Below are positions 1 to 64,000 of a DNA stretch of 64,000 nt, piece by piece. The position numbers and the translations under genes were made by a program. Numbering within the stretch: the stretch's first letter is position 1; the number at the start of each line of letters is the position of its first letter. The notes under the pieces are model-generated. The model saw only the letters and a list, made by a program, of their open reading frames with translations. It was not told the DNA's origin and made no database searches. The stretch is taken from positions 1,732 through 65,731 of the forward strand of contig CAYREQ010000001.1 of the NCBI GenBank assembly GCA_964423445.1, given 5' to 3'. Source of the DNA: an uncultured Candidatus Saccharibacteria bacterium (lineage in GTDB: Bacteria > Patescibacteriota > Minisyncoccia > Phycocordibacterales > UBA9973).

Positions 1-307
1 CACCGTCTTCTGCTGACACTACCAAGATAGCTATATCAGCTACTTGAGCTCCACGTTCTCGCATTTTTGAAAAAGCTTCGTGGCCAGGAGTATCTAGGAA
101 AGTTATTTTTTTATCTATACCTTCTTCGTTTTTGTGTACGACTTCATAAGCAGAAATTCTCTGAGTTATACCTCCAGTCTCAGTGTCTACGACATTTGTC
201 TTTCTTATATAGTCGAGCAATGTAGATTTACCATGGTCAATATGACCCATGATTACTACTACTGGTGCGCGTTCTGTCGTATTTGTTTTTTGACTATTTT
301 TTTCCAT
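1..307 (-). CDS. infB: translation initiation factor IF-2, N-terminal part (gene runs off the window start)
   Basis: Minus-strand ATG at 305-307. Translation [39 protein letters not shown]...[10 protein letters not shown] carries the G1 (GHIDHGKS) and G3 (DTPGH) motifs of IF-2. Missing from the ORF track because the window edge truncates it. Confidence 0.85.
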
Positions 308-313
308 ATTAAT

Positions 314-778
314 TTAAACTTTCGCTTTTTCTAAAACCTCACGCTCCTCGTCGGTCAATCCATGGTCTGATTTATTATTTTTTATTGGCTTAGCAAAGAC
401 ACTCATCCTCTCACGTGAGTAAAGGCTCGAAAGGACTACACCATCACCATCTTCGTTTAACATACCAATAGCAAAACTCTGGTTTCCTCCTTGATCAGGA
501 AATGGATTGAAACGTATGGTATGAAGCCCGCGAACACTTTTTTTAAGTTTGGAATTTATTACTCCAAGTTCTTTTTCTGTGTCTTCTTTTGATTTTTTTA
601 AAAGTGCAATATCATTATGAAGCGAGATGATAGTATCTTCTAAATCTTTTGCTTTTTTCCCTACAAAAAATCTTTTTAAGCGTTTTTCAGTGGTAAAAAT
701 CCAAATAGTTATTAAAAGAATGATTATTCCACCTAAAACAAAAAAAACCAAGAAAACACTGTCGAGCTTTATATTCAT
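314..778 (-). CDS. small membrane-anchored protein, DUF4446-like (N-terminal TM helix, RFNPF..GGNQSF motif)
   Basis: 154-aa ORF with one N-terminal hydrophobic helix; lies immediately upstream of infB on the same strand. The family assignment is recalled from memory only. Confidence 0.4.
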   Translation of the reverse strand: MNIKLDSVFLVFFVLGGIIILLITIWIFTTEKRLKRFFVGKKAKDLEDTIISLHNDIALLKKSKEDTEKELGVINSKLKKSVRGLHTIRFNPFPDQGGNQSFAIGMLNEDGDGVVLSSLYSRERMSVFAKPIKNNKSDHGLTDEEREVLEKAKV

Positions 779-802
779 ATAATTTCAATATATACTATTT
801 TC

Positions 803-1930
803 ATGCCTAAATCAAATGACAGATTGAGAAAAAATAAGAGTTTTATATATATGGATTATGCGTCGAGCGCCCTTGTGAGCTCGCCAAATTCTTCGGCTAT
901 TCACGACCTTGGATTAAAAGAGAAGAAAAAGCTCGAGGCTGCTAGAAAAAAAATAGCTGATATTCTAAAAACTCAAGATAGTGAGATTATTTTTACTTCT
1001 GGTGCTACTGAGAGTAATAATCTATCAATTTTAGGAATTGGCAAGGGTCATATAGTGACTACAAATATAGAACATGCATCTGTGATAGAGACAGCAAAAC
1101 ATAGAGGTGGAGTTTCTTTTGTTCCTGTGGAGCCAGACGGCATAGTCGATCCTAAAAAAATTAAAAAAGCTTTAAATAAAAACACCGTACTAGTATCTGT
1201 AATGTATGCAAACAATGAAATAGGCACAATACAACCGATAAAAGAAATTGCAAAAGAGATAAGACATTACAATAAGACAAACAATACAAAAATATTTTTT
1301 CACACTGATGCTACACAAGCTATAAACTATTTACTAATTTCTATACCACAGCTCGGTGTCGATATGATGTCTTTCAATGCTGCAAAAATTTATGGACCCA
1401 AAGGAGTCGGAGTTTTATATGTAAAGAAAAATACACCAATCACAAAGATTATGTTTGGTGGTGATCAAGAGATGGGATTTCGACCAGGTACTGAAAACGT
1501 AATAGGAGCTACAGCATTAGCAAGTGCTTTAGAAAAAACAGAAAAAATTAAAGACAAAGAAGTGAAAAGACTAACAGTTCTACGTGATTATTTTATTAAA
1601 AAATTACAGAAAATTTCTACAGACATAATAATAAATGGTGATTTAAAAAATAGACTACCAAATAATATAAATATTACTGTTCCCAATATACCAAGTGATT
1701 TATTGGTGATAGAATTATCTACAAGAGGAATCTTGGCTTCTGCGAAGAGTGCTTGCAAGAGTGGAGACGGCAAAGCTTCACATGTAATATCTGCGATAGA
1801 TAAGAATATAAAAGAAACTGATGGTTCTATAAGATTTTCTATGGGCAGAGAGACCACGAAAGCTCAGATTGACTATACAATCAAGTCTCTAGCTCAAATT
1901 TTAAATAAATTAGGTAAGTGGTATAATTAA
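803..1930 (+). CDS. cysteine desulfurase (class V aminotransferase, IscS/NifS-like)
   Basis: IFTSGATESNN and HTDATQA motifs; PLP-lysine context SFNAAKIYGPKGVGVLYV; catalytic Cys context ASAKSACKSGDG. Confidence 0.8.
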   Translation: MPKSNDRLRKNKSFIYMDYASSALVSSPNSSAIHDLGLKEKKKLEAARKKIADILKTQDSEIIFTSGATESNNLSILGIGKGHIVTTNIEHASVIETAKHRGGVSFVPVEPDGIVDPKKIKKALNKNTVLVSVMYANNEIGTIQPIKEIAKEIRHYNKTNNTKIFFHTDATQAINYLLISIPQLGVDMMSFNAAKIYGPKGVGVLYVKKNTPITKIMFGGDQEMGFRPGTENVIGATALASALEKTEKIKDKEVKRLTVLRDYFIKKLQKISTDIIINGDLKNRLPNNINITVPNIPSDLLVIELSTRGILASAKSACKSGDGKASHVISAIDKNIKETDGSIRFSMGRETTKAQIDYTIKSLAQILNKLGKWYN

Positions 1931-1957
1931 ATTATTATAAAATAAATAAAAAATATT

Positions 1958-2290
1958 ATGTTTGAAGGTAAACAAGAAGGAGTAAGAGACACAGCGTTAG
2001 AAGAAGAGATAGTCAAGTCTACTCAAAAAGTACGAGCACGGGAAGAATTTGATTTAAAAAAACAAGCATATTTAGAAAAATTTAAAAATCATGGGGACCA
2101 TGATATCATCGATTATCTGTTGTCTCGTGAAATAGATGAAATTATAAAAGATAAAAAAGGTAAAATTCAGAATTGGGAATTAGGACAAATGCTAGATCAA
2201 AGATTGGTATATATGAATAGTGTTGACCCAGAGCTAGATCTGACAGAAGAGAGAACAAAAACCAAAGAAGCAATAAAAAATCTATCCTAA
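1958..2290 (+). CDS. hypothetical protein
   Basis: 110-aa charged ORF in the operon gap; no recognisable motif. Confidence 0.35.
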   Translation: MFEGKQEGVRDTALEEEIVKSTQKVRAREEFDLKKQAYLEKFKNHGDHDIIDYLLSREIDEIIKDKKGKIQNWELGQMLDQRLVYMNSVDPELDLTEERTKTKEAIKNLS

Positions 2291-2303
2291 CTATAACTAC
2301 TAT

Positions 2304-2720
2304 ATGGACTCAAACGAAATAGTAATAAAAAAGTTTCATCCACATCCTTTATATCATTTTGTTTTTTATTTTAGTGGAGTTCTTATTTTTATTTCTGGAT
2401 TTTTTATTACTTGGTATTTACTCGTAGTGGGAGTACTAATTTTTGTATTGGGAGAAGTAGCCAGAATTTCTGAGACCTTTTTTGTGCTTGAGAGTGGTAT
2501 AGCCAGAGAATACAAATTAATTGCTACTTCTAGAGATTTTACTGAATACAGTAAAATTCAAAATATAAAAGTGAGGCAAGGTTTTATCGAAAGAATTTTT
2601 GGAATAGGAAATATACACATAGATACTGCCGGTAGTGATAAATCCGAAGTAAATTTTCATGGCGTATCTGATCCTTATGCTGTTGAAAGTATTATCAGAG
2701 GCAAAATGAAAATTTTATAA
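2304..2720 (+). CDS. membrane protein with bacterial PH domain (YdbS/YdbT-like, DUF304)
   Basis: Two TM helices followed by a roughly 80-aa soluble domain; the architecture matches bPH_2 proteins. Recalled from memory. Confidence 0.4.
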   Translation: MDSNEIVIKKFHPHPLYHFVFYFSGVLIFISGFFITWYLLVVGVLIFVLGEVARISETFFVLESGIAREYKLIATSRDFTEYSKIQNIKVRQGFIERIFGIGNIHIDTAGSDKSEVNFHGVSDPYAVESIIRGKMKIL

Positions 2721-2722
2721 AT

Positions 2723-2908
2723 ATGATGACAGATTTTGAAAAAGCTAAACAAATACAAAAGATATATGATGAAGCCATCAAGAAATTGGACGCGCTTGAA
2801 GGAGAAAAGAAGCAAATTACTAAAAAATATATAGAAGAGCTTGAAGCTCAAAAGATTGAAGCGATTCGGGCATCAATCGAATTATTATTTGATAAAAAAG
2901 AAGAATAA
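2723..2908 (+). CDS. small coiled-coil hypothetical protein
   Basis: 61-aa ORF rich in K, E and Q, tightly spaced before the next gene. Confidence 0.3.
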   Translation: MMTDFEKAKQIQKIYDEAIKKLDALEGEKKQITKKYIEELEAQKIEAIRASIELLFDKKEE

Positions 2909-2913
2909 TTTTA

Positions 2914-4058
2914 TGGCAATGGAAAATGTAGTAAAAAAATTAGAAGAAGAAGGGGACACAGTGGCTCTTGAGAGAATAAAAGAAGAAGCAGAAGTCAGCA
3001 TGGATGGAGCTACAGTAGGTTTGGCTGAGCAAGCACTTGCAAGACTAAATGCAATTTCTAAAAAGGCTGAAGCTGTGGGTATAGTACCCGCAGAAAAAAT
3101 CGCACAAGTAGAATCATTGGGAGGTTCTGGTGATGAAATTACAAGTAGAACACAAGAAATTGATAGTAAAATTGCAGAAGTAAGAGCTGACGCAGAAAGA
3201 AAAGTAAATGAAGTTATAAAAGGTGAAGATGGAACAGAAGTGCCAAAAATAGAAGCTACTCCAATTGACCCTATAGAAAAAAAGAAAGAAATAGTAGAAC
3301 TTGAAGCAGAATTAAATGCCCTACTTCAAGAAATTGAAAAATCTGGAAATGAACTTGATAAGTTTCGAGAAAATAAAAATCACAATGTACCAACAGGAAA
3401 TCAAATGATGGCTAATCTTTCTTCGTTGTGGGAAAAACGTGACGCCATAAGATCTCGCCTAGAGAAACTAACATTTGATCCTCAAAAAGCTGAAGAAGAA
3501 AAAAAACAAGCAGTGGATGCTCTAAAAGAAGAACTAAAGAAAATACCTGATATTCGTCCATATGATCGAGAGGCTGAAAAAAAAGTAGTTGCAAAATATT
3601 ATGAGAAAGGAGATAGTTTTGGATTCTCAGACCAAGAAAAAGAAGTGTTAAATAAATATTTAACAGACACCGAAGGAGTACTAAAGGCTGAGGCAAAATG
3701 GTTTGCACCTAATGCAGGTACACCAATAACAAGAGCAAAGGAACTTGGGAATCCTGAAAATATAATAGGTCAGGCAGAACAAAAATTACAAGAGGTGATT
3801 AAGCGTCTTATAGATAACGATGATAAAAAAAATCTTCGCACGCAAGTAATAACTTTTTTAATTGATAGCCCAGAAAATAGATTTTCACCCGAAACTCAAA
3901 GACTTTTAGTACAAGCATATGAGAAACTTGATGAAGGTCCGATGGTTGCAACTGTTCACTATGGTACAGGAGAACAAATGGATTTTCGGTCTATGTATGA
4001 AACAAAAGTAGCTGCTCTAAAAAAACACTTAGAAGTAGAAAATACTCCAGTCAGTTAA
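2914..4058 (+). CDS. hypothetical coiled-coil protein
   Basis: The track ORF 2841-4058 is long; the internal ATG at 2914 (MAMENVVKKLEEEG) avoids overlap with the upstream ORF. The long acidic coiled-coil composition is the only evidence. Confidence 0.45.
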
Positions 4059-4087
4059 AATTTCATCTTTTTGATTTATAGTCTCTT

Positions 4088-4639
4088 TTGAGCTATAATT
4101 GGCCTATGGACATAAAGGAATTAAATAAATCACAGCTTATATTACTTGCGGTGCTTTTGAGCTTCGTGACTTCTATAGCTACGGGTATAACCACTGTGAC
4201 TTTAATGCAACAAGCTCCAGGTTCAGTCACTGTGCCTTTAACTCAGATAGTCAGAGAGACAGTAGAAAAAGTAGTACCAGCTAGTGTAACCAATACAGTG
4301 AGTACTCCTGCACTATCTAATGATCAAAAGAAATTACTCGAAGATTTAAAAGCCATCAAGCCACTCACTATGACTTTAGTCCTCAAAGGAGAGACAGCTG
4401 ATAAGGATAAAGTTTTAGGTAGCGGATTATTTCTTGGAGAAAATAAAGTCGTCATAGCCTCTCTAATACCAGCACCAAAAGAAGGAGAAGTATATATTAT
4501 AAAATCTGTATTGGGTGAACAAAAAGTATCAAAAGTAATTGAACAAAAAGATTTTACTATCATTGAATTAGCAAAAACCGAAACTCCTCCTCCTGCTCCA
4601 GTAGTCCCACCAGCGGGGGAAACACCAGTAACACAATAA
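4088..4639 (+). CDS. membrane-anchored hypothetical protein with Pro-rich C-terminus
   Basis: N-terminal TM (LILLAVLLSFVTSIATGI) and C-terminal PPPAPVVPPAGETP tail. The start could be the ATG at 4106. Confidence 0.4.
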   Translation: MSYNWPMDIKELNKSQLILLAVLLSFVTSIATGITTVTLMQQAPGSVTVPLTQIVRETVEKVVPASVTNTVSTPALSNDQKKLLEDLKAIKPLTMTLVLKGETADKDKVLGSGLFLGENKVVIASLIPAPKEGEVYIIKSVLGEQKVSKVIEQKDFTIIELAKTETPPPAPVVPPAGETPVTQ

Positions 4640-4651
4640 TAAATTTTAAAT

Positions 4652-7375
4652 ATGCCACCATTAAATAAATTCACAACTAAAGCCAAAGACGCGATAAAAA
4701 AAGCTCATGAGCTTGCTATTGAACGTGGAGTAAATCACGTTTCTTCTCTGCACTTACTCGCAGCATTACTACTCGCAGAAGAATCCATAGTAAATTCTAT
4801 TTTAGACAAGCTCGAAATAGACACAATGCTTCTTACTGATTCTGTCTTGGAGTTAATAGAATTACCAGAATCTCACAGCACTATTTCACCTGCATACCAA
4901 ATCTACCTAAACCCAGATTTGGCACAAGTGATAGAGCAGTCAGCCAAGCTCGCTGAATACATGAAAGATGATTTTGTATCTACAGAGCACTTATTTATTG
5001 CAATTCTTGAAGTCACGAGTGAAGCTCGTGAGACACTATCACGATTTAGAATTCACAAAGATTCAGTTGTAAAAGTATTAGAAGAACTTCGTAGACAAAA
5101 TATTACTGACGTGGGTGAGCCAAGAAAATTTAAACTTCTTGTAAAATATACTCGCAATTTAACCAAGCTTGCCAAGGAAGATAAATTAGACCCAGTGATA
5201 GGTCGCGATAGTGAAATACTTCGTATCATGCAGATACTCTCAAGAAGGACAAAAAATAATCCAATTTTAATCGGGGAAGCAGGTACAGGAAAGACAGCAG
5301 TAGTAGAAGGTCTAGCTGAAAGAATTGTAAAAGGAAATGTCCCAGAGTCACTCAAAGACAAAGAGCTCGTGTCTCTAGACCTAGGGCTTCTTGTAGCTGG
5401 TACAAAATATCGTGGAGAATTTGAAGAAAGACTCAAAGGTATAATGAAAGAGATAGAACGCTCAGATGGAAAAGTAATTCTTTTTATTGACGAGATTCAT
5501 ACTATAGTCGGAGCGGGAGGAGCAGAGGGAACTATGGATGCTTCAAATATGTTGAAGCCAGTACTTTCTCGTGGAGAACTTCGAGCTATTGGAGCTACGA
5601 CTTTGCGAGAATATCAAAAACATATTGAAAAAGATCCAGCTTTGGCTCGTCGTTTTCAACCCGTATATATTGATGAACCATCTCTAGATGATGCAATTAC
5701 AATACTTCGTGGTCTAAAAGAAAGATACGAGCTTTTTCACGGTGTTCGTATTACAGACGACGCTATTATTGCTGCAGTAAATCTATCTGCTAGATATATC
5801 ACAAATAGATTTTTACCAGACAAAGCTGTGGACTTGATAGATGAAGCTTCAAGTTCTCTAAAGATAATGCTTGAAAACAAACCTTCTGTCCTAGAAGACG
5901 CACATAGAAAGATAATGAAGCTAGAGATAGAAAAAGAAGCTCTTAAAAAAGAGGTAGCGGTGAGAGGTGCTGACAAGAGTAAACAAAATAAAGAGACTAG
6001 AGAGAAAAATATTGAAATTAAAAATAGATTAAAAGAAGTAGATAAAGAGATAGCCAATCTAAACGAAAAGACAAAAGAAATAGAATTAAAATGGAATAAT
6101 GAAAAAACAATAGTAGCTGAGATTCGCACAATTAAACAAGAATTAGATACTATTCGGTTAGAAGCAGAAGAAGCAGAGATGCGCTCTGATCTTTCTCGGG
6201 TAGCTGAAATACGCTACGGTAAAATTCCAGAACTTAAGAAAGACTTAGACACAAAGCTCGCACGATTAAAGAAGTTACAAAAATCTCGCAGAATTTTGAA
6301 AGAAGAAATCACTGCTGAAGATATAGCAGAAGTCGTAGCTCGCTGGACTGGTATACCACTCACTAAGATGCTAGAAGAAGAAAGAGAGAAGCTTGAGAAA
6401 ATGGAAGAAGAATTAAAGAAGAGAGTAGTAGGCCAAGATGGAGCTATAAGAAAAGTCGCAGATGTCATAAGGCGCTCTCGTGCTGGTATAGGAGACCCAA
6501 ATAGGCCAATCGGCTCATTTATATTCTTGGGTCCGACTGGTGTAGGAAAGACAGAGCTCACAAAAGCTTTGGGGCAATTTATGTTCAATGATGACAAAGC
6601 TATAATTCGAGTGGATATGTCTGAGTACATGGAGAGGCATTCAATATCAAAACTCATTGGTTCACCACCAGGGTATGTAGGTTACGATGAAGCAGGACAA
6701 CTCACAGAGTCAGTAAGGCATAGACCTTATGCAGTGATACTTTTTGATGAGATTGAAAAAGCTCATCCTGAAGTTTTCAATATGCTACTCCAAGTATTGG
6801 ATGAAGGTAGATTAACTGATGGGAAAGGTAGAATAGTAAATTTCAAAAATACTATTATAATACTAACTTCAAATATCGGTTCACAATTCGTAGAAAAGAT
6901 GGAATCAGTTGGTTTTTCAAATAATACTGACAAGCAAAACTACTCAAACATGAAAGATAAAATCACAGACACCTTGAAAGAACATTTTCGTCCTGAGTTC
7001 TTAAATAGGTTAGATGAGACCATAGTCTTTGATATTTTGTCTGAATCTGCAATAAAAGAAATTGTAAAACTTCGAGTAAGAGTAGTACAAGACCGCTTAC
7101 TAGCCAAAGGTATAAGTTTTGAAATAGCAGATGAAGCCTTCTCTTATCTTGCAAAAGAAGGATATGATCCACACTATGGTGCAAGACCTCTAAATCGTCT
7201 AATTCAAAATAAAATTTTAAATCCCGTGGCTTCATACATTATTTCTAACAAAGTTAAAAAAGGAGATAAGATTGTAGCAAGTATAAAGAATGGGGAACTC
7301 ATAATAGAAAACAAAAAAGGACAAGGAGGCAAAATCAAAAGTCCAATACAAATAAGACCAAGCTCAAAGGTCTAA
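4652..7375 (+). CDS. clpB: ATP-dependent chaperone ClpB (AAA+ class I Clp ATPase)
   Basis: 907 aa with two Walker A boxes ([29 protein letters not shown]), a long coiled-coil middle domain between them, and a Clp N-domain. Confidence 0.9.
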
Positions 7376-7396
7376 AAGGAAGTAGATAGCTTATAA

Positions 7397-7432
7397 AACC
7401 CGCCCGTACAATATGGTGCATTCGGGCGGGGA
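7397..7432 (+). terminator. GC hairpin cccgcccg-N16-cgggcggg after clpB
   Basis: 8-bp GC stem seen directly in the sequence; the T-run is displaced, so this is a weaker intrinsic terminator. Confidence 0.4.
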
Positions 7433-7479
7433 TGCAAAAAAGTTTTTTTTGTGTTATTTTATGCTAGTATATTTCCTAT

Positions 7480-7565
7480 GCGTCGGTGGTAGAGTGGTCA
7501 ATTACAACAGACTGTAAATCTGTCGCCTCCGGGCTACGAAGGTTCGAATCCTTCCCGACGCACCA
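7480..7565 (+). tRNA. tRNA-Tyr (anticodon GTA), long variable arm, CCA encoded
   Basis: Acceptor GCGTCGG/CCGACGC; anticodon stem ACAGA/TCTGT with loop CTGTAAA; long variable arm; T-arm GAAGG-TTCGAAT-CCTTC. Confidence 0.85.
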
Positions 7566-7568
7566 AAC

Positions 7569-7865
7569 ATGACTAAACAAATTACTTGTATAATTTCTGG
7601 CAGAGTACAAGGTGTACTTTTTCGTGACTTTACTTGTAGAAATGCAAAGAAATTTTCTTTGATGGGTACTGTTGAAAATTTACCGGATGGGAGTGTGAAA
7701 GTTATAGCACAAGGAGAAGAAGAAATTCTAAATAAGTTTTTAGAAAAATTAAAAATAGGTCCAATTTTATCTAAGGTAGAAGATATAAAAATAGAATGGT
7801 CCGACAATATAGGTATATTTAAAGATTTCAAAATTGTTTACCATGGTTTCTTAGATCACTTTTAA
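7569..7865 (+). CDS. acyP: acylphosphatase
   Basis: VQGVLFRDFT and GTVENLPDGSVKV match the two acylphosphatase signatures. Confidence 0.7.
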   Translation: MTKQITCIISGRVQGVLFRDFTCRNAKKFSLMGTVENLPDGSVKVIAQGEEEILNKFLEKLKIGPILSKVEDIKIEWSDNIGIFKDFKIVYHGFLDHF

Positions 7866-7868
7866 AAA

Positions 7869-8579
7869 ATGGAAGAAAAAAATATAGATAAAAAAAATAT
7901 ACCCAAATGCATAGGTATCATAATGGATGGGAATAGGAGGTGGGCCAAAGAGCAAGGTGTCCCTGCTTTTGAAGGGCATAGGAAAGGTTATGAAAAGATG
8001 AGAAATACAGGAAGATGGGCAAAAGAAATTGGAATTGAATATATGATTTTTTATTGTTTCTCAGTTGAGAATTGGAAACGCAGAGAAGAAGAAGTAAATT
8101 ACCTTATGGATTTATTTAAGTTTGCATTTACAGATGGAGCTGAATCATTGTTTAGAAATGAAATAAGAATAAAAGTTGTCGGAGACATTTCTCGTTTTTC
8201 TTCTGATATTCAAGAAATGATAAAAAAAATAGAATACGATACAAAGCATTTCAAGACGACTATGGTCTTGGCTATGTCTTATGGCGGAAGAGGTGAGATA
8301 TTAAATGCTGTAAAAAAAATATCTGAGACTAAGACGAAAGAAGAAATAGAAAAAATGGACGAGGAAGATTTTTCTAAGTATTTATATACAGCCGATATTC
8401 CTGACCCAGATATAATAATAAGAACAAGCGGGGAGATGCGACTTTCAGGTTTTTTGCCATGGCAGAGCGTGTATAGTGAGTTTTTCTTCTTGAAAACTTA
8501 CTGGCCAGCATTTAGCAAAGAGGACTTTTTGGGGGTGTTAGACGAGTATAATTTACGTAGCCGTAGGCATGGGAAATAA
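7869..8579 (+). CDS. uppS: isoprenyl transferase (undecaprenyl-diphosphate synthase)
   Basis: IIMDGNRRWA, FSVENWKR and IIRTSGEMRLSGFLPWQS motifs. Confidence 0.9.
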   Translation: MEEKNIDKKNIPKCIGIIMDGNRRWAKEQGVPAFEGHRKGYEKMRNTGRWAKEIGIEYMIFYCFSVENWKRREEEVNYLMDLFKFAFTDGAESLFRNEIRIKVVGDISRFSSDIQEMIKKIEYDTKHFKTTMVLAMSYGGRGEILNAVKKISETKTKEEIEKMDEEDFSKYLYTADIPDPDIIIRTSGEMRLSGFLPWQSVYSEFFFLKTYWPAFSKEDFLGVLDEYNLRSRRHGK

Positions 8580-8705
8580 TTTATGTTATAATAAAGGGGA
8601 ATTTGACCAAGGACTTGTCATTTTCTATAAAGTATGTTATTATTAAAAGATGCAAAATAGAGCCAAAAGGCTTTTTTGTTTTATAAGGGTTTAAAAAAAT
8701 AAATT

Positions 8706-10526
8706 ATGGAAATAAGAAATATAGCGATAATAGCTCACGTGGACCACGGCAAGACGACTCTTACTGATTATTTGATGAAGCAAAATGGTGGAAATGCTGA
8801 GGGTGTATCCATGGATTCGAACGACCTAGAAAAAGAGCGTGGTATTACTATATATTCTAAAAATACTTCAATCTACTACAAAGATACAAAGATAAACATA
8901 GTAGACACTCCTGGCCACGCGGATTTCGGCTCTGAGGTAGAGCGTGTTTTACGAGCTATTGATTCTGTGCTTTTACTCGTGGATGCCGTAGAAGGACCAA
9001 TGCCACAAACAAGATTCGTATTAAAGAAATCTCTCGAGTTAGGACTAAGGCCTATAGTAGTAATAAATAAAATAGACAAACCAGCTGCCGATGCTCACAG
9101 AGTGCATGATGAAATTTTAGAATTATTTTTTGAATTGGGCGCTACTGAAGAACAAGCAGATTTTGAAACTATATATGCTATCGGAAGAGAGGGAAAAGCA
9201 TTTAAAAAATTAGGTGATGATTCAAAAGATTTGTCACCACTTTTAGATTTGATTTTAGAAAAAGTAAAACCTGCTTCCAAAGATCAAGACGGTAAAATGT
9301 CTGCTCAAGTTTTCAACCTTGGTTATGACAATTTCTTGGGAAGAATGGCTGTATGCAGAATATACTCTGGAAAAATAGTTTCTGGTAGCTCAGTCCTAGT
9401 AAAAGGGTTTTCTCATGACGAACAAGAAATAAATGAAACACGAAAAGGAAAGATTACAAAACTTTTTTCTTTTGAAGGTATTGCTAGAAAAGATGTAGAG
9501 TACGCGACTTCTGGAGATATAGTGATGATATCTGGTATACCGGATATTTATATCGGAGAGACAATTTGTGAAGATGATTCAGTAGAGCCACTGCCTCACA
9601 TTGCGATAGATGAACCGACACTGTCTCTAAATTTCTTGGTGAACGATTCTCCATTTGCAGGTACTGAAGGAAAATTTGTGACTTCTCGTCAAATAAAAGA
9701 AAGACTTGAAAAAGAACTTGAAATAAACGTGGGATTGAAAGTAGATTTTTCTCCAGACCAAGGTGATAAATCTGGACCTTCATTTTTCAAAGTATATGGA
9801 CGTGGAGAACTTCACATTGCAATTCTTTTAGAAAATATGCGCAGAGAAGGTTTTGAAATGCAGGTGTCTCAGCCAGAAGTTATCATCAAAGAAAAGAATG
9901 GAGTAAAGACAGAGCCATACGAAGAATTGGTGATAGATGTTCCCATGGAATCAAGTGGAAGTGTGATTGAAAAGATTGGAAAAAGACGTGGAATCATGAA
10001 AGACATGGTTGAGAAAAATGGTATTGCGAGAATTATTTTTGATATACCTACTCGCGGATTGCTTGGCTATCGCGGAGAGTTTATTATCGATACAAAAGGA
10101 GAGGGAATAATGAGCTCACGAGTTACAGGCTTTAAAGAACATGCTGGTGAAATCAAAAAGCGTTCATATGGTTCAATGACTTCTATGATTGGAGGTAAAG
10201 CTGTGGCGTTTGCCTTGGCAAACTTGCAAGAACGTGGTATATTATACATAGAACATGGTAGTGAAGTTTACGAAGGAATGGTTATCGGTAACGTTCTAAA
10301 AGGAGAAGACATGGCTGTAAATCCTACTAAAGGAAAACAGCTTACAAATATGCGAGCTTCTGGTACTGATGAAGCGATAACTTTAAATCCTCCATTTATC
10401 TTAAGTATTGAGAGAGGATTAGAAGTCATGAACAACGATGAATATCTGGAAGTCACTCCAAAATCTGTAAGACTAAGAAAGAAATATTTAACAGAGTTAG
10501 ATAGAGTAAAGAAAAATAGATCATAA
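8706..10526 (+). CDS. typA: translational GTPase TypA/BipA
   Basis: [17 protein letters not shown] and DTPGHADF motifs; 606-aa length. Confidence 0.9.
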
Positions 10527-10565
10527 AAGTAAAAGTAAGAATTAATTTAGAAAAAAAATAAATTT

Positions 10566-11594
10566 ATGTCAACAATATCTTTTAAACCAAAAAAAATTAC
10601 TAAAAAAATAATTTCACATCTTACTGACCGGTCTTTTGATGTTATTATGAATCGTTTTGGTTTGACACCTGACGGTGAGAGACACACACTAGAGGAGATT
10701 GGTAAAAAATATAAAATTACTAGAGAGCGTGTTCGCCAGATAGAAGACGTAGCTCTTTCTGCTATTAAAAAGTCAGATGCTTACAAATTAGAACAAGCAG
10801 CTTTTGAAGAATTGAAACAGCTTATCAAAAACCTTGGTTCAATAATTCCAGAGCATGAGCTTTTGCCATACATATCAAAAGATAAGACGACACAAAATCA
10901 TATTCACTTTTTCCTTACTCTAAGTGATTCTTTTAAAAAGCATCGTGAAGATGAACATTTTCATACTCGTTTTAGTGTAGATGATGAGATGGGTGAAAAA
11001 GTACACGCTACATTAAAAAAGCTTTATACAAGCCTAAAAGATGAAGACCTTATACCTGAGACTGAAATGATTAAAATGTTTTTTGATCATATGAAAGATG
11101 TATCTGAGCAATACCGAGATGACGAAATAGCTAAAAGATGGCTATCTATGTCAAAGAAAATTGCCAAGAATCCATTTGGAGAATGGGGAAAAGCTTCAAG
11201 TCCAAATGTACGTACTCGTGGTGTAAAAGATTATGCTTTCTTGGTCATGAGACGTCATGGTTCACCAATGCATTTCAAAGAGGTAGCAAATTCTATTTCA
11301 AAGACTTTTAATAAAAAAGTTCACTATGCTACTTGTCACAATGAATTAATCAAAGATTCTCGCTTTGTACTAGTAGGTAGAGGAATGTATGCTTTATCTG
11401 AGTGGGGTTACAAGGCTGGTACTGCTCGTGAGGTTATCCGAGATATACTAAAAAGAGAAGGCCCAATGACAAAAGATGATGTTATTGAAAAAGTAAATAA
11501 GGAGAGATACTTCAAGAAAAACACAATTTTAGTAAATCTAGTAAATCCAAAATACTTTAAAGTTGATAAGAACGGATTATACTCTATCGCTTAA
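10566..11594 (+). CDS. hypothetical protein with N-terminal sigma-70 region-4-like HTH only
   Basis: LTDRSFDVIMNRFGL...LEEIGKKYKITRERVRQIEDVAL resembles sigma region 4.1/4.2. No region 2 is present, so this is not a true sigma factor. Confidence 0.45.
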   Translation: MSTISFKPKKITKKIISHLTDRSFDVIMNRFGLTPDGERHTLEEIGKKYKITRERVRQIEDVALSAIKKSDAYKLEQAAFEELKQLIKNLGSIIPEHELLPYISKDKTTQNHIHFFLTLSDSFKKHREDEHFHTRFSVDDEMGEKVHATLKKLYTSLKDEDLIPETEMIKMFFDHMKDVSEQYRDDEIAKRWLSMSKKIAKNPFGEWGKASSPNVRTRGVKDYAFLVMRRHGSPMHFKEVANSISKTFNKKVHYATCHNELIKDSRFVLVGRGMYALSEWGYKAGTAREVIRDILKREGPMTKDDVIEKVNKERYFKKNTILVNLVNPKYFKVDKNGLYSIA

Positions 11595-11670
11595 ATTAAT
11601 AAAATATCAAAACTAAAAAATACAGCCTAAAAAGCTGTATTTTTTAGTTTTTTTATATTAAACTATTAAC

Positions 11671-13071
11671 ATGGATGCATTTTTAGAAGGTGTTGAGGAG
11701 GGAGTAATAGAATACTGGCCTTGGCTTCTTGCTACAGTAGCTCTCTTTTTCCTTTGGTATTACGATATGCTGTATGGTTTAGTAAAAGGCATTCTTCCAC
11801 TGATAGGAACTTTTTTTCTCGGATGGGTAGCATATAAAATGTGGATTCACTACATAAGACAGGATTTCATTTCCGGTATTGATTTTGTTTTACTTGAAAT
11901 TATTCCTCCTCGTGAAGTATTACGTTCACCAAAAGCCATGGAGCTTTTTATCACAAATGCTCTTTATCACTGGAGTTACAAAGGAGGTAAAGAAGAGTAT
12001 TGGCAAGGAGCTGTCTGGTTCTGGTTTTCTTTGGAGATAGCATCCATAGATGGACAAGTACATTTTTATATTCGTACGCCTACCCGTATTAGAGGATTGA
12101 TTGAGACACAAATGTACGCTCAATATCCTCAATCACAAATAAGAGAAGTTCCAGACTATACTTTGGCAGTCGACAAGATAAGTCCTGAGAGTGCATGGAT
12201 GGGCTGGGGTTGTGAATTTGGTTTATTAAAACCAGAGGCTTATCCACTAAAAACTTATGTAGACTTCGGTCTAGATAAAGATCCAAAAGAAGAATATAAA
12301 GTAGATCCTATTTCTCCAATAGTAGAGCTTTTTGGTTCTATAAAAAAAGGTGAACAAATGTGGTTGCAGATTGTCATCACTCCAGTAAAGAAAATGTATC
12401 ATACAAAAGGTACTTGGTTTGGTACGCATGATTGGGTCACGGAATCTAGAAATGAATTATTTAATTTGCTCAAAGATTATACCAGTGTTAAACAACGTCC
12501 AGGTGATCCAGGCAACTCTCGAGTGGAAGTTCGTGTACCTGCATACTTAGACAGAGCCACAAAGGCTATGAGTGCTAAGACTTCAAAAATTGGTTTTGAG
12601 ACAGGCATCAGAGTGATGTATGTAGCTAAAAAAGAAGCTTGGGATATGAGTAGCCGGAGAAACATCCGTCTTATCTTCCGTCAGTATGATGCACCAGACG
12701 TAAATGGATTAGTGCGTATGAATTCCACACAGGCAGATGCATACAGTGGACTCTTTGGACTTTCACAAGAAAAAGTGATGCTATTAGCAGATAGAATGCT
12801 TCATGAATATCGTGAAAGGGGATTCTTTCATCTTCCTATGAGGCATCATTTATTTAACAAGCATGCACTTAGTTGGCCATTTGAAAGTATTATTGCTGGT
12901 TCAGTCTTAATCCAACCTTTCTTTTTGCCATATTTCCACCCACAAACTTTCGTTTTAAATACAGAAGAAATAGCCACTCTTTGGCATTTCCCTGGTCAGA
13001 TATTAAAAGTTCCTACACTCGAACGTATCGAGTCTACAGACGCTTCTCCTCCTACAAATTTACCAACTTAA
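11671..13071 (+). CDS. hypothetical membrane protein (two N-terminal TM helices plus a large soluble domain)
   Basis: 466-aa ORF with good coding character; no recognisable motif. Confidence 0.45.
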   Translation: MDAFLEGVEEGVIEYWPWLLATVALFFLWYYDMLYGLVKGILPLIGTFFLGWVAYKMWIHYIRQDFISGIDFVLLEIIPPREVLRSPKAMELFITNALYHWSYKGGKEEYWQGAVWFWFSLEIASIDGQVHFYIRTPTRIRGLIETQMYAQYPQSQIREVPDYTLAVDKISPESAWMGWGCEFGLLKPEAYPLKTYVDFGLDKDPKEEYKVDPISPIVELFGSIKKGEQMWLQIVITPVKKMYHTKGTWFGTHDWVTESRNELFNLLKDYTSVKQRPGDPGNSRVEVRVPAYLDRATKAMSAKTSKIGFETGIRVMYVAKKEAWDMSSRRNIRLIFRQYDAPDVNGLVRMNSTQADAYSGLFGLSQEKVMLLADRMLHEYRERGFFHLPMRHHLFNKHALSWPFESIIAGSVLIQPFFLPYFHPQTFVLNTEEIATLWHFPGQILKVPTLERIESTDASPPTNLPT

Positions 13072-13072
13072 T

Positions 13073-14005
13073 ATGATAGAAAATATACAAGATATTCCTT
13101 TAAAGGATGAAAAATATTCTTTTTTAAAGTCTAGGAAATTCAAGCTTCTTACCACTTCTTTTTCGGTGTTAGTTTTTTTTATTTTAATATATGTTTTTCT
13201 TTTTAGTGCACCATCAAATTTTATACCTGGCACTATATTGCAAGTAGAACCAGGCATGAGCCTGCATAGTATTTCATTAAAATTAAAAAATGAAAATATT
13301 ATACGCTCGAGGTCTATGTTTGAAATTTTTGCTATAGCTTTTGGTGGTGAAAAACGTATAAAATTTTCAGATTATTTATTTCAAGAAAAAATTCCTGTAT
13401 ACAAAGTGGCTCTTTTAATAGTAAAAGGGGAACGTTATATGGCACCAGTAGTGGTCACTATACCGGAAGGTCTGAATATAAATGAAATTGCAGATGTATA
13501 TAGTAAGAAATTAAAATATTTTAATGAAAATAACTTTTTATTAAAAGCCAAGGAAGGCTATCTTTTTCCTGACACTTACTATTTCTTGAGTACAGACACA
13601 GAGGTAAAGGCCATTGAATCTATGAGTAAAAATTATGAGAAAAAAATCTCACCTATTCGCCCAGACATTGTTTCTTCAGGAAAGACTGAAAATGAAATAA
13701 TTACTATGGCGTCAATTTTAGAAAAAGAAGCAAGTGGTGACGCTGATAGGGAGCTCATATCTGGAATTTTATGGAAGAGACTCAGTATAGGAATGGCTCT
13801 ACAAGTAGATGCTGAACCAAATACATACAAGACAAAAGGATTACCTAAAAATCCAATCGGCAACCCTGGATTGGAGGCTATAAATGCAGCATTAAACCCA
13901 AAAAAATCAGCATATTTATATTATCTACATGATAAAGATGGCATCACTCACTATGCCAAGACTTTTTCTGAACATAAAAAAAATATAGCTAAATTTTTAA
14001 AATAA
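13073..14005 (+). CDS. mltG: endolytic murein transglycosylase MltG (YceG family)
   Basis: N-terminal TM helix; conserved KGLPKNPIGNPGLEAINAALNP and LYYLHDKDGITHYAKTFSEH blocks. Confidence 0.75.
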   Translation: MIENIQDIPLKDEKYSFLKSRKFKLLTTSFSVLVFFILIYVFLFSAPSNFIPGTILQVEPGMSLHSISLKLKNENIIRSRSMFEIFAIAFGGEKRIKFSDYLFQEKIPVYKVALLIVKGERYMAPVVVTIPEGLNINEIADVYSKKLKYFNENNFLLKAKEGYLFPDTYYFLSTDTEVKAIESMSKNYEKKISPIRPDIVSSGKTENEIITMASILEKEASGDADRELISGILWKRLSIGMALQVDAEPNTYKTKGLPKNPIGNPGLEAINAALNPKKSAYLYYLHDKDGITHYAKTFSEHKKNIAKFLK

Positions 14006-14020
14006 GGTTAGATTAATTCT

Positions 14021-15190
14021 ATGAAGCAAAACAAGCAAACAGTATTTGTGGGACTTTCAGGTGGGGTGGACAGCGCTGTGTCTGCCACTTTGCTAAAAAA
14101 TAGTGGTTATGAGGTAGTGGGAGTTTTCATAAAGACTTGGCACCCAGACTTTATAGAATGCAATGAAGAAGATGAAAAGAGAGACGCTATGCGTGTAGCC
14201 GCGTATTTAGATATACCATTTTTGACCCTAGACCTAGAAGATGTATATAAAAAAGAAGTCGCAGACTATATGATAAGAGAGTATGAAGCTGGTAGAACTC
14301 CAAATCCAGATGTCATGTGCAATAAGGAAGTAAAGTTTGGAGCGTTCTTAAAAAAAGCACTTTCTATGGGGGCTGATTTTGTGGCGACAGGGCATTATGC
14401 ACAGCGGGTACAGAAAAATTCTTCCGCTTTACCCGCAAGTGGGCTCCGACACGGACAGAATTTTTCTGTACCCGCTGTGCTGGGGAAAGGCGTAGACCCA
14501 AGCAAAGACCAAAGTTATTTTCTTTGGACTTTAAATCAAAAACAATTATCTAAAATTTTATTTCCTATTGGGCATCTAAAGAAGACAGAAGTTAGAAAAT
14601 TGGCGAAAAAATTTAAATTACCTGTAGCAGAAAAACATGATAGTCAAGGTATTTGTTTTTTGGGTGCGATTGATTTAAAAGAATTTTTAAAGCATTACAT
14701 AAAATCAAAGAAGGGCAAAGTTCTAAATACGGAAGGGGAAGTGATAGGTCATCATGATGGAGCTGTATTTCATACGCTCGGAGAAAGACATGGTTTTGTA
14801 ATTACTAAAAAGAGTCCAAATGATGGAGCTTATTATGTGGTAGCTAAAGATATAAAGAAAAATATTTTGGTTGTGTCGCAGAAAAATGAGAAAGATACTT
14901 TTTCTCAGTCGCTCGGTCCCTCACTGCGTTCAGCCACTCCTTCTAAAAAGCACATTTCTCATTTTTCTGTAGATTTGGAAAATCCAAATTGGATTTCAGA
15001 AATTCCACAAGAAAATAAAAACTACACAGCGCAAGTTCGTTATCATGGAGAATTTTTACATTGTAAAATTAAAATCAAAACAAAAGACAGTGCAGAGATA
15101 ATTTTTGAAAAACCAGTTTTGGTAGCGAGCGGTCAATCTATAGTAGTCTATGATGATGACATTTGCCTAGGTGGTGGAGTAGTTGTATAA
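14021..15190 (+). CDS. mnmA: tRNA-specific 2-thiouridylase MnmA, carrying an in-frame insertion of a repeat element
   Basis: PP-loop VFVGLSGGVDSAVSA; TGHYA and KDQSYFLW motifs; the repeat at 14399-14480 lies between these two motifs. Confidence 0.9.
   Translation: MKQNKQTVFVGLSGGVDSAVSATLLKNSGYEVVGVFIKTWHPDFIECNEEDEKRDAMRVAAYLDIPFLTLDLEDVYKKEVADYMIREYEAGRTPNPDVMCNKEVKFGAFLKKALSMGADFVATGHYAQRVQKNSSALPASGLRHGQNFSVPAVLGKGVDPSKDQSYFLWTLNQKQLSKILFPIGHLKKTEVRKLAKKFKLPVAEKHDSQGICFLGAIDLKEFLKHYIKSKKGKVLNTEGEVIGHHDGAVFHTLGERHGFVITKKSPNDGAYYVVAKDIKKNILVVSQKNEKDTFSQSLGPSLRSATPSKKHISHFSVDLENPNWISEIPQENKNYTAQVRYHGEFLHCKIKIKTKDSAEIIFEKPVLVASGQSIVVYDDDICLGGGVVV
14399..14480 (+). repeat. copy A of a GC-rich core element inside a perfect 24-bp inverted repeat, in-frame within mnmA
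   Basis: gcacagcgggtacagaaaaattct [tccgctttacccgcaagtgggctccgacacggac] agaatttttctgtacccgctgtgc; the core is related to the copies at 40724-40759 and 42300-42335. Confidence 0.8.
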
Positions 15191-15674
15191 TTGGCCTATG
15201 TCTCAATTTTTTATACAAAACGGTGATGTTATTTTAAGATTAGTAGTAGCTGCAGGCTTGGGCCTATTTATAGGTCTAGAGAGAGCTATTGTTCACAAAG
15301 AAGCTGGCATGAAGACTCATGCCTTGGTATCTATTGGTGCAGCTTTGTTTATAATAATTTCTGAAATGATAGCAATAAAACACGGCACTTTTGGCGGATT
15401 TGATCCTACTAGAATGGCTTCACAAATTATCGTAGGTATCGGTTTCTTGGGAGCTGGTTCTATAATTTTACAAGGAAATAGATTGATGGGTCTCACTACA
15501 GCAGGAGGATTATGGGTCACAGCTGGGGTAGGTATGGCTTCTGGTTTTGGATTCTTCAGCCTAGCTTTTATAGTCACTGGTATTATATTTATAGTGCTTA
15601 CCGCCGTAAATATAGTAGAAAAACCTATCAGAAAAATGGCTGGGGAGAAAATAGACGATAAATTCCAGAGCTAA
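15183..15674 (+). CDS. MgtC/SapB family membrane protein
   Basis: LERAIVHKEAGMKTHALVSIGAALF...GIGFLGAGSII...GLTTAGGLWVTAGVGMASG motifs. The start may be the ATG at 15198. Confidence 0.65.
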   Translation: MYNWPMSQFFIQNGDVILRLVVAAGLGLFIGLERAIVHKEAGMKTHALVSIGAALFIIISEMIAIKHGTFGGFDPTRMASQIIVGIGFLGAGSIILQGNRLMGLTTAGGLWVTAGVGMASGFGFFSLAFIVTGIIFIVLTAVNIVEKPIRKMAGEKIDDKFQS

Positions 15675-15681
15675 TAAAAAA

Positions 15682-17433
15682 ATGGATTCAAATGAGATTA
15701 GGTCAAGATTTTTAAAATTTTTTGAAAAGAGGGAACATAAAATAATTCCTTCAGCTTCACTAGTCCCTGAAAACGATCCATCAGTTTTATTTAATACTGC
15801 CGGCATGCAACCATTGGTGCCGTATCTCTTGGGACAACCTCACCCTATGGGTAAGAGAATTGTCGATATACAAAAATGTGTACGCACTGGAGACCTTGAC
15901 GACATAGGTGATAAACGCCACTTTTCTTTTTTTGAAATGATGGGCAACTGGTCTCTCGGAGATTATTTCAAAGAAGACGCTATCAAATGGAGCTATGAAT
16001 TTCTAACTTCAAAAGAAGAAGGATTAGGCTTAGATATAAATCGACTTTATTTTACAATATTTAAAGGAGATGAAAATGCTCCTTTTGATGAAGAATCAAA
16101 AAAGATTTGGATGAGTTTGGGTATTCCTGAACATAGAATTTATGCACTAGGAGCTGAAGACAATTGGTGGAGTCCAGGAGACAATGGCCCATGTGGTCCA
16201 TGTAGTGAAATGTTTTACGATATGTCTGGTGATGTCGGAGATTTGCCACATGAAGATTTTTTGAAAGCTATAAATGATGAGAGAGTTATAGAAATTTGGA
16301 ACGATGTTTTCATGGAATATGAAAAGAAAGACGGTAAAGTAATAGGTAAATTAAAACAAAAAAATGTAGACACAGGCGCAGGCCTAGAGCGCATTACGGC
16401 AGTAATGCAAGGTAAACAAACAGCATACGATACTGATTTACTTCAAGGTGCGTTAGACATAGTCAAAGAATCCTCTTTGAAATTTGATGAAAAGTCTACT
16501 AGGGTCATTGTGGACCATGTGAGGACAGCCACTTTTTTAATTTCTGATAGTGTTATACCAGCAAATAAAAATCAAGGCTATGTCTTGAGAAGATTAATTA
16601 GAAGGGCAGTATTTAAAATGCGTAATTTAGAATCACATAAAGTTTTAAGTACTAATCTAATTAAATTTTTTGTCGATAAATATTCACCAACTTATCCAAA
16701 TTTAAGAGATTTAGATATTAAATCTATATTTCAAAAAGAAGAAGAAAGATTCTTGAATACTTTAAATGAAGGGGCGAAAGAATTTGAGAAAGGTACTGAC
16801 CCATTTGTCTTGGCCACAACTTATGGTTTTCCGATAGAGCTTACCGAAGAATTGGCAAAAGAAAAAGGACAGACTATAGATAAAGAAGATTTCAAAAAAA
16901 AGATGGCAGAGCACCAAAAGCTTTCTCAGACTTCTTCAGCAGGGATGTTTAAAGGAGGTCTCGCAAATCATAATGAAAAAACTATTCGTCTTCACACAGC
17001 TCACCACTTATTATTAGCTGCACTTCAACAAGTCGTAGATAAAAATATAAAACAAAGAGGTAGTAATATCACGGAAGAACGTTTGCGTATAGATTTTCTA
17101 TGCGACCACAAGCTGACCGACGAAGAAAAACAAAAAGTGGAAGATTTAGTAAATGAAAAAATAAAAGAAGGGCTTGTTGTCACTCGTCATGAAATGGCAA
17201 AAACTGAAGCAGAAAAACTCGGTGCAGAGATGGAGTTTGGTGTCAAATACGCTGACACAGTCTCAGTGTATTCAATAGGTAAAACCTCTGAGATAAATAA
17301 TGACACATTTAGTCTAGAATTTTGTGGTGGTCCACATGTAAAAAACACAAACGAACTCTCAATTTTTAAAATTCAAAAAGAAGAATCTGTGGCACAGGGG
17401 ATTAGACGCATAAAAGCTGTTCTTGTTTCTTAA
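15682..17433 (+). CDS. alaS: alanine--tRNA ligase, short form (catalytic plus editing domain, no C-Ala domain)
   Basis: FNTAGMQP, WNDVFMEY and GAGLERI class-II core motifs; editing-domain HTAHHLL and CGGPHV; only 583 aa. Confidence 0.85.
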   Translation: MDSNEIRSRFLKFFEKREHKIIPSASLVPENDPSVLFNTAGMQPLVPYLLGQPHPMGKRIVDIQKCVRTGDLDDIGDKRHFSFFEMMGNWSLGDYFKEDAIKWSYEFLTSKEEGLGLDINRLYFTIFKGDENAPFDEESKKIWMSLGIPEHRIYALGAEDNWWSPGDNGPCGPCSEMFYDMSGDVGDLPHEDFLKAINDERVIEIWNDVFMEYEKKDGKVIGKLKQKNVDTGAGLERITAVMQGKQTAYDTDLLQGALDIVKESSLKFDEKSTRVIVDHVRTATFLISDSVIPANKNQGYVLRRLIRRAVFKMRNLESHKVLSTNLIKFFVDKYSPTYPNLRDLDIKSIFQKEEERFLNTLNEGAKEFEKGTDPFVLATTYGFPIELTEELAKEKGQTIDKEDFKKKMAEHQKLSQTSSAGMFKGGLANHNEKTIRLHTAHHLLLAALQQVVDKNIKQRGSNITEERLRIDFLCDHKLTDEEKQKVEDLVNEKIKEGLVVTRHEMAKTEAEKLGAEMEFGVKYADTVSVYSIGKTSEINNDTFSLEFCGGPHVKNTNELSIFKIQKEESVAQGIRRIKAVLVS

Positions 17434-17452
17434 GTAGTGATATAATTTCACT

Positions 17453-18697
17453 ATGAATATCTTGGGTATTTTTTCTAAAGTAAAAAAGAAAGATGAGCTA
17501 GTATTAGTTTTTGATATTGGTTCTTCGTCTGTAAAAGCAGCACTTTTTTATATACGAGAATCTGGTGTACCAAAGATTATTACTTCTATCCGTGAACCGA
17601 TAATACTCGAAGATAAGGTAGACCCAGATAGATTTTTACTTTTGACAATTCAAGCACTAGAGACTGTAACTAATAAAATTTACACCAAAGGCCTAGGTGC
17701 TCCATCAAGGATTTTCTGTATATTTTCTTCACCGTGGCATATTTCTCAGACTAGAGTTATCAGCTATAAACAAGACACACCTTTTGTATTTACTTCAAAA
17801 TTGTCCGAAGAGTTGATACAAAAAGATATAGCCGTCCTCAAAGAAAATTATTTAAAAAAGTATTCAGATGCTGATCACGCTCTCCGTTTGATTGAATTAA
17901 AAAATATTAAAATAGTTTTAAATGGTTATGAGACTATAAAACCACTCGGTAAAAAAGCCAAAGAAGTCGAGATGACTATCTTTGTATCAATGAGTGAAGA
18001 AAAAGTATGTAAAAAAATAGAAGAAACCATAGCCAAACATTTTACTTCTAGCGCTATTAGTAGTGAAATAAAATTCTCTCCATTTACATTGGCAGCCTTC
18101 ACTATAATTCGTGATTTATTTGTAGATCAAAATAATTTCCTTTTGATAAATATCGGGGGAGAAATCACGGACATTTCAATGATAAAAAATGATATTTTAC
18201 GAGAGTCCACTTCTTTCCCACTCGGCATAAACTTTATGATACGTGAGGTCGCCTCTACTATGAAATGCTCTCTCGCCGAAGCCAAGTCCCTCATTTCTCT
18301 CTTCAAGGATGGGCACGCCGCACCAAATACATTAAATACATTAGAGCCAGCTATAGCCAAGCTAAAGATAGAATGGCTAAAGAAATTCCAAGAATCCCTA
18401 GCAAATTTGTCCAATGATATTTCCATACCAGCCTTTGTGTACACAACTGTAGACAAAGACTTGGCAGAATTTTTTGCTGAAATAATAAAGACTGAGCAAT
18501 TCAACCAATACACTCTCACAGAATCAAAATTCCAAATTGTATTTTTAAATATTGAAAATTTACATGGTATAGCAGAATTTGGGGAAGACTCCATGTTTAA
18601 TGCTTTCCTCACTATTGATGGAGCTTATATAAACCGCTTTTTAGCAAAAGTTCCCGAGCGTAACTTTGAAAAATTCTTACTACAAGATAAAATATAA
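17453..18697 (+). CDS. actin-like ATPase of the FtsA/PilM/MreB superfamily (not the divisome ftsA, which is at 62233)
   Basis: N-terminal VLVFDIGSSSVKAAL phosphate-1-like motif and a later GGEITDISMIKN block. Confidence 0.45.
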   Translation: MNILGIFSKVKKKDELVLVFDIGSSSVKAALFYIRESGVPKIITSIREPIILEDKVDPDRFLLLTIQALETVTNKIYTKGLGAPSRIFCIFSSPWHISQTRVISYKQDTPFVFTSKLSEELIQKDIAVLKENYLKKYSDADHALRLIELKNIKIVLNGYETIKPLGKKAKEVEMTIFVSMSEEKVCKKIEETIAKHFTSSAISSEIKFSPFTLAAFTIIRDLFVDQNNFLLINIGGEITDISMIKNDILRESTSFPLGINFMIREVASTMKCSLAEAKSLISLFKDGHAAPNTLNTLEPAIAKLKIEWLKKFQESLANLSNDISIPAFVYTTVDKDLAEFFAEIIKTEQFNQYTLTESKFQIVFLNIENLHGIAEFGEDSMFNAFLTIDGAYINRFLAKVPERNFEKFLLQDKI

Positions 18698-18699
18698 TT

Positions 18700-20037
18700 A
18701 TGCCTAAAAATTTATTTCAAGACATGGTAAAGGTAAAAAATTCTTCTCCTAAAACTCTCCAAAAAGAGATGGTGAGACCCACTACCGTAAGACAATCTCC
18801 GAGAATGGAAGAAGTAAAAAAATACCCTAGTGTAAAAAAAATTCCTAGGCAAGAATTTTCTCAAAGAGAAATTCCTGAGTACAGAGAATTTAAAGAAAAT
18901 AAAAATACAAAATCTCGCCACGGGCTTTGGTTGGTAGCTTTTATTTCAATAATATTTTTTATCTTTGCTTTGTCTTTTCTTTTTGCTAGGGCTACAGTAA
19001 CAGTAAATCCAAAGGTAAATGATTTTGCCCTAGATAAAAATTGGTCTGCTATAAAAGATATAAATTCAAATGGTCTATCTTTTGATTTAGTCATCATCTC
19101 TGGTGAGGAAGTCAAAAAAGTTTCTGGTGGAGAAGAAAAAGAAGTATCTTTAAATTCCAAAGGTAAAGTTTTTATTTACAATACATTTAGTGCTTTACCT
19201 CAAAAACTTGCAAATAATACAAAGCTCGAAGGTTCAAATGGTAAATTTTACAAGACCAGTAGTGAAGTCACAGTTCCAGGCATGAATATAGATGGCACTG
19301 CTGGGAAAATAGAAGTGGGTATCTTAGGCATGGAAGCAGGGCAAGAGTACAACAGTGAACCCCTTGATTTTACTTTATCTGGGTTTAAGGGAACTCCAAA
19401 ATATTCAAAGTTTTATGGCAGGAGCAACGGAGCAATAACTGGTGGATTTAAGGGGAAAACACTAGTCATAGCTGAAGAAGAGCAACAAAAGGTATTCAAT
19501 GAGCTAAAAGTAGCCTTGAAAGACAAGCTTTTACAAAAAGCTATTGACCAAATTCCAAATGGCTTTATCCTATTTAAAGATGCAGCTTTCTTAAATATAG
19601 ACGAAGAAGGTGTCGAATTTACCTCAGAAGACGGTAATACTCCAGTAAAAGTAAAAGGCACACTTTATGGTTTTTTGTTTAGTGAAAAAGAGTTGACTAC
19701 AAAAATTGCCAAAGACAGTATAGCCAATTATGACGATAGCGAAGTATATATACCAAATATCAAAGACTTAGTTTTTACTATGATTGATAAAGACATATCA
19801 TTTAGTGATGTCCAAAATATAAATTTCAATTTGTCTGGTAATGCCAAGGTCGTCTGGAAGTTTGATGACGCTAGTTTTGCTGGTTCGCTTTTAGGTAAAT
19901 CAAAAAATGATTTCAATCAAATATTATCAGAATATCCTCACGTGGATTCTGCCGAGCTAGAGCTCAGTCCATTTTGGGTCAGATCAATACCAAGTAAATT
20001 AAAAGACATAAAGGTAATAGTAAATTATCCAAAATAA
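18700..20037 (+). CDS. hypothetical bitopic membrane protein (about 85-aa basic cytoplasmic N-terminus, one TM, large extracytoplasmic domain)
   Basis: TM segment HGLWLVAFISIIFFIFALSFLFA; begins 3 nt after the actin-like ORF, so likely co-transcribed. Confidence 0.4.
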   Translation: MPKNLFQDMVKVKNSSPKTLQKEMVRPTTVRQSPRMEEVKKYPSVKKIPRQEFSQREIPEYREFKENKNTKSRHGLWLVAFISIIFFIFALSFLFARATVTVNPKVNDFALDKNWSAIKDINSNGLSFDLVIISGEEVKKVSGGEEKEVSLNSKGKVFIYNTFSALPQKLANNTKLEGSNGKFYKTSSEVTVPGMNIDGTAGKIEVGILGMEAGQEYNSEPLDFTLSGFKGTPKYSKFYGRSNGAITGGFKGKTLVIAEEEQQKVFNELKVALKDKLLQKAIDQIPNGFILFKDAAFLNIDEEGVEFTSEDGNTPVKVKGTLYGFLFSEKELTTKIAKDSIANYDDSEVYIPNIKDLVFTMIDKDISFSDVQNINFNLSGNAKVVWKFDDASFAGSLLGKSKNDFNQILSEYPHVDSAELELSPFWVRSIPSKLKDIKVIVNYPK

Positions 20038-20101
20038 ATCAATATTATATATACAAAACACATTGACCAATGGTCATAATTCTGTTAGTATAAAAATACA
20101 A

Positions 20102-20332
20102 ATGAGTCAAATTAAAAACGAAAAACCTTTGACGACAAAAGGCACTGTAACAGAAGCATTACCATCTACTTTGTTTCGAGTAAACATCAAAGAGAACGAA
20201 ATAGATAAAGAAATTTTGGCATATCTATCTGGGAAAATGCGAATGCACAGAATCAAGGTTTTAGTCGGTGATTCTGTCGAAGTTGTCCTCGATTCTTATG
20301 GTGGAAAAGGGAGGATTGTAAAAAGGTTGTAA
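20102..20332 (+). CDS. infA: translation initiation factor IF-1
   Basis: KGTVTEALPSTLFRV...GKMRMHRIKVLVGDSVEVVLDSYGGKGRIVKRL. The ATG at 20102 gives the canonical length of about 76 aa, whereas the track ORF starts at 20063. Confidence 0.85.
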   Translation: MSQIKNEKPLTTKGTVTEALPSTLFRVNIKENEIDKEILAYLSGKMRMHRIKVLVGDSVEVVLDSYGGKGRIVKRL

Positions 20333-20435
20333 TTTTTTTAATAATAGTGTATTATACTAAGTACGGTTCTTAAGTTTTAATAGTATTTAGAAATAAGGGT
20401 TTTTTCCCTTTTTTTGTCTAATTTTCTGTGTATTT

Positions 20436-20546
20436 ATGAAAATCAAATCAGCAGTAAAAAAAATTTGTCATAATTGTAAAATGGTTAAAAGAGCCAGGCA
20501 TTTAAGAATTATCTGCTCAAATCCTAAGCATAAACAAAAACAATAA
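20436..20546 (+). CDS. rpmJ: 50S ribosomal protein L36
   Basis: My own translation gives [36 protein letters not shown] (36 aa, with the CxxC...C...H zinc ribbon). Too short for the ORF track; canonical position between infA and rpsM. Confidence 0.85.
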
Positions 20547-20551
20547 TTAAT

Positions 20552-20932
20552 ATGAGAATCCTTGGAATAACAATACCAGACGAAAAAAGATTAGAATTTG
20601 GCTTGACTGTACTATACGGTATAGGTCTTTCTACTTCTAGAAAAATTTTAGCTCAAGTAAATATTGATGCTGGACGTCACGCTAAAGATTTAAACGATGA
20701 CGAAGAAAATAAAATCCGTGCTGTCATAGAAAGTATGACAATAGAAGGAAACTTGAAAAGAGAAATTTCAGCAAACATAAAAAGATTAAAAGACGTGAAG
20801 AGTTACAGAGGTACTCGCCACATGAAGAGATTGCCAGTCAGAGGTCAACGTACAAAAACAAATTCAAGAACTGTCAGAGGTAACGTACGTAGAACAATGG
20901 CATCAGGTAAGAGAAAAGAAAGTAAGACATAA
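20552..20932 (+). CDS. rpsM: 30S ribosomal protein S13
   Basis: MRILGITIPDEKRLEFGLTVLYGIG... with an RK-rich C-terminus. Confidence 0.9.
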   Translation: MRILGITIPDEKRLEFGLTVLYGIGLSTSRKILAQVNIDAGRHAKDLNDDEENKIRAVIESMTIEGNLKREISANIKRLKDVKSYRGTRHMKRLPVRGQRTKTNSRTVRGNVRRTMASGKRKESKT

Positions 20933-20935
20933 TTT

Positions 20936-21361
20936 ATGGTAAAAACAACAGATAAAAAAGAAATAAACGAAGAGGTAAAGGAAGAAAAAGTTATCTCAAA
21001 ATCTAGCAAGAAAAAATTGTCTGCTGGAGTTTTACACATTGAGGCGACTTTCAACAATACCAAAGTACTTTTTTCAGATAAAGGAGGCAATACATTATTT
21101 TGGTCAAGTGCAGGATCTCTTGGTTTTCGTGGTGCAAAAAAAGGTACACCTTTCGTAGCTTCAAAGATAGGAGATTTAATCGGAGGAAAGGCAGCACAAA
21201 TCGGAGTCAAAGAAGCAGATGTAGTAGTCTTAGGAGTTGGATCTGGTCGCGAATCAGCAATCAGAGCATTTATGGCACACGGTATTCAAATCACTTCTAT
21301 AGTAGATGCGACACCTGTACCACATAATGGTCCAAAAGCTAAGAAGCCAAGAAGAGTATAG
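20936..21361 (+). CDS. rpsK: 30S ribosomal protein S11
   Basis: GVLHIEATFNNTKVLFSDKGGNTLFWSSAGSLGFRGAKKGTPFVA. Confidence 0.9.
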   Translation: MVKTTDKKEINEEVKEEKVISKSSKKKLSAGVLHIEATFNNTKVLFSDKGGNTLFWSSAGSLGFRGAKKGTPFVASKIGDLIGGKAAQIGVKEADVVVLGVGSGRESAIRAFMAHGIQITSIVDATPVPHNGPKAKKPRRV

Positions 21362-21384
21362 TTAAAAAATAATTTAAAAAAGTT

Positions 21385-21987
21385 ATGATATCAAAACCAA
21401 AATTTAAAATTTGCAGAAGATTAGGACCAGGAGTATATGACAAATGTCAGACTGCTAAATTTTCTACGGCTGCCCAAAAAGGTGGTTTTGGAGGCAAACG
21501 CCCAAAGGCTATGTCTGAATACGGTACACAATTTATAGAAAAGCAAAAAGTTAGATTTTCTTATGGAGTTACAGAACGCCAACTTTCAAATTACATCAAA
21601 AAAGCATCAGCAGTAAAAGGTGTCGGTACAGTAGATAAATTTTACGAAGGACTAGAGTCTCGCTTGGACAATGTCATCTACCGAATGGGTCTTGCTCCAA
21701 GTAGACGAGCAGCTCGCCAAATGGTTTCTCACGGTCACTTTATAGTAAATAGTCACAAAGTTACTATACCTTCATATGAAATAAAACAAGGAGATGTCAT
21801 AAAAGTTCGTGAAGGATCAAAGAGTAAGAAAATTTTTGGAAATTTAGCAGACAAACTTAAAGATTATATTGCACCGAGCTGGGTATCATTTGATTTAGGA
21901 AAAATGGAAGGAAGTGTATCAGGTAAGCCAAAGAACGGAGATACTTTCCTAAACCTTAACGCAGTCTTGGAATTCTATAGTCGTTAA
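21385..21987 (+). CDS. rpsD: 30S ribosomal protein S4
   Basis: Canonical position and length (200 aa); KFKICRRLG start, Zn-ribbon-less form. Confidence 0.9.
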   Translation: MISKPKFKICRRLGPGVYDKCQTAKFSTAAQKGGFGGKRPKAMSEYGTQFIEKQKVRFSYGVTERQLSNYIKKASAVKGVGTVDKFYEGLESRLDNVIYRMGLAPSRRAARQMVSHGHFIVNSHKVTIPSYEIKQGDVIKVREGSKSKKIFGNLADKLKDYIAPSWVSFDLGKMEGSVSGKPKNGDTFLNLNAVLEFYSR

Positions 21988-22047
21988 TTTATTATTTTTA
22001 TTTGCTCTTCGTAGAGCAATCATTATTAAAGCTTAACTTTTTAAATT

Positions 22048-23025
22048 ATGCCTGAATATAAAATAATCATACCTTCTAAGCCACGAGTTGTTTTAGAAGA
22101 AGAAAATAAGGGAGTATTTGAAATCGATGGTCTATATCCTGGATATGGTCATACTCTTGGTAATAGCCTACGAAGAATTATACTTTCATCTCTACCAGGG
22201 GCTAGTATCACTTCAGTAAAAATAGACGGAGTTACTCACGAATTCCAAACAATGGAAGGCATAAAGGAAGATGTTATAGTAATGATTTTAAATCTAAAAA
22301 AGACTCGTTTTAAAATGATCACTGATGAGCCACAGACAGTGACTCTTTCTGTAAAAAGTCCAAAGACAGTCACTGCAGGTGACATAAAGACTACTGGACA
22401 AGTAGAAGTCTTAAATCCTGAACAACACATTGCCGAAGTTACAGGCAAGATAAATTTGAATATTGAAATGCGAGTAGAAAAAGGACTCGGTTTTATACCA
22501 AAAGAAATTTTCCATAAAGAAAAAGTAGACGTAGGTACTATTGCTGTAGATGCTATCTTTACTCCTATTCGTCGTGTAGCTTATGAAGTTGAAAACATGC
22601 GTGTAGGTGACAAGACAAACTTTAATCGTCTTAGAATTTCTATAGAGACAAATGGTACTCTTTCTCCACGCGAAGCTTTGACTCAATCTATAGAAATCAT
22701 GATAAAGCAATTAAAAGCTATCGTTGATTTCAAAGAAGTAGAAGAAGAAGTAAAAATAGAAAAGAAATCATCAAAAAATGAAGACAAAGACGAAGATAAA
22801 GATGAAAAAGATACAGATGTAGCTGATGTATTAAAGACTCGTACTGACAGCCTAGATCTTTCTACTCGAACACTAAATGCTCTTACAAATGCGAACATCC
22901 GAACACTTGGAGGATTGGCTCGCAAAAAGAGAGAAGATCTTCTTGAAGTAGAAGGCATTGGTGAAAAGGGAATTACAGAAATTAAAAAGGTTCTTAGTAA
23001 GTTTGGTTTAAATTTGAAAGAATAA
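22048..23025 (+). CDS. rpoA: DNA-directed RNA polymerase subunit alpha
   Basis: 325 aa; N-terminal domain GYGHTLGNSLRRILLSSLPG; C-terminal domain LSTRTLNALTNANIRTLGGL. Confidence 0.9.
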   Translation: MPEYKIIIPSKPRVVLEEENKGVFEIDGLYPGYGHTLGNSLRRIILSSLPGASITSVKIDGVTHEFQTMEGIKEDVIVMILNLKKTRFKMITDEPQTVTLSVKSPKTVTAGDIKTTGQVEVLNPEQHIAEVTGKINLNIEMRVEKGLGFIPKEIFHKEKVDVGTIAVDAIFTPIRRVAYEVENMRVGDKTNFNRLRISIETNGTLSPREALTQSIEIMIKQLKAIVDFKEVEEEVKIEKKSSKNEDKDEDKDEKDTDVADVLKTRTDSLDLSTRTLNALTNANIRTLGGLARKKREDLLEVEGIGEKGITEIKKVLSKFGLNLKE

Positions 23026-23026
23026 T

Positions 23027-23383
23027 ATGAGACATCACAACGCAAACAGAAAATTCGGCCGAAGTAAGACACAAAGGAGAGCACTCTTAAACTCTTTGGC
23101 ATTCAACTTGATTACACGTGGAAAGATAAAGACTACTTTGGCTAAAGCTAAAGAATTGCGTCCTTTTGCAGAAAAGTTGGTAACTCGTGCAAAAGTAGGT
23201 ACTCCAGCAGGACGCCGACTTATAATTTCAAAATTGGGAGGAAGTCACACTCGTGAAGTAAAGAAACTTTATGAAGTTATCGCTCCAAAATACGCAGATA
23301 AAAAAGGTGGATATACACGAGTTTTGAAATTGGGAGTACGAAAGTCAGACGGTGCACCTATGGCTATTATTGAATTTGTATAA
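23027..23383 (+). CDS. rplQ: 50S ribosomal protein L17
   Basis: MRHHNANRKFGRSKTQRRALLNSLA... Confidence 0.9.
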   Translation: MRHHNANRKFGRSKTQRRALLNSLAFNLITRGKIKTTLAKAKELRPFAEKLVTRAKVGTPAGRRLIISKLGGSHTREVKKLYEVIAPKYADKKGGYTRVLKLGVRKSDGAPMAIIEFV

Positions 23384-23391
23384 TTAAAAAT

Positions 23392-23778
23392 ATGAAAAAA
23401 GAAACAAAAAATAAAAAAATACAGAATACAAAAGAAATCAAAACCATAGATGCGAGTGGTAGAACTTTAGGCCGAGTAGCTTCAGAAGTAGCTATCAATC
23501 TATTAGGTAAGACAAAAGCGACTTTTGAGAGAAATGCTTATACAGGTTTTCCTGTAAAAGTTTTAAACGCAGGACAAATTCGAATCACACCAAAAAAATT
23601 GGAAAGTATTTATCACACTAGATACTCTGGTTATCCAGGAGGTCAACGTGTTTTAAAAGGTACAGAGACAAAAGATAAAAAAGGAATGCGAGAGCTTGTA
23701 AAGCTTGCTGTATATCACATGCTACCAGGAAACAAGCTACGCCGAACAATGATGAAAAATTTAACAATTGAGGAATAA
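23392..23778 (+). CDS. rplM: 50S ribosomal protein L13
   Basis: IDASGRTLGRVASEVAINLLGK. Confidence 0.9.
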   Translation: MKKETKNKKIQNTKEIKTIDASGRTLGRVASEVAINLLGKTKATFERNAYTGFPVKVLNAGQIRITPKKLESIYHTRYSGYPGGQRVLKGTETKDKKGMRELVKLAVYHMLPGNKLRRTMMKNLTIEE

Positions 23779-23783
23779 AATAT

Positions 23784-24206
23784 ATGGCAACAGAGAATAA
23801 AGAAAAATACATAGAGGCTATAGGACGAAGAAAAACTTCTACTGCTCGCGTACGAATCACACCATCAGCAAAAGCTCATTTTGTTGTAAACGATTTAGAT
23901 TCAAAAGATTATTTTAAAACAGACGAACAACGCCGTCTTATCTTGGATCCTATGACAAAAGATTTAGTTGAAGGACAAGACAAGACTATAAAATGGAGTG
24001 TAGAAGCTCATGTTTCAGGTGGAGGAATTCACTCTCAAGCTGAAGCTATTCGCCATGGACTTTCAAGAGCATTGGTAAAATCAGATGAAAGTCTACACAG
24101 TGGACTAAAATCTCTTGGTTTCCTAAAACGTGATCCTAGAGCAAAAGAACGCCGTAAATTCGGACTCAAGAAAGCTCGTAAAGCACCAAAGTGGTCAAAA
24201 CGTTAA
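23784..24206 (+). CDS. rpsI: 30S ribosomal protein S9
   Basis: GRRKTSTARVRI...ERRKFGLKKARKAPKWSKR. Confidence 0.9.
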   Translation: MATENKEKYIEAIGRRKTSTARVRITPSAKAHFVVNDLDSKDYFKTDEQRRLILDPMTKDLVEGQDKTIKWSVEAHVSGGGIHSQAEAIRHGLSRALVKSDESLHSGLKSLGFLKRDPRAKERRKFGLKKARKAPKWSKR

Positions 24207-24228
24207 AACATTTTCTAAAAAGAAAGTC

Positions 24229-24268
24229 AAAAAGGATATTTATTATAGTAATAAATATCCTTTTTGTT
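24229..24268. terminator. perfect 17-bp AT-rich palindrome aaaaggatatttatta-tag-taataaatatccttttt after rpsI
   Basis: Hairpin seen in the sequence, flanked by A/T runs on both sides (bidirectional). Confidence 0.6.
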
Positions 24269-24452
24269 TATTTGTTCTTTTAAAAAATATTGAAATCAAG
24301 AGTTTTAAGATTGAATTGCACTGGTAATTATGTAGGTCGATTATTAATTTTTAATTGAAAACTCCGCTATTTTATAGTAAAAAATATAGGGGTGCTTATA
24401 TAAAAAAAGCATGTTATACTTTATAGACATAAAATCAAATTAAAAAGTACTT

Positions 24453-24827
24453 ATGGAACAAAAGATAATCTTAGAATGGTCAAAATTGCTTCAGTTAACT
24501 GCAAGTGAGGTAGCAAAAATAGAAGAAAAAGCTGGTGTTTTTCGTATATCTAAAAAAAATAGTGATGGAAAATACTATATTGTTTTTGTTGGGAGTGGAG
24601 ATAATTTAAAATCCGAACTACAAGGTATAGAGTCAGGTCAAAAAGGAAATGAGTTACTAACCTTAATACTGGCCCAGGAAGGACCATTTGCTTTTAAGTA
24701 TGCTGTGGTTGAAGAAGCAAAAATTAGAAAGGCAATAGAAAAGCAAATGTATAATCATTATGCACCTATAGCTAATCAAGGAAGTGAGCCAGAAAGTAAT
24801 CTAGATATTAAAGCTAATTTGAGTTAA
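24453..24827 (+). CDS. hypothetical protein, 4 nt upstream of the proteasome-like gene
   Basis: 124-aa ORF with a VFVGSGDNLKSEL block; no recognisable family. Confidence 0.4.
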   Translation: MEQKIILEWSKLLQLTASEVAKIEEKAGVFRISKKNSDGKYYIVFVGSGDNLKSELQGIESGQKGNELLTLILAQEGPFAFKYAVVEEAKIRKAIEKQMYNHYAPIANQGSEPESNLDIKANLS

Positions 24828-24830
24828 AAA

Positions 24831-25496
24831 ATGACACTAGTTATAGGCTTAAAAGCAAAAGATGGGATAGTGATTGCCTCAGACAGTCGGGCTAGTTCTG
24901 ATATAACTAGTAATGATAAAGTACAAAAAATATTTCAACTAGGAGAACATAGTGCGATTGGTATAGCAGGTGATGGAGGTTTGGCAATGTATTTTTTAGA
25001 CCAAATTAAACCCGGCCTTAATCATGGTACAGGCATTGTAGATTTAGCTGAACAAATAAGGAAAAAAGGTAAAGAATTATTTAATGATTATTTTCAACAT
25101 CTTCAACCAAGCGAGCGTCCTTCTCTGCAGTTATTATTAATTGGCTACACTACTGACGCAAAGGCAGAAATGTATACTCTGCGAAGTACAGATAATTTTG
25201 TGCCGCGAAAAGGTGTGACTGGTTTTGAATCTATAGGTATTCCATATTTTGCTGATTATTTACTGAATCGTCTGTATGAACCTGATATAAAAACTGAGGC
25301 AGGAGTAGAACTTTGTGTTCTATGTATTGAAGAGACAAATTCTCAGCATAGAGGGGTTGGAGAGGCCAACAGAGTGGCTACTTTTTCAAATGTGGCTCCA
25401 TTTGTAGAATTACCCGAATCAAAAATAAAAGAGTTGAGAGAGAAAGCTCAGAAATTCCAAATTGGACAAAAAAGCAAGTTTTACCCAGAAGAATAG
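24831..25496 (+). CDS. Ntn-hydrolase of the proteasome beta-subunit / HslV superfamily (Thr directly after the initiator Met)
   Basis: MTLVIGLKAKDGIVIASDSRAS...KVQKIF places Thr1, Asp17 and Lys32/33 as in 20S beta subunits and HslV; a later SAIGIAGDGG block also fits. Confidence 0.6.
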   Translation: MTLVIGLKAKDGIVIASDSRASSDITSNDKVQKIFQLGEHSAIGIAGDGGLAMYFLDQIKPGLNHGTGIVDLAEQIRKKGKELFNDYFQHLQPSERPSLQLLLIGYTTDAKAEMYTLRSTDNFVPRKGVTGFESIGIPYFADYLLNRLYEPDIKTEAGVELCVLCIEETNSQHRGVGEANRVATFSNVAPFVELPESKIKELREKAQKFQIGQKSKFYPEE

Positions 25497-25587
25497 ATAA
25501 GACTCATCTTTAAGATTTCAATATGATTGCTTTAGTTAATATCCTTCAAAATATTCGGAATACCTCTAAGGGAGTAAAAACGTTAAC

Positions 25588-25618
25588 AAAAAATCCCTCT
25601 TTCAAGAGGGATTTTTTT
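25588..25618 (+). terminator. intrinsic terminator aaaaaatccctctt-tcaa-gagggattttttt
   Basis: Perfect stem followed by a T-run, seen in the sequence. Confidence 0.65.
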
Positions 25619-25634
25619 ATGCTAATATTCAAGC

Positions 25635-26225
25635 ATGAATGATGAAGAAATAAAACCTGAACCCGAAGAAGTAGAGGATGACGTCGTCGAATTTGAGTTC
25701 AATGATGACGGTGAAGAGGATTTGAAAAAGACTCTAAAAAAGCTTCGCTTGGATTTAAAAGTAGCAAAAAAAGAAAAAGAAGAATATCTGACAGGTTGGC
25801 AAAAAGAGCGAGCTGATTTTGCTAATTATAAAAAGAGCGAAGATGACAGAAAGGGAAATTATAGCGAGAGCTTAAGAGAGCATATACTTACTCGATTTTT
25901 GACGGTAGCTGATAGCTTTAATATGGCTTTTTCAAATCGTGAAGCTTGGGAAAAAGTAGATCCAAATTGGCGTACAGGTGTGGAGTATATCTACTCTCAA
26001 CTAAACAGTGTTTTTGAGGAATATGGAGTAAAAGAGATAGGAAAAGAGGGAGAAAATTTTGATCCAAATATACATGAATCTATAGAGACAGTGGAGACAG
26101 ATAAAAAAGAAAATAACCACAAGATAGCTAAAGTAATTCAAAAAGGTTACAAGATAGGTGATAGAGTCATGCGCCCAGCTCGGGTAAATGTATTCGAGTT
26201 TAAAGATGGAGAAAACACAAAATAA
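25635..26225 (+). CDS. grpE: nucleotide exchange factor GrpE
   Basis: RERADFANYKKSEDDRK coiled-coil region and the C-terminal KGYKIGDRVMRPARVNV beta-domain. Confidence 0.85.
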   Translation: MNDEEIKPEPEEVEDDVVEFEFNDDGEEDLKKTLKKLRLDLKVAKKEKEEYLTGWQKERADFANYKKSEDDRKGNYSESLREHILTRFLTVADSFNMAFSNREAWEKVDPNWRTGVEYIYSQLNSVFEEYGVKEIGKEGENFDPNIHESIETVETDKKENNHKIAKVIQKGYKIGDRVMRPARVNVFEFKDGENTK

Positions 26226-27909
26226 AATCTGCCAGAGCTGTAAGAAAGATTTCGTTGTAGAGCCGGAAGATTTTTCATTTTATGAAAAGATAAAAGTGCC
26301 ACCCCCGACTCTGTGTCCGGAATGCAGACAGCGTCGTCGCTATGCTTGGAGAAATGAACGTACTTTATATCGCCGACCTTGTGATTTATGCGGAAAGAGT
26401 ACGGTGACTATTTATTCTCCAAATAAACCACATAAAGTTTATTGTAATACTTGCTGGTGGAGTGATGGGTGGGATCCTTCTTCTTATGGCGTAGATTTTG
26501 ATTTCAATCGTCCGTTTTTTGAACAATTTCACGAGCTACAGCTTCGCGTGCCTCGTATGGCTTTGCTAAACAAGAATAGTACAAATTCCGAATATACAAA
26601 TCACTCCGCGAATAATAAAAATGCATATCTGTCTTTTGCTATTTTTGATAGCGAAAATATTTCTTACAGTACTTGGATTATGAAAAATTCTTACGACTGC
26701 ATGGACTGTAGTTTCATAAATGAAAAAGGTGAAAGACTATATGAGTGTATAGACTCCAGAACTTCATATCAATGCCAGTACGGCATGTTTCTCAAAGATT
26801 GTTCTAGTTGTTTTTATTGTTATGATGCCCGTGGCTCCAACGATTGTTTTATGTCTACAAATTTGCGAAACAAGAGTTATGTATTTAGAAATACTCAGCT
26901 TACCCGCGAGCAATATTTAGAAAAAATAAAGGCTATTGATTTTTCTTCATTTAAAATTAGGGCTGAGTTGGAAAAAGAATTTAAAGAATTAATAGAAAAA
27001 CAAGCAGTTCACCGCTATGTTGTTAGCGAGAGAAATGTGAATTCAATTGGATCATTGATATATGATTGTAAGAATATTTTTAATGCTTTTGAGCTCGAGA
27101 GGAGTGAAAATGGAAAAAATATTTATGGTGGACTCGAGCTTAAAGATTGTATGGATATTTATCATGCTGGATTTAACACCACCGAGCTTTGTTATGAATT
27201 ACACGGATGTACTAGGCTTTCAAACTGCCAATTTTGCCACCTTTGCTATGACAATATGAATGTGATGTACAGTGATACTTGCCAGAATAGTCAAAATCTT
27301 TTTGGTTGTGTTTCTATAAAAAAAGGTGAGTACATGATTTTTAATAAAAAATACTCGAAAGAAGATTATGAAGCCTTGAAAGAAAAAATTATAGAACAAA
27401 TGAAGACTACAGGGGAATATGGAGAATTTTTTCCACCAAGTATGGCACCAGTTTATTACAACGAAACACAAGGCAATCTTTATATGCCTTTAACAAAGGA
27501 AGAGGTCTTGGCTCGTGGCTGGAATTGGGAAGAAAATATTCCAGGAACTTTTGGCAAAGAGACAATAAAGAGCGAGGATATTCCAGATAAAATAGGTGAT
27601 GTGCCAGATGATTATTTAAAAGAAATTTTTGCCTGCATTGAGTGTTCAAAGAACTATAATCTTACTCAAAATGAGCTTTTGTTTTATAGAAAAGAAACTA
27701 TTCCATTACCCAGAAAATGTCCAAATTGTAGATATAAGAGAAGGTTTGATATGCGCCCAGCGAGAGCTCTATGGCACAGACAGTGTATGTGTGATAAAAA
27801 ACATACAAACCATGAAGGTAGGTGTGAAGTAGAATTTGAGACATGTTATGCTCCAGAACGATCTGAAAAAGTTTATTGCGAAAAGTGTTATCAGCAAGAA
27901 GTTTACTAG
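26206..27909 (+). CDS. large Cys-rich protein with N- and C-terminal zinc-ribbon modules and internal Cys repeats
   Basis: N-terminal CQSCKKDF...FYEKIKVPPPTLCPECRQRRR mirrors C-terminal CIECSKNY...FYRKETIPLPRKCPNCRYKRR; more than 40 Cys in total. The ATG at 26206 overlaps the grpE stop. Confidence 0.5.
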   Translation: MEKTQNKICQSCKKDFVVEPEDFSFYEKIKVPPPTLCPECRQRRRYAWRNERTLYRRPCDLCGKSTVTIYSPNKPHKVYCNTCWWSDGWDPSSYGVDFDFNRPFFEQFHELQLRVPRMALLNKNSTNSEYTNHSANNKNAYLSFAIFDSENISYSTWIMKNSYDCMDCSFINEKGERLYECIDSRTSYQCQYGMFLKDCSSCFYCYDARGSNDCFMSTNLRNKSYVFRNTQLTREQYLEKIKAIDFSSFKIRAELEKEFKELIEKQAVHRYVVSERNVNSIGSLIYDCKNIFNAFELERSENGKNIYGGLELKDCMDIYHAGFNTTELCYELHGCTRLSNCQFCHLCYDNMNVMYSDTCQNSQNLFGCVSIKKGEYMIFNKKYSKEDYEALKEKIIEQMKTTGEYGEFFPPSMAPVYYNETQGNLYMPLTKEEVLARGWNWEENIPGTFGKETIKSEDIPDKIGDVPDDYLKEIFACIECSKNYNLTQNELLFYRKETIPLPRKCPNCRYKRRFDMRPARALWHRQCMCDKKHTNHEGRCEVEFETCYAPERSEKVYCEKCYQQEVY

Positions 27910-27948
27910 ATCGCAGTATTTACGCCATGGCGTAAATACTGCGGGTTG

Positions 27949-28479
27949 CTATTTGCCGAAAGATTCAAATAAGAATTTTTTTGTTTCTTCGTCTATCATT
28001 TGAGTGACTATTATCATCATCTCTGTAGTGAGACCCAAATCTTTTTTTATATTCATAAATAGGTGTTCGTAAGGGTAGGGGGAAATCCATGCAGAATTTT
28101 TTAGGCACACAAACCCAGCTTTTTTTAGTAAGTAGCGCAAGCTCTCTCGCTCACTTTTTCGACTCTCTGGTAGGTCTAGTAAAATTATTCTCCAAAACCC
28201 ATCCCAAGTTGTATTTACTAGCATTGTTTCACTCTCCAAAGTCAGGCTATGTATCTTCTTTTTGCCCTCTTTTGTGAGTCTTACAAAGCTCTGGTGTGTA
28301 GAGTCGTGAAGCTCTACAAAACCTCCGTTTACGAGGTTTTTGAGGCTTCTAGCCATGGCGTAGGAGGCTTTTGGGTCTTTACTGTCTTTTAATATTTCGA
28401 TAGGTAAAGCTGGCTTTTCTCCTAATATTTTAAGGATTTTTTTGGAATATTGGCCGTCTTTTTGGTTTTTGCTTGACAT
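27949..28479 (-). CDS. winged-helix transcriptional regulator (PaaX-like?), divergent from dnaK
   Basis: N-terminal wHTH ending ...FVRLTKEGKKKI; the C-terminal block WRIILLDLPESRKSERESLRYLLKKAGFVCLKNSAW has a Cas2/PaaX_C-like pattern. The family call is from memory only. Confidence 0.4.
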   Translation of the reverse strand: MSSKNQKDGQYSKKILKILGEKPALPIEILKDSKDPKASYAMARSLKNLVNGGFVELHDSTHQSFVRLTKEGKKKIHSLTLESETMLVNTTWDGFWRIILLDLPESRKSERESLRYLLKKAGFVCLKNSAWISPYPYEHLFMNIKKDLGLTTEMMIIVTQMIDEETKKFLFESFGK

Positions 28480-28509
28480 AGATATATCGTATCATATATA
28501 CTAATTTAT

Positions 28510-28539
28510 ACAAGTATTTTGTGGTCACGAAATACTTGT
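28510..28539. promoter_or_regulatory. inverted repeat ACAAGTATTT-N10-AAATACTTGT in the divergent regulator/dnaK intergenic region
   Basis: 10-bp perfect arms seen in the sequence; not the CIRCE consensus. Confidence 0.45.
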
Positions 28540-28579
28540 CAAATTATACAAAACATTAATAATTTAACAAAATAAAAAT

Positions 28580-30490
28580 ATGTCAAAAATAATAGGTATA
28601 GACTTAGGTACAACAAACTCAGCATTTGCAGTAATTGAAGGTGGTGCTCCAAAAATTATAGAAAATATTGAAGGTGCACGTACTACACCTAGTATTGTTT
28701 CCATTGCAAAAAATGGTGACAGACTAGTGGGACTTTTAGCAAAGCGCCAAGCTGTGACAAATCCAGAAAATACTGTCTATGGTATCAAGCGTTTTATGGG
28801 TCACAATTTTGATGATCCAGAAGTTCAGAAAGATTTAAAAAATGCTTCTTTCAAAATTCAAAAATCTTCAAATGGTGGAGTAGAAGTGATGATTGGTGAC
28901 AAGTGGATGCGTCCAGAAGAAATCTCTGCGATGATTTTGGGAAAAATGAAAGCAGACGCTGAAGCAAAGCTCGGAGAAAAAGTCACTGAAGCTGTGATTA
29001 CTGTGCCAGCATACTTCAATGATGCACAGAGAAAAGCTACAAAAGATGCAGGTCAAGTCGCAGGGCTAGATGTAAAGAGAATTATAAACGAGCCGACAGC
29101 AGCAGCTCTCGCATACGGATTTAATAAAAAGAAAAATGAAAAGATAGTAGTGTATGACTTTGGAGGAGGAACTTTTGACGTGTCTGTCCTAGAAATCGGT
29201 GATGATGTCATCGAAGTAAAATCTACAGATGGAGACAGTCACCTCGGAGGTCGTGATATAGATCACAAGATTATCGCTTGGATTGCTGAAGAATATAAAA
29301 AGACTTCAGGCGTAGATGTGCGCAATGACAAGCTCGCACTTCAGCGATTGGATGAAGCAGCAGAAAAAGCAAAGATAGAACTCTCTACTTCCATAGAGAC
29401 AGAAATAAATATTCCATTTATCACTTCTACTGCCGAAGGCCCACAGCACTTACTATTAAAGATGACTCGCGCTCAGCTCGAAGCTTTGGCAGATGAATAT
29501 ATCGCTCGCTCTATTGAAATCACAAAGCGTGCTATGACTGCATCTGGATTCAAGATGGAAGACATGAATGAAATCATAATGGTCGGAGGTCAGACTAGAA
29601 TGCCAAAGATTGTGGAAGAAGTGAAAAAAGTTTTTGGTAAGACTCCAAACCTTTCTATAAACCCTGATGAAGTCGTAGCTCTTGGTGCTGCTGTGCAGGC
29701 TGGAGTACTTCAAGGAGACGTGCGTGATGTTCTACTTCTCGACGTTATTCCACTATCTCTAGGTATTGAGACTCTTGGAGGAGTAGCTACAAAACTAATC
29801 GACAGAAATACTACAATCCCAGCAAATAAATCTCAGACATTTTCTACAGCTGCTGACAATCAAACATCTGTGGAAATACACATTGTCCAAGGTGAAAGAC
29901 CAATGGCAAGTGACAACAAATCTCTCGGCCGATTTATCCTAGACGGAGTGCCACCAGCACCACGAGGTATGCCACAAATCGAAGTATCTTTTGATGTGGA
30001 TGCAAACGGAATATTGAATGTGACTGCAAAAGATAAGGCTAGTGGTAAGACTCAATCTATAAAGATAGAAGCAAGCTCTGGATTGAAAGATGAAGATATA
30101 AAGAAGATGCAACAAGATGCTGAGCTTCATGCTGAAGAAGATAAAAAGAAAAAAGAAGTAGTAGACATGAAGAATACAGCTGAGATGATAATCTATACTG
30201 CAGAAAAAGCTATCAAAGATGCCGGAGATAAAATACCAGCTGAATTAAAGACTGAAGTGGAATCAAAAATTACAGCACTTCGCGGAGTAAAAGACGGCAC
30301 AGATGGTGAAGCTATAAAGAAGGCGACAGAAGAGCTTTCATCTGAGATGTCTAAAATAGGTGAGGCGATGCAAAAAGCTGGAGCTACTCCTGAGACAGGC
30401 ACCACAGCTGAACCACAGCCAGAAGAAGTAAAAGCAAAAGATGCTGAGGTAAGAGATGTTCCACCAGAGGGTGAAGCACCTAAAGCGTAA
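28580..30490 (+). CDS. dnaK: molecular chaperone DnaK (Hsp70)
   Basis: [18 protein letters not shown] and [17 protein letters not shown] motifs; 636 aa. Confidence 0.95.
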
Positions 30491-30494
30491 TTTA

Positions 30495-30530
30495 AAAAAG
30501 CCCCGCGGACTACCGCGGGGCTTTTTGTTT
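30495..30530 (+). terminator. strong intrinsic terminator agccccgcgg-acta-ccgcggggct plus a T-run after dnaK
   Basis: 10-bp GC stem followed by TTTTTGTTTT. Confidence 0.75.
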
Positions 30531-30570
30531 TCTGTATTTTTCTTTGTTTTTATTGTAAAATATATACTAT

Positions 30571-32550
30571 ATGGAAATCCCAGAAGTACCCTTTAATAGA
30601 GAACTTACTTATCTTGGAATCACTACTTACCGAGATAAAAATCAGCTTTTTGGTATCAAGCGCAAAGATAGGCGTCAGCATGTATACCTACTCGGAAAGT
30701 CTGGTACAGGTAAATCTGTCTTGATGTTCAACATGATAATTCAAAACATCCAAAACGGGGATGGAGTTTGCCTTGTAGACCCGCACGGAGAAAACGTAGA
30801 AGCTGTCCTCTCTGCTATTCCTCCACATAGAATCAAAGATGTGATTTATTTCAACCCTGCTGATGCCGAGCACCATATTGGTTTCAATGTGCTCGAGCTA
30901 GTAGACCCACAGTATAAACATCTCGTGGCTTCAGGCCTCATGGGTATTTTCACAAAAATTTGGGCAAACGCATGGAGTGCTCGAATGGAATATATTTTGA
31001 ATAATACTATCTTGGCATTATTAGATACTCCAGGCTCTACAATGCTCGGTATTCCTCGTATGCTCGTAGACAAAGATTATCGTCAAAAAATAATCGCGAA
31101 TTTGAAAGATCCTGTCATCAAAGCTTTTTGGGTGCACGAATATGAAGCATGGCAAGATAAATTCCGAAATGAAGCTATCGCTCCGATTCAAAATAAAGTC
31201 GGACAATTTTTATCTACTTCTATAATCCGAAACGTAGTAGGTCAGCAAAAAAGTACGATAAATATTTTTGACATGATGAACGAAGGAAAGATTTTTCTTG
31301 TAAACGTATCAAAGGGAAGAATCGGTGAAGACAACTCAGCCCTACTTGGAGGTATGATAATTACAAAAATTCAGCTGGCAGCCATGGAGCGTGTGCGTAT
31401 ACCCGAAGATGAGAGAAAGGACTTTTATTTATATGTGGACGAATTCCAAAACTTCGTGACAGATGCTTTTGCTAGTATTTTGTCTGAGGCTAGAAAATAT
31501 CGGTTAAACCTGACAGTGGCACACCAGTACACAGCCCAGCTAGTGTCTGATAAGAGTACGGCTGTGCGCGACGCAGTCTTTGGAAACGTAGGTACTATGA
31601 TAGTGTTTAGAGTCGGCTCTGATGATGCTGAATTCTTGGAAAAAGAATTTGAACCAGAATTTACTCCGAGTGATATTGTAAATCTTCCAAACTACAAAAT
31701 ATATTTAAAATTGATGATAGATGGTATCACATCTCGTCCTTTTTCAGCAAAAACATTGCCACCTATGGTAAAGTCTGGAAATAAAGAAATAGAAGATGCT
31801 GTTATAAATTCTTCTCGTGAGCTTTACTGTAGGTCCAAAGAAGACGTGGAGAGGGAAATAAATGAATGGAGTGGTATGTCTTTAGGTAGTGATACAGATG
31901 GACTAGGTATGGCTACAGGCATAGCAGGGAAATTTCCAGTGATATGCTCTATTTGTAAACAAGAGAGGACTGTTCCTTTCAAACCTGAGCCAGGCAGACC
32001 TGTGTATTGTAAAGATTGTATAGCTAAAATAAAATCTGGCGAGCTGAAACCAATCAAGGGCTCTATAAAACAAATCAACCAAGACCAAGATAAATTTTTC
32101 AAACCTTTGGCCGATCTCGGCATAGAGTTTACTGTAAAAGCCCCAACAGGTACAAAAGAAACTAGGGCAAATGAAGACAGATACCCAGAGAGACAAGACA
32201 ATCACACAGAAAATAAAATAATTCCTAAAAAGAAACCAGCACCTAATCTAGGATTAAAAGAAGCATTGAAAAAAGTTTTTTCTATACCAAAAGCTCCTGC
32301 GCCTACTCCCGCTCCAGTAGTACAAAGACCAGAGCCAGAGCCTGTATCATTGGATGTTTTAAAAAATAAAATAAAAGACATAGTTCCACAAAAAGACAAA
32401 TCTGCAAGTACAGAAGATAAAGATAAATTAAAAAATTTAATAGCCGGAGTCACACCATCAGCTGAAAAACAGGGAACTGAGCCACCACTAACAGCTGGAA
32501 ACATAAAAGAAGTACCCGAAGACGTACTGAGAAAAATTCTAGAGGAATAA
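30571..32550 (+). CDS. P-loop ATPase of the FtsK/HerA/VirB4/VirD4 (type-IV coupling-protein-like) superfamily, with a C-terminal zinc ribbon and Pro-rich tail
   Basis: Walker A LLGKSGTGKS, then CLVDPHGE; Walker B YLYVDEFQNF; TVAHQY..QL; C-terminal CSICK...CKDC; no TM helices. Confidence 0.6.
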   Translation: MEIPEVPFNRELTYLGITTYRDKNQLFGIKRKDRRQHVYLLGKSGTGKSVLMFNMIIQNIQNGDGVCLVDPHGENVEAVLSAIPPHRIKDVIYFNPADAEHHIGFNVLELVDPQYKHLVASGLMGIFTKIWANAWSARMEYILNNTILALLDTPGSTMLGIPRMLVDKDYRQKIIANLKDPVIKAFWVHEYEAWQDKFRNEAIAPIQNKVGQFLSTSIIRNVVGQQKSTINIFDMMNEGKIFLVNVSKGRIGEDNSALLGGMIITKIQLAAMERVRIPEDERKDFYLYVDEFQNFVTDAFASILSEARKYRLNLTVAHQYTAQLVSDKSTAVRDAVFGNVGTMIVFRVGSDDAEFLEKEFEPEFTPSDIVNLPNYKIYLKLMIDGITSRPFSAKTLPPMVKSGNKEIEDAVINSSRELYCRSKEDVEREINEWSGMSLGSDTDGLGMATGIAGKFPVICSICKQERTVPFKPEPGRPVYCKDCIAKIKSGELKPIKGSIKQINQDQDKFFKPLADLGIEFTVKAPTGTKETRANEDRYPERQDNHTENKIIPKKKPAPNLGLKEALKKVFSIPKAPAPTPAPVVQRPEPEPVSLDVLKNKIKDIVPQKDKSASTEDKDKLKNLIAGVTPSAEKQGTEPPLTAGNIKEVPEDVLRKILEE

Positions 32551-32554
32551 AATT

Positions 32555-34012
32555 ATGCCAAAACCAAATCGAGTACAAATAATCAAATATGGTCCACCGC
32601 CACCAGAGCTTCCAGTCTTTGGTAAAGTAAAACCCGAAGAGGTTTCTTTTATTGGGCGTACAAATTATGTGGCTTCTCTCGAGGAGAAAAAATTCGTTTT
32701 TGGTATAAAGCGCATAGATAGGAGAAGACACCTATATATCATAGGAAAGTCTGGAGTAGGAAAGACAAAATTGATGGAGCTTTTTTTACGCCAAGATATT
32801 TCTTATAATCATGGACTTTGCCTGATTGACCCACACGGAGATGTGATAGATGCGATGCTCGATTATATTCCAAGAGAGCGTATAGAAGATGTGTGCATGA
32901 TAGACCCGACAGATGTAGACTTTCCAGCATCTTTCAATCCGCTTGCAAACGTAGATCCGCTTTTTAAATTTCAGCTCACCCAAGGCCTAATCGAGGTATT
33001 TCAAAAGCAATTCGGTGCAAATTGGACACCTAGACTAGAGCACGTATTTCGTTTTACTTGTCTGGCGCTCTTGGATTACCCACATGCGACAATGCGCGGA
33101 ATGATTTCAATGCTGACTGACAGAAATTACAGACAAAAAGTAGTGGAATATATTACTGATGACATGGTAAAGAGATTCTTTGCTATAGAATTCGCTGATT
33201 GGTCTGAAAAATTTGATACAGATGCTATTATCCCACTCGTAAACAAGCTCGGGCAATTCCTCTCTGACCCACTACTCCGAAATATATTTGGACAAAAGCA
33301 AAACAAAATAGATATTTCAAAATTGATGAATGAAGGAAAAATCATTTTGATAAACCTTTCAAAGGGTCGCCTCGGAGAAGAGAATTCTAGTTTCCTAGGC
33401 TCTATGTTTTTGACAAAAATCAAACAAGCCGGAATGGAGCGGGCGAGTATACCCGAAAAAGATCGTGTAGATTTTTATCTTTATGTAGACGAGTTCCAAA
33501 ACGTCGTCACAAATACTTTTGAAAATATCTTATCCGAGGCGCGTAAATATGGACTAAACCTCACCATTGCTCACCAATATGTAGGACAGCTAATTCCAAA
33601 AGTTCAGCAAGCGGTCCTCGGAAATACTGGAGCACTCATATGCTTCCGTGTGGGTGGTGAAGATGCAGTAAAATTAAAACCAGAGTTTGCCCCAATATTC
33701 GATGTGAAAGATATGATAAATTTGGCTGTCGGAGAAATTTATATCAAGATGACAATAGATGGAGAATCTTACGACCCATTTTCTGCTGAGACTTTAAAAA
33801 TTCTTCCACCGACACATCCTTCATATAGAGAAGAAATAATAGCAGCATCTAGAAGAAAATATTCTATATCAAAGGATGATGCAGCAAAATTGATAGCCGA
33901 AGAAGAAGCTACTATCATCCGAAGTGCTGAAGAAAAGAAAATAATTGAAGGAAAAACAAAAGACAATGTGAATAGTTCTCAGTCTTCACAAGAAGCTGAA
34001 CCTATGATATAG
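32555..34012 (+). CDS. paralogous P-loop ATPase of the same FtsK/HerA/VirD4-like family (tandem duplicate, shorter)
   Basis: IIGKSGVGKT, CLIDPHGD, YLYVDEFQNV and TIAHQYVGQL are collinear with the upstream gene (roughly 40-45% identity by eye). Confidence 0.6.
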   Translation: MPKPNRVQIIKYGPPPPELPVFGKVKPEEVSFIGRTNYVASLEEKKFVFGIKRIDRRRHLYIIGKSGVGKTKLMELFLRQDISYNHGLCLIDPHGDVIDAMLDYIPRERIEDVCMIDPTDVDFPASFNPLANVDPLFKFQLTQGLIEVFQKQFGANWTPRLEHVFRFTCLALLDYPHATMRGMISMLTDRNYRQKVVEYITDDMVKRFFAIEFADWSEKFDTDAIIPLVNKLGQFLSDPLLRNIFGQKQNKIDISKLMNEGKIILINLSKGRLGEENSSFLGSMFLTKIKQAGMERASIPEKDRVDFYLYVDEFQNVVTNTFENILSEARKYGLNLTIAHQYVGQLIPKVQQAVLGNTGALICFRVGGEDAVKLKPEFAPIFDVKDMINLAVGEIYIKMTIDGESYDPFSAETLKILPPTHPSYREEIIAASRRKYSISKDDAAKLIAEEEATIIRSAEEKKIIEGKTKDNVNSSQSSQEAEPMI

Positions 34013-34028
34013 TTGTTAAAATAACGTT

Positions 34029-35120
34029 ATGAATAAAGACTATTATGAAATTTTAGGTGTTAATAAGAGTGCCTCCAAAGAAGAAATCAAGAAGGCTTTT
34101 TACAAGTTGGCGCACAAATACCACCCTGATAAAAAAGAGGGAAATGAGGCTAAATTTAAGCAGGTAAACGAAGCTTATCAGGTATTATCTGATGACAGTA
34201 AGCGTTCAAAGTATGACCAATTTGGAGCAGGGTATGAAAATATGGGAGGAAATCCTTATGGAGGTCAGCAAGGTGGCTTTGGCGGTTTTGATTTTTCTGG
34301 TTTCCAAAATGGTTTCGGGGGAGGCGGAGCTGAATTTGATTTTGGAAACTTAAATGATATCTTTAGTGATTTCTTTGGAGGTGGAAGACCACAACAGAGA
34401 CGAGGCCGTGATATATCTACTGAAATACAAATATCATTTGCTGATTCAATTTTTGGTACAAATAGAAAAATTTTAATCACAAAGACATCTAGCTGTCTCA
34501 CATGTAAAGGTTCTGGTGCAAAATCTGGTACAAAGATGGAGACATGCAAGACATGCAATGGTCAAGGAAAAATTCATGAAGCTAAGCGTTCATTTTTAGG
34601 TACTATCTCAAGTACAAAGCTTTGTGATAATTGTCATGGTGCTGGAGAAGTTCCAAAAGAAAAATGTGATACATGTAAAGGCCACGGTGTACTTCGCCGA
34701 GAAGAAGAAGTCTCAATAGCAATTCCAGCTGGTATCAGAAATGGAGAGATGATTCGCATGACAGGTATGGGTGAGGCAGTATCAAAAGGTACCACAGGAG
34801 ACTTGTATATAAAGATAAATGTAATACCACACGCTATATTTGCTCGTGAAGGTCATGACTTGGTAATGAGTTTGAATTTAAAACTTTCCGATGCATTGCT
34901 CGGTATGAAATATCCGATAGAGACATTGGATGGAAAAATAGAAGTGACTATACCAGAAGGTGTATCCATAAATGAAATTCTTCGCGTGCGAGGCAAGGGT
35001 GTACCTATGGGTAAAAACAAGAGAGGAGACTTGCTCATAAAGCTAAACATAAAAATGCCTACAAAAATTTCTCGCAAATCTCGAGAGTTAATAGAAGAAC
35101 TCAAAAAAGACGGCATATAA
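34029..35120 (+). CDS. dnaJ: molecular chaperone DnaJ
   Basis: J-domain with HPD (KYHPDKK); a G/F-rich region; four CxxCxGxG zinc-finger repeats. Confidence 0.9.
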
Positions 35121-35132
35121 ACCCACAGAAAA

Positions 35133-35720
35133 ATGCTACCAGAATACATAATTTTTTTCGCAATTTTCCTAAATTTAATAGGACAAGTTTTTTATATAAA
35201 AAGTATTTTAAAAGGTGAAGCCAGACCAAATTTAGTCACTTGGTTTATATGGATGCTGGCACCATTTATCGGTGTATTTTTTCAATTAAAAGCCGGAGCA
35301 GGCTTATCTATTTTACCTATATTTATGGCTGGTTTTGGACCTCTTATAATTATTATTGCAGCTCTTTTGAAAAGGAATAATTTTTGGAAGACAACTCCTT
35401 TTGATATTTATTGTGGCTTGTTAGCCATTATTACTTTGTTTTGTTATGTACTTACTCAAAACTTAGGATTATCAATAATCTTTGCGATACTTACTGATGT
35501 GCTCGCTTCTATTCCTACTATTGTAAAGTCATGGAAATTTCCCGAGACAGAATCTAGCTCTGCGTATATAGGTGCTGTCGTTTCAAATATCATTGGTTTA
35601 CTGATTATTAAAAATTGGTCTTTTTCTATATATTCTTTTGGAGTTTGGCTCGTAGTATTAAATCTTGGATTAACAATTATAATACATCGCAAAAAAATTA
35701 TACTTTGGTATACTAAATAA
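35133..35720 (+). CDS. hypothetical polytopic membrane protein
   Basis: 195 aa with roughly 6 predicted TM helices. Confidence 0.4.
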   Translation: MLPEYIIFFAIFLNLIGQVFYIKSILKGEARPNLVTWFIWMLAPFIGVFFQLKAGAGLSILPIFMAGFGPLIIIIAALLKRNNFWKTTPFDIYCGLLAIITLFCYVLTQNLGLSIIFAILTDVLASIPTIVKSWKFPETESSSAYIGAVVSNIIGLLIIKNWSFSIYSFGVWLVVLNLGLTIIIHRKKIILWYTK

Positions 35721-35721
35721 T

Positions 35722-36588
35722 ATGAACGAAGAAATACCAAACAATTTTTTAGGGATAGACGAAGTGGCACAAGGTGATGCCGATGTTTTTATATTACCTA
35801 TTCCACTCGAAGCCACAGTGAGCTATGGCAAAGGCACAGGCAGGGGTCCAGAGGCAATCATAAAAGCTTCACAGCAAGTAGAGCTATACGACCACGAGCT
35901 TGGCTATGAAGTGCAGGAAAAGGTAAAAATAAAGACTTTACCATTTGTAAAACTTCCAGAGGGATTAAACTCTAGCAATGCGGACACAGCTCAGCCTATA
36001 ATTACTAGTGCCGTCGCACCATTTACAGATAAATTTGTATTGAGCTTGGGTGGGGAGCACGCTATTACTCCGGCTCTCGTCAGTGAGTATAAAAAGAAAT
36101 ATCCAGATTTATCTATTTTGTATTTTGATGCACACACAGATATGCGAGAAGAGTGGGGTGATACAAAATGGTCTCATGCTTGTGCCGCACGACGTTGCCA
36201 AGATAACCATGGTATAAAAAATATCGTCTGGGTGGGGACACGAAATACTTCGCTAGGTGAACAGCAATATATAAATAAAGAGCAAGTAAACTATGGTAAT
36301 ACCTATGATCTAAAAAAGATTTTGAGCCAGCTCGGACCAAATGTATACATTTCTTTTGATGTAGATGTATTTGATGTCTCTACCATGCCGGCTACAGGAA
36401 CACCAGAACCAGGAGGAATTTCTTGGTATCAAGCTATGGAAATATTTGAAGCAGTCACTCGAGAAAAAAATGTAGTCGGTGCAGATATTGCTGAATGTGC
36501 CCCTATACCTACGCCTGGATTTCATGGTTATGATTTTCTAGTAGCCAAACTAGCTTTTAAACTAATCGGGTATAAATTTAGAAAATAA
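35722..36588 (+). CDS. arginase-family ureohydrolase (agmatinase-like)
   Basis: Mn-ligand motifs LSLGGEHAIT, FDAHTDMRE and SFDVDVFD. Confidence 0.75.
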   Translation: MNEEIPNNFLGIDEVAQGDADVFILPIPLEATVSYGKGTGRGPEAIIKASQQVELYDHELGYEVQEKVKIKTLPFVKLPEGLNSSNADTAQPIITSAVAPFTDKFVLSLGGEHAITPALVSEYKKKYPDLSILYFDAHTDMREEWGDTKWSHACAARRCQDNHGIKNIVWVGTRNTSLGEQQYINKEQVNYGNTYDLKKILSQLGPNVYISFDVDVFDVSTMPATGTPEPGGISWYQAMEIFEAVTREKNVVGADIAECAPIPTPGFHGYDFLVAKLAFKLIGYKFRK

Positions 36589-36681
36589 TACCAATTTGAC
36601 CGATATACTAAAAGTGTGTTAGAAAGTATATAGAAATGTAATTTCTAAAATCCAAATAATAAGTAAGGAGATAGAAAAACT

Positions 36682-37152
36682 ATGCAAAAACCAAGCATAG
36701 GTCGTGTCGATTTCGAAGTCGATCGGTCGAGGAAAATCGTGTTTCCACCTAGCGTTCGTGGAGATGTATTTAAGCCAGAAGACGAGCTTCTGCGTCCTGC
36801 GCAGTACACCTTGGACCATTTGGGTCTTTGGTATGCTGAAGGTCAACAAGGAAAATATCTAAATGGCTGGGAAGTTTTTGCTTCGGTTTCCCAAAAACCG
36901 ACAGAATCCTTTCTCAGCTGGAATGATGGTTTCCAGTTTACAAAATCACCGAGCCTTTTTATCGAGAGGTTCGGCCGCGAAAAGCAGTACGTGCTCTGGG
37001 GCAGTACTGTATTCAACAACGACAAAGGGTTTGTTCCTTTGGTTTACGCTCTTCAGAAAATAGATAAAGTTTTCTTTTTATGGGAAGACCTCAAGAGCGT
37101 CTTTTTCGGGAAAGATCGGCCCGCACTTCGTTTCACCACTCCTGGCACTTGA
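36682..37152 (+). CDS. hypothetical protein, compositionally GC-rich relative to its neighbours
   Basis: AAGGAG ribosome-binding site 8 nt upstream; 156-aa ORF with a terminator at 37188; no recognisable motif. Confidence 0.45.
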   Translation: MQKPSIGRVDFEVDRSRKIVFPPSVRGDVFKPEDELLRPAQYTLDHLGLWYAEGQQGKYLNGWEVFASVSQKPTESFLSWNDGFQFTKSPSLFIERFGREKQYVLWGSTVFNNDKGFVPLVYALQKIDKVFFLWEDLKSVFFGKDRPALRFTTPGT

Positions 37153-37187
37153 TGTATAAATGTTTTTGGAAAGTATCACATAACTTT

Positions 37188-37216
37188 CCCCTCGGAAATA
37201 TTCCGAGGTTTTTTAT
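37188..37216 (+). terminator. cctcggaa-ata-ttccgagg plus a T-run
   Basis: Seen in the sequence; lies between the convergent 36682 ORF and cysS. Confidence 0.6.
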
Positions 37217-38590
37217 TTATATTTTGTAAACCCTCTGTCCGTCGCTAGTATCTTTTACTTCAAAACCGAGATTGTTTATTTCTTTTCTTAATTCGTCAGA
37301 TTTTGTATAGTCTGTATTTTTTCTAGCTGCCTCTCTTTCTTTTACAAGTTCTAAAATATTTTCTGGTATTGTTTCTTCTTTCAAATTTTCAAACCCAAGG
37401 CCGAGTACTTTATCAAAATCAAGCACAGTAGCTTTTTTATCAGCATTAGATATTTTCTCATCTTTCAACAAATCCCAAAGCACTGTGAGGGCTCGTGGTG
37501 TATCTAAGTCATCGTCTATAAAATTTTTGAATTTCTGCTGATATTCTTTGTTTATTTCCCCAGATTCCTCTCCCAGCATTAAATACATATTATAAAGGCG
37601 TTTTAGGGCAGTCTCAGCACCTTCTAGGGCATCCCAGTTGAAGTTTACCTTGGTTCGATAGCTTGCCATTAAAAGTAAAAAACGATAGGTGAGGGGATTT
37701 ATATTTTTTTCTATTAGACTTCCCAGTTTTAAAAAGTTCCCAGCTGATTTTGCCATTTTTGCACCAGCTACATCTACATGCTCACTATGTATCCAGAATT
37801 TTACAAAAGGTTTTTTGCCTGTAGCAGATTCTGATTGAGCAATTTCATTTGTATGGTGTGTGGGAATAAGATCAATTCCTCCAGTATGAATATCAAATTG
37901 TTCAGCCAAAAACTTCATACCAATAGCCGAACATTCTATATGCCATCCAGGAAAACCTTTACCCCATTTTGAGTCGTAGCCAATTTTTGAATTGAATTTC
38001 CAAAGTGCAAAATCTTCAGGATTTTTTTTCTCTGGGTTTTCAGCAATTCGTGCATGATCTTCATCGCGGGCTATTTTACCCCCAGTCAGTATCCCGTAAT
38101 CAGCCATTTTCGCTGTATCAAAATAAAGTCCATCGCTGGTTTTGTATGCGTATCCTTTTTCTTCCAATTTCTCTACGAGCTCTGCATCTTCTGTTACATA
38201 GTCACTCGCAAAATAAATATTCTTTGGAACTTCAATATTTAGCCTAGTTAAATCATCCTTGAATTTTTCTGTGTAAAATTCTGCGAGCTCACGCATATTT
38301 TTAAGTGTAAGCTCTTTTCCTTCACGCACTAGTGCAGCAGTCATTTTGTCTTCACCAGTATCTGCATCACTAGACATAATACCTATGTCTGTAATATTCA
38401 TTACTCTTTTTACTCGGTATCCAGAATATTCTAAAGTTTTTTGTAATACATCAGCAAATACATATGCACGCAGGTTTCCTATGTGGGCATAGTTGTTTAC
38501 CGTAGGTCCGCAACTATAAAAAGTCACCTCATCTTTATTGATAGGTATAAATTCTTCTTTTTTTCTACCGAGAGTGTTGTAAAGTTTCAT
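37217..38590 (-). CDS. cysS: cysteine--tRNA ligase
   Basis: HIGH-type motif CGPTVNNYAHIGNLRAY and KMSKS-type KMAKSAGN; a Zn-binding Cys is present. Confidence 0.9.
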   Translation of the reverse strand: MKLYNTLGRKKEEFIPINKDEVTFYSCGPTVNNYAHIGNLRAYVFADVLQKTLEYSGYRVKRVMNITDIGIMSSDADTGEDKMTAALVREGKELTLKNMRELAEFYTEKFKDDLTRLNIEVPKNIYFASDYVTEDAELVEKLEEKGYAYKTSDGLYFDTAKMADYGILTGGKIARDEDHARIAENPEKKNPEDFALWKFNSKIGYDSKWGKGFPGWHIECSAIGMKFLAEQFDIHTGGIDLIPTHHTNEIAQSESATGKKPFVKFWIHSEHVDVAGAKMAKSAGNFLKLGSLIEKNINPLTYRFLLLMASYRTKVNFNWDALEGAETALKRLYNMYLMLGEESGEINKEYQQKFKNFIDDDLDTPRALTVLWDLLKDEKISNADKKATVLDFDKVLGLGFENLKEETIPENILELVKEREAARKNTDYTKSDELRKEINNLGFEVKDTSDGQRVYKI

Positions 38591-38603
38591 TTCTAAAAAG
38601 TAC

Positions 38604-39629
38604 TTATGAGACTATGTTTTGATTAAATTCATTTCTGTATATTGAAATGAGGGAGTAGAGCAGACTGATTACCAGTGGCCCTACTAGTACACCTACAGGA
38701 CCCAAGAAAGAAATACCACCCAATACAGAAAACAAAATCAAGATAGATGGGATGTTCATTTTTCTTCCGACTACGAGTGGTCCGAGCAGATTGTCTATGA
38801 GCCCTACGATGACCACAGACCAAACCAAAAGGCCGACAGCTCCTGTCGTGTTTCCAGTAGCGAAAAGAAAAATGATAGCAGGTATAGATACGAGTGAAGT
38901 ACCAAATGTCGGAATAAAAGACATCACAGCAGCGACTACTCCCCAGAGTGCTCCATTTGGAACATTGAAAATCCAAAAACCAAAACCAAGCAATATACCT
39001 TGTGCGAGAGCTATAAGTAGTGAACCTTTGACTACTCCATTTACTGCCAAAGTTAGTCTAGAGATTATTCTCTCGTCATCTTCTTTTACGAGTGGACTAA
39101 GCGAGATGATAGATTCTCGCCATCTTGCTCCATCTTTTAGTAAATAAAAAATAATTAAGAGCATTAATATAAATGAAAAGAATGCAGAAATTGTGCTACT
39201 AAAAATAGTAGTGATATGGCTAGATAAATACGATACAAACTCTGTAGCTTTTTGGTTTATGTCAAAAACTACACCGTCTGGCAAGACATTGTTTACTTTG
39301 TAGTTTATTTTTTCCAAAATTGGGGAAGTATTCAAATCACTACTCAAGACTTTTTGGTAAACACTCTGGCTTTGTTTGAAAACCAAAGCACCGATACCAA
39401 GTAAGGGGCCACACACTAAAATAGTAAATAGAACTACTGTGATTAATGCAGATAAAGTCTCAGGAATTCCTTTTTTTGAGAGCCATTCATATATAGGATA
39501 TAGAACTATTGAAAAGGATATTCCGAGTACGATTATTATCCAAAAAGGTTGGAAAATTAGGAAAGTAAAAATAAACGTTCCGAGCAATAGCCCAAAGAAG
39601 AAGAACCTTTCTATTATTTTTGTTTGCAT
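38604..39629 (-). CDS. AI-2E family (PerM/UPF0118) transporter
   Basis: 8-TM architecture with AI-2E-like conserved blocks. The track ORF runs to 39809 and would overlap rplU, so the ATG at 39629 (MQTKIIERFFFF) is preferred. Confidence 0.55.
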   Translation of the reverse strand: MQTKIIERFFFFGLLLGTFIFTFLIFQPFWIIIVLGISFSIVLYPIYEWLSKKGIPETLSALITVVLFTILVCGPLLGIGALVFKQSQSVYQKVLSSDLNTSPILEKINYKVNNVLPDGVVFDINQKATEFVSYLSSHITTIFSSTISAFFSFILMLLIIFYLLKDGARWRESIISLSPLVKEDDERIISRLTLAVNGVVKGSLLIALAQGILLGFGFWIFNVPNGALWGVVAAVMSFIPTFGTSLVSIPAIIFLFATGNTTGAVGLLVWSVVIVGLIDNLLGPLVVGRKMNIPSILILFSVLGGISFLGPVGVLVGPLVISLLYSLISIYRNEFNQNIVS

Positions 39630-39663
39630 AGCATCATTGTAGCAAAAACCCTGCCTGAGACCA

Positions 39664-39710
39664 AGCCCAAATGGCCTCGGGGTTGCTTTTTTACGAAATA
39701 TCCTATAATA
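39664..39710 (+). promoter_or_regulatory. putative sigma-70 promoter for rplU (TATAAT at 39702-39707 preceded by TTGCTT)
   Basis: Sequence motif only; the -10 element lies 14 nt before the rplU ATG, so the 5'UTR would be very short. Confidence 0.3.
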
Positions 39711-39720
39711 TATAGACCAT

Positions 39721-40056
39721 ATGAAAACAGAGGAATTTGCAGTAATAAAGACAGGCGGAAAGCAATACAAGGTCTCAAAAGGGGCCGTTATTTCTATTGA
39801 AAAGATCAAAAATGCTAAGGCTGATTACAAGAAAGGGGACAAGCTTACTTTTGATAAAGTATTGCTTGTAGATAGTGGCAAAGACGTGACTATCGGTACA
39901 CCTTATATAGATGGAGCAAAAGTAGAGGCTGAAATCTTAGAGGTTGGCCGTGCTCGAAAAATTCTTGTTGTAAAATATAAACAAAAATCTCGATACCTAC
40001 GAAGGAACGGGCACAGACAGCCTTTCTTTAAGATTAAAGTTACTTCTATAAACTAA
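39721..40056 (+). CDS. rplU: 50S ribosomal protein L21
   Basis: MKTEEFAVIKTGGKQYKVSKGAVISIEKI... Confidence 0.9.
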   Translation: MKTEEFAVIKTGGKQYKVSKGAVISIEKIKNAKADYKKGDKLTFDKVLLVDSGKDVTIGTPYIDGAKVEAEILEVGRARKILVVKYKQKSRYLRRNGHRQPFFKIKVTSIN

Positions 40057-40057
40057 T

Positions 40058-40087
40058 AAAAAAACCACTCGAGAGAGTGGTTTTTTT
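40058..40087. terminator. bidirectional terminator aaaaaaccactc-gaga-gagtggttttttt between rplU and recR
   Basis: Hairpin with A-runs and T-runs on opposite sides. Confidence 0.65.
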
Positions 40088-40700
40088 ATTGCCTATTTTT
40101 TAGGGCATTTTTTAGAGTGTCGTTGTCAGAGTATTCTAGCTCGGTGCCGGTGGAAAGACCTTTGCCTAATGATGATATTTTTATGTTTTGTTTTTCTGCA
40201 ATATCTTTTATTTGTTCGCGGACATATTGGTCAGTATAGTCACCTTGAGGGGACAATGAAAAAGCTATGATTATTTCTTGTAACCCACCAGAGGCAGACG
40301 AGATTTTCTTTTTTAATTCTTCAATACGTACTCGGCTTTTGGTATTTTTTTCTACTATCGGCACCAATCCACCCAAGATAAAATATTTTCCATTATAAAC
40401 TCCACTTTTTTCTACGCTCTCTAGGTCCGAATCTTTTTCTACTATCATGAGAGTACTCGCATCTATGTTTGGATTACTACAAATCTCACAGATAGTACTT
40501 TTTGTTTTTGTATTTAAAAAGAATTTATAACATTCCTTACATTGAGATACTTCTCTTTTCAGCTCCAAGACGAGCTTGCTCAAGCTTTCTGCATAGTTTG
40601 GATTTTTAAACATCAGGAAATAAACAAAACGCCTTGCTTGACGCTCCCCAATACCTGGAAAATCTTTAAATACTTCAGTTAATTTGTCTATTATGTCCAT
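40086..40700 (-). CDS. recR: recombination protein RecR
   Basis: C4 zinc finger CKECYKF...CEIC and a Toprim domain; 204 aa. Confidence 0.9.
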   Translation of the reverse strand: MDIIDKLTEVFKDFPGIGERQARRFVYFLMFKNPNYAESLSKLVLELKREVSQCKECYKFFLNTKTKSTICEICSNPNIDASTLMIVEKDSDLESVEKSGVYNGKYFILGGLVPIVEKNTKSRVRIEELKKKISSASGGLQEIIIAFSLSPQGDYTDQYVREQIKDIAEKQNIKISSLGKGLSTGTELEYSDNDTLKNALKNRQ

Positions 40701-40706
40701 AACTTT

Positions 40707-40776
40707 ATAAGTATAGCAAAAATTCGCCGCTTTACCCTAAAGGGCTCCGACACGGACTCATTTTTGCTATACTTAT
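40707..40776 (+). repeat. copy B of the GC-rich core element: 36-nt core inside a perfect 17-bp inverted repeat, between the recR start and the dnaB stop
   Basis: ataagtatagcaaaaat [tcgccgctttaccctaaagggctccgacacggactc] atttttgctatacttat. Confidence 0.85.
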
Positions 40777-40780
40777 CTTA

Positions 40781-42205
40781 CTAGAATTCATCTAAATCAC
40801 CACTAATTTTTGATGGTGAAAATTCACTTAGGTTGCTCTTTTCAAGGTTTAGGAAAGTAGTAGTCTTTTCATCAAAGTACAATTCTACTTTTCCTGTCGG
40901 ACCATTTCGGTGTTTTTCTACTAGGATTTCAGCGATATTTGTCTTATCCATGGCATCTTTTCCTTTGTCTTCACGGTGGATAAACATTACTACATCGGCA
41001 TCCTGCTCGATTGATCCAGAGTCACGGAGGTCAGACAGTCTTGGTCGTCCACCACGAGATTCTACTGCACGAGAGAGCTGTGACAGTGCAAGCACTGGAA
41101 CATTTAGCTCTTTTGCTAGGCCCTTTAGTGAGCGAGATATCTCAGTGACTTGGTTTACCATAGAGTCATAATTTTTACTTGTAGTCATCAGCTGGAGGTA
41201 ATCTACCACGATTAGGTCCACACCTTTTTCTGCTTTGATTCGGCGTGCTAGAGATTTCATTCGAACGATAGAATTTCCAGCTTGGTCGTCAATAAATATT
41301 TTTGCTTTAGCGAGCTTGTCCAGTGAATCACGAAGTTGAGAAAATTCTCTGTCTGATGAAAGATTTCCTGTACGTAGGTTCCATGCGTTTACTCTAGATT
41401 GTGCTGAGAGCATTCGGTCTACGAGTTGTTGTGAAGACATTTCGAGAGAGAATATAAGTACAGACTTGTCGTGGTTTACAGCAGCTAGTCGTGACATGTC
41501 TAGGGCGAGGGTAGTCTTTCCCATACTTGGTCGAGCAGCGAGAATAATCAAATCAGAATCTTGAAAACCAGACAGCATAGAATCCAAATCTTTAAAACCA
41601 GTAGGTAGACCGCGAAGCATACCTTTGTTTTCGTGAAGTTTTTCCAAGCGTTCATAGGCTTCACCGAGTTCATCCTTTAGGTTTACAAATTTTTGATTTT
41701 TTGGACTTGAGACTACACTAAAAATTCTTTTTTCTGCCAAATCTAAAATATCATTCATGTGGTCGTCGCCCTCTTCAAAAGCAAGCTCGGACACATAGTC
41801 TGCTGCTTCAATTAGACTTCGAAGGACATATTTTTTTTGCACGATATCGGCATAGTGTTTTACGTTTGTAGAAGATGGCACAGTGTTTACTATCTCAGCT
41901 AGGTATTGATTTCCACCTATATTGTTTAGCAACTTTTGCTCACTCAATTTTGTAGAGAGCGAGAGCATATCTATAGGCTCGTTCTTTGAAGACAGATCAA
42001 GCATAGCCTTAAAAATAATTTTATGTTTTTCAGCATAAAAAGAATCAGGAGTAATCATGTCTTCTACCTCGTGCATAGCGTCTTTGCGTAGCATTATAGA
42101 TCCGAGTACTGCTTGCTCTGAAGGCATACTCTGTGGTGGTAGTCTCAAATTATTTTGTCTTGGTTTTTGTACGTCGTTTCTTCTATTGTTTTCTCCTTTT
42201 ACCAT
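40781..42205 (-). CDS. dnaB: replicative DNA helicase DnaB
   Basis: Walker A ARPSMGKTTLAL; DYLQLM; the RecA-like C-terminal domain plus the N-terminal helicase domain. Confidence 0.9.
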   Translation of the reverse strand: MVKGENNRRNDVQKPRQNNLRLPPQSMPSEQAVLGSIMLRKDAMHEVEDMITPDSFYAEKHKIIFKAMLDLSSKNEPIDMLSLSTKLSEQKLLNNIGGNQYLAEIVNTVPSSTNVKHYADIVQKKYVLRSLIEAADYVSELAFEEGDDHMNDILDLAEKRIFSVVSSPKNQKFVNLKDELGEAYERLEKLHENKGMLRGLPTGFKDLDSMLSGFQDSDLIILAARPSMGKTTLALDMSRLAAVNHDKSVLIFSLEMSSQQLVDRMLSAQSRVNAWNLRTGNLSSDREFSQLRDSLDKLAKAKIFIDDQAGNSIVRMKSLARRIKAEKGVDLIVVDYLQLMTTSKNYDSMVNQVTEISRSLKGLAKELNVPVLALSQLSRAVESRGGRPRLSDLRDSGSIEQDADVVMFIHREDKGKDAMDKTNIAEILVEKHRNGPTGKVELYFDEKTTTFLNLEKSNLSEFSPSKISGDLDEF

Positions 42206-42281
42206 GAAAGCATTTTAACATAGTCAGGAAATTGTGAAAGCTTAAAAGTGCGTAAGACTGTTATTAAAATGTGGAAAGTTT

Positions 42282-42353
42282 AGCAGGTAAAGTAAAAATT
42301 CGCCGCTTTACCCTAAAGGGCTCCGACACGAACTCATTTTTACTTTACCTGCT
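42282..42353 (+). repeat. copy C of the GC-rich core element: core differs from copy B by 1 nt, inside a perfect 18-bp inverted repeat, between the dnaB start and the trpS start
   Basis: agcaggtaaagtaaaaat [tcgccgctttaccctaaagggctccgacacgaactc] atttttactttacctgct. Confidence 0.85.
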
Positions 42354-42373
42354 CTACATGATAAGATATTATC

Positions 42374-43324
42374 ATGTCTAAAAAGGTATTATTGTCAGGA
42401 GTAAAGCCTACAGGTCGCCCACATCTGGGCAACTATTTTGGTGCCATGAAGCAATTCGTGGATTTATCATCAGATTACGACAGTTATGTATTTATTGCTG
42501 ATTATCACGCACTCAATTTTATACAAAACAAGGAAGAGATGAGAGAAAACATAATCGGGGTTTTGCTCGATTATTTAGCTGTAGGTCTCGATCCAAAAAA
42601 AGTTTGCATATTCAAACAAAGTGATATTTCTGAACACACAGAGCTGGCTTGGATTTTTGATACTATCACTACTATGCCATATCTCATGCGTGCACATGCT
42701 TTCAAAGATGCAGAAGCTAAAAATAAAGAAATCGTAGTAGGTACTTTCAATTATCCGATGCTGATGGCTGCAGATATCTTACTCTACAGTCCAGACATAG
42801 TTCCAGTAGGTCAAGATCAGCAACAACACGTAGAAATCACTAGAGACGTAGCTCAAAAGTTCAATAATACTTTTGGAGAAGTTTTTAAATTACCAGAACA
42901 TAAAATAATGAAAGAAGTAGCCGTAGTTCCTGGTACAGACGGACAAAAGATGAGTAAAAGCTATAACAATACTATTCCACTCTTTGCTGAATATGAAGAA
43001 ATAAAAAAAGCTGTGATGGGCATAGTCACAGACTCAAGCGGAGATATTCCAAAAAATGTTTTTGCCATACATAAACTCATCCGACCAGAGGCTGAACTCG
43101 CTCCAATATATGAAGAAAAAAAGGGTAGCTACAAAGAACTAAAAGAGCTACTAATAGAAGACTTGGAAAAATTTATAGCTCCAATGCGAGAAAAGAGAAA
43201 AGAATTTGAAAAAGATATTCCGAGCGCACTAGCAATACTAAAAGCCGGTGGAGAAAAAGCTAAAGCTGTAGCTAATGCAAAAATGCAAGAAGTTCGCGAA
43301 AAAATTGGAGTTAGTGTATATTAA
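42374..43324 (+). CDS. trpS: tryptophan--tRNA ligase
   Basis: HIGH-type motif TGRPHLGNY and KMSKS. Confidence 0.9.
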   Translation: MSKKVLLSGVKPTGRPHLGNYFGAMKQFVDLSSDYDSYVFIADYHALNFIQNKEEMRENIIGVLLDYLAVGLDPKKVCIFKQSDISEHTELAWIFDTITTMPYLMRAHAFKDAEAKNKEIVVGTFNYPMLMAADILLYSPDIVPVGQDQQQHVEITRDVAQKFNNTFGEVFKLPEHKIMKEVAVVPGTDGQKMSKSYNNTIPLFAEYEEIKKAVMGIVTDSSGDIPKNVFAIHKLIRPEAELAPIYEEKKGSYKELKELLIEDLEKFIAPMREKRKEFEKDIPSALAILKAGGEKAKAVANAKMQEVREKIGVSVY

Positions 43325-43434
43325 ATAAAATGAATAATAAATTTTTACAAATAAATAACTGGCAGTATTTCTTTAGCCCTTCTAATAGAAAGCTGCTTTT
43401 TGTGCTGTAAAAATATCTAAAAAACTTACAACCT

Positions 43435-43476
43435 AAAAAACAGCTTTCTAACCGAAAGCTGTTTTTGTTTTTTTTG
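43435..43476 (+). terminator. intrinsic terminator cagctttc-taac-cgaaagctg plus a T-run downstream of trpS
   Basis: Seen in the sequence; a weaker related hairpin (tctaatagaaagctgc plus Ts) lies about 45 nt upstream. Confidence 0.6.
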
Positions 43477-43504
43477 CAAATAAATAGAAAAAGGAGGTGA
43501 TTCT

Positions 43505-43543
43505 ATGAACACAGCTTGGGACATAGATGATGAATGGTTTTAG
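43505..43543 (+). CDS. candidate 12-codon leader peptide MNTAWDIDDEWF
   Basis: Strong Shine-Dalgarno GGAGGTG 7 nt upstream; ORF lies between two terminators and before aspS; contains 3 Asp, 1 Asn and 2 Trp codons. Confidence 0.35.
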   Translation: MNTAWDIDDEWF

Positions 43544-43610
43544 GGCTACGTATCGAGGGATTTGGCCCACTCTCGCGCGTTCGGCGTTTACCGGATAATA
43601 TCAAAATCAA

Positions 43611-43652
43611 TTGGCGAATGTCCCACATGAGACGTTCGCCAATATTTTTTTT
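43611..43652 (+). terminator. terminator/attenuator hairpin ttggcgaa-N16-ttcgccaa plus T8, 20 nt upstream of the aspS ATG
   Basis: Seen in the sequence; the hairpin loop contains ATGTCCCA, which is complementary to the leader codons TGGGACAT. Confidence 0.55.
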
Positions 43653-43673
43653 CTGTGATAAAATGCATTTTAT

Positions 43674-45008
43674 ATGAAGGACAGAATATATTTAAAGGAT
43701 TTAAAGGATTATGTGGGGAAAGAGGTAATCGTGGCTGGATGGGTAGATGTACGACGCGATCAGGGTAAAATGGTCTTTTTTGACATACGAGATATGACCG
43801 GCAAGGTACAATGCGTGACATTGCCTAGTCACACTGAAGCCATAGAAGCTGCCAAAGAAATTCGACCTGAATGGGCTTTGAAAGTAAATGGAATAGTAAA
43901 CAAGCGCCCAGAGAAAAATGTGAAAGCTGGGGTAATCAATGGTGATGTGGAACTCGAAGTCACAGCTATAGATGTGGTAGTAAAAGCTGAAGAACTACCT
44001 TTTGACCTAGGAGCAGAATTAAATTTAGATACATACCTCGATCATTTACCACTCATGCTTCACTCTGAACGCACTCGAGATATTTTCACAATGCAATCTA
44101 GCATCCTAGATGCCTACCGTTCATCTCTACGACGCCAAGGTTTTACCGAGTTCATGTCTCCAGCTATCGTGGGTGGAGATGCTGAAGGTGGAGCTGCTGC
44201 TTTCAAACTAGAATATTTTAAAGACAAGTCTGCATTTTTGGCGACTAGTCCACAATTTTACAAACAAATTATGGTGGGTGGTTTTGAGCGTTCATGCACC
44301 ATAGCCAAAGTTTTCCGTGCTGAAAAAAGTGCTACGACTAGACACCTTTCCGAAATCACTCAAATGGATTTTGAAATGGGATTTATTGAAAACGAACTTG
44401 AACCGATGAAAGTTTTAGAAAATGCTGTTCGCGACACAGTGAAAGTTGTAGGAGAAAAGCACGCAGATATTTTTGCTCGTTTTAAAACTACAATTCCAGA
44501 AGTTCCTGCGGAAATACCTATCTTTACACTCGCTGAAGCTCAAGCCCTAGTATCAAAAGAATATAATCGTGTCATAGAAGATACAGATGATATGTCTCCA
44601 GAAGACGAGAGACAGATTTGTGAATATGCAAAGAAAAATCTTCACTCTGACTTTGTTTTCATTACTCGATTCCCGACAGCAAAAAGAGCATTTTATACTT
44701 ACGAAGAGCCGAGCGAAGCACCTTTTTCTCGAGGATTTGATTTACTTTTCCGAGGGTTAGAGATAAATAGTGGAGCACAACGCATTCACAATTATGACGA
44801 TCTCGTGGCTCGTATAAAAGAGCGAGGAATGGATCCAGAAAAATTCTCTTATTACTTACAAGCATTTAAATATGGTATGCCACCACATGGTGGATCTTCT
44901 ACTGGGTTAGAGCGTTTTACTGCTCGTATGCTAGAGCTCTCAAATGTCAAAGAGGCTACAGCATTTCCTCGTGACATGGGCCGTATAGATAAAAGACTAG
45001 CGGAATAA
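43674..45008 (+). CDS. aspS: aspartate--tRNA ligase, archaeal/eukaryal-type short form (possibly non-discriminating)
   Basis: Class II motifs FRAEKSATTRHLSE and GMPPHGGSSTGLER; SPQFYKQ is Asp-type; 444 aa. Confidence 0.8.
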   Translation: MKDRIYLKDLKDYVGKEVIVAGWVDVRRDQGKMVFFDIRDMTGKVQCVTLPSHTEAIEAAKEIRPEWALKVNGIVNKRPEKNVKAGVINGDVELEVTAIDVVVKAEELPFDLGAELNLDTYLDHLPLMLHSERTRDIFTMQSSILDAYRSSLRRQGFTEFMSPAIVGGDAEGGAAAFKLEYFKDKSAFLATSPQFYKQIMVGGFERSCTIAKVFRAEKSATTRHLSEITQMDFEMGFIENELEPMKVLENAVRDTVKVVGEKHADIFARFKTTIPEVPAEIPIFTLAEAQALVSKEYNRVIEDTDDMSPEDERQICEYAKKNLHSDFVFITRFPTAKRAFYTYEEPSEAPFSRGFDLLFRGLEINSGAQRIHNYDDLVARIKERGMDPEKFSYYLQAFKYGMPPHGGSSTGLERFTARMLELSNVKEATAFPRDMGRIDKRLAE

Positions 45009-45011
45009 TTT

Positions 45012-45341
45012 GTGATGGAAAATATTATTTCAGGCAAAGTCGTCCCAGGTGACAAATATGGTAGAAAGCTAGGCTTTCCGACAGCAAACTTGGATACAAA
45101 GTTAGATAATTTTGTCACTGGTGTATATGGTGGCGAGGGGACAATAGGTAAAAAGACTTACAGAGCGGCCATTGTCATAAATGACAATGGCCGGATAGAA
45201 GCACACCTCCTCGGGTACAGAGGAAATGCTTATGGAAAAATTTTGGATTTAAATTTAAAAAAAATTATACGAAATTATATAAAGTTTGATACTGAGGCAG
45301 AGCTAATAGCTCAAATTAGGAAAGATATAAAAAAATGTTAA
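45012..45341 (+). CDS. stand-alone riboflavin kinase domain
   Basis: GKVVPGDKYGRKLGFPTANL is the riboflavin-kinase signature; only 109 aa, with no FAD-synthetase domain. Confidence 0.65.
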   Translation: MMENIISGKVVPGDKYGRKLGFPTANLDTKLDNFVTGVYGGEGTIGKKTYRAAIVINDNGRIEAHLLGYRGNAYGKILDLNLKKIIRNYIKFDTEAELIAQIRKDIKKC

Positions 45342-45352
45342 ACTAATAATCT

Positions 45353-46273
45353 ATGAAAGATTCACAAAGTTATCTAACTGGTCCAATATTTATAATCATC
45401 GCTGCATTGCTCTGGGCTTTTGATGGACTCATTCGTCAATATTTATATACATTACCACCAATCACTATTATATTTTTTGAGCACCTCATCGGCCTTGTTC
45501 TATTGTCTCCGTTTGTATTTAAATATGTATTAAATACAAAACTTACAAAAAAGGAATGGTGGCTCATTATTTTGATTTCAATTTTGAGTGGACTCTTTGG
45601 TACATTGTGGTTTACCACTGCTCTCGGTAAGGTCCATTTTATTTCTATCTCTGTAGTATTTTTGATTCAAAAACTTCAACCAATATTTGCTATCACTACA
45701 GCTAGAATTTTTTTGAAAGAGCGCCTGGACAAGAGATATGTCAAATGGGCTATCTTGGCTGTCGTATCCGCATACTTTGTGACTTTTCCAAATGGTATCG
45801 TAAATCTACAGACAGGCGAGGGTACAATTATCGCAGCACTATATGCCCTAGGAGCAGCTTTTGCTTGGGGTTCATCCACTACATTTTCAAAGATGTTGCT
45901 CGGCAAGATGGATTTCAAAGTCAGTACTTTTTATAGATTTTTATTTACTTTAATATTTGCAATACCAGCCCTATTTTTACTAGGAGGTTATTCTTCAGCT
46001 ACCGGCTTTATAGTGCCTAGTATCACTCAATTTGAACTCCTAGCATTGATAGCACTATCTACAGGCATGGTGGCACTTCTCATATACTACAAAGGCCTAG
46101 CCAAGACACCGGTGCATATCTCTACAATCTTAGAACTCACTTTTCCATTTATCGCCATTTTCTTGGACATGGTTGTAAATGGCACGAGCCTCTCTGTATC
46201 ACAATGGATAGCAGCACTCGTATTAGTATTTAGTATTTATCAAATTTCTAGCTTAAGAGAAAAAGCTTTTTGA
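45353..46273 (+). CDS. EamA/DMT-family transporter
   Basis: 10 predicted TM helices forming two EamA-like repeats. Confidence 0.6.
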   Translation: MKDSQSYLTGPIFIIIAALLWAFDGLIRQYLYTLPPITIIFFEHLIGLVLLSPFVFKYVLNTKLTKKEWWLIILISILSGLFGTLWFTTALGKVHFISISVVFLIQKLQPIFAITTARIFLKERLDKRYVKWAILAVVSAYFVTFPNGIVNLQTGEGTIIAALYALGAAFAWGSSTTFSKMLLGKMDFKVSTFYRFLFTLIFAIPALFLLGGYSSATGFIVPSITQFELLALIALSTGMVALLIYYKGLAKTPVHISTILELTFPFIAIFLDMVVNGTSLSVSQWIAALVLVFSIYQISSLREKAF

Positions 46274-47097
46274 TTTAAAATAGAGTTTGTGACAAAAACA
46301 CGACTCGCTCCACTCTTTAGAATTTTTTCTGAGATTTTTTCTCCAGCAAAGACTCCATGAGTAGCACCTACTATTACTTTTTTTGCGCCGAGAGATTTTA
46401 GATGTTTTATCGCATGCACTATTGTGCCACCTGTGGCTATGATGTCATCTAATATACAGACATTTTTACCTTTTACATCAGCCTTACCTTCTATCTTAGC
46501 TACCTTGGCATGAATACCATTTTTTATACCGTTGTCTTTGGCTAGCCCTCTTGTCTTTTGGAGTGAGTGACCTGTGTGACCCTTAGCATTTTCTATAAAA
46601 TAAGAAGAACCTTCATCTGGGGAAATTACACAAAATTCTTGTTTACCAAAATATTTTTTTGCATAAGATAATAGCTGTCTACCTGCAGAATGATTTTCTA
46701 TTTTTAGACCATTTCGCACAAAGTTTCCAGTCTTTGGCAGAAAATGACAATCAAAAGTGATTAATTTTTTTACCCCATAATTTTTTAAAAGACCACACAA
46801 GATATCCGCACTGACTGCTTCACCTTTTTTACTTTCTCTGTCTTGGCGAGCATATGGAAAATAGGGAATAAAGAGCTCTATATTTTTTACTTCTTTTTTC
46901 AATCTAGCTAGTATTAATAAAAGTTCAAAAGTTCTCTTTTCTGGCTCGGGGTATAGCCGGTGGTAGATAGTCACATTTTTACCTTTGAGAGAATCTATCT
47001 TTTCTATAAATACGTATGACTCTGTGTCTGGGAATTGCTTTATGGTGATATTTACTTTTCCAAAGTCAGAGGCGTAGGGAGTGATTAATTTTTGCAT
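46240..47097 (-). CDS. prs: ribose-phosphate diphosphokinase (PRPP synthetase)
   Basis: PRPP-binding loop VCILDDIIATGGTIVHA and the N-terminal Prs domain. Confidence 0.85.
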   Translation of the reverse strand: MQKLITPYASDFGKVNITIKQFPDTESYVFIEKIDSLKGKNVTIYHRLYPEPEKRTFELLLILARLKKEVKNIELFIPYFPYARQDRESKKGEAVSADILCGLLKNYGVKKLITFDCHFLPKTGNFVRNGLKIENHSAGRQLLSYAKKYFGKQEFCVISPDEGSSYFIENAKGHTGHSLQKTRGLAKDNGIKNGIHAKVAKIEGKADVKGKNVCILDDIIATGGTIVHAIKHLKSLGAKKVIVGATHGVFAGEKISEKILKSGASRVFVTNSILNQKAFSLKLEI

Positions 47098-47135
47098 ATG
47101 GTCATTGTATAAAATAATGTTAGAATATACAAACT

Positions 47136-47486
47136 ATGGACGAAGCCAAAGATACCAAAAGCCTTATAAAAAAGAAATGTGTACCTTGCGAGAAAAAGGG
47201 AATAAAGCCTATGGAGCGAGAGGAGGCACAGGATTATGTAGACGAATCATATCACTGGATTTTGAGTGATGATGTAAAAAAGATTTCCAAAGAATATAAA
47301 TTTACTGATTTTATCGGTGCGATAAATTTTGTAGACAGAGTAGCTGACATAGCTGAAGAAGAAGGGCATCATCCAGATATACATATAAACTACAACAAAG
47401 TACTCCTCGAGCTCACCACTCATGCGATAGATGGATTGTCAGTAAATGACTTCATCCTAGCTGCAAAAATAGACGAAGGCAGATAA
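47136..47486 (+). CDS. pterin-4a-carbinolamine dehydratase (PCD/DCoH)
   Basis: EGHHPDIHINYNKVLLELTTH signature. Confidence 0.8.
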   Translation: MDEAKDTKSLIKKKCVPCEKKGIKPMEREEAQDYVDESYHWILSDDVKKISKEYKFTDFIGAINFVDRVADIAEEEGHHPDIHINYNKVLLELTTHAIDGLSVNDFILAAKIDEGR

Positions 47487-47535
47487 AAAAAGGTGAATCA
47501 CTTTTGTGTTCACCTTTTAAAATATATTCATCTAA

Positions 47536-48642
47536 CTATACCTTTATTTTTTTTCTTAGCATGTTCAAGGATTGCCCAGCTGCACATCCACCACACTTTG
47601 CACATCCAGATTTTATTTCTGACATGCGAAGATTTAATCCTGTTCGCAACATTTCTTTTTGTAGAAAGTCTTGTACGCGAGCAAAAATAAAAGGGTCAGT
47701 CTGGTATCGCATATAAGCTGGTGGTCTGATTGGTATCGGGTCTGGTATCACATCCATAGCGATCATTTTCTCTATGGCTTTGTTTGTATAATATTCGTCT
47801 TCTAATCCGACGATGATATTACTTATAACATTACCTACTCCGAATATAGACACAGCGTAGGGAAGTACATACCAATAGACTTCATTTATGAGTTCTATTT
47901 TTCCTGGTATATGGGAGCGTTGCGCTTGGGGACTATAGCAGTCCAGAGGAACCATCCATGTATCTACTCCAGCATTTTTTATTTTATCTATAATTAAAGC
48001 TGAAGCTGGCTGTGATTCAAGAGCAAGAGGAAGTAAAGGGAAAACCTTTTTAATTTTTGCCAATGATTCGCAGACATTTTCAAATACAGGAAGTGTCATA
48101 AGTGGAGTCGTAAAAGTAAGTACATAATTTTTACGATATCCAGTTATTATTTCAAGTGCCTCGATTATTTCTTCAGTTGTTCTGTTTAAATTTTCCATAC
48201 CTCCTGTCATTTGACAAAAGCTACAGGCGTTTCCAGCATCAAATAAAGAGCATCTAGTACCCCCGATTATTCCAACTAGATTATTTCCGGTATGTTTCTG
48301 TAGTATTTCAGATACATATCGTCCACTCGTGAGTTTTTTCATTGCCCACTCTTCTGCTTGAAATGTTTTCACGGTAGCTATTGTTTTACCGTTAAAATCA
48401 ATTTCATAACTATCTAGCCCTTCTCCTTTTATCAAGCAAAGAGGGGAAGATTGATTGATGCGGATATTTACATTTCGAGAAAGACTTGTGAGCTCACTTA
48501 CATCCTTTACACTTGCATGTAAGCCATATCCTAGCCCTCCTCGTTTTTGCTGGTGTGGATTTTGTGCGTTTAATATTACATAAAGCAACACAGGATCAAC
48601 TCGGACTCCTACACATACTAAGTACGGGAATAGATTATTCAT
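47536..48642 (-). CDS. putative Fe-S enzyme, radical-SAM-like with non-canonical Cys spacing (Cx8Cx2C) and a C-terminal CxxCxxC motif
   Basis: GIIGGTRCSLFDAGNACSFCQMTGG and C-terminal SGCAKCGGCAAG; TIM-barrel-like length. The family is unresolved. Confidence 0.35.
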   Translation of the reverse strand: MNNLFPYLVCVGVRVDPVLLYVILNAQNPHQQKRGGLGYGLHASVKDVSELTSLSRNVNIRINQSSPLCLIKGEGLDSYEIDFNGKTIATVKTFQAEEWAMKKLTSGRYVSEILQKHTGNNLVGIIGGTRCSLFDAGNACSFCQMTGGMENLNRTTEEIIEALEIITGYRKNYVLTFTTPLMTLPVFENVCESLAKIKKVFPLLPLALESQPASALIIDKIKNAGVDTWMVPLDCYSPQAQRSHIPGKIELINEVYWYVLPYAVSIFGVGNVISNIIVGLEDEYYTNKAIEKMIAMDVIPDPIPIRPPAYMRYQTDPFIFARVQDFLQKEMLRTGLNLRMSEIKSGCAKCGGCAAGQSLNMLRKKIKV

Positions 48643-48755
48643 AACTTTCTCCTATTTTAAAGAACAAATATTGTCGTTTTGTTTTGGGTAGACAAAGAAA
48701 AACCCCTTCCTAGAAACTTAGGAAGGGGATGTTTTCAAAAATTAATTTATGTAAA

Positions 48756-49151
48756 TTACGAGCTCAAAGACAACCCTTTCCTAAGTTTGGATGGGTTGTG
48801 GTGGTTTGATATACGAGACAATACGAGCCGATATCCGCCGAGTGAACCTTTTAACCATTTTGCTATGCGGGCAATAGTCGCAGACGAGAGACCAGTGTTT
48901 TCACTGATGGTATTGTATTGTATGTCTTTTGAGAGCAGGGAAGCTGCTTCGAGCCTGTTTGCAAATTCTTTTATTTCTAGTTCAGTCATGACATCTCGCA
49001 AGAAAGATTGCATCTCTTCTTTATTTTTCAAAGACAAAAAAGCTTGCACCAATTGTTGGTTTTTCTTTGTATTCCAATCTATCTTTGTGCCGATACCTTG
49101 GATCAGTTTTACTGTATCTATATTTGTATTTTTATTCATTCCTTTACTCAT
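48756..49151 (-). CDS. TrpR-like / YerC-YecD family DNA-binding protein
   Basis: FLRDVMTELEIKEFANRLEAASLL...ISENTGLSSATIARIAKWLK matches the Trp_repressor-fold HTH. The overlapping plus-strand ORF 48679-49164 is rejected. Confidence 0.65.
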   Translation of the reverse strand: MSKGMNKNTNIDTVKLIQGIGTKIDWNTKKNQQLVQAFLSLKNKEEMQSFLRDVMTELEIKEFANRLEAASLLSKDIQYNTISENTGLSSATIARIAKWLKGSLGGYRLVLSRISNHHNPSKLRKGLSLSS

Positions 49152-49196
49152 GACGTCACTTTAGCAGACTAAAGTACTTTAGTCAACTAAAGTGAC
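49151..49196. promoter_or_regulatory. composite palindromic operator TGACGTCACTTTAG-CA-GACTAAAGTACTTTAGTC-AA-CTAAAGTGAC, directly upstream of the YerC-like gene
   Basis: Four ACTTTAG/CTAAAGT half-sites in mirror symmetry, seen in the sequence; lies between the regulator and the divergent small ORF. Confidence 0.55.
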
Positions 49197-49358
49197 GGGT
49201 AGGGGTGTGGAAAACTTTAGCTGAGTAAAGTAGAGATATGGAGTAGAGGGGTAGGAGCGTGGAGGCATGCTTGACTTTTTGCTTTTTGTATGATATTTTA
49301 TTTTTGGATATATGCTCGTGGTATTTCCAAATTTAATTAACTTGGAGACAAAAAAACA

Positions 49359-49496
49359 ATGAAAAGACCAATCTTGTTTGGTTTACTTTTAGATGAAGAT
49401 GGCAACATTTTGACGACCGCGGCCACGACGACGGCAGGCGATCCGAATTTTAACATCAGCAACGATTTCGGCGGCGGCGTCGGCACCGGTGCGTAA
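49359..49496 (+). CDS. candidate small peptide (45 aa), with an atypically GC-rich 3' half
   Basis: GGAGA ribosome-binding site; translation MKRPILFGLLLDEDGNILTTAATTTAGDPNFNISNDFGGGVGTGA; could equally be part of a structured RNA. Confidence 0.35.
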   Translation: MKRPILFGLLLDEDGNILTTAATTTAGDPNFNISNDFGGGVGTGA

Positions 49497-49614
49497 CTAT
49501 CGCCGATCTCCGGCGAAACAAGGGAGGGGAGGAAAGCCTCCCCCGACAATCAAAAGCCATTGAGGCAATTCAACGAATTAGCTTTAATGGCTTTTTCTAT
49601 TTGTGTATAAAAAT

Positions 49615-49651
49615 AAAACCCTCGGAATTTTCTTTGAAAATTCCGAGGGTT
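49615..49651. terminator. perfect 13-bp hairpin ccctcggaatttt-ctttg-aaaattccgaggg, bidirectional
   Basis: One of five consecutive hairpins between 49501 and 49683. Confidence 0.6.
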
Positions 49652-49673
49652 GATTTGTAAGTAGCTATGATGG

Positions 49674-49892
49674 CTACTTTTTACTTGGAGCTTCTACGAG
49701 GGTAGTACGCTTTATCTTTACACAAGGATGGTACCAAGAACCATCAGGCCTTTTATAAATGACGTCATTACCCTTTGTCGCCCTGCATCCGCAAGGCAAC
49801 GTAGGAATACGTGATGAGACCGTCATCTCATCTCGCGTCTTGGTTCTACGTGCAAACCAAGCTTCGAAAGACAATTTTTCATTCATAGTCAT
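49674..49892 (-). CDS. small Cys-containing hypothetical protein (72 aa, CGC...HPC)
   Basis: Strong AAGGAG ribosome-binding site; this ORF is moderately GC-rich. Confidence 0.5.
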   Translation of the reverse strand: MTMNEKLSFEAWFARRTKTRDEMTVSSRIPTLPCGCRATKGNDVIYKRPDGSWYHPCVKIKRTTLVEAPSKK

Positions 49893-50130
49893 ATCTCCTT
49901 AAAGAACAAAATACCAGCCTTTTTAAAAGACTGGTATTTGAGTTGTGTTTATTGAATAGTTTATATTTACAGCACAAAAATCAGCCTTCTAATTTTGTTT
50001 CGAAAGCTAAATACATAACTGTTTAAATTTTTCGCTGTTTTTACCATATATTTACATTAACAAAATGTATAAGTATTTGCAATTTGTTACACTTTCTTTT
50101 AAAAACTAGCAGTAAAAATTCCTTAATAAT

Positions 50131-50916
50131 TTATACAAGTAGAGAGTTTATGTGGTCTATAAGATTTTGGTATTCTTTTTTATAAGCAGGAACAAGTATT
50201 TTTTCTGGAGTAGGCCTGAAAGTTAAGCCTTTTTCAAAAGGGTTTATATCTTCCCCGTCACTATCTGCCCAAAAAAGCTTAATTATGTTTTTCATCATTA
50301 TCTTTGCCGAGTCTTCATTTAAGGGTCTATTTATACAATATCGAAAAGAACCCAAAACAATATCCATTGCAGAACTTAAATTAGATGCGTTATCACATGT
50401 TGAGGAAAATAATTTTATTTTAGTTAATTCTACGTTCCTATCTTTTACTACTAGTCCAGTTGTAAATTTTTCAGAAAGGAATTTATATTCTCCAATATCA
50501 GATAATCTGTCCACGAATACCATGCCAGTAGAATTTTTTTGTGTTAGGTAGTGATTAAATTTACCAACAATATGATCAGCTCCCCACTTTACTGTTTTAT
50601 TTATTCCCTGGCTACTAGCTATCTTATGTAAAACAACATACGCTAAAAATTTACACTCATTTTCTATGCATAAATTAATAATTTTACTTTTTATTTTTGC
50701 AAAGTCAGTAGTACTGATATTTTTTGGTCTAGTATTTGAGTCAAATTTTAAACTATCAGTTGAATTAAAATTGTATTCTTTTCTAATTTTTTTTATTTCA
50801 TCATCAATAATATCTATTTTTTCTAGGGGTATGATCAAACCACCATATGCAAAAAACTTTATTCCAAGATTTTCTTGTTCAGTTAGGTTTGTTTCATCAG
50901 TAAAAAGTAAATACAT
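50131..50916 (-). CDS. hypothetical protein, DUF3800-like (N-terminal LLFTDETNL acidic motif)
   Basis: 261 aa; AT-rich gene after a 238-bp AT-rich spacer. The family assignment is tentative, from memory. Confidence 0.35.
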   Translation of the reverse strand: MYLLFTDETNLTEQENLGIKFFAYGGLIIPLEKIDIIDDEIKKIRKEYNFNSTDSLKFDSNTRPKNISTTDFAKIKSKIINLCIENECKFLAYVVLHKIASSQGINKTVKWGADHIVGKFNHYLTQKNSTGMVFVDRLSDIGEYKFLSEKFTTGLVVKDRNVELTKIKLFSSTCDNASNLSSAMDIVLGSFRYCINRPLNEDSAKIMMKNIIKLFWADSDGEDINPFEKGLTFRPTPEKILVPAYKKEYQNLIDHINSLLV

Positions 50917-50919
50917 ATT

Positions 50920-53400
50920 CTATTTCAAAAACTCTTCTATATTCTTCCCATCTCGTTTTAACCAAGCTATGTTGCCTTCGAGGCGTTCTACTAGCTGATC
51001 TATAGCTCTCTTGGCTCCTGGGGCATCAGCCGTCTTGAAGAATTTTACTATAGATTTTAAGTGACGCTCTTCTGCACTACCACCTATGGCTTTTACGGCT
51101 CGGCCGAGAGTGAGGCCTCCTTCGCCATAACGGGTGACGAGAGTTTTCCAATTCTTTTGCAAGAAATTCCACCAGATATCTCGGCCGAGCGGGTTTGATC
51201 CGACAGAGGACAGGATGCCTACGGTATCTTGGATACGCACATGCTCGGACATAGCAAACTCGCAAGCACTTTGTAAAAGCTTTGGGTCAGTAAAATCGCC
51301 GAGTGCTCCGCCGAGGCGATTTTTTTCTTCGTGCAAAGTCTCTGCTTTATATCTTTTTACAAATTCTTCGAAATCTTTTTTATTACCAGATGAAGCTACT
51401 ACTCCATACACAGCTCCGCGGATATCTGGATTTGTTTTTCCACTTTTAAATTTCTTTCGTGCCTCATCTATTACTTTTTTGTCACCAGCTCGGCCGAGGC
51501 GAGAAATTGCGAGAGAACGCAAAAGGGAATCAGTATGTGAATCATCGGGTTTTTTATTCCAGCCGAGGCGCTTTAAGGTAGGAGAGAATAAATTAATCAC
51601 AAATTTATTCAAGTTTTTATTGTGAGGGAGGAGCTGTTCTATTCTGGCTAGACCCATAGCTATTTCTAGCCACACAGTATAATTGTCTTCATTTTTATAG
51701 TTTGGTAAAAATTCTAGGGCATCTGTGGTGGGGATGACTCCAGCTTCTGATAAAGCAAACAAATCACGTATCACTCCGAGTCTGTCGCGGGCAGAAAGTT
51801 TTTTGTTTTGTATTGGCACATAGAGACCCTCCAACAACTCTTTGGAGTATGCGGTGCGATAAAATCCAGCCTCACCAAAATTTACTTTATTATTTTTGTA
51901 ATTTATAGGCATTTCCCATTTTGTTTTATCACTAATTTTTTTTGCAGAAATTGGGCTCGCAAAGAATCTCTTTTGAGAAAATATTACTTTCTCATGTTTC
52001 AATTCAGCTTTGACGACAGGGTAGCCGGGCTTACTCGTCCAATTGTTCATCATCTTGGCGACAGGTTTGCCAGACACTTTTTCAAATGCTTGCCATAGAT
52101 GGATGGTCTCGGTGTTTTTATAGCTGTGTTTTTTTAGATAGTATCGCAAACCATCTCGGAAATCTGTTTCGCCTAAATAATCTGCAAGCATTCGGATGAC
52201 AGATGCTCCTTTTGAATATGATACTTCATCAAAAATTTCTCCGATTTCGCTCGGGTGGTGTACTTCTACTTCTATAGGGTGTGTAGTAGCCAAAGCATCC
52301 AAACGCAGTGCCACACCGAGGTCATTTGTAGAAAACTGAGTCCATATGTCCCATTTTGGGAAAAGCTTGTCCACAGCTAGGTATTCTATATATGAAGCAA
52401 AGCCTTCATTTAGCCAGAGATGAGTCCACCACTCCATAGTCACTAAATTTCCAAACCATTGATGAGCTAGCTCGTGAGCGACTACGAGTGCCACCCACTG
52501 CTTGTTTGAGATAGAAGAATGTTCTTCGTCTACCAATAGAGCAGACTCTCTGTAAGTAATAGCGCCCCAGTTTTCCATAGCTCCTGAAGCAAAGTCTGGA
52601 ATAGCTATCATGTCTAAGACAGGAAGGGGATATTTTATATCAAAATATTTTTCGTAAAATTCTAGAGTCTTCACTGCACAATCTAGGGCAAACTTTGCCT
52701 GATGTTTTTTATTTGGTGTGGTGTATATTCGTACCCGGACACCATTTTTTGCCTTCTTTTCAATATATTCAAAATCTCCAATGATAAAAGCTAGGAGATA
52801 AGTAGACATTTTAGGTGTAGGAGAAAATTTTAAAATATCATAACCAGCTTCATGCTCTATCATAGACACTGGCAAGGTATTTGATATGGCAGTCTTGCCT
52901 TTGGGCACTATGAGTGAGATGTGAAAGACTGCTTTGTGGGCTGGCTCATCAAAACAAGGGAAAGCTCGGCGTGCATCAGTGGCTTCAAATTGGGTGGTAG
53001 CCATAAAAGCTTCTTTGTCTTTTATCATGTAGCTACTCCTATAAAATCCTCGCATCTTGTCGTTTAGAATTCCCTTGAATACGAGAGACAATTTTATTTT
53101 TCCAGTCGGAATTATCTTTGGGAATAAAAAAGTGGCTGTCTCGGATTTTTCATCATAAGAAATTTTTGCAAATATTTTTTCTTTACCAATCAAAACATCT
53201 GCTGTGTCTATCTCTATTTCTTTTGAATGCAGAGTGATAGATTTTGTATTAGATAGAATTGATAAATAAATTGTCTCGACTCCACTGAAAGTAAAATTTT
53301 CTAGGTCTGGCTTTAGCCCTATCTCGTATTCTAGGGGTATTATATTTTTTGAGAGGCGGACATTTGACGATGATTTTTTAGGCTTATTTTTATTTTGCAT
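50920..53400 (-). CDS. pepN: aminopeptidase N (M1 family zinc metallopeptidase)
   Basis: GAMEN and HELAHQWFGNLVT...WLNEGFASY motifs; 826 aa. Confidence 0.9.
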   Translation of the reverse strand: MQNKNKPKKSSSNVRLSKNIIPLEYEIGLKPDLENFTFSGVETIYLSILSNTKSITLHSKEIEIDTADVLIGKEKIFAKISYDEKSETATFLFPKIIPTGKIKLSLVFKGILNDKMRGFYRSSYMIKDKEAFMATTQFEATDARRAFPCFDEPAHKAVFHISLIVPKGKTAISNTLPVSMIEHEAGYDILKFSPTPKMSTYLLAFIIGDFEYIEKKAKNGVRVRIYTTPNKKHQAKFALDCAVKTLEFYEKYFDIKYPLPVLDMIAIPDFASGAMENWGAITYRESALLVDEEHSSISNKQWVALVVAHELAHQWFGNLVTMEWWTHLWLNEGFASYIEYLAVDKLFPKWDIWTQFSTNDLGVALRLDALATTHPIEVEVHHPSEIGEIFDEVSYSKGASVIRMLADYLGETDFRDGLRYYLKKHSYKNTETIHLWQAFEKVSGKPVAKMMNNWTSKPGYPVVKAELKHEKVIFSQKRFFASPISAKKISDKTKWEMPINYKNNKVNFGEAGFYRTAYSKELLEGLYVPIQNKKLSARDRLGVIRDLFALSEAGVIPTTDALEFLPNYKNEDNYTVWLEIAMGLARIEQLLPHNKNLNKFVINLFSPTLKRLGWNKKPDDSHTDSLLRSLAISRLGRAGDKKVIDEARKKFKSGKTNPDIRGAVYGVVASSGNKKDFEEFVKRYKAETLHEEKNRLGGALGDFTDPKLLQSACEFAMSEHVRIQDTVGILSSVGSNPLGRDIWWNFLQKNWKTLVTRYGEGGLTLGRAVKAIGGSAEERHLKSIVKFFKTADAPGAKRAIDQLVERLEGNIAWLKRDGKNIEEFLK

Positions 53401-53422
53401 AAAGAAATGTTATCATATAACG

Positions 53423-54193
53423 ATGGAAACCCAAAATGAGCCAGATATTTATGCTATAAAAACGCCCATTTTTGAAGGCCCGCTTGGGATCCTTTTGGAT
53501 TTAGTAGAAAAACGCAAGCTCTTTATAAACGATGTGTCACTCGCTTCTGTGACTGAAGATTTCCTAGCATATATGAACAAACTGGGCGGACTAGGGCCGG
53601 CTCAAATCACGAGCTTTGTATTAGTGGCTTCTATTTTAATTTTAATTAAATCAAAATCTCTTTTACCAAATTTGAGTCTGACCGATGAAGAGCAAGGTGA
53701 TATAAAAGATTTGGAAGAGAGACTCCGACTCTATAAAATTTTTATTAGTCTGGGAGGAAATATAAAAAGTAATTTTGGAAAACACGTCATCTTTGCTCCG
53801 CTCGAGAGAAAAAATAATACTTTGGTTTTTTTGCCAGATAAACAAATCTCCAAAGATAGCATGATGGGTTTTGCTCGTGGAGTCTTGGGTGGGATGCCGA
53901 AAAAGGTATTTATGCCCGAAGTAGAAGTACGAAAAGTCATCAGTATTGAAGAAGTGATAGATAATCTGACAGAGAGAATACAGACTGCGATGCAAGTTAG
54001 CTTTTCAGAATTTGCTGGCAAAAAACAGGGAGTAGTACATACTCGTGCAGAAAAGGTGACCGTGATAGTGAGCTTTTTGGCTATGCTTGAATTGGTCCGA
54101 AATGGCATACTGGATGCAGTCCAAAATAGTCATGCCGAAGATATAATTATCAGTAAACAAGAAAATGAATTAAATACAACAAACAATGAATAA
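53423..54193 (+). CDS. scpA: segregation and condensation protein A (kleisin)
   Basis: N-terminal LLDLVEKRKLFINDVSLASVTEDFLAYM. Confidence 0.8.
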   Translation: METQNEPDIYAIKTPIFEGPLGILLDLVEKRKLFINDVSLASVTEDFLAYMNKLGGLGPAQITSFVLVASILILIKSKSLLPNLSLTDEEQGDIKDLEERLRLYKIFISLGGNIKSNFGKHVIFAPLERKNNTLVFLPDKQISKDSMMGFARGVLGGMPKKVFMPEVEVRKVISIEEVIDNLTERIQTAMQVSFSEFAGKKQGVVHTRAEKVTVIVSFLAMLELVRNGILDAVQNSHAEDIIISKQENELNTTNNE

Positions 54194-54749
54194 TCTAGAA
54201 TCAAAAATTGAAGCAGTGTTATTTTGGAAAGGTGAGCCAGTGTCACGAAAAAAGCTCGCTGATATTTTGAAAGTTACACCAGAAGAAATAAATGAAGCTA
54301 TAGAAAAATTGAAACAAAATTTATCAGGCAGAGGCATAGTCTTGCAAGAGAAAGAAAATGAAGTCACCCTCGGCACTACACCAGAATTGTCTACATTGTT
54401 TGAAGACTTGCAAAAAGAAGAATTGAACAGAGACCTTTCAAAAGCATCACTAGAGACTTTGTCTATAATCCTTTATAAAAATGGAGCAAATAGAGCAGAG
54501 ATAGACTATATCAGGGGAGTGAATTCCAGCTTTACCTTGCGAGCACTTTCTGTGCGTGGGCTCGTAGAAAAAGTATTAGACACAAAAGATAATAGACGCT
54601 ATATGTACAAGCCGAGCTTTGAATTGCTCTCTTATATGGGTGTAAAGTCTGTAGAAGAATTGCCAGATTATGCTGAAGTAAATAATTCTATAAACGGAGC
54701 TGCAAAAGAGATGGAAGATTTATCAAAAGAAGAAGAAAATAAAATTTAA
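54186..54749 (+). CDS. scpB: segregation and condensation protein B
   Basis: IEAVLFWKGEPVSRKKLADIL with tandem winged helices; overlaps the scpA stop. Confidence 0.8.
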   Translation: MNNLESKIEAVLFWKGEPVSRKKLADILKVTPEEINEAIEKLKQNLSGRGIVLQEKENEVTLGTTPELSTLFEDLQKEELNRDLSKASLETLSIILYKNGANRAEIDYIRGVNSSFTLRALSVRGLVEKVLDTKDNRRYMYKPSFELLSYMGVKSVEELPDYAEVNNSINGAAKEMEDLSKEEENKI

Positions 54750-54769
54750 AATTTTGTTATACTTTTATT

Positions 54770-55825
54770 ATGTACTTAGATTTAATTAAAATTTCCTTAC
54801 CGACAATACTAGCCTTCTTTTTAGGATTATTTTTTACTCCTATTGCCACACACTTTTTCTTTAAATATAAAATGTGGAAGAGGTATGCCAGAAATGAGTC
54901 TGTAAATAATCCAGAATTTTCAAAAGTTCACAGTGATAAAGCCGAATTGAATACTCCACGAGTGGGTGGAATAATCGTATGGTTTTCAGTCATTTTGGCT
55001 ACATTGGTTTTTTATTTTATTTCTCTAATTATCCCATCTATAAGTACAGAGAAAATAAATTTCTTAAGCCGAAATCAAACCCTGATACCTTTTATCACAC
55101 TTATTTTTGGATCATTGCTCGGACTATGGGATGACCTGATACAAATATATGGACATAGTAAAATAGCTCGTGATGATAAATCTTGGCGTAAATGGAAGGC
55201 TTTTCTCATAGGACTTTCTTCTCTATTTGTCGGACTTTGGTTTTTCTATAAACTCGGTATGACTAGCATACATATACCATTTGGTGGAGACTTATATTTA
55301 GGAATTTTAATCATTCCATTTTTTATGCTCGTAGCTTTGTCTACTTTTTCTGGAGGAGTGATAGATGGTCTAGATGGCCTCTCTGGTGGGGTTTTTGCCT
55401 CTATTTTCGCCTCCTACGCAGTGATAGCATATACAAACAATCAGATAGACATAGCGGCTTTTTGCGGGGTCGTGACGGGCTCAATATTGGCTTTTTTGTG
55501 GTTTAATATACCACCTGCTAGATTCTATATGGGTGAGACAGGCATCATGGGACTGACCCTGATGCTGGCTACAATTGCATTTTTGACTGATTCAGTGCTC
55601 CTATTACCTGTGATTGCATTGCCACTCGTCATCACCTCTATGTCAGTCATATTGCAGTTTTTTTCAAAGAAGTTTAGAGGAGGTAAAAAAATATTTAAGC
55701 TTGCACCTATACACCACCATTTTGAAGCTATCGGCTGGCCATCTTACAAGGTGACTATGCGTTTCTGGGTTTTGTCCGCTGTGTTTTCTATAATCGGTAT
55801 TATTCTATTTGTAGTAAGTAAATAA
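54770..55825 (+). CDS. mraY: phospho-N-acetylmuramoyl-pentapeptide transferase
   Basis: GLWDDL, GVIDGLDGLSGG and HHHFE motifs; 10 TM helices. Confidence 0.9.
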   Translation: MYLDLIKISLPTILAFFLGLFFTPIATHFFFKYKMWKRYARNESVNNPEFSKVHSDKAELNTPRVGGIIVWFSVILATLVFYFISLIIPSISTEKINFLSRNQTLIPFITLIFGSLLGLWDDLIQIYGHSKIARDDKSWRKWKAFLIGLSSLFVGLWFFYKLGMTSIHIPFGGDLYLGILIIPFFMLVALSTFSGGVIDGLDGLSGGVFASIFASYAVIAYTNNQIDIAAFCGVVTGSILAFLWFNIPPARFYMGETGIMGLTLMLATIAFLTDSVLLLPVIALPLVITSMSVILQFFSKKFRGGKKIFKLAPIHHHFEAIGWPSYKVTMRFWVLSAVFSIIGIILFVVSK

Positions 55826-55830
55826 AATAA

Positions 55831-57123
55831 ATGAAAGAATTATTTAAAAAGATAATAACTTATATTTTGCGAGTAGAATCTGAACTCGTATTGTATAAAT
55901 ACAAACCAAAAATTATTGCTATCACTGGCTCTGTGGGGAAGACTTCTACCAAGGATGCTATCTATGCTGTCATCTCAAAATTTTCTGATGTAAGAAGGAG
56001 TGAGAAGAGCTACAACAGTGAGATAGGATTACCACTGACTATTTTGGATTGTCCAAATGGCTGGAGTAGTCCAATAATTTGGACAAAAAATATTTTTAAA
56101 GGTTTGTGGCTCATCATTGCTCCACACAAATATCCGAGCTGGCTGGTGCTCGAAGTCGGCGTAGGAAAAGCTGGAGACATGAGAGCTACCGCATCTTGGC
56201 TAAAGACTGATGTGGTCATCGTGACTGCTATCGGAGAGACTCCATCACACATTGAATTTTTTAATTCACGAAAACATTTGATAGAAGAAAAAAGTGAGCT
56301 TATAAAAACTTTGAAAAAAGATGGAATTTTAATTTTAAATGCTGATGATGAAGATGTGCTAGCCATGAAAAGTAAGACCAAGCAACTCATAGTGACTTAT
56401 GGTTTTAAAGAAGGAGCAGACATCGTAGGCTCTGGAGACAGTATTTTATATAGTGACGACGGAGTACCCGAAGGAATAATCTTTAGAGTAGACGAACAAG
56501 GTAATAGTATGCCGGTGGAGATAGAAGGAGTCTTTGGACGAAATCATGTATATGCATCACTGGCATCTTTGGCAGTGGCTTCAGCTTTGAAATTGAACAC
56601 TCTCACAGCGATAGATGCATTAAAGAATTACGACGTGCCAGCTGGGCGTATGAGATTATTAAAGGGTATAAATGACTCTATCATCATAGATGATACTTAT
56701 AATTCTTCACCACTAGCTTGTGAATCTGCGCTAAAAACTATAAAAGAAATAAAGATGAAAGGACGCCGAATAGCTGTACTCGGTGACATGCTCGAGCTCG
56801 GTAAACACACAGTGGAAGCTCATAAAAATATCGGCAAAATTGCAAAAGATATCGTGGAGATATTGATAGTAGTAGGACCTAGAGCAAAGAGCATAGAAGA
56901 AGGTGCTTTGGAGGAGGGCATGAAACAAGAAAATATTTTTGAATTTTTAAACTCAAATGAAGCAGGAGAATTTGTGAAAAGTTTTGTAAAGACAGGTGAC
57001 ATAGTCTTGGTAAAAGGTTCACAGGGTGTGCGTATGGAAAAAGTTACTGAAGCCATGCTACTCGATAAGAAAAATAAAGAAAAATTACTCGTCCGCCAAG
57101 ACAGTGAGTGGAAGAAAAAATAA
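55831..57123 (+). CDS. murF: UDP-N-acetylmuramoyl-tripeptide--D-alanyl-D-alanine ligase
   Basis: ITGSVGKTSTKD P-loop and the Mur ligase C-terminal domain. Confidence 0.85.
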   Translation: MKELFKKIITYILRVESELVLYKYKPKIIAITGSVGKTSTKDAIYAVISKFSDVRRSEKSYNSEIGLPLTILDCPNGWSSPIIWTKNIFKGLWLIIAPHKYPSWLVLEVGVGKAGDMRATASWLKTDVVIVTAIGETPSHIEFFNSRKHLIEEKSELIKTLKKDGILILNADDEDVLAMKSKTKQLIVTYGFKEGADIVGSGDSILYSDDGVPEGIIFRVDEQGNSMPVEIEGVFGRNHVYASLASLAVASALKLNTLTAIDALKNYDVPAGRMRLLKGINDSIIIDDTYNSSPLACESALKTIKEIKMKGRRIAVLGDMLELGKHTVEAHKNIGKIAKDIVEILIVVGPRAKSIEEGALEEGMKQENIFEFLNSNEAGEFVKSFVKTGDIVLVKGSQGVRMEKVTEAMLLDKKNKEKLLVRQDSEWKKK

Positions 57124-57145
57124 TAAAAATCTAATTTATTATTTT

Positions 57146-57174
57146 TTGACTAAAATCATAAAATGTGATATAAA
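57146..57174 (+). promoter_or_regulatory. near-consensus sigma-70 promoter TTGACT-N17-TATAAA
   Basis: Seen in the sequence; 20 nt upstream of the GGAGG site and ATG of the 57195 ORF. Confidence 0.6.
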
Positions 57175-57194
57175 TTTTTTGGAGGTTTTTCTTT

Positions 57195-57410
57195 ATGGCA
57201 AACACGGGAGAAGATGGCTCAATCTCTGAGCCTTTGGATTCAACTTTGGAACTCTCACCAACGGGTGACGAGTCGGCACTGGACATTGATTCAGGCGTTT
57301 TCAAAAAGTTTGATGGCAACCCGGCAAAACCGGACCTGCCATCAGTAGAACAGCGGGCTGCTTTTCATGCTCGTGGAGGCTGGCGACCATCAGGTGGCCG
57401 TAAAAAATAG
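57195..57410 (+). CDS. small hypothetical protein (acidic N-terminus, basic C-terminus), GC-rich
   Basis: Strong GGAGG ribosome-binding site; 71 aa; first gene of a compositionally distinct three-gene operon. Confidence 0.45.
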   Translation: MANTGEDGSISEPLDSTLELSPTGDESALDIDSGVFKKFDGNPAKPDLPSVEQRAAFHARGGWRPSGGRKK

Positions 57411-57421
57411 GAGGAGATGTA

Positions 57422-57778
57422 ATGCCGGAACCTGTCTTGTCGGCTTACCTACGAAAGGCTGGGAATATTGCAATTCTTGACCTTTCTGGGAAGATAACCA
57501 TGGGAGAAGGAGCTGTACGTCTCCGCGTCGAAGTCCGGAGACTTTTAAACGAGGGCTGGAATAAAATCTTGCTTAATTTTGAGCAAGTAAAGTCTGTCGA
57601 CCTTTCTGGTGTTGGCGAAATAAAACTTTGCATTAACTGTGCCGAAAAAGAAGGCGGTGAAATGAAAGGTGAATTTGCTGTAAACATCAAAGATGTCGGA
57701 GAGCTTACTAGGCTCGTTTCGACGATTGACTGTTTCCGGTCCGAGGCGGAAGCTTTATGCTCTTTTAGTGTAAAATAG
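57422..57778 (+). CDS. STAS-domain protein (anti-sigma-factor antagonist, SpoIIAA-like)
   Basis: ILDLSGKITMGEGAVRLRVEVRRLL...ILLNFEQVKSVDLSGVGEI; AGGAGGAG ribosome-binding site. Confidence 0.7.
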   Translation: MPEPVLSAYLRKAGNIAILDLSGKITMGEGAVRLRVEVRRLLNEGWNKILLNFEQVKSVDLSGVGEIKLCINCAEKEGGEMKGEFAVNIKDVGELTRLVSTIDCFRSEAEALCSFSVK

Positions 57779-57787
57779 GGGAAAAAA

Positions 57788-57991
57788 ATGACAAAACGTG
57801 ATAAGCAGTTGCGCAAGCAACGCAGGGCGTATAAAAAACGCTTGAAGGAAAGGATGAAAAATGGCGAAGGCAAAGGCCCGAGCCAGACGCCTTCGCCTTA
57901 CGGCTATAGTCGTAAGGAAGGTCGAGGGCAATCCTCCGCAGGCGATGACTACCGTGGTAGCTGGCGTGCCGGTAGATACGGAGTGTTCTAA
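57788..57991 (+). CDS. small highly basic hypothetical protein (67 aa, RK-rich)
   Basis: Ribosome-binding site GGGGAAAAAA; GC-rich; followed by a strong terminator. Confidence 0.45.
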   Translation: MTKRDKQLRKQRRAYKKRLKERMKNGEGKGPSQTPSPYGYSRKEGRGQSSAGDDYRGSWRAGRYGVF

Positions 57992-58018
57992 ACACAAAAA
58001 TCGAGCTTAAGCTCACAG

Positions 58019-58060
58019 GAATAGCCAGGTGTCTAGGAGGACACCTGGCTATATTAATTT
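58019..58060 (+). terminator. 12-bp hairpin atagccaggtgtc-ctaggagg-acacctggctat plus an AT-run
   Basis: Seen in the sequence. Confidence 0.6.
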
Positions 58061-58112
58061 TTGCCATTTTTTGAAAAATAATATAATATATAGAAGTCCA
58101 TTTATTACATAT

Positions 58113-58170
58113 GGCCCTATCGTCTAACCAAGTTAAATACAGTGGACGTGGTCTTTTTTGAAAATGCAAA
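58113..58170 (+). pseudogene. tRNA-Glu 5' fragment / degenerate partial duplicate
   Basis: ggccctatcgtctaac (58113-58128) is identical to the first 16 nt of tRNA-Glu at 58216; GACGTGG is also shared; there is no T-arm. Confidence 0.4.
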
Positions 58171-58215
58171 GGGTATATAAATGAGACAAAGTGTTTAATT
58201 GTAAGTAAATAGTTT

Positions 58216-58287
58216 GGCCCTATCGTCTAACGGTTAGGACGTGGCCTTTTCAAGGCTAAAATCAGAGTTCGATTCTCTGTAGGGTCA
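58216..58287 (+). tRNA. tRNA-Glu (anticodon TTC), no encoded CCA
   Basis: Acceptor GGCCCTA/TAGGGTC (one G-U pair); D-arm CGTCTAACGGTTAGGACG; anticodon loop TTTTCAA; T-loop TTCGATT. Confidence 0.8.
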
Positions 58288-58335
58288 CAAATACTAAAAA
58301 AGAGTCCACTACTGGGCTCTTTTTTAGTATTTGTG
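58288..58335 (+). terminator. long hairpin caaatactaaaaaagag-tccactactgg-gctcttttttagtatttg after tRNA-Glu
   Basis: Seen in the sequence. Confidence 0.55.
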
Positions 58336-58485
58336 AAGACGGAGGCATAATTCGTGAGTACACGAATAGCCGAGTCCGGGTCTGGAAAATTTTCTTTTGA
58401 CGAAAAGAAAATTATTGTGGACCACGTAAAAAAAGAACCGCCTGAGAACGCGGTTCTCAGGCGGGGTTTTGTGACTGATTTATGT

Positions 58486-59196
58486 TTAGTCGAAATTATA
58501 TCTCTTCTTTGTTCGAAAAAGGTACTTATTGTCTACATTACCTGGGTAAGTATAGACTTGATTTAAATTACCATTAAGATACCCAAGATGATAATTTTCA
58601 TATTTACCTACGGCAAACATGACTGGGTTACCGATTTTTATCGGCACCATGGCAATGTCAAGTGATTCGTTGATTTTCTCTAGATCAAATTTTGGATCAG
58701 CGAGAATTTCTAGAATATCTCCAGACAAACAAGGCTCGAGCTCGTATTTTGGAGCAGCAGCCAAGAGCTCTCTTTGGGTCCAGTTTCCCGGGTATAACCC
58801 GAGCTCTCTCGGCGAGACGGCAGCAAAATATACTTCTTCTTTGCGGTCATTGAACTTGATTTGTTCTTCGAGTTCGAGCAGGTCGAGCGGTACATGCTCA
58901 CTATAAGATATCTCAAAACCTCTTTTGAGAATTTTGTCCACCAAAATCTTTAAAGGCTTTTTAGTTCCAATGTTTGCCTTCGTCCAAATGTTTTTTTCCC
59001 ATCGAGATGGAATTATCCAAGATTGTTGTTTGCGGAGAAATTTATTAAATTCATCCAGCCACATCCTTCCGTTTTCACCGGAGAGATTTACGTTGAGTTG
59101 GTTTAACGGTCCCTGAGCTTCAGAGAGCGTCACTTGAGTGTTTTTCATATTTTTTAAACAGTCAATATATTCTTTTGAAGAACCATACCTGTACAT
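58486..59196 (-). CDS. hypothetical protein
   Basis: 236-aa ORF with no recognisable motif and a weak ribosome-binding site; the start is uncertain. Confidence 0.35.
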   Translation of the reverse strand: MYRYGSSKEYIDCLKNMKNTQVTLSEAQGPLNQLNVNLSGENGRMWLDEFNKFLRKQQSWIIPSRWEKNIWTKANIGTKKPLKILVDKILKRGFEISYSEHVPLDLLELEEQIKFNDRKEEVYFAAVSPRELGLYPGNWTQRELLAAAPKYELEPCLSGDILEILADPKFDLEKINESLDIAMVPIKIGNPVMFAVGKYENYHLGYLNGNLNQVYTYPGNVDNKYLFRTKKRYNFD

Positions 59197-59250
59197 ACGT
59201 AACTGTTTGTACTTTGTAGTCCAAATAAAAATTACTATAGTTTAAGGTTT

Positions 59251-59532
59251 TTGTACAGTACAAATAAATTAAGGTATAATTTTTTCATGACTCAAATTTC
59301 AAGTGGCACAGTGCATGAAATTCCAGAAGATTTTAAAAAATCTATAAATTTAGACAAAAAAGTGTTTTTATTATGGCAAGACATTACACCACTAGCACGC
59401 AATGAGTGGATTTGCTGGGTTATCTCTCCTAAAAAAATAGAGACTAGAAAAATTCGAATTGAAAAAGCTATATCAAAAATGAGAGGAGGAATGCGTAGGC
59501 CATGCTGCTGGGCTGGATGCACGCATAGGTAA
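59251..59532 (+). CDS. YdeI/OmpD-associated (OmdA-like) family small protein
   Basis: LWQDITPLARNEWICWVISPKKIETRKIRIEKAI matches the C-terminal conserved block of that family as recalled; the start may be the ATG at 59287. Confidence 0.4.
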   Translation: MYSTNKLRYNFFMTQISSGTVHEIPEDFKKSINLDKKVFLLWQDITPLARNEWICWVISPKKIETRKIRIEKAISKMRGGMRRPCCWAGCTHR

Positions 59533-59538
59533 TTATAT

Positions 59539-60477
59539 TTACTTTGCGTGGATAGCGAGATATATATCTTCTAGGGCTCGGACGGCGTCGCCAGCGGCTA
59601 TATTGTTTTGATGATAGAGGACATCAGTGCAATCTCCAGCAGCCCAGACTCCCTCTACTTCAGTTTTTTGATTGAGTGGATTTATTTTTACACGGCCAAT
59701 AGCATCTAGTGGCACCAAGTCTTTAGCAAAACTCGTATTTGGTATTTGACCGACTTCTACGAACACACCCGAGACTTTTAATTCATGTTGTTCGCCAGTC
59801 ACAGAGTCTTTGTATAATAGACCTTCTACAAATTTTTCTCCTTGGATTTCTAAAATTTCTACATTTTTAATCGCTTTCATTTTTGGGTTTTTCAAAACTT
59901 TTTCTACTGTGATTTCATCTGCTCGAAAATCTCCACGAGAAAGTAAGGTCACAGATTTACAGTAGGCGAGTAGCTGAGAAGCAGATTCAAATCCAGCATT
60001 TCCTCCACCGACTACGACTACATCCATATCACTGAATAAAGGTCCATCACAAGAGGCACAATAGGTGAGTCCTTTGTGTTCCAAGGTATCAGCATTTTTA
60101 GCTTCCAATTTTCGGCGTCCACTACCGCTAGCTATCAAAACAGTCTTACTTGAAAATTCTTTTCCAGATTCTGTTTTTACTTTGAAATTGCTATCGCCAT
60201 TTGCATCTTTTTCAAGACCAGATACTTTTTCTCCTTCTTTTACTTCTAAGGTTTGTCCTTCCCCTGTATTTGCCAAGACATGGTTTTTAAAACTTTGCGC
60301 TAAATCATTTCCGGATATGGAGTTAGTACCTATCCAATTATAAATTTGCTCAGAGACGATAGATTGTCCACCCCACTCATGAATTAGCATAAGCGTGTTC
60401 AATCTCTTGCGTGCAGCATATACAGCGGCAGCTGTACCTGCAGGACCTCCTCCAATAATTATCAAATCGTATGTCAT
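59539..60477 (-). CDS. trxB: thioredoxin-disulfide reductase
   Basis: FAD motif DLIIIGGGPAGTAAAVYAAR; redox-active CASCDG; NADPH motif VVVVGGGNAGFE. Confidence 0.9.
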   Translation of the reverse strand: MTYDLIIIGGGPAGTAAAVYAARKRLNTLMLIHEWGGQSIVSEQIYNWIGTNSISGNDLAQSFKNHVLANTGEGQTLEVKEGEKVSGLEKDANGDSNFKVKTESGKEFSSKTVLIASGSGRRKLEAKNADTLEHKGLTYCASCDGPLFSDMDVVVVGGGNAGFESASQLLAYCKSVTLLSRGDFRADEITVEKVLKNPKMKAIKNVEILEIQGEKFVEGLLYKDSVTGEQHELKVSGVFVEVGQIPNTSFAKDLVPLDAIGRVKINPLNQKTEVEGVWAAGDCTDVLYHQNNIAAGDAVRALEDIYLAIHAK

Positions 60478-60598
60478 ATCTATATATTATACACTATTAG
60501 TCAAATTTTTAAATTATATTGACAAAATTGCGTTTTAAATGTATAAACTAGAAGTAGTTGGTTCTTTATTTTTCAATCCACAAGAAGGAGAAAGTGTA

Positions 60599-60886
60599 AT
60601 GGATATGGATATTACAAAAAGACAGGCTTTGCAACAGCGGTTCTTGAATCGCATGATCAAGGGCGCCGGCGGAAAGGAAAAATTTGATTCGGTATTATTT
60701 CTTTTCGATGCGTATCCGAGCTACGCCGAAGAGGTCGGTAAGAGGATTTTCGAAGAAGTCGAAGCGTTGGAAAATTCAGCCATCGCGGAGGATGAGCAGG
60801 ACGAATTTTCTCGCCAGATGAACGATGTCGCGAGAGCTAAGGGGCTCAACCTCGATGACCCCAGGAACAGTATGATGTTTCCTTAG
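60599..60886 (+). CDS. hypothetical acidic protein, GC-rich relative to its neighbours
   Basis: Ribosome-binding site AAGGAGAAAG before the ATG at 60599; strong terminator immediately downstream. Confidence 0.4.
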   Translation: MDMDITKRQALQQRFLNRMIKGAGGKEKFDSVLFLFDAYPSYAEEVGKRIFEEVEALENSAIAEDEQDEFSRQMNDVARAKGLNLDDPRNSMMFP

Positions 60887-60896
60887 TTTTAATATC

Positions 60897-60940
60897 AAAA
60901 GGGCGGTTCGTGCATTGCACGAACCGCCCTAAGTTTTTTT
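60897..60940. terminator. bidirectional terminator gggcggttcgtgc-attg-cacgaaccgccc plus a T-run, between the 60599 ORF and ftsZ
   Basis: Perfect 13-bp GC-rich stem. Confidence 0.75.
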
Positions 60941-60956
60941 ATATTTAATTTACTAA

Positions 60957-62162
60957 TTATTTCTTTCGGCGTAAAAATGCAGGGACAGCACTCCAATCAT
61001 CAGCATCATCGTCTATTATTATATCTTCTACTACATTTGTAGGCTTTCGGATAAAGTCATTTGTTGGCTTTGGAGTATTTTGTATTGTATTAGTGATTTC
61101 TTTTTTTGCTTGAGCTACGTTTTCTTCTTTTAATACAGTTTGATTTGAAGTTAGTCCGATACTACCAAAAAGACTTTTCTTTGGAGCGTCAGTAGGGAAT
61201 GATGTAGCTATCACAGTGACTTTTAATTCTCCCTTTTTCAACTTTTCATCACGAATAGTACCAAAGATAACTTTTGCATCTTTGTCTATTGATTCTGTGA
61301 TTATTTTTGCAGCTTCTTGGATTTCTTGGATTGTTAGGTCGTCTCCACCAGATACAGCAAAGAGTACTCCTCGTGCTCCATGTATAGATACTTCAAGGAG
61401 AGGGGAATTTATAGCTCCAAGAGCCGCCTTTTCAGCACGCTTGTCTCCTGATGCAGTACCGATACCCATAAGTGCACTACCAGCATCTTGCATCACAGCT
61501 TTGATATCTGCAAAGTCTACGTTTATGATACCTGGAGTAGTGATAAGGTTTGAGATACCTTCCACAGCTTGGCGAAGTACATCGTCGGCACTAGCGAAAG
61601 CATCTTTGAAATTTGTATTTTTGTCAGCTAATTGTAAAAGCTTGTCATTTGGTATTACGATTATCGCATCTACTTCTTTTGAAAGATTTTCTAGTCCAGC
61701 TTCAGCTATTTTCATGCGGTGATTACCTTCAAAGAAGAAAGGTTTTGTAGTGACAGCCACAGTCAGTATGCCTTGTTCTTTAGCTGCACGAGCTACGATA
61801 GGAGCAGCACCAGTACCTGTACCTCCTCCCATTCCACAAGCGATAAATATCATGTCTGCGCCCTTGATGACATCTTGGATTTCAGATTTTGTTTCTTCAG
61901 CTGCTTTTTTACCGACTTCTGGGTCCATTCCAGCACCTAAGCCCTTTGTGAGGTTCTTTCCAATGTGGATCTTTTTTTCTGCTTTTGAGTGATGTAAATC
62001 CTGAGTATCAGTATTCATACAAATAAATGAAATACCTTGTACTTTTGAATTTATCATGTGGTTTACAGCGTTTTTACCGGAACCACCTATTCCTACTACC
62101 ATTATACGAGCAAAGCTCTCTATTTCTTGGTTTACTTTTGGCATATTTTTTCTTACCCTCAA
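60957..62162 (-). CDS. ftsZ: cell division protein FtsZ
   Basis: GGGTGTGAAP tubulin signature and N-terminal VVGIGGSGKNAVNHM. Confidence 0.9.
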   Translation of the reverse strand: MRVRKNMPKVNQEIESFARIMVVGIGGSGKNAVNHMINSKVQGISFICMNTDTQDLHHSKAEKKIHIGKNLTKGLGAGMDPEVGKKAAEETKSEIQDVIKGADMIFIACGMGGGTGTGAAPIVARAAKEQGILTVAVTTKPFFFEGNHRMKIAEAGLENLSKEVDAIIVIPNDKLLQLADKNTNFKDAFASADDVLRQAVEGISNLITTPGIINVDFADIKAVMQDAGSALMGIGTASGDKRAEKAALGAINSPLLEVSIHGARGVLFAVSGGDDLTIQEIQEAAKIITESIDKDAKVIFGTIRDEKLKKGELKVTVIATSFPTDAPKKSLFGSIGLTSNQTVLKEENVAQAKKEITNTIQNTPKPTNDFIRKPTNVVEDIIIDDDADDWSAVPAFLRRKK

Positions 62163-62232
62163 AGAGGCTTAAATTATTAACATTTTGTCTTGTATAAAAA
62201 CATACTACCACTAGGGTAAAAAAAAGCAACGC

Positions 62233-63396
62233 TTAGGGCATGAGCTGTTTCATGCTGGATTTCAAGAGACTTTTTAGGTTATTTAATAGACCACTAAAAG
62301 AATTTGAAGAGTATCCTGTGCCATCTCTACTAGATATCAAAAGTCCAATCACAGTGAACCAAGAAGGATCACGAAGTTTGGTTTTTATGTTTCCAAAAAT
62401 TTCTGTATTACCAATACTGCATGGAAGCTTGAGTGTAGATTTTGCTAATTCTTCTAGTTTGGAAATATTTGCACCACCACCGACAAAAATAATACCAGCA
62501 GGTAATAATTCGGATCTTTTTAATTTTTTCAAATTATTTTCTATAGATTCAAAAATATCACAGAGTCTAGCTTCGATAATTTCATCTGTTTTCTTTTTTG
62601 AAAATTCTTCGGTGTCATGTCCTTGCTTTAAAGACTCTGCTTTTTCAAGTGGAATTTTAAAACCGAGAGCTAGGTCATTTGTAATGTCACAAGAACCGAT
62701 AGAAAAAGTTTGTACTGATATCAAATTTCCATTATCAAAGACAGATAGGGATGTAGTCTCAGCGCCTATATTTACCAAGGCCACACCGACAATCTTTTGT
62801 CTTTCAGTCAATATTATATTTGATAAGGCTATGGGTGAAGCGATGACATCTATGGTCTCTATACCAGCCCTAGCAAGGACATTTATCAAATCCTCCAAAT
62901 GCTGTACAGAGTATGTGACAAACAGAGCTTTGACTTCGAGCTTTGTACCTCGCATGCCGTCTATGCGCCCCATAACTTCTTTTCCATCTAGCTTGAAAGA
63001 TACAGGGTAGACCTGAATTACTTTTTTATTATTTAAATTTAAATTATCTTCGGCGTCTTGGAGAGCTCTATTTATATCTAGATTTGTGACCTCGCCATTT
63101 GCTTTTGAGATGATTGCTTCGCCGGTATTGTTTTCACTTTTTAAACTGACACCACTGACAGAAAGGAAAGCTCTCTTTATTTTTATTCCAGAAGTTTTTT
63201 CTGCTTGAGCTACAGCATTTTGTAGAGATTTTATGACAGAAGTAGAGTCTACGATGTAGCCATGTCGAAGACCAGCGCTCGGAGATTCTCCAACGCCAAT
63301 AATTTTAGGATTTTTTTCTCCTCCTATGAATTCTCCCACTACGACTCGCGTCGTCTGAGAGCCGATGTCTATTCCCACTGAAATACTTCTTATCAT
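62233..63396 (-). CDS. ftsA: cell division protein FtsA
   Basis: SVGIDIGSQTTRVVVGEF with actin-fold motifs. The track ORF begins at a GTG (63426), so the ATG at 63396 is preferred; either start overlaps the ybeY 3' end. Confidence 0.85.
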   Translation of the reverse strand: MIRSISVGIDIGSQTTRVVVGEFIGGEKNPKIIGVGESPSAGLRHGYIVDSTSVIKSLQNAVAQAEKTSGIKIKRAFLSVSGVSLKSENNTGEAIISKANGEVTNLDINRALQDAEDNLNLNNKKVIQVYPVSFKLDGKEVMGRIDGMRGTKLEVKALFVTYSVQHLEDLINVLARAGIETIDVIASPIALSNIILTERQKIVGVALVNIGAETTSLSVFDNGNLISVQTFSIGSCDITNDLALGFKIPLEKAESLKQGHDTEEFSKKKTDEIIEARLCDIFESIENNLKKLKRSELLPAGIIFVGGGANISKLEELAKSTLKLPCSIGNTEIFGNIKTKLRDPSWFTVIGLLISSRDGTGYSSNSFSGLLNNLKSLLKSSMKQLMP

Positions 63397-63769
63397 ATTT
63401 TTTTTCTCTTCTCTCCATTGTATCACTATGGTCCATACCTTTCAAATGAAGCATTCCGTGTATAACTAAGAATCCCAAGAATTCAGGAAATGTTTTGTCA
63501 AAATCTTTGGCCTCACGCTTTACCACAGCGGGGCAGAGCACGAGCTCGCCCTCATTTTTATGTAAACGGAAAGATAAAACATTTGTAGATTTGTTTTTAC
63601 CACGATAGAGATTGTTTAATCTCTTGGAAGTGTTTTCATCTACATAAGCCACAGATAAAATGTATTTTTTTCCTAGAATATCATTTTTTATTTTCACAAA
63701 AGGCAAGCTTGGTAGCTTGCCTTTTGTTTTATTTATTATTGAAAAGTTTTCTTCAATCATTTTGCGCAA
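63305..63769 (-). CDS. ybeY: endoribonuclease YbeY
   Basis: HGMLHLKGMDH matches the H3xH5xH zinc motif. Confidence 0.8.
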   Translation of the reverse strand: MRKMIEENFSIINKTKGKLPSLPFVKIKNDILGKKYILSVAYVDENTSKRLNNLYRGKNKSTNVLSFRLHKNEGELVLCPAVVKREAKDFDKTFPEFLGFLVIHGMLHLKGMDHSDTMERREKKYDKKYFSGNRHRLSDDASRSGRIHRRRKKS

Positions 63770-63997
63770 TTATTTCATCTTGCCTAGTTTTTTGAGCTTC
63801 TCGATTTCTTTTCTTCGGCTCATTCTCTTTAGGGCACTTCTCTTTAATTTGAGTTTTGATTCTTGTCTCAAATTGTAACGATTCTTTTTTACGTTACGAA
63901 CTATGCCTGATTCTTGCATTTTACGAGTAAAACGGCGCAAAATACTTGCGTTGTTTTCGTTTGGGTTTTTTTCTACTTTTATTACTGCTTTTGCCAT
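63770..63997 (-). CDS. rpsU: 30S ribosomal protein S21
   Basis: MAKAVIKVEKN...LRRFTRK...KRSALKRMSRRKE. Confidence 0.85.
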   Translation of the reverse strand: MAKAVIKVEKNPNENNASILRRFTRKMQESGIVRNVKKNRYNLRQESKLKLKRSALKRMSRRKEIEKLKKLGKMK

Positions 63998-64000
63998 GTA

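Follow-up and report, generated by a model that had tools for sequence, protein, structure and literature searches.

Rickettsia palindromic elements (RPEs) are inserted in-frame into ORFs, that of PheT included (PMC10969869, PMC1779305), and intragenic in-frame copies are occasionally found among bacterial MITEs as well (PMC10969869). The present analysis concerns a window of 64,000 nucleotides from an uncultured Candidatus Saccharibacteria bacterium, in which short hairpin repeats lie on both sides of dnaB and inside mnmA. Genomes of CPR/Patescibacteria are among the smallest and most streamlined known. Two other classes of hairpin-forming insert are relevant to the comparison. REPs are extragenic sequences of 20-40 nt, one end of which bears a conserved tag (GTAG or CGTC), and the biology of REP/REPIN includes strand-specific single-stranded DNA structures and orientation bias. 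The GC clusters or bypassed elements of yeast mitochondria are GC-rich palindromic inserts in very AT-rich genomes, where they can lie in protein-coding genes.

Hairpin repeats around dnaB and within mnmA

Two look-alike elements in direct orientation do bracket dnaB, as an earlier note on this DNA had stated (Table 1). Their core, TTCGCCGCTTTACCCTAAAGGGCTCCGACACG[G/A]ACTC (37 nt), was located at 40723-40759 and 42299-42335, on the + strand in both cases and with a single-base difference, and no core match turned up in 100 dinucleotide-preserving shuffles. With the genes assigned by Pfam, copy B was confirmed to fill the 80-nt gap between the recR start and the dnaB stop, and copy C to lie in the divergent spacer between the dnaB and trpS starts, where it adjoins a conserved TNTCCACATTTTAATAAC motif. 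This motif, upstream of dnaB, is DnaA-box-like. The whole unit of copy B, including a decayed terminal motif, spans approximately 40702-40781, and the strand that carries the sense of the core is antisense to dnaB and recR.

That the cores form hairpin loops, that the stems of the two copies differ, and that the window holds a third copy had been missed or understated. The innermost part of the stem, AAAAAT/ATTTTT, is identical in copies B and C; the outer 11-12 bp differ (approximately 7 of 11 positions matching), so that the identity of the two copies is limited to the core and the inner stem. When every window position was scored with the covariance model of the family, exactly three copies were found, at 14395-14481 (copy A, 87.1 bits), 40698-40782 (copy B, 83.8 bits), and 42274-42358 (copy C, 81.2 bits), and the next best match in the window scored 24 bits.

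Table 1. Positions of the hairpin repeats and of the genes that host or adjoin them in the window.
Feature	Coordinates	Strand	Description
mnmA	14021..15190	+	Pfam; host of copy A and of the second-family hairpin
Copy A	14399..14480	+	24-bp perfect hairpin with a variant of the core; in-frame in mnmA, encodes ...QKNSSALPASGLRHGQNF...
Second-family hairpin	14879..14969	+	Unrelated core; in-frame in mnmA, ...TFSQSLGPSLRSATPSKKHISHF...
recR	40086..40700	-	Pfam RecR; downstream of dnaB
Copy B	40707..40776	+	17-bp perfect hairpin, arms 40707-40723 / 40760-40776; the 36-nt conserved core is the loop
dnaB	40781..42205	-	Pfam DnaB and DnaB_C; bracketed by copies B and C
Copy C	42282..42353	+	18-bp perfect hairpin, arms 42282-42299 / 42336-42353; core of copy B
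trpS, class Ib Trp/Tyr-tRNA synthetase	42374..43324	+	Pfam; divergent from dnaB

The second hairpin in mnmA belongs to another family, yet is an element of the same type as copy A; its 25-nt arms are 88% complementary and enclose a GC-rich loop of 41 nt. Insert-free MnmA alleles are known for both sites, those at the copy A site being P0014/L069 and P0048/L070, and approximately 10 insert families were found at the two sites among 120 homologs. A peptide spanning an insert of MnmA would be ...KNSSALPASGLRHGQNF...; in the AlphaFold model of the protein, pLDDT was <50 at residues 137-148 (copy A) and 291-311 (second-family hairpin). No other low-confidence stretch of the model is as long as these two; two more stretches of 4 residues also had pLDDT <50. 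Between copy A and a copy in L071, which was located via its protein and not via the DNA pattern, 16 nt (GGGCTCCGACACGGAC) are identical, the host genes being approximately 78% identical.

Census, stems, and orientation of the family

Copies A, B, and C are members of a dispersed family, of which 71 distinct copies were identified in genomes of Candidatus Nomurabacteria/Paceibacterota (Patescibacteria/CPR). The exact core pattern matched 68 stretches in a collection of species-representative genomes, 67 of them from CPR assemblies, and the covariance model detected 10 more diverged, non-exact copies in the flanks. No real copy was present in the viral collection, where six matches to a loosened pattern were chance fragments, and a phage origin was rejected. 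A scan of the window against Rfam at gathering thresholds returned only two tRNAs, and when both strands of copy B were scanned permissively, with E-values up to 10, the matches were at chance level. Likeness to kink-turn, sarcin-ricin, twister, pistol, or hairpin-ribozyme motifs was also considered, but none fitted by eye and none had an Rfam match.

ORFs that are open for at least 150 nt to both sides contained 42 of the 71 copies (59%), and all 42 preserved the reading frame without stop codons. The family is read through in its host genes, which are essential or housekeeping genes (PheT, LigA, UvrA, UvrC, LeuRS, IleRS, CCA-adding enzyme, and MnmA), and its core is read in three frames, giving the peptides ALPASGLRHG, RFTLKGSDT, and PLYPQAGSDTDS. 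Copies in ORFs had more open sense frames than intergenic ones (1.98 vs 1.24 per copy), as expected under selection for translatability. Intergenic copies begin 0-17 nt past the stop codon of the upstream gene. Split genes or introns were rejected as an account of these copies, since the neighbouring ORFs, judged by eye, begin or end as different proteins; by the same means we take them to be trigger factor followed by ClpP, lysyl- followed by seryl-tRNA synthetase, RecA, and Obg.

The unit of approximately 80-90 nt consists of CGCTTTACCC, a small covarying apical hairpin, and GGGCTCCGACACG, and its asymmetric, GC-rich, nearly invariant core is enclosed by a long AT-rich stem. Each copy carries its own complementary stem. 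Pairing was found in 90.6% of the stem cells, whereas shuffles gave 63% and sliding of the partner columns gave 31-51%; 434 cells were changed on both sides, against 148 in shuffles, and all 17 of the 17 stem pairs covaried. At positions -11 to -20, the arms of a given copy paired at 8.9 of 10 positions, whereas arms taken from different copies paired at 4.95 of 10, no better than chance. Beyond approximately 30 nt from the core, flank complementarity showed no excess. Within a single genome the cores are near-identical and the stems unrelated; in some subfamilies, long stems are common to unrelated loci (GCAGGATTATTAAAAT... in L008, L062, L026, L035, and L058). Over the approximately 1 Mb searched, model scores were either 41-89 bits or <25, with few relics between. 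The nearly invariant core with unrelated stems, the paucity of relics, and the 16-nt identity of copy A and the L071 copy suggest that the nucleotide sequence itself is constrained or that the copies homogenise one another, although the apparent conservation of the core is partly a sampling artefact because the search pattern demanded 21 exact bases.

An RCTTCRC-like motif (at most one mismatch to GCTTCGC) marks the 5' end in 16 of the 71 copies and the 3' end in 19, and was found at none of the control flanks. The oligonucleotide d(GCGAAGC) forms an ultra-stable mini-hairpin (PMC13037366), but as a description of the element ends this is weak, the exact heptamer being present at just 1-2 of the 71 ends. 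Some copies (L048, L060, L022, and L007) resemble insertions into the loops of terminators. As a general account, insertion into existing terminator loops fails for copy B and for the ORF copies and is therefore retained only within one of the alternatives considered below.

The copies are strongly oriented with respect to transcription. In ORFs, 40 of 42 are in sense, compared with a share of 72% predicted from stop codons alone (p = 1.5e-4, a value that is optimistic since orthologous copies are not independent); counted by eye, there are approximately 25 distinct ORF sites, of which 23 are in sense. Between co-directional genes, 12 of 13 copies are in sense. The stem mismatches are asymmetric as well, with 60 A.C vs 19 G.T overall and 25 vs 2 in intergenic copies. 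The complementary strand has the more stable fold in nearly every copy, A.C mismatches of the sense strand being G.U pairs in it, and its loops comprise purine-rich internal loops (GA/GA, GAA/GAA), a CUUG-type apical loop, and the conserved internal loop GUCGGA/AAA. The better-folding strand is mostly not the mRNA strand.

The dnaB locus in relatives and explanations for the family

In the closest relative, L021 (88% nucleotide identity), copy B is absent and the spacer between the dnaB stop and the recR start is 2 nt. Copy B was therefore gained or lost as a whole unit of approximately 78 nt; the empty site has no hairpin, and the stem is not derived from the flanks. Its stem is the consensus stem of the family decayed by transitions. 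An origin of the stems by copying of the adjacent host DNA, whether through inverted duplication of the target or through fold-back synthesis, was rejected because the stem of copy B is absent at this empty site, and is also disfavoured by the lack of excess complementarity in flanks beyond approximately 30 nt from the core. In this single filled/empty pair, at 88% identity, the junction is ambiguous, with a possible duplication of TA or CTT, and no closer empty allele for a target-site duplication was found among 80 dnaB loci. The orthologue of copy C is present in L021, with compensatory changes in the stem.

In L015 (77% identical), both dnaB boundaries are occupied and the two copies are mutually inverted; the one at the dnaB/recR junction is a diverged family copy in which the conserved core blocks are kept. 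At the copy C site, the core is flipped in L015, L063, L137, and L123. The family was found within 2.5 kb of dnaB in 2 of 80 further dnaB loci. In most relatives, recR starts 1-20 nt past the dnaB stop, and at 23 of 79 dnaB/recR junctions there are inserts that belong to other hairpin families, six or more in number; upstream of dnaB, the site is likewise occupied by several hairpin families. No intrinsic-terminator pattern (GC-rich stem, 3-8-nt loop, and T run) was detected on either strand at copies B and C, the loops of which are 36 nt long.

Presence, absence, and orientation thus differ at orthologous sites, and dnaB is a bystander with no conserved association with the family. The earlier suggestion of RNA or DNA signals around the helicase gene fails the refutation test that had been set for it: 42 of the 71 copies are inside ORFs and not at gene boundaries, relatives carry the family in unrelated genes, 78 of 80 dnaB loci are without it, copy B is missing from L021, the L015 copies are inverted, and copies B and C lack a terminator pattern. 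Comparison of recR-dnaB-trpS among relatives, proposed earlier as a check, accordingly gave no fixed link to dnaB. Preferential insertion at intergenic, hairpin-prone sites, the more cautious of the earlier readings, comes near to what was observed, in that insertions accumulate at a few tolerated gene boundaries. Nor is recent spread supported, which the near-identity of copies B and C had suggested, since copy C is shared with L021, lineages with just 77% identity have the same spacer position filled, and the core is nearly invariant throughout the family while the stems are unrelated.

The family is probably a selfish palindromic repeat that acts like the RPEs, an explanation that we favour with some reservation. 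We infer both its selfishness and its spread as a whole DNA unit. Such a repeat would enter a genome at many places and persist only where it is harmless, namely in tiny gene spacers and in permissive surface loops of proteins, where it would be translated in-frame as an additional peptide of approximately 20-28 residues; dnaB would be bracketed because both its boundaries are tolerated sites. The hairpin may be maintained by selection, or because one arm is corrected from the other by template switching in the quasipalindrome, and the orientation bias may come from transcription-tied insertion or from selection that keeps the stronger-folding strand, with its purine-rich loops, out of mRNA. 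The core is too well conserved for a decaying selfish repeat, which counts against this explanation, and the orientation bias and the mismatch asymmetry are not predicted by simple selfish DNA.

A more specific proposal, which we regard as unlikely, is that CPR bacteria possess a so far undescribed, strand-specific hairpin-moving system of which this and its sister families are the footprint. A candidate protein would recognise the GUCGGA/AAA loop, a single-stranded, transcription-tied intermediate would set the orientation, and hairpins would be inserted, exchanged, and flipped at fixed positions. If this were true, essential proteins of these minimal genomes would have their surface loops reshaped all the time by such a system.

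The same conserved loop would be the sequence-specific part if the family were a general functional structured element under selection at each site, for example a site bound by a CPR protein, or a hairpin acting at mRNA 3' ends or in mRNA processing or stability. This is rather improbable, although the near-invariant core with covarying stems, the core blocks conserved at the orthologous junction of genomes 77% identical, the position of intergenic copies 0-17 nt past stop codons, the bias relative to transcription, and the purine-rich internal loops, G.U pairs, and CUUG-type apical loop of the complementary strand are all consistent with it. However, essential ORFs are the site of over half of the copies, which interrupt them in three different frames, relatives are polymorphic at these sites, where unrelated families can stand instead, the better-folding strand is usually not the mRNA, and there is no Rfam match.

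About equally improbable is the spread of cores by gene conversion or template switching between resident hairpins at fragile or permissive sites, in place of whole-unit transposition. This predicts homogenised cores, locus-specific stems, and replacement of families or flipping of loops in place. Identical cores with unrelated stems do occur within one genome, different families occupy one nucleotide position across lineages, the same family is flipped at one site, and compensatory turnover of stems between the window and L021 is fast; in plastid DNA, hairpin loops undergo recurrent small inversions. On the other hand, copy B is present or absent as a whole hairpin unit, the empty site having no hairpin, the long stems common to unrelated loci in some subfamilies are as whole-unit movement predicts, and flanks more than approximately 30 nt from the core have no excess complementarity.

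We give much less credence to a small structured RNA or a self-cleaving ribozyme produced from the complementary strand. The better fold of that strand in nearly every copy, the G.U pairs kept opposite A.C in the sense strand, and loop motifs typical of structured RNA point in this direction, but selection for weakening the mRNA hairpin would explain the mismatch asymmetry equally well, neither strand has an Rfam match at E-values up to 10, no promoter evidence was found, and at dozens of sites the transcripts would run antisense to essential genes. It is scarcely credible that the ORF copies are untranslated, through either excision from the mRNA or skipping during translation. A stable hairpin does draw its two flanks together, and in some yeasts the ribosome bypasses GC-rich palindromic inserts of AT-rich mitochondrial genes; however, all 42 ORF copies are stop-free and frame-preserving, which removal or bypassing would not require, and they exceed intergenic copies in open sense frames. 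Equally hard to credit are host cis-acting signals that would serve replication or the expression of dnaB as terminators, attenuators, or sites of protein binding, for which the occupation of both boundaries in the window and in L015 and the DnaA-box-like motif beside copy C could be cited, but which the comparative sequence data largely refute, including the unrelated hairpin families at the same junctions in other lineages and the copies in unrelated genes.

Significance and comparison with known systems

A streamlined lineage still tolerates many families of hairpin repeats, in the tightest gene junctions and inside essential enzymes. On the favoured explanation of a selfish palindromic repeat, the unusual extra segments of CPR proteins (e.g., ALPASGLRHG, RFTLKGSDT, and SQSLGPSLRSATPS) may represent selfish DNA rather than adaptive features, and protein-coding palindromes, of which Rickettsia offers the best-known cases, would extend beyond that genus. 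A literature search yielded no publication that connects elements of this kind with CPR; its coverage was incomplete, so that this is no proof of novelty, and within the searchable literature an RPE-like family is, so far, apparently new for the phylum. The elements will confuse CPR gene calling, protein alignments, and RNA-motif searches, in which the family model can flag them. In addition, the family is a natural data set on the maintenance of palindromes, covering fast, compensatory turnover of stems, inversion of loops in place, and recurrent use of sites.

As in the RPEs, short palindromic repeats are interspersed in small AT-rich genomes, both between genes and in-frame in essential ORFs with read-through; several families exist side by side, inserts are common to related species, and PheT is a host in both. 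The kinship that we propose would be one of way of working and not of membership, given that the hosts here are Patescibacteria. The two differ in host phylum (Rickettsiales in the case of RPEs) and in unit length (approximately 80-90 nt vs 100-150 bp). Further, only the central core is conserved here, with copy-specific stems that undergo compensatory change, and the family combines a strong orientation bias relative to transcription with three reading frames of one element. For a palindromic repeat, this build of conserved asymmetric core, fast-changing stems, orientation bias, and strand asymmetry of mismatches is unusual.

Bacterial MITEs (such as Correia elements, ERIC, and RUP) resemble the family in being small, non-coding, multi-copy, and capable of forming hairpins with their inverted-repeat ends. 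All copies of a MITE have conserved terminal repeats that correspond to those of a parent insertion sequence, and duplication of the target site is the rule, whereas here the arms differ between copies and only the RCTTCRC-like end motif recurs. REP/REPIN sequences, moved by RAYT transposases, are likewise hairpin-forming repeats; in the present family, 59% of the copies are intragenic, the unit is approximately 80-90 nt long, the end motif is RCTTCRC in place of a GTAG or CGTC tag, and the conserved part is the loop. The GC clusters of yeast mitochondria are organellar and eukaryotic, and some are skipped by the ribosome. An insert in an intron or a bypassed gap is free of frame constraint; the ORF copies described here are not, and all coding copies keep an open frame.

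Structure of the hairpin repeat

The earlier note had described two near-identical cores on either side of dnaB, and this description was correct as to positions, strand, one-base difference and genes, the last agreeing with Pfam. The shared 37-nt core, TTCGCCGCTTTACCCTAAAGGGCTCCGACACG[G/A]ACTC, had no match in dinucleotide-preserving shuffles (0/100). Each core forms a 36-nt loop within a perfect hairpin, with arms AAGTATAGCAAAAAT / ATTTTTGCTATACTT in copy B (recR/dnaB gap) and AGCAGGTAAAGTAAAAAT / ATTTTTACTTTACCTGCT in copy C (dnaB/trpS spacer); AAAAAT/ATTTTT is common to both stems, which are unlike outside it. When every window position was scored with a covariance model, only copies A (in mnmA), B and C of this repeat, family 1, were recovered (81-87 bits), and no further copy was found in the window, all other scores being ≤24 bits. 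One more hairpin in the window went unmatched by the model: its 22-nt arms are 86% complementary and enclose an AT-rich loop of 31 nt, and it lacks a GC-rich core.

Coordinates of genes, hairpin elements and motif in the window
Feature	Position	Strand	Remark
Copy A (third copy)	14399-14480		in mnmA ORF, frame kept; 24-bp perfect stem
Second hairpin element, unrelated GC-rich core	14879-14969	+	in mnmA; peptide TFSQSLGPSLRSATPSKKHISHF
RecR	40086-40700	-	Pfam
Copy B, core	40723-40759	+	
DnaB	40781-42205	-	Pfam
Motif T(G/C)TCCACATTTTAATAAC	42260-42277	-	upstream of dnaB
Spacer position of copy C	42282-42353		
Copy C, core	42299-42335	+	
Class Ib Trp/Tyr-tRNA synthetase	42374-43324	+	Pfam
Hairpin without GC-rich core	48714-48788		

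All copies shared the same build, in which the core CGCTTTACCC is followed by a small apical hairpin and GGGCTCCGACACG, and the unit is completed by a short inner helix and a long stem rich in A and T. The apical hairpin varied in stem and loop in a compensatory fashion (CCC-TAAA-GGG, CCCG-CAAG-CGGG, CCCAG-AGTA-CTGGG, CCCA-CAAG-TGGG). In an alignment of 71 distinct copies, standard pairs occupied 90.6% of cells, compared with 63% after shuffling and 31-51% with partner columns slid, and 434 cells were changed on both sides (148 in shuffles). Covariation was found at 17/17 pairs of the long stem. At stem positions -11 to -20, arms of the same copy paired at 8.9/10 and arms from different copies at 4.95/10, about the level in unstructured flanks, indicating that the stems are copy-specific. 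No complementarity was detectable more than ~30 nt from the core, and a minority of copies carried an RCTTCRC-like motif, which recurs at the two ends. The core was far more conserved than the stem, with few decayed relics, although part of this is ascertainment because the search pattern demanded 21 exact bases; in the copy of locus L071, which was found through its protein, 16/16 bases of GGGCTCCGACACGGAC equalled those of copy A, the genes being ~78% identical.

Copies inside genes and the MnmA insert sites

Of the 71 copies, 42 lay within reading frames open for ≥150 nt on both sides. Host genes were housekeeping genes (PheT, LigA, UvrA, UvrC, LeuRS, IleRS, CCA-adding enzyme, FAD-linked oxidase and MnmA). 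The core was read in three frames, as ALPASGLRHG, RFTLKGSDT or PLYPQAGSDTDS, and is therefore conserved at the nucleotide rather than the protein level. The ORFs next to copies classed as intergenic were different genes, judged by eye from terminal sequences, and by this evidence those copies are taken to be truly intergenic; their hairpins begin 0-17 nt past the upstream stop codon. Two synthetase frames, provided that they are single genes, contained unusual domain insertions or fusions for Patescibacteria (CPR): a leucyl-tRNA synthetase in which a NUDIX domain is embedded (L028:2079-5000) and an isoleucyl-tRNA synthetase also matching histidine-phosphatase and HD domains (L043:3626-7783).

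The core was in the gene sense in 40/42 ORF copies, against 72% expected from stop codons alone (p = 1.5e-4), and in 12/13 copies between co-directional genes (p = 0.003), orthologous copies inflating both counts; a count by eye gave ~25 distinct sites in ORFs, with the core in sense at 23. Copy B was the lone antisense copy among the 13. Stem mismatches on the core-sense strand were more often A.C (60) than G.T (19), an asymmetry larger in intergenic copies (25 versus 2). The complementary strand gave the more stable fold in nearly all copies, with GA/GA, GAA/GAA, GUCGGA/AAA and CUUG loops. This strand asymmetry fits both a complementary strand that is the active folded form, as ssDNA or RNA, and selection weakening the mRNA hairpin.

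Among 120 MnmA homologs (P0001-P0120), ~10 unrelated insert families, including SHGSHSILNMADRALVA, KNFPAFALGDKRTGDRHG, NFSAFLHPSGGTFRS, SSGRFRPKGGEKT, FLNGLAGGGTRRTEDL and FPPDKGGLRGVEFKKP, occupied two fixed positions, after GHYA and after VVSQ (window residues ~128-155 and 289-320), and some alleles were empty at one site or both. In the AlphaFold model of the window MnmA, the inserts were the two longest stretches with pLDDT <50 (residues 137-148 and 291-311); two other 4-residue stretches also fell below 50. Family 1 was present at the first site in two frames and appears there in reverse orientation as well, since the peptide RVGARLRVKR (P0044 and P0086, variant in P0082) matches the antisense reading found in L033. 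The family of the second hairpin element was seen at the other hot spot in P0004, P0005, P0042 and P0101, and its stem peptide, KN.K.TF ... KKHISHF, is kept between sites, unlike that of family 1. At the second site, a seemingly empty allele (L071:1501-2619) had an in-frame palindrome with a 13-bp stem, GACGTTGGACGTC...GACGTCCAACGTC; this site may always bear some hairpin.

Distribution of family 1 and the boundaries of dnaB

Scanning one genome per species with the pattern CGCTTTACCC-N3-8-GGGCTCCGACA yielded 68 stretches, 67 of them from assemblies that bore the label Candidatus Nomurabacteria, Paceibacterota, Patescibacteria or 'Saccharibacteria' or, in one case, only 'uncultured bacterium'. 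The sole non-CPR match (Rhodobacteraceae, L001:6800-6827) was rejected as a chance fit to the degenerate pattern without hairpin context. Ten extra copies with slightly diverged cores were found by the covariance model in flanks of the pattern loci. No copy was found in the viral collection, and no Rfam match on either strand. Records titled 'uncultured Candidatus Saccharibacteria', among them L002, L014, L021 and L067 (CAYYJU01), shared 88% identity with the window across 5 kb; this label looks doubtful, because the closest named homologs of their genes were from Nomurabacteria/Paceibacterota.

The dnaB-centred interpretation of the earlier note was not borne out in relatives. The closest, L021, was syntenic with window 37459-43325 (87-89% identity) and had copy C with compensatory stem changes; it lacked copy B, its dnaB stop and recR start being 2 nt apart. 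The more distant L015 (77% identical) had a diverged copy at the B junction, oriented as B, and one at the exact position of C with the core reversed, as did L063, L137 and L123 in this spacer, so that dnaB lies there between inverted, not direct, copies. Opposite orientations at one position imply either independent insertions at one nucleotide or loop inversion in place. Among 80 further dnaB loci (DnaB 83-90% identical), dnaB-recR synteny was kept at every locus with a readable downstream gene (79/80), and family 1 lay ≤2.5 kb from dnaB in only two. Inserts of 56-185 nt, grouped by eye into at least six other unrelated hairpin families (e.g., ACCCCCTCC...GGAGGGGGT, TTTACCCTGTTAAAT...ATTTAACAGGGTG, GGATCCCGTTAGA...TCTAACGGG), were present at 23/79 dnaB-stop/recR-start junctions (L072-L151), and several families occupied the position immediately upstream of a conserved TNTCCACATTTTAATAAC motif before dnaB. 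Both boundaries are general landing places, or the sole tolerated places, for hairpin elements. The motif T(G/C)TCCACATTTTAATAAC was conserved upstream of dnaB at 58/80 loci, and it resembles a DnaA box (TTATCCACA).

Spread of family 1 and comparison with known repeats

The best-supported reading of our analysis is that family 1 is a selfish, non-autonomous palindromic repeat, similar in behaviour to Rickettsia palindromic elements (RPEs). The presence of copy B in the window and its absence from L021 argue, by sequence comparison, for gain or loss of the whole unit. Room is left for spread by core exchange and loop flipping between resident hairpins: identical cores on unrelated stems, the swapping of hairpin families at fixed positions and the reversed core at a single site (dnaB/trpS spacer) speak for this mode, and the gain or loss of copy B as an entire unit speaks against it. 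As a selfish repeat, family 1 would persist nowhere but in very short spacers and in protein loops that tolerate inserts, and it is one among many such hairpin families in this lineage.

We found no paper describing such elements from CPR bacteria in the literature searched, coverage of which was incomplete. By their defining features, family 1 would fall outside the RPE, MITE and REP families. In contrast to MITEs, its arms differ among copies; neither a target-site duplication nor a parent element was found among the loci compared. Unlike REPs, it has no GTAG or CGTC tag and is mostly intragenic. RPEs insert in frame into ORFs, including PheT (PMC10969869, PMC1779305), and family 1 does likewise, with PheT a host of both, a likeness of behaviour only with no homology claimed. 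For an RPE-like hairpin family, a conserved core on a variable stem is an atypical build, of which we found no prior description.

What the first reader, a model, noticed from the sequence alone, without database searches (positions are those of the whole stretch)
42282..42353. Element architecture: conserved core with two mini-hairpins, AAAAAT/ATTTTT ends, and copy-specific inverted duplication of the flank
In all three copies the conserved part has the form AAAAAT-TCGCCGCTTTACCC(TAAA)GGGCTCCGACACGGACTC-ATTTTT. The core contains two small hairpins: CCC-N4/6-GGG, whose loop differs (TAAA versus GCAAGT in the mnmA copy), and TCCG-ACA-CGGA. Outside the conserved part, each copy has a different perfectly complementary flank pair of 11-15 nt. 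The pairs are ataagtatagc/gctatacttat, agcaggtaaagt/actttacctgct and gcacagcgggtacag/ctgtacccgctgtgc. Transposon target-site duplications are direct, whereas these are inverted. That points to an unusual insertion mechanism, such as hairpin priming, template switching or a fold-back intermediate. Another reading is a functional RNA hairpin whose stem is maintained by complete covariation. Either reading is uncommon and worth characterising.
Basis: seen in the sequence. Interest (0 to 1): 0.8.

Follow-up and report, generated by a model that had tools for sequence, protein, structure and literature searches.

The report
In-frame hairpin repeat of CPR bacteria
The three copies belong to a roughly 77-base hairpin-shaped mobile repeat that is widespread in ultra-small CPR (Patescibacteria) bacteria and sits either in tiny intergenic gaps or, read through in frame, inside essential genes, much like the palindromic elements of Rickettsia, which matters because no such element appears to have been described for this phylum.

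Summary
The sequence observation is correct. Three copies share a conserved core and carry perfect, copy-specific inverted arms of 24, 17 and 18 nt. The same core occurs at least 126 times in 53 other CPR genomes.

The reading "inverted duplication of the flank" fails. At the trpS-upstream site at least 12 relatives have an empty 21-nt spacer. The window and its closest relative carry a 77-nt insertion there that contains both arms. Related arms also recur at unrelated loci.

About two-thirds of copies lie inside housekeeping ORFs (MnmA, LigA, LeuRS, IleRS, UvrC, Tgt and others). All of these are in frame and free of stop codons, in four frame/orientation classes. The rest fill short spacers.

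The stem shows massive Watson-Crick covariation with almost no G·U pairs. Orthologous copies differ by compensated double changes.

The same protein loops are occupied by several other hairpin families, including a second one in this mnmA.

Best reading: a non-autonomous palindromic mobile element that behaves like the Rickettsia palindromic elements (RPEs). It is probably recognised as a DNA hairpin, and its arms co-evolve. The mobilising enzyme and the insertion chemistry are unknown. I found no published description.

The parts
14399..14480 (+). Copy 1 of family A. It is an 82-nt hairpin (arms 14399-14422 and 14457-14480, core 14425-14452, P2 loop GCAAGT). It lies in frame inside mnmA (ORF 14021..15190) and encodes QRVQKNSSALPASGLRHGQNFSVPAV between GHYA and LGKGVDPSKDQSYFL.
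   Evidence: The site is empty in four homologues (P0057, P0066, P0014, P0048; DNA read for P0057 as L117) and holds other insert families in most others. It adds about 15 residues relative to solved MnmA 9hlv. The AlphaFold model has pLDDT below 50 for residues 134-148, between strands 126-131 and 152-156.
40707..40776 (+). Copy 2 of family A. It is a 70-nt hairpin (arms of 17 nt, core 40728-40753, P2 loop TAAA). It fills the 80-nt spacer 40701-40780 between the dnaB stop (40781) and the recR start (40700), both on the minus strand.
   Evidence: The same spacer is 1-20 nt in about 36 relatives and carries unrelated hairpin elements in about 12. Gene identities come from synteny and Pfam.
42281..42357 (+). 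Copy 3 of family A (the finding). It is a 77-nt insertion: T, then the hairpin 42282-42353 (arms of 18 nt, core 42304-42329, P2 loop TAAA), then CTAC. It sits between the divergent dnaB and trpS starts, immediately upstream of the trpS -10-like box.
   Evidence: At least 12 relatives have the empty junction GAATT|ATGATAAT, and L035 (TrpRS 95% identical) shares the insertion. Against L035 there are two compensated double substitutions in the arms, and the 26-nt core is identical.
14879..14969 (+). A family B element. It is a second palindromic in-frame insert in mnmA with an unrelated core, arms CAGAAAAATGAGAAAGATACTTTTT / AAAAAGCACATTTCTCATTTTTCTG, and peptide FSQSLGPSLRSATPSKKH. It is the same kind of element but a different family.
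   Evidence: The site is empty-like in about 28 of 120 homologues and holds several families in the rest. The same family occupies the first mnmA hot spot in L119. AlphaFold pLDDT is below 50 for residues 292-311.

Best explanation
The three copies belong to a family of small (about 77-83 nt) non-autonomous palindromic mobile DNA elements of Patescibacteria (Paceibacteria/Nomurabacteria).

Each element is one long hairpin:
- Weakly conserved ends, CAG...CTG, sit about 21 nt 5' and 23 nt 3' of the core and are flanked by CTTCG-like pentamers.
- The outer stem of 10-12 bp is hypervariable but self-complementary.
- The inner stem is conserved (AAAATTYYSC / GRMYHAATTTT).
- The apex is an invariant 26-31 nt core containing a small CCC...GGG hairpin whose loop subtype is uniform within a genome.

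Shown:
- The whole hairpin, arms included, is inserted DNA.
- It is present or absent among close relatives.
- It survives only where it does no harm: in short intergenic spacers, or in frame and stop-free in surface loops of housekeeping proteins, where it is most likely translated as a disordered loop on a beta-hairpin.
- Several other hairpin families share the same permissive sites.

Inferred:
- Spread depends on an unidentified trans-acting enzyme. It would read the core and inner stem by sequence and the outer stem only by shape, as a DNA hairpin or cruciform.
- Arm complementarity is kept by selection for a foldable stem in copies that still transpose, by replication template switching that perfects quasi-palindromes, or by both.
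For: Distribution:
- More than 116 genome stretches and 126 copies, all in CPR MAGs, in 53 genomes plus the window.
- None in viral contigs, plasmids or phages.
- None in 427 kb of relatives' DNA that was not selected for the core.

Insertion:
- Empty against filled sites with precise junctions.

Arms are part of the element:
- Position matrix and modal stem ends.
- Forty-nine pairs of related arms at unrelated loci, including L016/L029, L030/L094 and L095 x2 within single genomes.

Coding tolerance:
- 81 of 126 copies lie in long ORFs, all in frame, in 4 frame/orientation classes giving different peptides at the same protein site.
- None of the other 46 copies disrupts an ORF.
- The inserts are low-confidence loops between paired strands in the model and are extra relative to solved MnmA.

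DNA-level rather than peptide or RNA constraint:
- The same nucleotides are conserved in three frames and both orientations.
- The stem is Watson-Crick only.
- There is no Rfam family.

Ongoing dynamics:
- Core subtypes are genome-specific.
- Different families occupy the same mnmA sites in proteins 78-83% identical.

Arm co-evolution:
-.
- Quasi-palindrome template switching is an established mutational route (PMC7202029).

Analogue: Rickettsia palindromic elements insert in frame in many genes (PMC10969869).
Against: - No transposase, nuclease or autonomous partner was found. The window is housekeeping only.
- No clear target-site duplication.
- Most copies that share a genome have unrelated outer arms. 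Simple recent copy-and-paste does not predict this.
- The 26-nt core is identical at orthologous sites although flanks have diverged 12%. This could mean host-level function rather than selfish maintenance. The wider sample was selected by exact core match, so it cannot measure core decay.
- At the mnmA site the net gain over the 'empty' allele is 60 nt, not 82. That locus is therefore a replacement, or the 'empty' allele is a footprint.
- Translation of the inserts is inferred from open frames, not observed.
Confidence: 0.72

Rival explanations
1. It is a functional structured RNA, either a cis-acting mRNA element or a small RNA. Its long stem is kept by compensatory evolution and its apical core is bound by a factor.
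For: - Very strong covariation and a conserved apex.
- Fold z-scores of -5.5 to -10 on both strands.
- Compensated changes between orthologous copies in place.
- The arm mismatch spectrum is asymmetric (5'A:3'C 71 against C:A 27, G:T 18, T:G 15). These would be G·U pairs on the minus strand.
Against: - G·U is only about 2% of stem pairs.
- The P2 extension uses T·G on the plus strand in 59 copies, so no single strand is favoured.
- 60 copies are sense and 20 antisense to the host ORF.
- Copy 3 lies between divergent promoters.
- There is no Rfam match.
- The sites are empty in close relatives.
- Other unrelated hairpin families substitute at the same sites.
- The mismatches are partly inherited within subfamilies, so the counts are not independent events.
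Confidence: 0.1
2. Only the constant part (AAAAAT-core-ATTTTT) is mobile. Each insertion creates the outer arms by inverted duplication of the local flank, through hairpin priming or fold-back.
For: - Arms differ between almost all copies in one genome while the core is uniform.
- In mnmA the 5' arm lines up with the empty-site sequence (GCGCAAAACAAAAAAAATTCT against GCACAGCGGGTACAGAAAAATTCT), and the net gain of 60 nt is close to core plus one arm.
- Some stems run into host codons or stop codons, for example GCA of GHYA and L102.
Against: - The empty trpS-upstream site lacks both arms in at least 12 relatives, and the 77-nt insert carries both.
- Arms share a sub-consensus, C[AG]G[GA]T[AG]CAG[GAC]AAAAT. 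Near-identical 12-mers occur in unrelated host genes (MnmA, IleRS, LeuRS) and at different loci of one genome.
- Orthologous IleRS copies (L017, L076) have identical upstream flanks but different arms.
Confidence: 0.05
3. It is a host-beneficial DNA site, that is, a dispersed binding or structural motif for a chromosome-organising, replication or repair protein. On this view it is kept by selection on the host rather than being selfish DNA.
For: - The core is invariant across 54 genomes and at orthologous sites.
- Copies are retained inside essential genes.
- Core orientation is co-directional with local genes and GC skew in about 68% of copies.
Against: - The distribution is patchy, with 0 copies in 427 kb of relatives' DNA.
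- The sites are empty in close relatives.
- Other families with unrelated cores occupy the same sites.
- The orientation bias is confounded with gene strand (r = 0.85).
- The apparent core invariance is partly an artefact of selecting copies with an exact pattern.
Confidence: 0.08

Closest known systems
Rickettsia palindromic elements (RPE-1 to RPE-10; Ogata et al. 2000; reviewed in PMC10969869)
   Same: Both are short palindromic repeats found in intergenic DNA and, unusually often, inserted in frame and stop-free in unrelated housekeeping genes. Both come in several families per genome, and no transposase is known for either. The inserted peptide is thought to sit on the protein surface.
   Different: - Host: CPR/Patescibacteria rather than Rickettsia.
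- Size: about 77-83 nt against about 100-150 bp.
- Sequence: unrelated as far as can be judged.
- The outer stem is hypervariable with near-complete compensation, around an invariant apical core.
- The core subtype is uniform within a genome.
- Many families share the same protein loops.
REP / BIME / REPIN elements and their RAYT transposases (PMC3733652)
   Same: Both are dispersed short hairpin-forming repeats recognised as hairpins. Related arms occur at many loci, and several families can occur per genome.
   Different: REPs are 20-40 nt, GC-rich, tagged by GTAG or CGTC, and extragenic. This element has a 36-nt structured loop, AT-rich arms and CAG/CTG ends, and two-thirds of its copies are intragenic. 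No RAYT has been identified.
Bacterial MITEs such as Correia/NEMIS, ERIC/IRU, RUP and BOX (PMC3184786, PMC2759123)
   Same: They are small and non-autonomous, have inverted ends, are occasionally intragenic with open frames, and fold as hairpins.
   Different: Classical MITEs have conserved terminal inverted repeats (TIRs), a target-site duplication (TSD) and a recognisable parent insertion sequence (IS). Here the termini are the least conserved part, no duplication is seen, and no parent was found.
Coding palindromes and organellar palindromic elements (Nematomorpha mitochondria, PMC6649704)
   Same: Both are perfect inverted repeats embedded in translated genes. Both strike a compromise between DNA secondary structure and protein function.
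   Different: In Nematomorpha both arms encode conserved protein regions and no shared mobile core is involved. Here a shared core and its arms are inserted into variable loops.
Quasi-palindrome template-switch mutagenesis (PMC7202029; PMC10710096)
   Same: It is a replication mechanism that converts imperfect inverted repeats into perfect ones. It can also extend arms into flanks, which would yield concerted arm evolution without selection.
   Different: It is a mutational process, not an element. It could explain arm perfection but not the spread of the core.

Membership tests
Rickettsia palindromic elements (RPE) | Palindromic repeat inserted in frame, without stops, in many unrelated ORFs as well as in intergenic DNA | tested here: met
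   81 of 126 copies lie in long ORFs, all in frame. The other 46 are intergenic and none disrupts a gene.
Rickettsia palindromic elements (RPE) | Sequence belongs to one of the RPE consensus families of Rickettsia, about 100-150 bp long | not tested
   No RPE consensus was available in the tools. The host is CPR and the unit is about 77 nt, so membership is unlikely and only the behaviour is shared.
REP / REPIN-RAYT | 20-40 nt GC-rich imperfect palindrome carrying a GTAG or CGTC tag at one end | tested here: not met
   The position matrix shows CAG/CTG ends, AT-rich arms and no GTAG or CGTC. The hairpin is 70-82 nt with a 34-36 nt loop.
REP / REPIN-RAYT | Extragenic location | tested here: not met
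   About two-thirds of copies lie inside ORFs.
REP / REPIN-RAYT | A RAYT (Y1 HUH transposase) gene in the genome, flanked by the repeats | not tested
   Only 64 kb of this genome and 8-kb pieces of the others were available. Pfam labels of the window's genes are all housekeeping.
Classical MITE | Target-site duplication of fixed length flanking the element | tested here: not met
   The junction at site 3 shows no duplication of 2 nt or more. The flanking pentamers are identical in only 6 of 122 copies. Within-copy identity is only slightly above between-copy identity (1.90 against 1.45 of 5).
Classical MITE | Parent autonomous insertion sequence with the same terminal inverted repeats | not tested
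   None lies in the window. Paired copies flank ordinary genes, for example SerRS in L095. No genome-wide search was possible.
IS200/IS605-type single-strand hairpin elements (PATE) | Insertion 3' of a fixed tetra- or pentanucleotide without duplication, strand-specific, dependent on TnpA | tested here: inconclusive
   There is a weak CTTCG-like consensus on both sides. The wobble signals are mixed between strands. The orientation test is confounded with gene strand. TnpA was not searched.
Curated structured RNA family (Rfam) | Match to a covariance model at its gathering score | tested here: not met
   The window yields only two tRNAs at gathering score. A permissive scan of the element gives only sub-threshold miRNA-like hairpin hits.
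Intrinsic terminator | Short GC-rich stem, small loop, followed by a U tract | tested here: not met
   The terminator scan does not call it. The stem is AT-rich, the loop is 34-36 nt, and many copies lie inside ORFs.
TIGR stem-loop guide-RNA units (TIGR-Tas; bioRxiv 10.64898/2026.09.09.750476) | Tandem array of units with box C / box D motifs flanking two spacers, next to a Tas (Nop-domain) gene | tested here: not met
   The copies are dispersed singletons 1.5-26 kb apart. Neither strand of the element contains TGATGA or CTGA (direct reading). In this element the variable segments are complementary to each other and the interior is conserved, the reverse of a spacer/repeat layout.

The most novel reading that the evidence does not exclude
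The family A element, family B and the other hairpin inserts seen at the same sites may form a large, undescribed superfamily of CPR hairpin elements. Such a superfamily would spread by a new hairpin-templated route, for example a single-strand half-element whose second arm is re-synthesised by fold-back at each cycle, or an enzyme that recognises shape plus an apical core. That would explain arms that are perfect but unrelated around a core that is uniform within a genome. It would also be systematically remodelling the surface loops of essential enzymes across a whole phylum.
Probability: 0.2. Interest if true: 0.85.

Novelty: new variant of a known kind. Interest (0 to 1): 0.6.

Why it matters
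CPR bacteria have some of the smallest and most streamlined genomes known. Even so, this work indicates they are colonised by several families of hairpin repeats that appear to be translated inside enzymes such as MnmA, DNA ligase, LeuRS, IleRS, UvrC and Tgt.

This has four consequences:
- It explains much of the length variation among CPR orthologues.
- It explains some assembly breaks in MAGs.
- It offers a natural experiment on how proteins tolerate and recruit new loops.
- It defines a clean sequence signature (invariant core, shape-only stem) with which to hunt for the unknown mobilising enzyme.

It is also a second, much broader example of the RPE phenomenon, which has remained a curiosity of Rickettsia since 2000.

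Tried and rejected
- **Replication-strand orientation (GC and AT skew).** The core strand is G-rich in 85 of 123 loci. However, skew correlates at r = 0.85 with gene strand, so the test cannot separate replication from transcription.
- **Target-site duplication.** Only a weak excess of identity between flanking pentamers was found, and no duplication at the resolved junction.
- **Diverged copies.** An nhmmer search with a core profile found nothing beyond the three window copies in 491 kb. Core decay therefore could not be measured without ascertainment bias.
- **Rfam.** Negative at both gathering and permissive thresholds.
- **Other collections.** No hits in viral contigs, plasmids or phages.
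- **Composite-transposon idea.** Two copies in L095 simply flank SerRS.
- **Core-only replacement into old arms.** Rejected. Orthologous sites with the same arms always have the same core subtype, and sites with different subtypes have different arms.
- **Insertion into pre-existing palindromes.** Rejected by the empty sites.
- **Selected peptide module.** Rejected. The same site carries the element in different frames and orientations, giving unrelated peptides (ALPASGLRHG, LYPQAGSDT, RVGAPVERVKR).
- **Assembly or MDA chimera artefact.** Rejected. The element appears in 54 independent assemblies, at orthologous in-frame positions.
- **Clustering of insert peptides.** Single-linkage clustering merged most inserts through their shared arm-encoded residues and gave no usable family count.
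- **Resemblance of the arm at 40707-40717 to the ancestral recR -10 box.** The similarity is limited to ATAGC and was judged to be chance.

Full report
**Observation**

The region 42282-42353 is a perfect 18-nt inverted repeat around 36 nt. The 36 nt contain CGCTTTACCC-TAAA-GGGCTCCGACAC. Two further copies lie at 14399-14480 (24-nt arms, loop GCAAGT) and 40707-40776 (17-nt arms). Three matches to the 18-nt core compare with 0.01 expected from shuffles. All three hairpins fold far better than shuffled controls on either strand, as RNA or DNA (z = -5.5 to -11).

**Context in the window**

The window is a housekeeping stretch of a CPR (Patescibacteria, Paceibacteria/Nomurabacteria-like) genome.
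- Copy 1 lies inside mnmA (14021..15190). It is in frame, between the conserved GHYA and KDQSYFL motifs.
- Copy 2 fills the 80-nt spacer between the dnaB stop and the recR start.
- Copy 3 lies between the divergent dnaB and trpS starts.

**The family**

All were from CPR MAGs. Together with the window they hold 126 copies in 54 genomes. The pattern does not occur in viral contigs, plasmids or phages. A profile search of 427 kb from relatives that had not been selected for the core found none.

A position matrix anchored on the core gives the following picture:
- Strong conservation from -10 to -1 (AAAATTYYSC) and from +1 to +12.
- A weak CAGA/TCTG signal about 20 nt out.
- A modal stem end 21 nt 5' and 23 nt 3' of the core.
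- CTTCG-like pentamers just outside the stem.
- Background composition beyond about -26/+28.

So AAAAAT/ATTTTT is the inner stem, not the end of the element.

**Structure**

On a 122-sequence alignment all 20 outer stem pairs show changes on both sides. 86.7% of cells are paired, against 60.4% in shuffles and 35-50% when partners are slid. G·U/U·G make up only about 2% of pairs. The CCC/GGG hairpin is invariant and its extension covaries (U·G 59, G-C 28, A-U 5).

The base just 5' of the core covaries with position +2 (C-G 66, U-A 12, G-C 10). This supports a closing helix YCG/CGR.

Arm mismatches are asymmetric (5'A:3'C 71, C:A 27, G:T 18, T:G 15), also in non-coding copies. On the minus strand these would be G·U pairs. 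However, the P2 wobble favours the plus strand, and many mismatches are inherited within subfamilies. I therefore draw no strand conclusion.

**Is the flank duplicated?**

Synteny let me recover empty sites.
- Between GTTATTAAAATGTGGA and the trpS ATG, at least 12 relatives have the 21-nt GAATT|ATGATAATATATTCTT. The window and L035 (TrpRS 95% identical) have 98 nt. The difference is a 77-nt insertion containing both arms.
- The dnaB-recR spacer is 1-20 nt in about 36 relatives and 80 nt here.

Neither arm pre-exists and neither is a copy of the flank.

Independently, 60 pairs of copies share at least 10 of 12 outer-arm bases. Only 11 of these pairs are the same locus. Forty-nine are at unrelated loci, against about 0.5 expected by chance (my estimate). 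Examples are GCGGGTACAG in MnmA, IleRS, LeuRS and a fourth gene. Three of the pairs lie within single genomes. Arms therefore travel with the element.

The flank-duplication idea survives only as a possible explanation for stems that run a few bases beyond the canonical end. An example is the GCA codon of GHYA. It could also bear on the odd arithmetic at mnmA, where the gain over the empty allele is +60 nt.

**Coding copies**

81 of 126 copies lie in ORFs that stay open for at least 120 nt on both sides. They fall into four frame/orientation classes with different peptides: ALP(AS/SLR)GLRHG, RFTLKGSDT, LYPQAGSDT and RVGAP(V/E)ERVKR. The other 46 are intergenic, mostly filling short spacers, and none interrupts a gene.

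The same positions recur in orthologous proteins:
- the MnmA hairpin;
- the LigA zinc ribbon;
- LeuRS;
- IleRS;
- UvrC;
- Tgt;
- a pseudouridine synthase.

At these positions the element occurs in either orientation. Because different frames give unrelated peptides, the constraint is on nucleotides, not on the peptide.

Against solved MnmA the two inserts are extra residues. In an AlphaFold model they are the lowest-confidence segments (residues 134-148 and 292-311), lying between paired strands.

**Hot spots and other families**

Among 120 MnmA homologues about 70-84% identical to the window protein, site 1 is short in 8 and filled in 112. Site 2 is short in about 28. The fillings belong to several DNA families. 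One family gives SLDGRFRPKGGEK on one strand and FLHPSGGTFRPKN on the other.

The window's mnmA carries a second element of another family at 14879-14969. The closest relatives (78-83% identical) carry other families at site 1. The two intergenic sites also hold unrelated nested hairpins in other relatives. Element boundaries vary by a few codons between lineages. I therefore read the hot spots as the few permissive places in a dense genome, not as sequence targeting.

**Dynamics**

- The P2 loop subtype is uniform within a genome. Examples are 6 x TAAA, 5 x GCAAGC and 6 x TCTCT[AG]CGG. At orthologous sites the subtype follows the genome rather than the site.
- Most outer arms within a genome are unrelated.
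- Window against L035: coding flanks are about 87.5% identical and the 76-nt left intergenic flank 90.7%, the arms 78-89% and the 26-nt core 100%. There are two compensated double substitutions.
- Over six orthologous pairs there are 7 compensated changes, against about 1.7 expected, and 11 single changes.
- The paralogues L016 and L029 also differ by two compensated changes.

**Interpretation**

The best-supported reading is a non-autonomous palindromic mobile element that behaves like the Rickettsia palindromic elements (PMC10969869). Insertion, in-frame tolerance and arm inheritance are shown. The following points are inferred:
- recognition as a DNA hairpin by an unknown enzyme;
- maintenance of arm complementarity by selection for foldability in active copies and/or by quasi-palindrome template switching (PMC7202029).

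TIGR stem-loop units, which do occur in CPR, were considered and rejected. There are no arrays and no box C/D motifs, and the pattern of conservation is the reverse (direct reading).

Full-text searches found no description of such elements in CPR.

**Verdict**

The proposed insertion mechanism is refuted at the one junction that could be resolved. The covariation is real but does not imply an RNA function. The element is a new variant, in a new phylum, of the rare class of in-frame palindromic repeats, and its dynamics (uniform core, divergent perfect arms) remain unexplained.

Noticed in passing
window 14879-14969: A second palindromic in-frame insert lies in mnmA. Its core is unrelated (CTCAGTCGCTCGGTCCCTCACTGCGTTCAGCCACTCCTTCT) and its arms are about 25 nt. 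It encodes FSQSLGPSLRSATPSKKH. The same family occupies the first mnmA hot spot in relatives such as L119.
   Followed up: partly
L123-L191, dnaB-recR spacer and trpS upstream spacer (for example L163, L171, L141, L143, L125, L168, L150, L152, L165): Other, unrelated nested-hairpin elements of 40-200 nt occupy exactly the same two intergenic spots in relatives. Examples are CCTCCCCCT-ACAT-AGGGGGAGG inside ACCCCC...GGGGGT, and CCCGTACGAAAT...ATTTCGTACGGG.
   Followed up: no
window 51098-51190: 12-nt GC-rich inverted arms GCTCGGCCGAGA / TCTCGGCCGAGC surround 69 nt inside the M1-peptidase ORF (50920..53400, minus strand). There is no match in the fetched loci. This may be another intragenic hairpin insert.
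   Followed up: no
window 42358-42376 and relatives: A conserved TATGATAATAT box lies 7-10 nt upstream of the trpS ATG in at least 12 relatives. This suggests an extended -10 promoter and a leaderless or near-leaderless trpS mRNA. Copy 3 sits immediately upstream of the box, and its 3' arm supplies a -35-like TTTACC.
   Followed up: partly
L192, L193, L194 (Logan contigs of SRR12487045): Short-read contigs of the same organism are short (7-16 kb). One ends just after recR, at the position of copy 2, which suggests that these repeats break assemblies.
   Followed up: no
L120 3647-3937 and 2502-3689: dnaB is called as two ORFs (96 and 395 aa) in one relative. This could be a frameshift, an assembly error or an insert at the N-terminal domain boundary.
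   Followed up: no
window 27912-27943; 11600-11660; 58285-58336; 40055-40090: Other strong hairpins are unrelated to the family. One is a perfect 32-nt palindrome (CGCAGTATTTACGCCA/TGGCGTAAATACTGCG). The others are terminator-like AT-rich stems after genes and after tRNA-Glu.
   Followed up: no
window 48756-49151 (minus strand) and L122 3109-3435: A small Trp-repressor-family (PF01371) gene is present in this trpS neighbourhood in the window genome. In a relative it lies directly after trpS.
   Followed up: no

Follow-up and report, generated by a model that had tools for sequence, protein, structure and literature searches.

The regulator gene and the small open reading frame (ORF) that diverge from a shared intergenic region in the 64,000-nucleotide stretch of Patescibacteria (Paceibacterota/Nomurabacteria-like) DNA analyzed here (the window) probably represent two independent transcription units placed back to back, namely, an autorepressed hisR/yerC-type gene and a lineage-restricted small protein gene (Table 1). 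The small gene is most simply an ordinary small-protein transcription unit, rather than a structured RNA or the source of a modified peptide; its conserved, GC-rich and fast-diverging tail of rare codons is a genuine oddity without explanation. Patescibacteria have very few transcription factors and generally lack amino acid biosynthesis. Against this background, a HisR-type repressor conserved at 70-80% identity offers a concrete, testable regulatory module in hard-to-culture organisms, and one may ask what such a "histidine repressor" governs in these bacteria. The main value of the analysis lies in the correct annotation of the locus and in the removal of a proposed link to a radical-SAM enzyme.

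Table 1. Features of the locus, with positions in the window
Feature	Position	Strand	Remarks
Small-gene side: promoter TTGACT, 17 nt, TATTTT; TG upstream of -10	49271-49299	+	kept in L049, L050, L054, L055 and L056
5′-UTR stem-loop GGATAT...ATTTCC, conserved	49306-49328	+	at the mRNA 5′ end of the small gene, or close to it
Small protein gene, 45 aa	49359-49496	+	conserved head MKRxxLFGLLLDxxGxxLTTA; variable acidic Gly/Asp/Thr-rich tail
GC-rich block, about 60% GC (genome, 36%)	49413-49545	+	from codon 19 across the stop codon to H2
H1, TCGCCG/CGGCGA hairpin	49500-49516	+	position not conserved; orthologs have other short GC palindromes here
H2, GGGGAGG/CCTCCCC hairpin	49526-49543	+	kept in all five full-length orthologs
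H3, long hairpin, then TTTTTCTATTT; small-gene intrinsic terminator	49552-49605	+	conserved in 5/5
H4, perfect 16-bp stem (49617-49632/49636-49651), then TTTTATTTTTAT	49617-49651	-	terminator of the convergent 72-aa gene
H5, short hairpin over the stop codon of the 72-aa gene (49674-49676)	49659-49679		
Convergent 72-aa ORF, CxC...HPC motif	49674-49892	-	conserved in L049 and L054; outside the small-gene unit
Regulator side: HisR/YerC/YecD-type TrpR-family gene, 131 aa	48756-49151	-	profile and structure-database matches; homologs
Intrinsic terminator of the regulator: GC-rich hairpin, T-runs on both strands	48703-48728		CCCCTTCCTAAGTTTCTAGGAAGGGG, then TTTTTCTTTG on the minus strand
HisR box 1 (promoter-proximal), ACTTTAGCAGACTAAAGT	49158-49175		pattern match; kept in related loci
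HisR box 2, ACTTTAGTCAACTAAAGT	49176-49193		pattern match; kept in related loci
DnaA-box-like 9-mer, TTTTCCACA, fits TTWTNCACA	49206-49214	-	~12 nt upstream of box 2, in regulator orientation
HisR box 3, ACTTTAGCTGAGTAAAGT	49214-49231		upstream of the DnaA-like box; ~40 nt upstream of the small-gene -35
Degenerate copy (83%) of the G-rich segment 49194-49211	49246-49263		repeat family D2

A HisR-type regulator and its boxes

The sequence-only reading of this DNA placed the regulator in the YerC/TrpR family, and profile searches bear this out: the protein matches Pfam Trp_repressor (PF01371; 2.3e-18, 66.5 bits against a cutoff of 27) and exceeds the cutoff of TIGR02531, yecD_yerC (2.1e-19, 69.7 bits; cutoff 42.2). 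Its matches in the PDB are 3FRW (R. gnavus, 4e-14), 3G1C (1e-11) and 3KOR (3e-11), and homologs 70-80% identical to it are found across the sampled Paceibacterota/Nomurabacteria-like loci. Alignment to 3FRW and 3G1C shows that the DNA-contact residues of the helix-turn-helix (HTH) are kept (Y..ISENTGLSSATIARI compared with Y..ISEKTGASTATISRV), the residues in question being, in HisR, the Tyr before helix 1 and Ala-Thr-Ile-x-Arg within the recognition helix (PMC9413887). We considered and rejected TrpR proper, given that the profile for true TrpR, TIGR01321, yields only 23 bits, far under its cutoff of 67.25, and that the operator has no CTAG core of the GNACT/CTAG type. The predicted protein is a member of the HisR/YerC-YecD subfamily of the TrpR family and, by homology, its co-repressor would be histidine. 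No histidine biosynthesis or transport gene is visible near the regulator, so its effector may differ from histidine.

The palindromes upstream of the regulator gene had been interpreted as its operator, in the form of an array of four half-sites (49155-49196) with TrpR-like CTAG symmetry. The assignment as an operator stands: in about 44 of the 47 related loci, the regulator is immediately preceded by one or two perfect boxes, so that the motif is not missing at orthologous positions. The palindromes themselves are real (arms 49154-49175 and 49176-49197 are 91% complementary), but they resolve into three 18-bp boxes, each a perfect ACTTTA-N6-TAAAGT, with the third outside the original array, and the CTAG comparison has to be given up. 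Extended to 20 bp (cACTTTAgcagacTAAAGTa, tACTTTAgtcaacTAAAGTg and aACTTTAgctgagTAAAGTa), these putative operators match the published HisR consensus, the palindrome cacTTTAnnnnnnTAAAgtg (PMC9413887), and not a TrpR-like CTAG operator. All perfect boxes of the window are confined to the regulator/small-gene intergenic region, with no fourth, and there are 4 matches with at most one mismatch, compared with a mean of 0.78 in shuffled sequences. In distant Patescibacteria loci, where the regulator is only 44-53% identical, the box is recognizable but looser.

The regulator promoter (TTGACT, 17 nt, TAAAGT) lies wholly within the two abutting boxes: box 1 includes the -10 hexamer (49163-49158, minus strand) and box 2 includes the -35 hexamer (49186-49181, minus strand). 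The hexamer pair is present in 27 of 33 loci, and the complete arrangement, with the ATG 6-7 nt past the -10, in 26 of 33; here, the ATG follows the -10 by only 6 nt and, judging by this spacing, the mRNA is probably leaderless. Because the box/promoter arrangement recurs in most of the 47 loci, autorepression is indicated, and autoregulation of HisR has been reported for 183 genomes (PMC9413887). The promoter would be of the sigma-70 type; as geometry and family precedent suggest, HisR-type dimers occupying boxes 1 and 2 next to each other would keep RNA polymerase out, and the regulator would in this way control its own level. The terminator hairpin of the regulator, which separates it from the radical-SAM gene (47536-48642), would end the unit ahead of that gene.

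A second element accompanies the boxes. The 9-mer at 49206-49214 has the DnaA-box pattern and is a candidate DnaA site; TTWTCCACA occupies a conserved place upstream of the boxes in 39 of the 47 loci, the exact TTATCCACA is found in 27 of the 47 orthologous promoters as opposed to 5 other copies in 344 kb of flanking DNA, and the spacer between the 9-mer and the first box measures 11-12 nt in 29 loci. Together, box 3 and the 9-mer just upstream would probably modulate the regulator promoter. The degenerate repeat at 49246-49263 marks an imperfect duplication of a module consisting of a box plus the TCCAC segment.

Box 3 invites a different reading, in which the small gene is part of the HisR-like regulon here and box 3, acting with boxes 1 and 2, represses or loops the divergent promoter. 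This perfect core match indeed lies between both promoters, is identical in L049 and is partly retained in L050 and L055. However, it ends some 40 nt short of the -35 of the small gene and, therefore, does not overlap the small-gene promoter; a third box is found at the same place relative to the regulator in loci with other divergent genes, and third upstream boxes are also present in L009, L017, L027 and L042. Nor is the link to the regulator an obligatory one, because in L054 and L056 the small gene adjoins a pilin-like gene and lacks a HisR box; in L053, the regulator is present with a different divergent gene. Taken together, membership of the small gene in the regulon seems to us rather unlikely, although, given the distance of about 40 nt between box 3 and the -35, the regulator may have some influence on the small gene in this genome. 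Where related loci have additional boxes, these sit in convergent gaps or ahead of SLOG/LOG-like, PNP_UDP_1 and EamA-flavokinase genes. No boxes were detected upstream of histidine biosynthesis or uptake genes (hisXYZ, yuiF) in the 64-kb window and the related loci, and no convincing leaderless ORFs follow the extra tandem boxes in the latter.

Comparison with known repressors underscores the affinity to HisR (B. subtilis YerC; 3FRW of R. gnavus and 3G1C of E. eligens), the histidine repressor of the TrpR family, which belongs to the same Pfam and TIGRFAM families (PMC9413887). The two share ~38% identity (to 3FRW) across the entire fold, the HTH signature Y..ISE.TG.S.ATI.R, the 20-bp motif cacTTTA-N6-TAAAgtg and, as described for HisR (PMC9413887), the location of boxes upstream of the regulator's own gene. 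By contrast, the present regulator comes from Patescibacteria, a phylum outside those surveyed for HisR, and is a 131-aa protein with clade-conserved N- and C-terminal extensions, whereas HisR has fewer than 100 aa; its two abutting boxes plus a third differ from the published sites, which are individual 20-bp palindromes (PMC9413887). Further differences are the apparently leaderless promoter, the DnaA-box-like 9-mer alongside the boxes, the lack of nearby histidine biosynthesis or transport genes, and a substitution in helix 2, where alignment to the PDB relatives shows the acidic residues to be mostly kept but one conserved Glu replaced by Arg (FED to LRD). With E. coli TrpR, the regulator has in common the fold family, and TrpR dimers likewise occupy palindromic, promoter-overlapping operators (trp, aroH and trpR) and repress their own gene. 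Tandem binding of TrpR dimers is known. Unlike the GNACT/CTAG-based operators of TrpR, those described here are TTTA/TAAA-based, and the tryptophan-contacting residues are not conserved in the HisR group (PMC9413887).

The divergent small gene and its GC-rich tail

The divergent ORF proposed previously is present, with a ribosome-binding site (GGAGA) 11 nt before its ATG. The unit would consist of its own conserved promoter, a 5′ UTR of ~55 nt with a stem-loop, the 45-codon ORF, and a 3′ UTR in which two GC hairpins, the first variable and the second conserved, precede a long intrinsic terminator. All 6 pairs of the 5′-UTR stem-loop are retained in 6 sequences, with G-C/G-U changes only and no compensatory change. 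Five orthologs of the small gene were identified, and because the comparisons involve only six sequences from one narrow clade, the statistics are thin. When 1.84 billion representatives were searched with a profile of the aligned peptides, one true ortholog, P0132, was added; the other matches (large repeat proteins, DUF11, RCC1-like) were dismissed as motif-level noise, sharing just a D-x-N-G-x-P-L turn motif. There was no family match for the small protein, and no similarity of the region to phage or plasmid DNA was found. An antisense ORF (49337-49549) was discarded, not being conserved in L049.

Conservation at the peptide level, which the sequence-only reading had put forward as a check, is confined to the N-terminal part, where it extends to all five orthologs. 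In this head (the first ~21 codons), differences per codon position amount to 0.34/0.175/0.42, dN/dS is 0.13-0.47, and many of the changes are synonymous Leu changes; the ATG is conserved, and the indels at the DNA level (6, 3, 3 and 45 nt) are in frame. Given the coding pattern of the head and these indels, we take the predicted gene to be translated. The AlphaFold2 model of the peptide (mean pLDDT 63) is weak and therefore unsuited to fold search; it contains a beta-hairpin at residues 6-23 and a disordered tail. The protein may thus combine an N-terminal module of ~21 residues (a beta-hairpin, at low confidence) with an acidic, probably disordered, fast-evolving tail. A prepilin-type signal (MKRxxLFG/LLLDE, Gly at -1 and acidic +4/+5) was considered because two orthologs adjoin a pilin-like gene, and was rejected: the motif is not followed by a hydrophobic segment, and no pilin homolog is encoded in the window.

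The tail is a different matter. The claim that the second half of the ORF uses atypical GC-rich codons proved well founded: GC3 of the last 27 codons is 0.78, compared with a maximum of 0.63 and a mean of 0.28 in 14,900 27-codon windows taken from 39 genes of the window; its codon-usage score, too, lies below those of all background windows. The tail is a run of the genome's rarest codons, with ACG (5% of Thr codons) used four times, along with GCG (6% of Ala codons), and would encode peptides such as GDPNFNISNDFGGGVGTGA; the 100-nt GC maximum of the entire window (0.64) falls in the small-gene region. The tail is GC-rich in every ortholog, yet its sequence diverges fast: between the window and L049, it is 48% identical, whereas the flanks are 95-96% identical. 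Its codon positions show no periodicity (0.34/0.39/0.41), and dN/dS is about 0.7-3. Translation of the tail rests on the open frame and two clean in-frame indels; in DNA this rich in GC, an open frame counts for little, as one of the two other frames is open, too.

In the GC-rich block, that is, the tail and the adjacent 3′ UTR, composition is kept but sequence is not, and the block may play a role at the nucleic acid level, our best guess being transcript stability or slow decoding. Carried further, this suggests a new kind of bipartite element, with a short, conserved peptide module joined to a GC-rich, rare-codon block extending past the stop codon. Selection acting on the nucleic acid or on the speed of decoding, and not on the amino acids, would maintain this block, which diversifies between near-identical strains. 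We regard this as a speculative proposal with little likelihood; if true, such behavior would be expected of a sensor coupled to translation, or of an mRNA/sRNA with a dual function, in an episymbiotic lineage of Patescibacteria.

The rare codons also bring to mind attenuation, with the ORF as a leader peptide and stalling on rare Thr, Ala and Gly codons controlling downstream termination. Apart from the codon run, which includes ACG and GCG, this would account for hairpins and a terminator after the ORF, and the peptide loosely resembles E. coli thrL (MKR start, Thr run, Gly/Ala-rich end). A very unlikely explanation nonetheless, it is at odds with the lack of a co-oriented gene past the terminator, the next gene being convergent in the window, L049, L054 and L056; moreover, no alternative antiterminator pairing was recovered, and the rare-codon run is not conserved as specific codons.

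Directed hypermutation, with the tail as the target of a diversity-generating retroelement or a similar system and H2 as the recognition structure, would explain why divergence is local; in addition, just downstream of the tail there is a GC-rich hairpin whose loop has 4 nt, and the L054/L055 differences are mostly A/G changes at first and second codon positions. However, a blastn search with 49381-49560 returned only itself, that is, no copy resembling a template repeat in the 64-kb window; the differences include indels and also affect sites that are not adenine-templated; known target proteins are much larger than the product of this ORF; and no reverse transcriptase turned up among the proteins scanned, in a scan not aimed at one. 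We consider this scenario exceedingly improbable.

Hairpins between two convergent genes

The five hairpins noted previously all exist, including the GGGGAGG/CCTCCCC stem, but the one described as a perfect 13-bp stem has 16 bp, and the set is split between two convergent genes: H1-H3 lie in the 3′ UTR of the small gene, whereas H4 and H5 belong to the convergent 72-aa gene, which they would terminate. Consistent with this division, H4 is found only in loci with the 72/73-aa gene (L049 and L054); L055 and L056 lack it. H3 displays one compensatory pair, A-U to U-A. H2 resembles a Shine-Dalgarno/anti-Shine-Dalgarno pairing. Together with the hairpin at 48703-48728, H3 and H4 have the hallmarks of intrinsic terminators, namely, GC-containing stems and T-runs on the proper strand at ORF ends, although the H3 stem is unusually long (~20 bp), with an internal loop, and is preceded by the separate, conserved H2. 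A pattern scan of metagenome contigs with the terminator arms gave five matches, all of them unrelated terminators without homology to the peptide.

It had been suggested that the ORF and the hairpins form one structured non-coding RNA, and we also weighed a dual-function variant, whereby the GC-rich block is functional and the open frame incidental. Several observations are in line with such an RNA: in the same sequence pairs, synonymous change is lower in the tail than in the head (pS 0.05-0.25 versus 0.3-0.7); besides lacking codon periodicity and having one alternative frame open, the GC-rich block runs past the stop codon into the 3′ UTR; and, when the window is compared with L049, the coding part proves less well conserved than the UTRs. 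The structural evidence points the other way. A search of 48600-50200 against Rfam, one of the checks proposed for this region, gave no family even at E = 10, the best scores within 49300-49700 being 20-27 bits against gathering scores of 49-63, all on terminator hairpins; at the gathering threshold, Rfam 15 recognizes only two tRNAs in the whole window. The 401-nt region folds with z = -7.5 because of terminator-type hairpins, but the GC-rich part of the ORF folds no better than shuffled sequences (z = -1.5; -0.3 to -2.3 across orthologs), with predicted folds that vary between orthologs, and RNAalifold yields just H2 and the terminator as shared structures. Finally, the head carries a coding signature, a conserved ATG and in-frame indels. 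Thus, a structured RNA is an unlikely account of the locus, and an ordinary small-protein gene with terminators remains the preferred one.

The radical-SAM neighbor and other small ORFs

A link between the peptide and the Fe-S enzyme encoded beyond the regulator had been considered conceivable. Under this scenario, the small ORF is the precursor of a ribosomally synthesized and post-translationally modified peptide (RiPP), which the variant radical-SAM enzyme would mature, and the cluster would be regulated by the HisR-like protein. The layout of the peptide is leader-like in that its N-terminal part is conserved and its C-terminal part variable and rich in Thr and Gly, and a radical-SAM protein is indeed encoded ~700 nt away (NF045502, variant_rSAM, 7.6e-27, under its cutoff). 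However, this gene lies beyond the regulator and behind a terminator. Neither L050 nor L053 has it next to the regulator, the small-gene contigs L054 and L056 lack it, and so does L055; it is absent from every related locus with the small ORF or a close regulator homolog. Because this neighbor is not conserved, the maturation idea is not supported, the lack of co-occurrence largely refuting it; furthermore, no other maturase is conserved beside the small gene, and the peptide contains no Cys. We therefore assign only a minimal chance to the RiPP scenario.

The small gene is better compared with other bacterial sORFs (<60 aa), being likewise short and lineage-restricted, with its own promoter and terminator. 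It differs from these in the sharp switch, within a single small ORF, from AT-rich, ordinary codons to the rarest GC-rich ones, and in an allelic divergence that is both very high and local.

HisR-type regulator and operator

The window has a GC content of 36%; the best matches of its proteins are to Candidatus Paceibacterota/Nomurabacteria (Patescibacteria), and the assignment of one minus-strand gene to the YerC/TrpR family, proposed by the sequence-only reading, is borne out by profile matches to both families (table). Its product falls short of the equivalog for TrpR proper (23 bits vs a cutoff of 67). The yerC product of B. subtilis is HisR, the TrpR-family histidine repressor (PMC9413887); the regulator aligns over the whole fold with crystallised HisR-group proteins (3FRW, 4e-14; also 3G1C and 3KOR), and comparison of this alignment with the published residues shows that the HTH contacts are kept. 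Within the Paceibacterota/Nomurabacteria-like clade, homologues are extended at both ends, by ~28 shared N-terminal residues (MSKGMNKNTNI...) and by a shared C-terminal tail (...SNHHNPSKLRKGLSLSS), neither of which is present in the ~100-aa HisR proteins of solved structure.

The palindromic operator reported upstream of this gene is real, with arms (49154-49175 and 49176-49197) that are 91% complementary. The array is mirror-symmetric, as described, but resolves into three 18-bp boxes, each perfect for ACTTTA-N6-TAAAGT, a pattern with no further perfect match in the 64 kb of the window. The supposed relationship to CTAG-containing TrpR operators is not borne out: the boxes (cACTTTAgcagacTAAAGTa, tACTTTAgtcaacTAAAGTg, and aACTTTAgctgagTAAAGTa) agree instead with cacTTTAnnnnnnTAAAgtg, the common HisR motif of Firmicutes, Actinobacteria, and Synergistetes (PMC9413887). 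Such sites precede hisR in 183 genomes, implying autoregulation (PMC9413887).

A single scan of species-representative genomes yielded 48 loci encoding regulator relatives (44-78% identity), and the operator is conserved at these orthologous positions, with one or two perfect boxes directly upstream of the regulator start in about 44 of the 47 informative loci; box 3, too, has correspondingly placed equivalents in several further lineages. In 27 of the 33 loci with a mapped N-terminus, TTGACT and TAAAGT, separated by a 17-nt spacer, lie inside two abutting boxes, and in 26 of these the ATG follows the -10 element by 6-7 nt. The window promoter has the same TTGACT-17-TAAAGT arrangement. Given this geometry, the regulator mRNA is probably leaderless, and the boxes sit over both promoter hexamers, a classic layout in which the regulator would repress its own gene by promoter occlusion. 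In four loci (L002, L010, L015, and L020), a ~70-nt leader inserted between operator and ATG replaces the leaderless arrangement; it bears a conserved hairpin (cttgtcccgta...tacgggacag) and could be a 5'-UTR regulatory element.

In regulator orientation, the distal box is preceded at 11-12 nt by a DnaA-box-like 9-mer, which in L001-L048 falls ~45-60 nt ahead of the regulator start. The exact DnaA-box consensus TTATCCACA occurs here in 27 of 47 loci vs five other exact copies across 344 kb of flanks, and TT[AT]TCC[AC]CA fits in 39/47, always in the same orientation. The window copy belongs to an imperfect local duplication (family D2). The fixed spacing and recurrence of the 9-mer suggest a second conserved input at the regulator promoter in the Paceibacterota/Nomurabacteria-like loci sampled; our literature search found no paper linking this motif to Patescibacteria.

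Regulator and operator extend the published system (HisR, its own box, autoregulation) to a further phylum. Peculiar to this instance are a promoter that is probably leaderless and carries a tandem box, the DnaA-box-like site, the terminal protein extensions, and the lack of visible histidine genes.

Boxes elsewhere in related loci

Eight loci carry extra tandem HisR-type double boxes at a distance of 1-3 kb from the regulator gene. ORFs were listed for L020, L011, and L022; there the double boxes separate convergently oriented genes, at the 3' terminus of either a single Pterin_4a gene or a Peptidase_S51–Pterin_4a pair. No double box is followed by a convincing ORF. Two single palindromes, in L053 and L002, resemble intrinsic terminators; because of this context (complementary flanking bases, then a T-run), one sequence could serve as both protein site and RNA hairpin. 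Single perfect boxes directly 5' of three other genes mark candidate non-histidine targets.

Features of the window and of related loci
Feature	Locus	Position	Strand	Remark
Regulator ORF	window	48756-49151	minus	131 aa; Pfam Trp_repressor 2.3e-18; TIGR02531 yecD_yerC 2.1e-19 (above cutoff)
Boxes 1, 2, 3	window	49158-49175, 49176-49193, 49214-49231
DnaA-box-like 9-mer	window	49206-49214	minus	TTTTCCACA
Hairpin with T-runs	window	48703-48728		closes regulator unit ahead of radical-SAM gene
Small ORF	window	49359-49496	plus	45 codons
H1	window	49500-49516		position not conserved
H2	window	49526-49543		conserved
H3	window	49552-49595		with T-run; small-gene terminator
H4	window	49617-49651		T-run after it on minus strand
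H5	window			overlaps stop codon of convergent 72/73-aa gene
Convergent ORF	window	49674-49892	minus	CxC...HPC
Convergent ORF	L049	1117-1344
Convergent ORF	L054	1458-1679
GC-rich island cluster	window	57195-57991		just upstream of a tRNA
Double box	L020	3243-3278
Double box	L011	7291-7326
Double box	L022	6074-6109
Double box	L029	7226-7262
Double box	L048	6106-6141
Double box	L015	5032-5067
Double box	L006	7371-7406
Double box	L010	6161-6196
Single palindrome	L053	4838-4855		terminator-like
Single palindrome	L002	4815-4832		terminator-like
Single perfect box	L025	4373-4390		5' of SLOG/LOG-like gene; ATG 6 nt past box, as at hisR
Single perfect box	L012	6012-6029		5' of PNP_UDP_1 nucleoside phosphorylase gene
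Single perfect box	L017	5458-5475		5' of EamA-flavokinase fusion gene

A small gene with a GC-rich tail

Both the 45-codon ORF and its GC-rich patch are confirmed in the window, and the ORF is a real gene, with orthologues in five other contigs: L049 (P0121, 47 aa; regulator 98% identical), L050 (partial; regulator 90% identical), L055 (P0123, 60 aa as called, shorter from the conserved ATG), L054 (P0124, 53 aa), and L056 (P0132, 51 aa). The consensus is M(K/R)RxxLFGLLLD(E/D)NGKPLTTAATTTAGDPN...SSPGGDGGVGF. The first 21 codons carry a coding signature, judging from differences per codon position (0.34/0.175/0.42), dN/dS of 0.13-0.47, and numerous synonymous Leu changes; indels in the gene (6, 3, 3, and 45 nt) are in frame. 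A one-base difference in the A-run ahead of the ATG shifts the frame of upstream alternative starts, which argues that translation begins at the conserved ATG. Every orthologue also keeps the TTGACT-17-TATYTT promoter, a short stem-loop on the 5' side, the hairpin GGGGAGG/CCTCCCC, and a long terminator hairpin, in which one pair is compensatory.

The codons of the second half are indeed atypical: GC3 in the last 27 is 0.78, above all 14,900 same-length windows from 39 genes (maximum 0.63, mean 0.28), and they are the rarest of the genome (for example, ACG 5%, GCG 6%, AGC 7%, and CCG 10% of their synonymous sets). In all six sequences, tails have GC3 of 0.59-0.80 vs 0.14-0.43 in heads. The tail lacks codon periodicity (0.34/0.39/0.41), its dN/dS is ~0.7-3, and between the window and L049 it is 48% identical vs 95-96% in the flanks; therefore, composition is kept but sequence is not. 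One option is a translated, disordered, slowly decoded tail; AlphaFold2 predicts a low-confidence beta-hairpin at residues 6-23 and a disordered tail. Another is an RNA-level role, alone or combined with slow decoding. The GC-rich block runs beyond the stop codon as far as H2. The GC-rich part of the ORF alone folds with z = -0.3 to -2.3, differently from orthologue to orthologue; the z of -7.5 for the whole region arises from hairpins H1-H5. No Rfam match was found. All five hairpins of the sequence-only reading are present but serve chiefly to terminate two convergent genes, and its perfect stem exists, with 16 rather than 13 bp. H4 is present only in loci with the convergent 72/73-aa gene and is therefore the terminator of that gene. 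Overall, the small ORF is an uncharacterised gene for a small protein, restricted to one lineage, whose GC-rich tail is unusual.

Neighbours of the small gene

The small gene is an independent unit and a chance neighbour of the regulator in this sub-lineage, because in L054 and L056 it is divergent from a type IV pilin-like gene and the HisR box is absent, and in L053 (regulator 84% identical) the divergent neighbour encodes a 129-aa membrane protein and the small ORF is missing. Maturation of the peptide by the radical-SAM (Fe-S) enzyme, once thought conceivable, finds no support, since a terminator separates regulator and enzyme genes and the latter is missing from all related loci bearing the small gene or close regulator homologues. 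As no gene in the same orientation lies beyond the terminator, attenuation is unlikely, and the lack of a template copy in the window makes a DGR unlikely too. Comparison with phage and plasmid DNA gave no similarity.

The convergent ORF (72-75 aa in three loci), with its CxC...HPC motif, possibly encodes a small zinc-binding protein; it has no family match. A second GC-rich island cluster in the window, reaching 0.63 GC, spans three small ORFs (71, 118, and 67 aa, one very basic) without an Rfam match, and its composition is as atypical as that of the small-gene tail.
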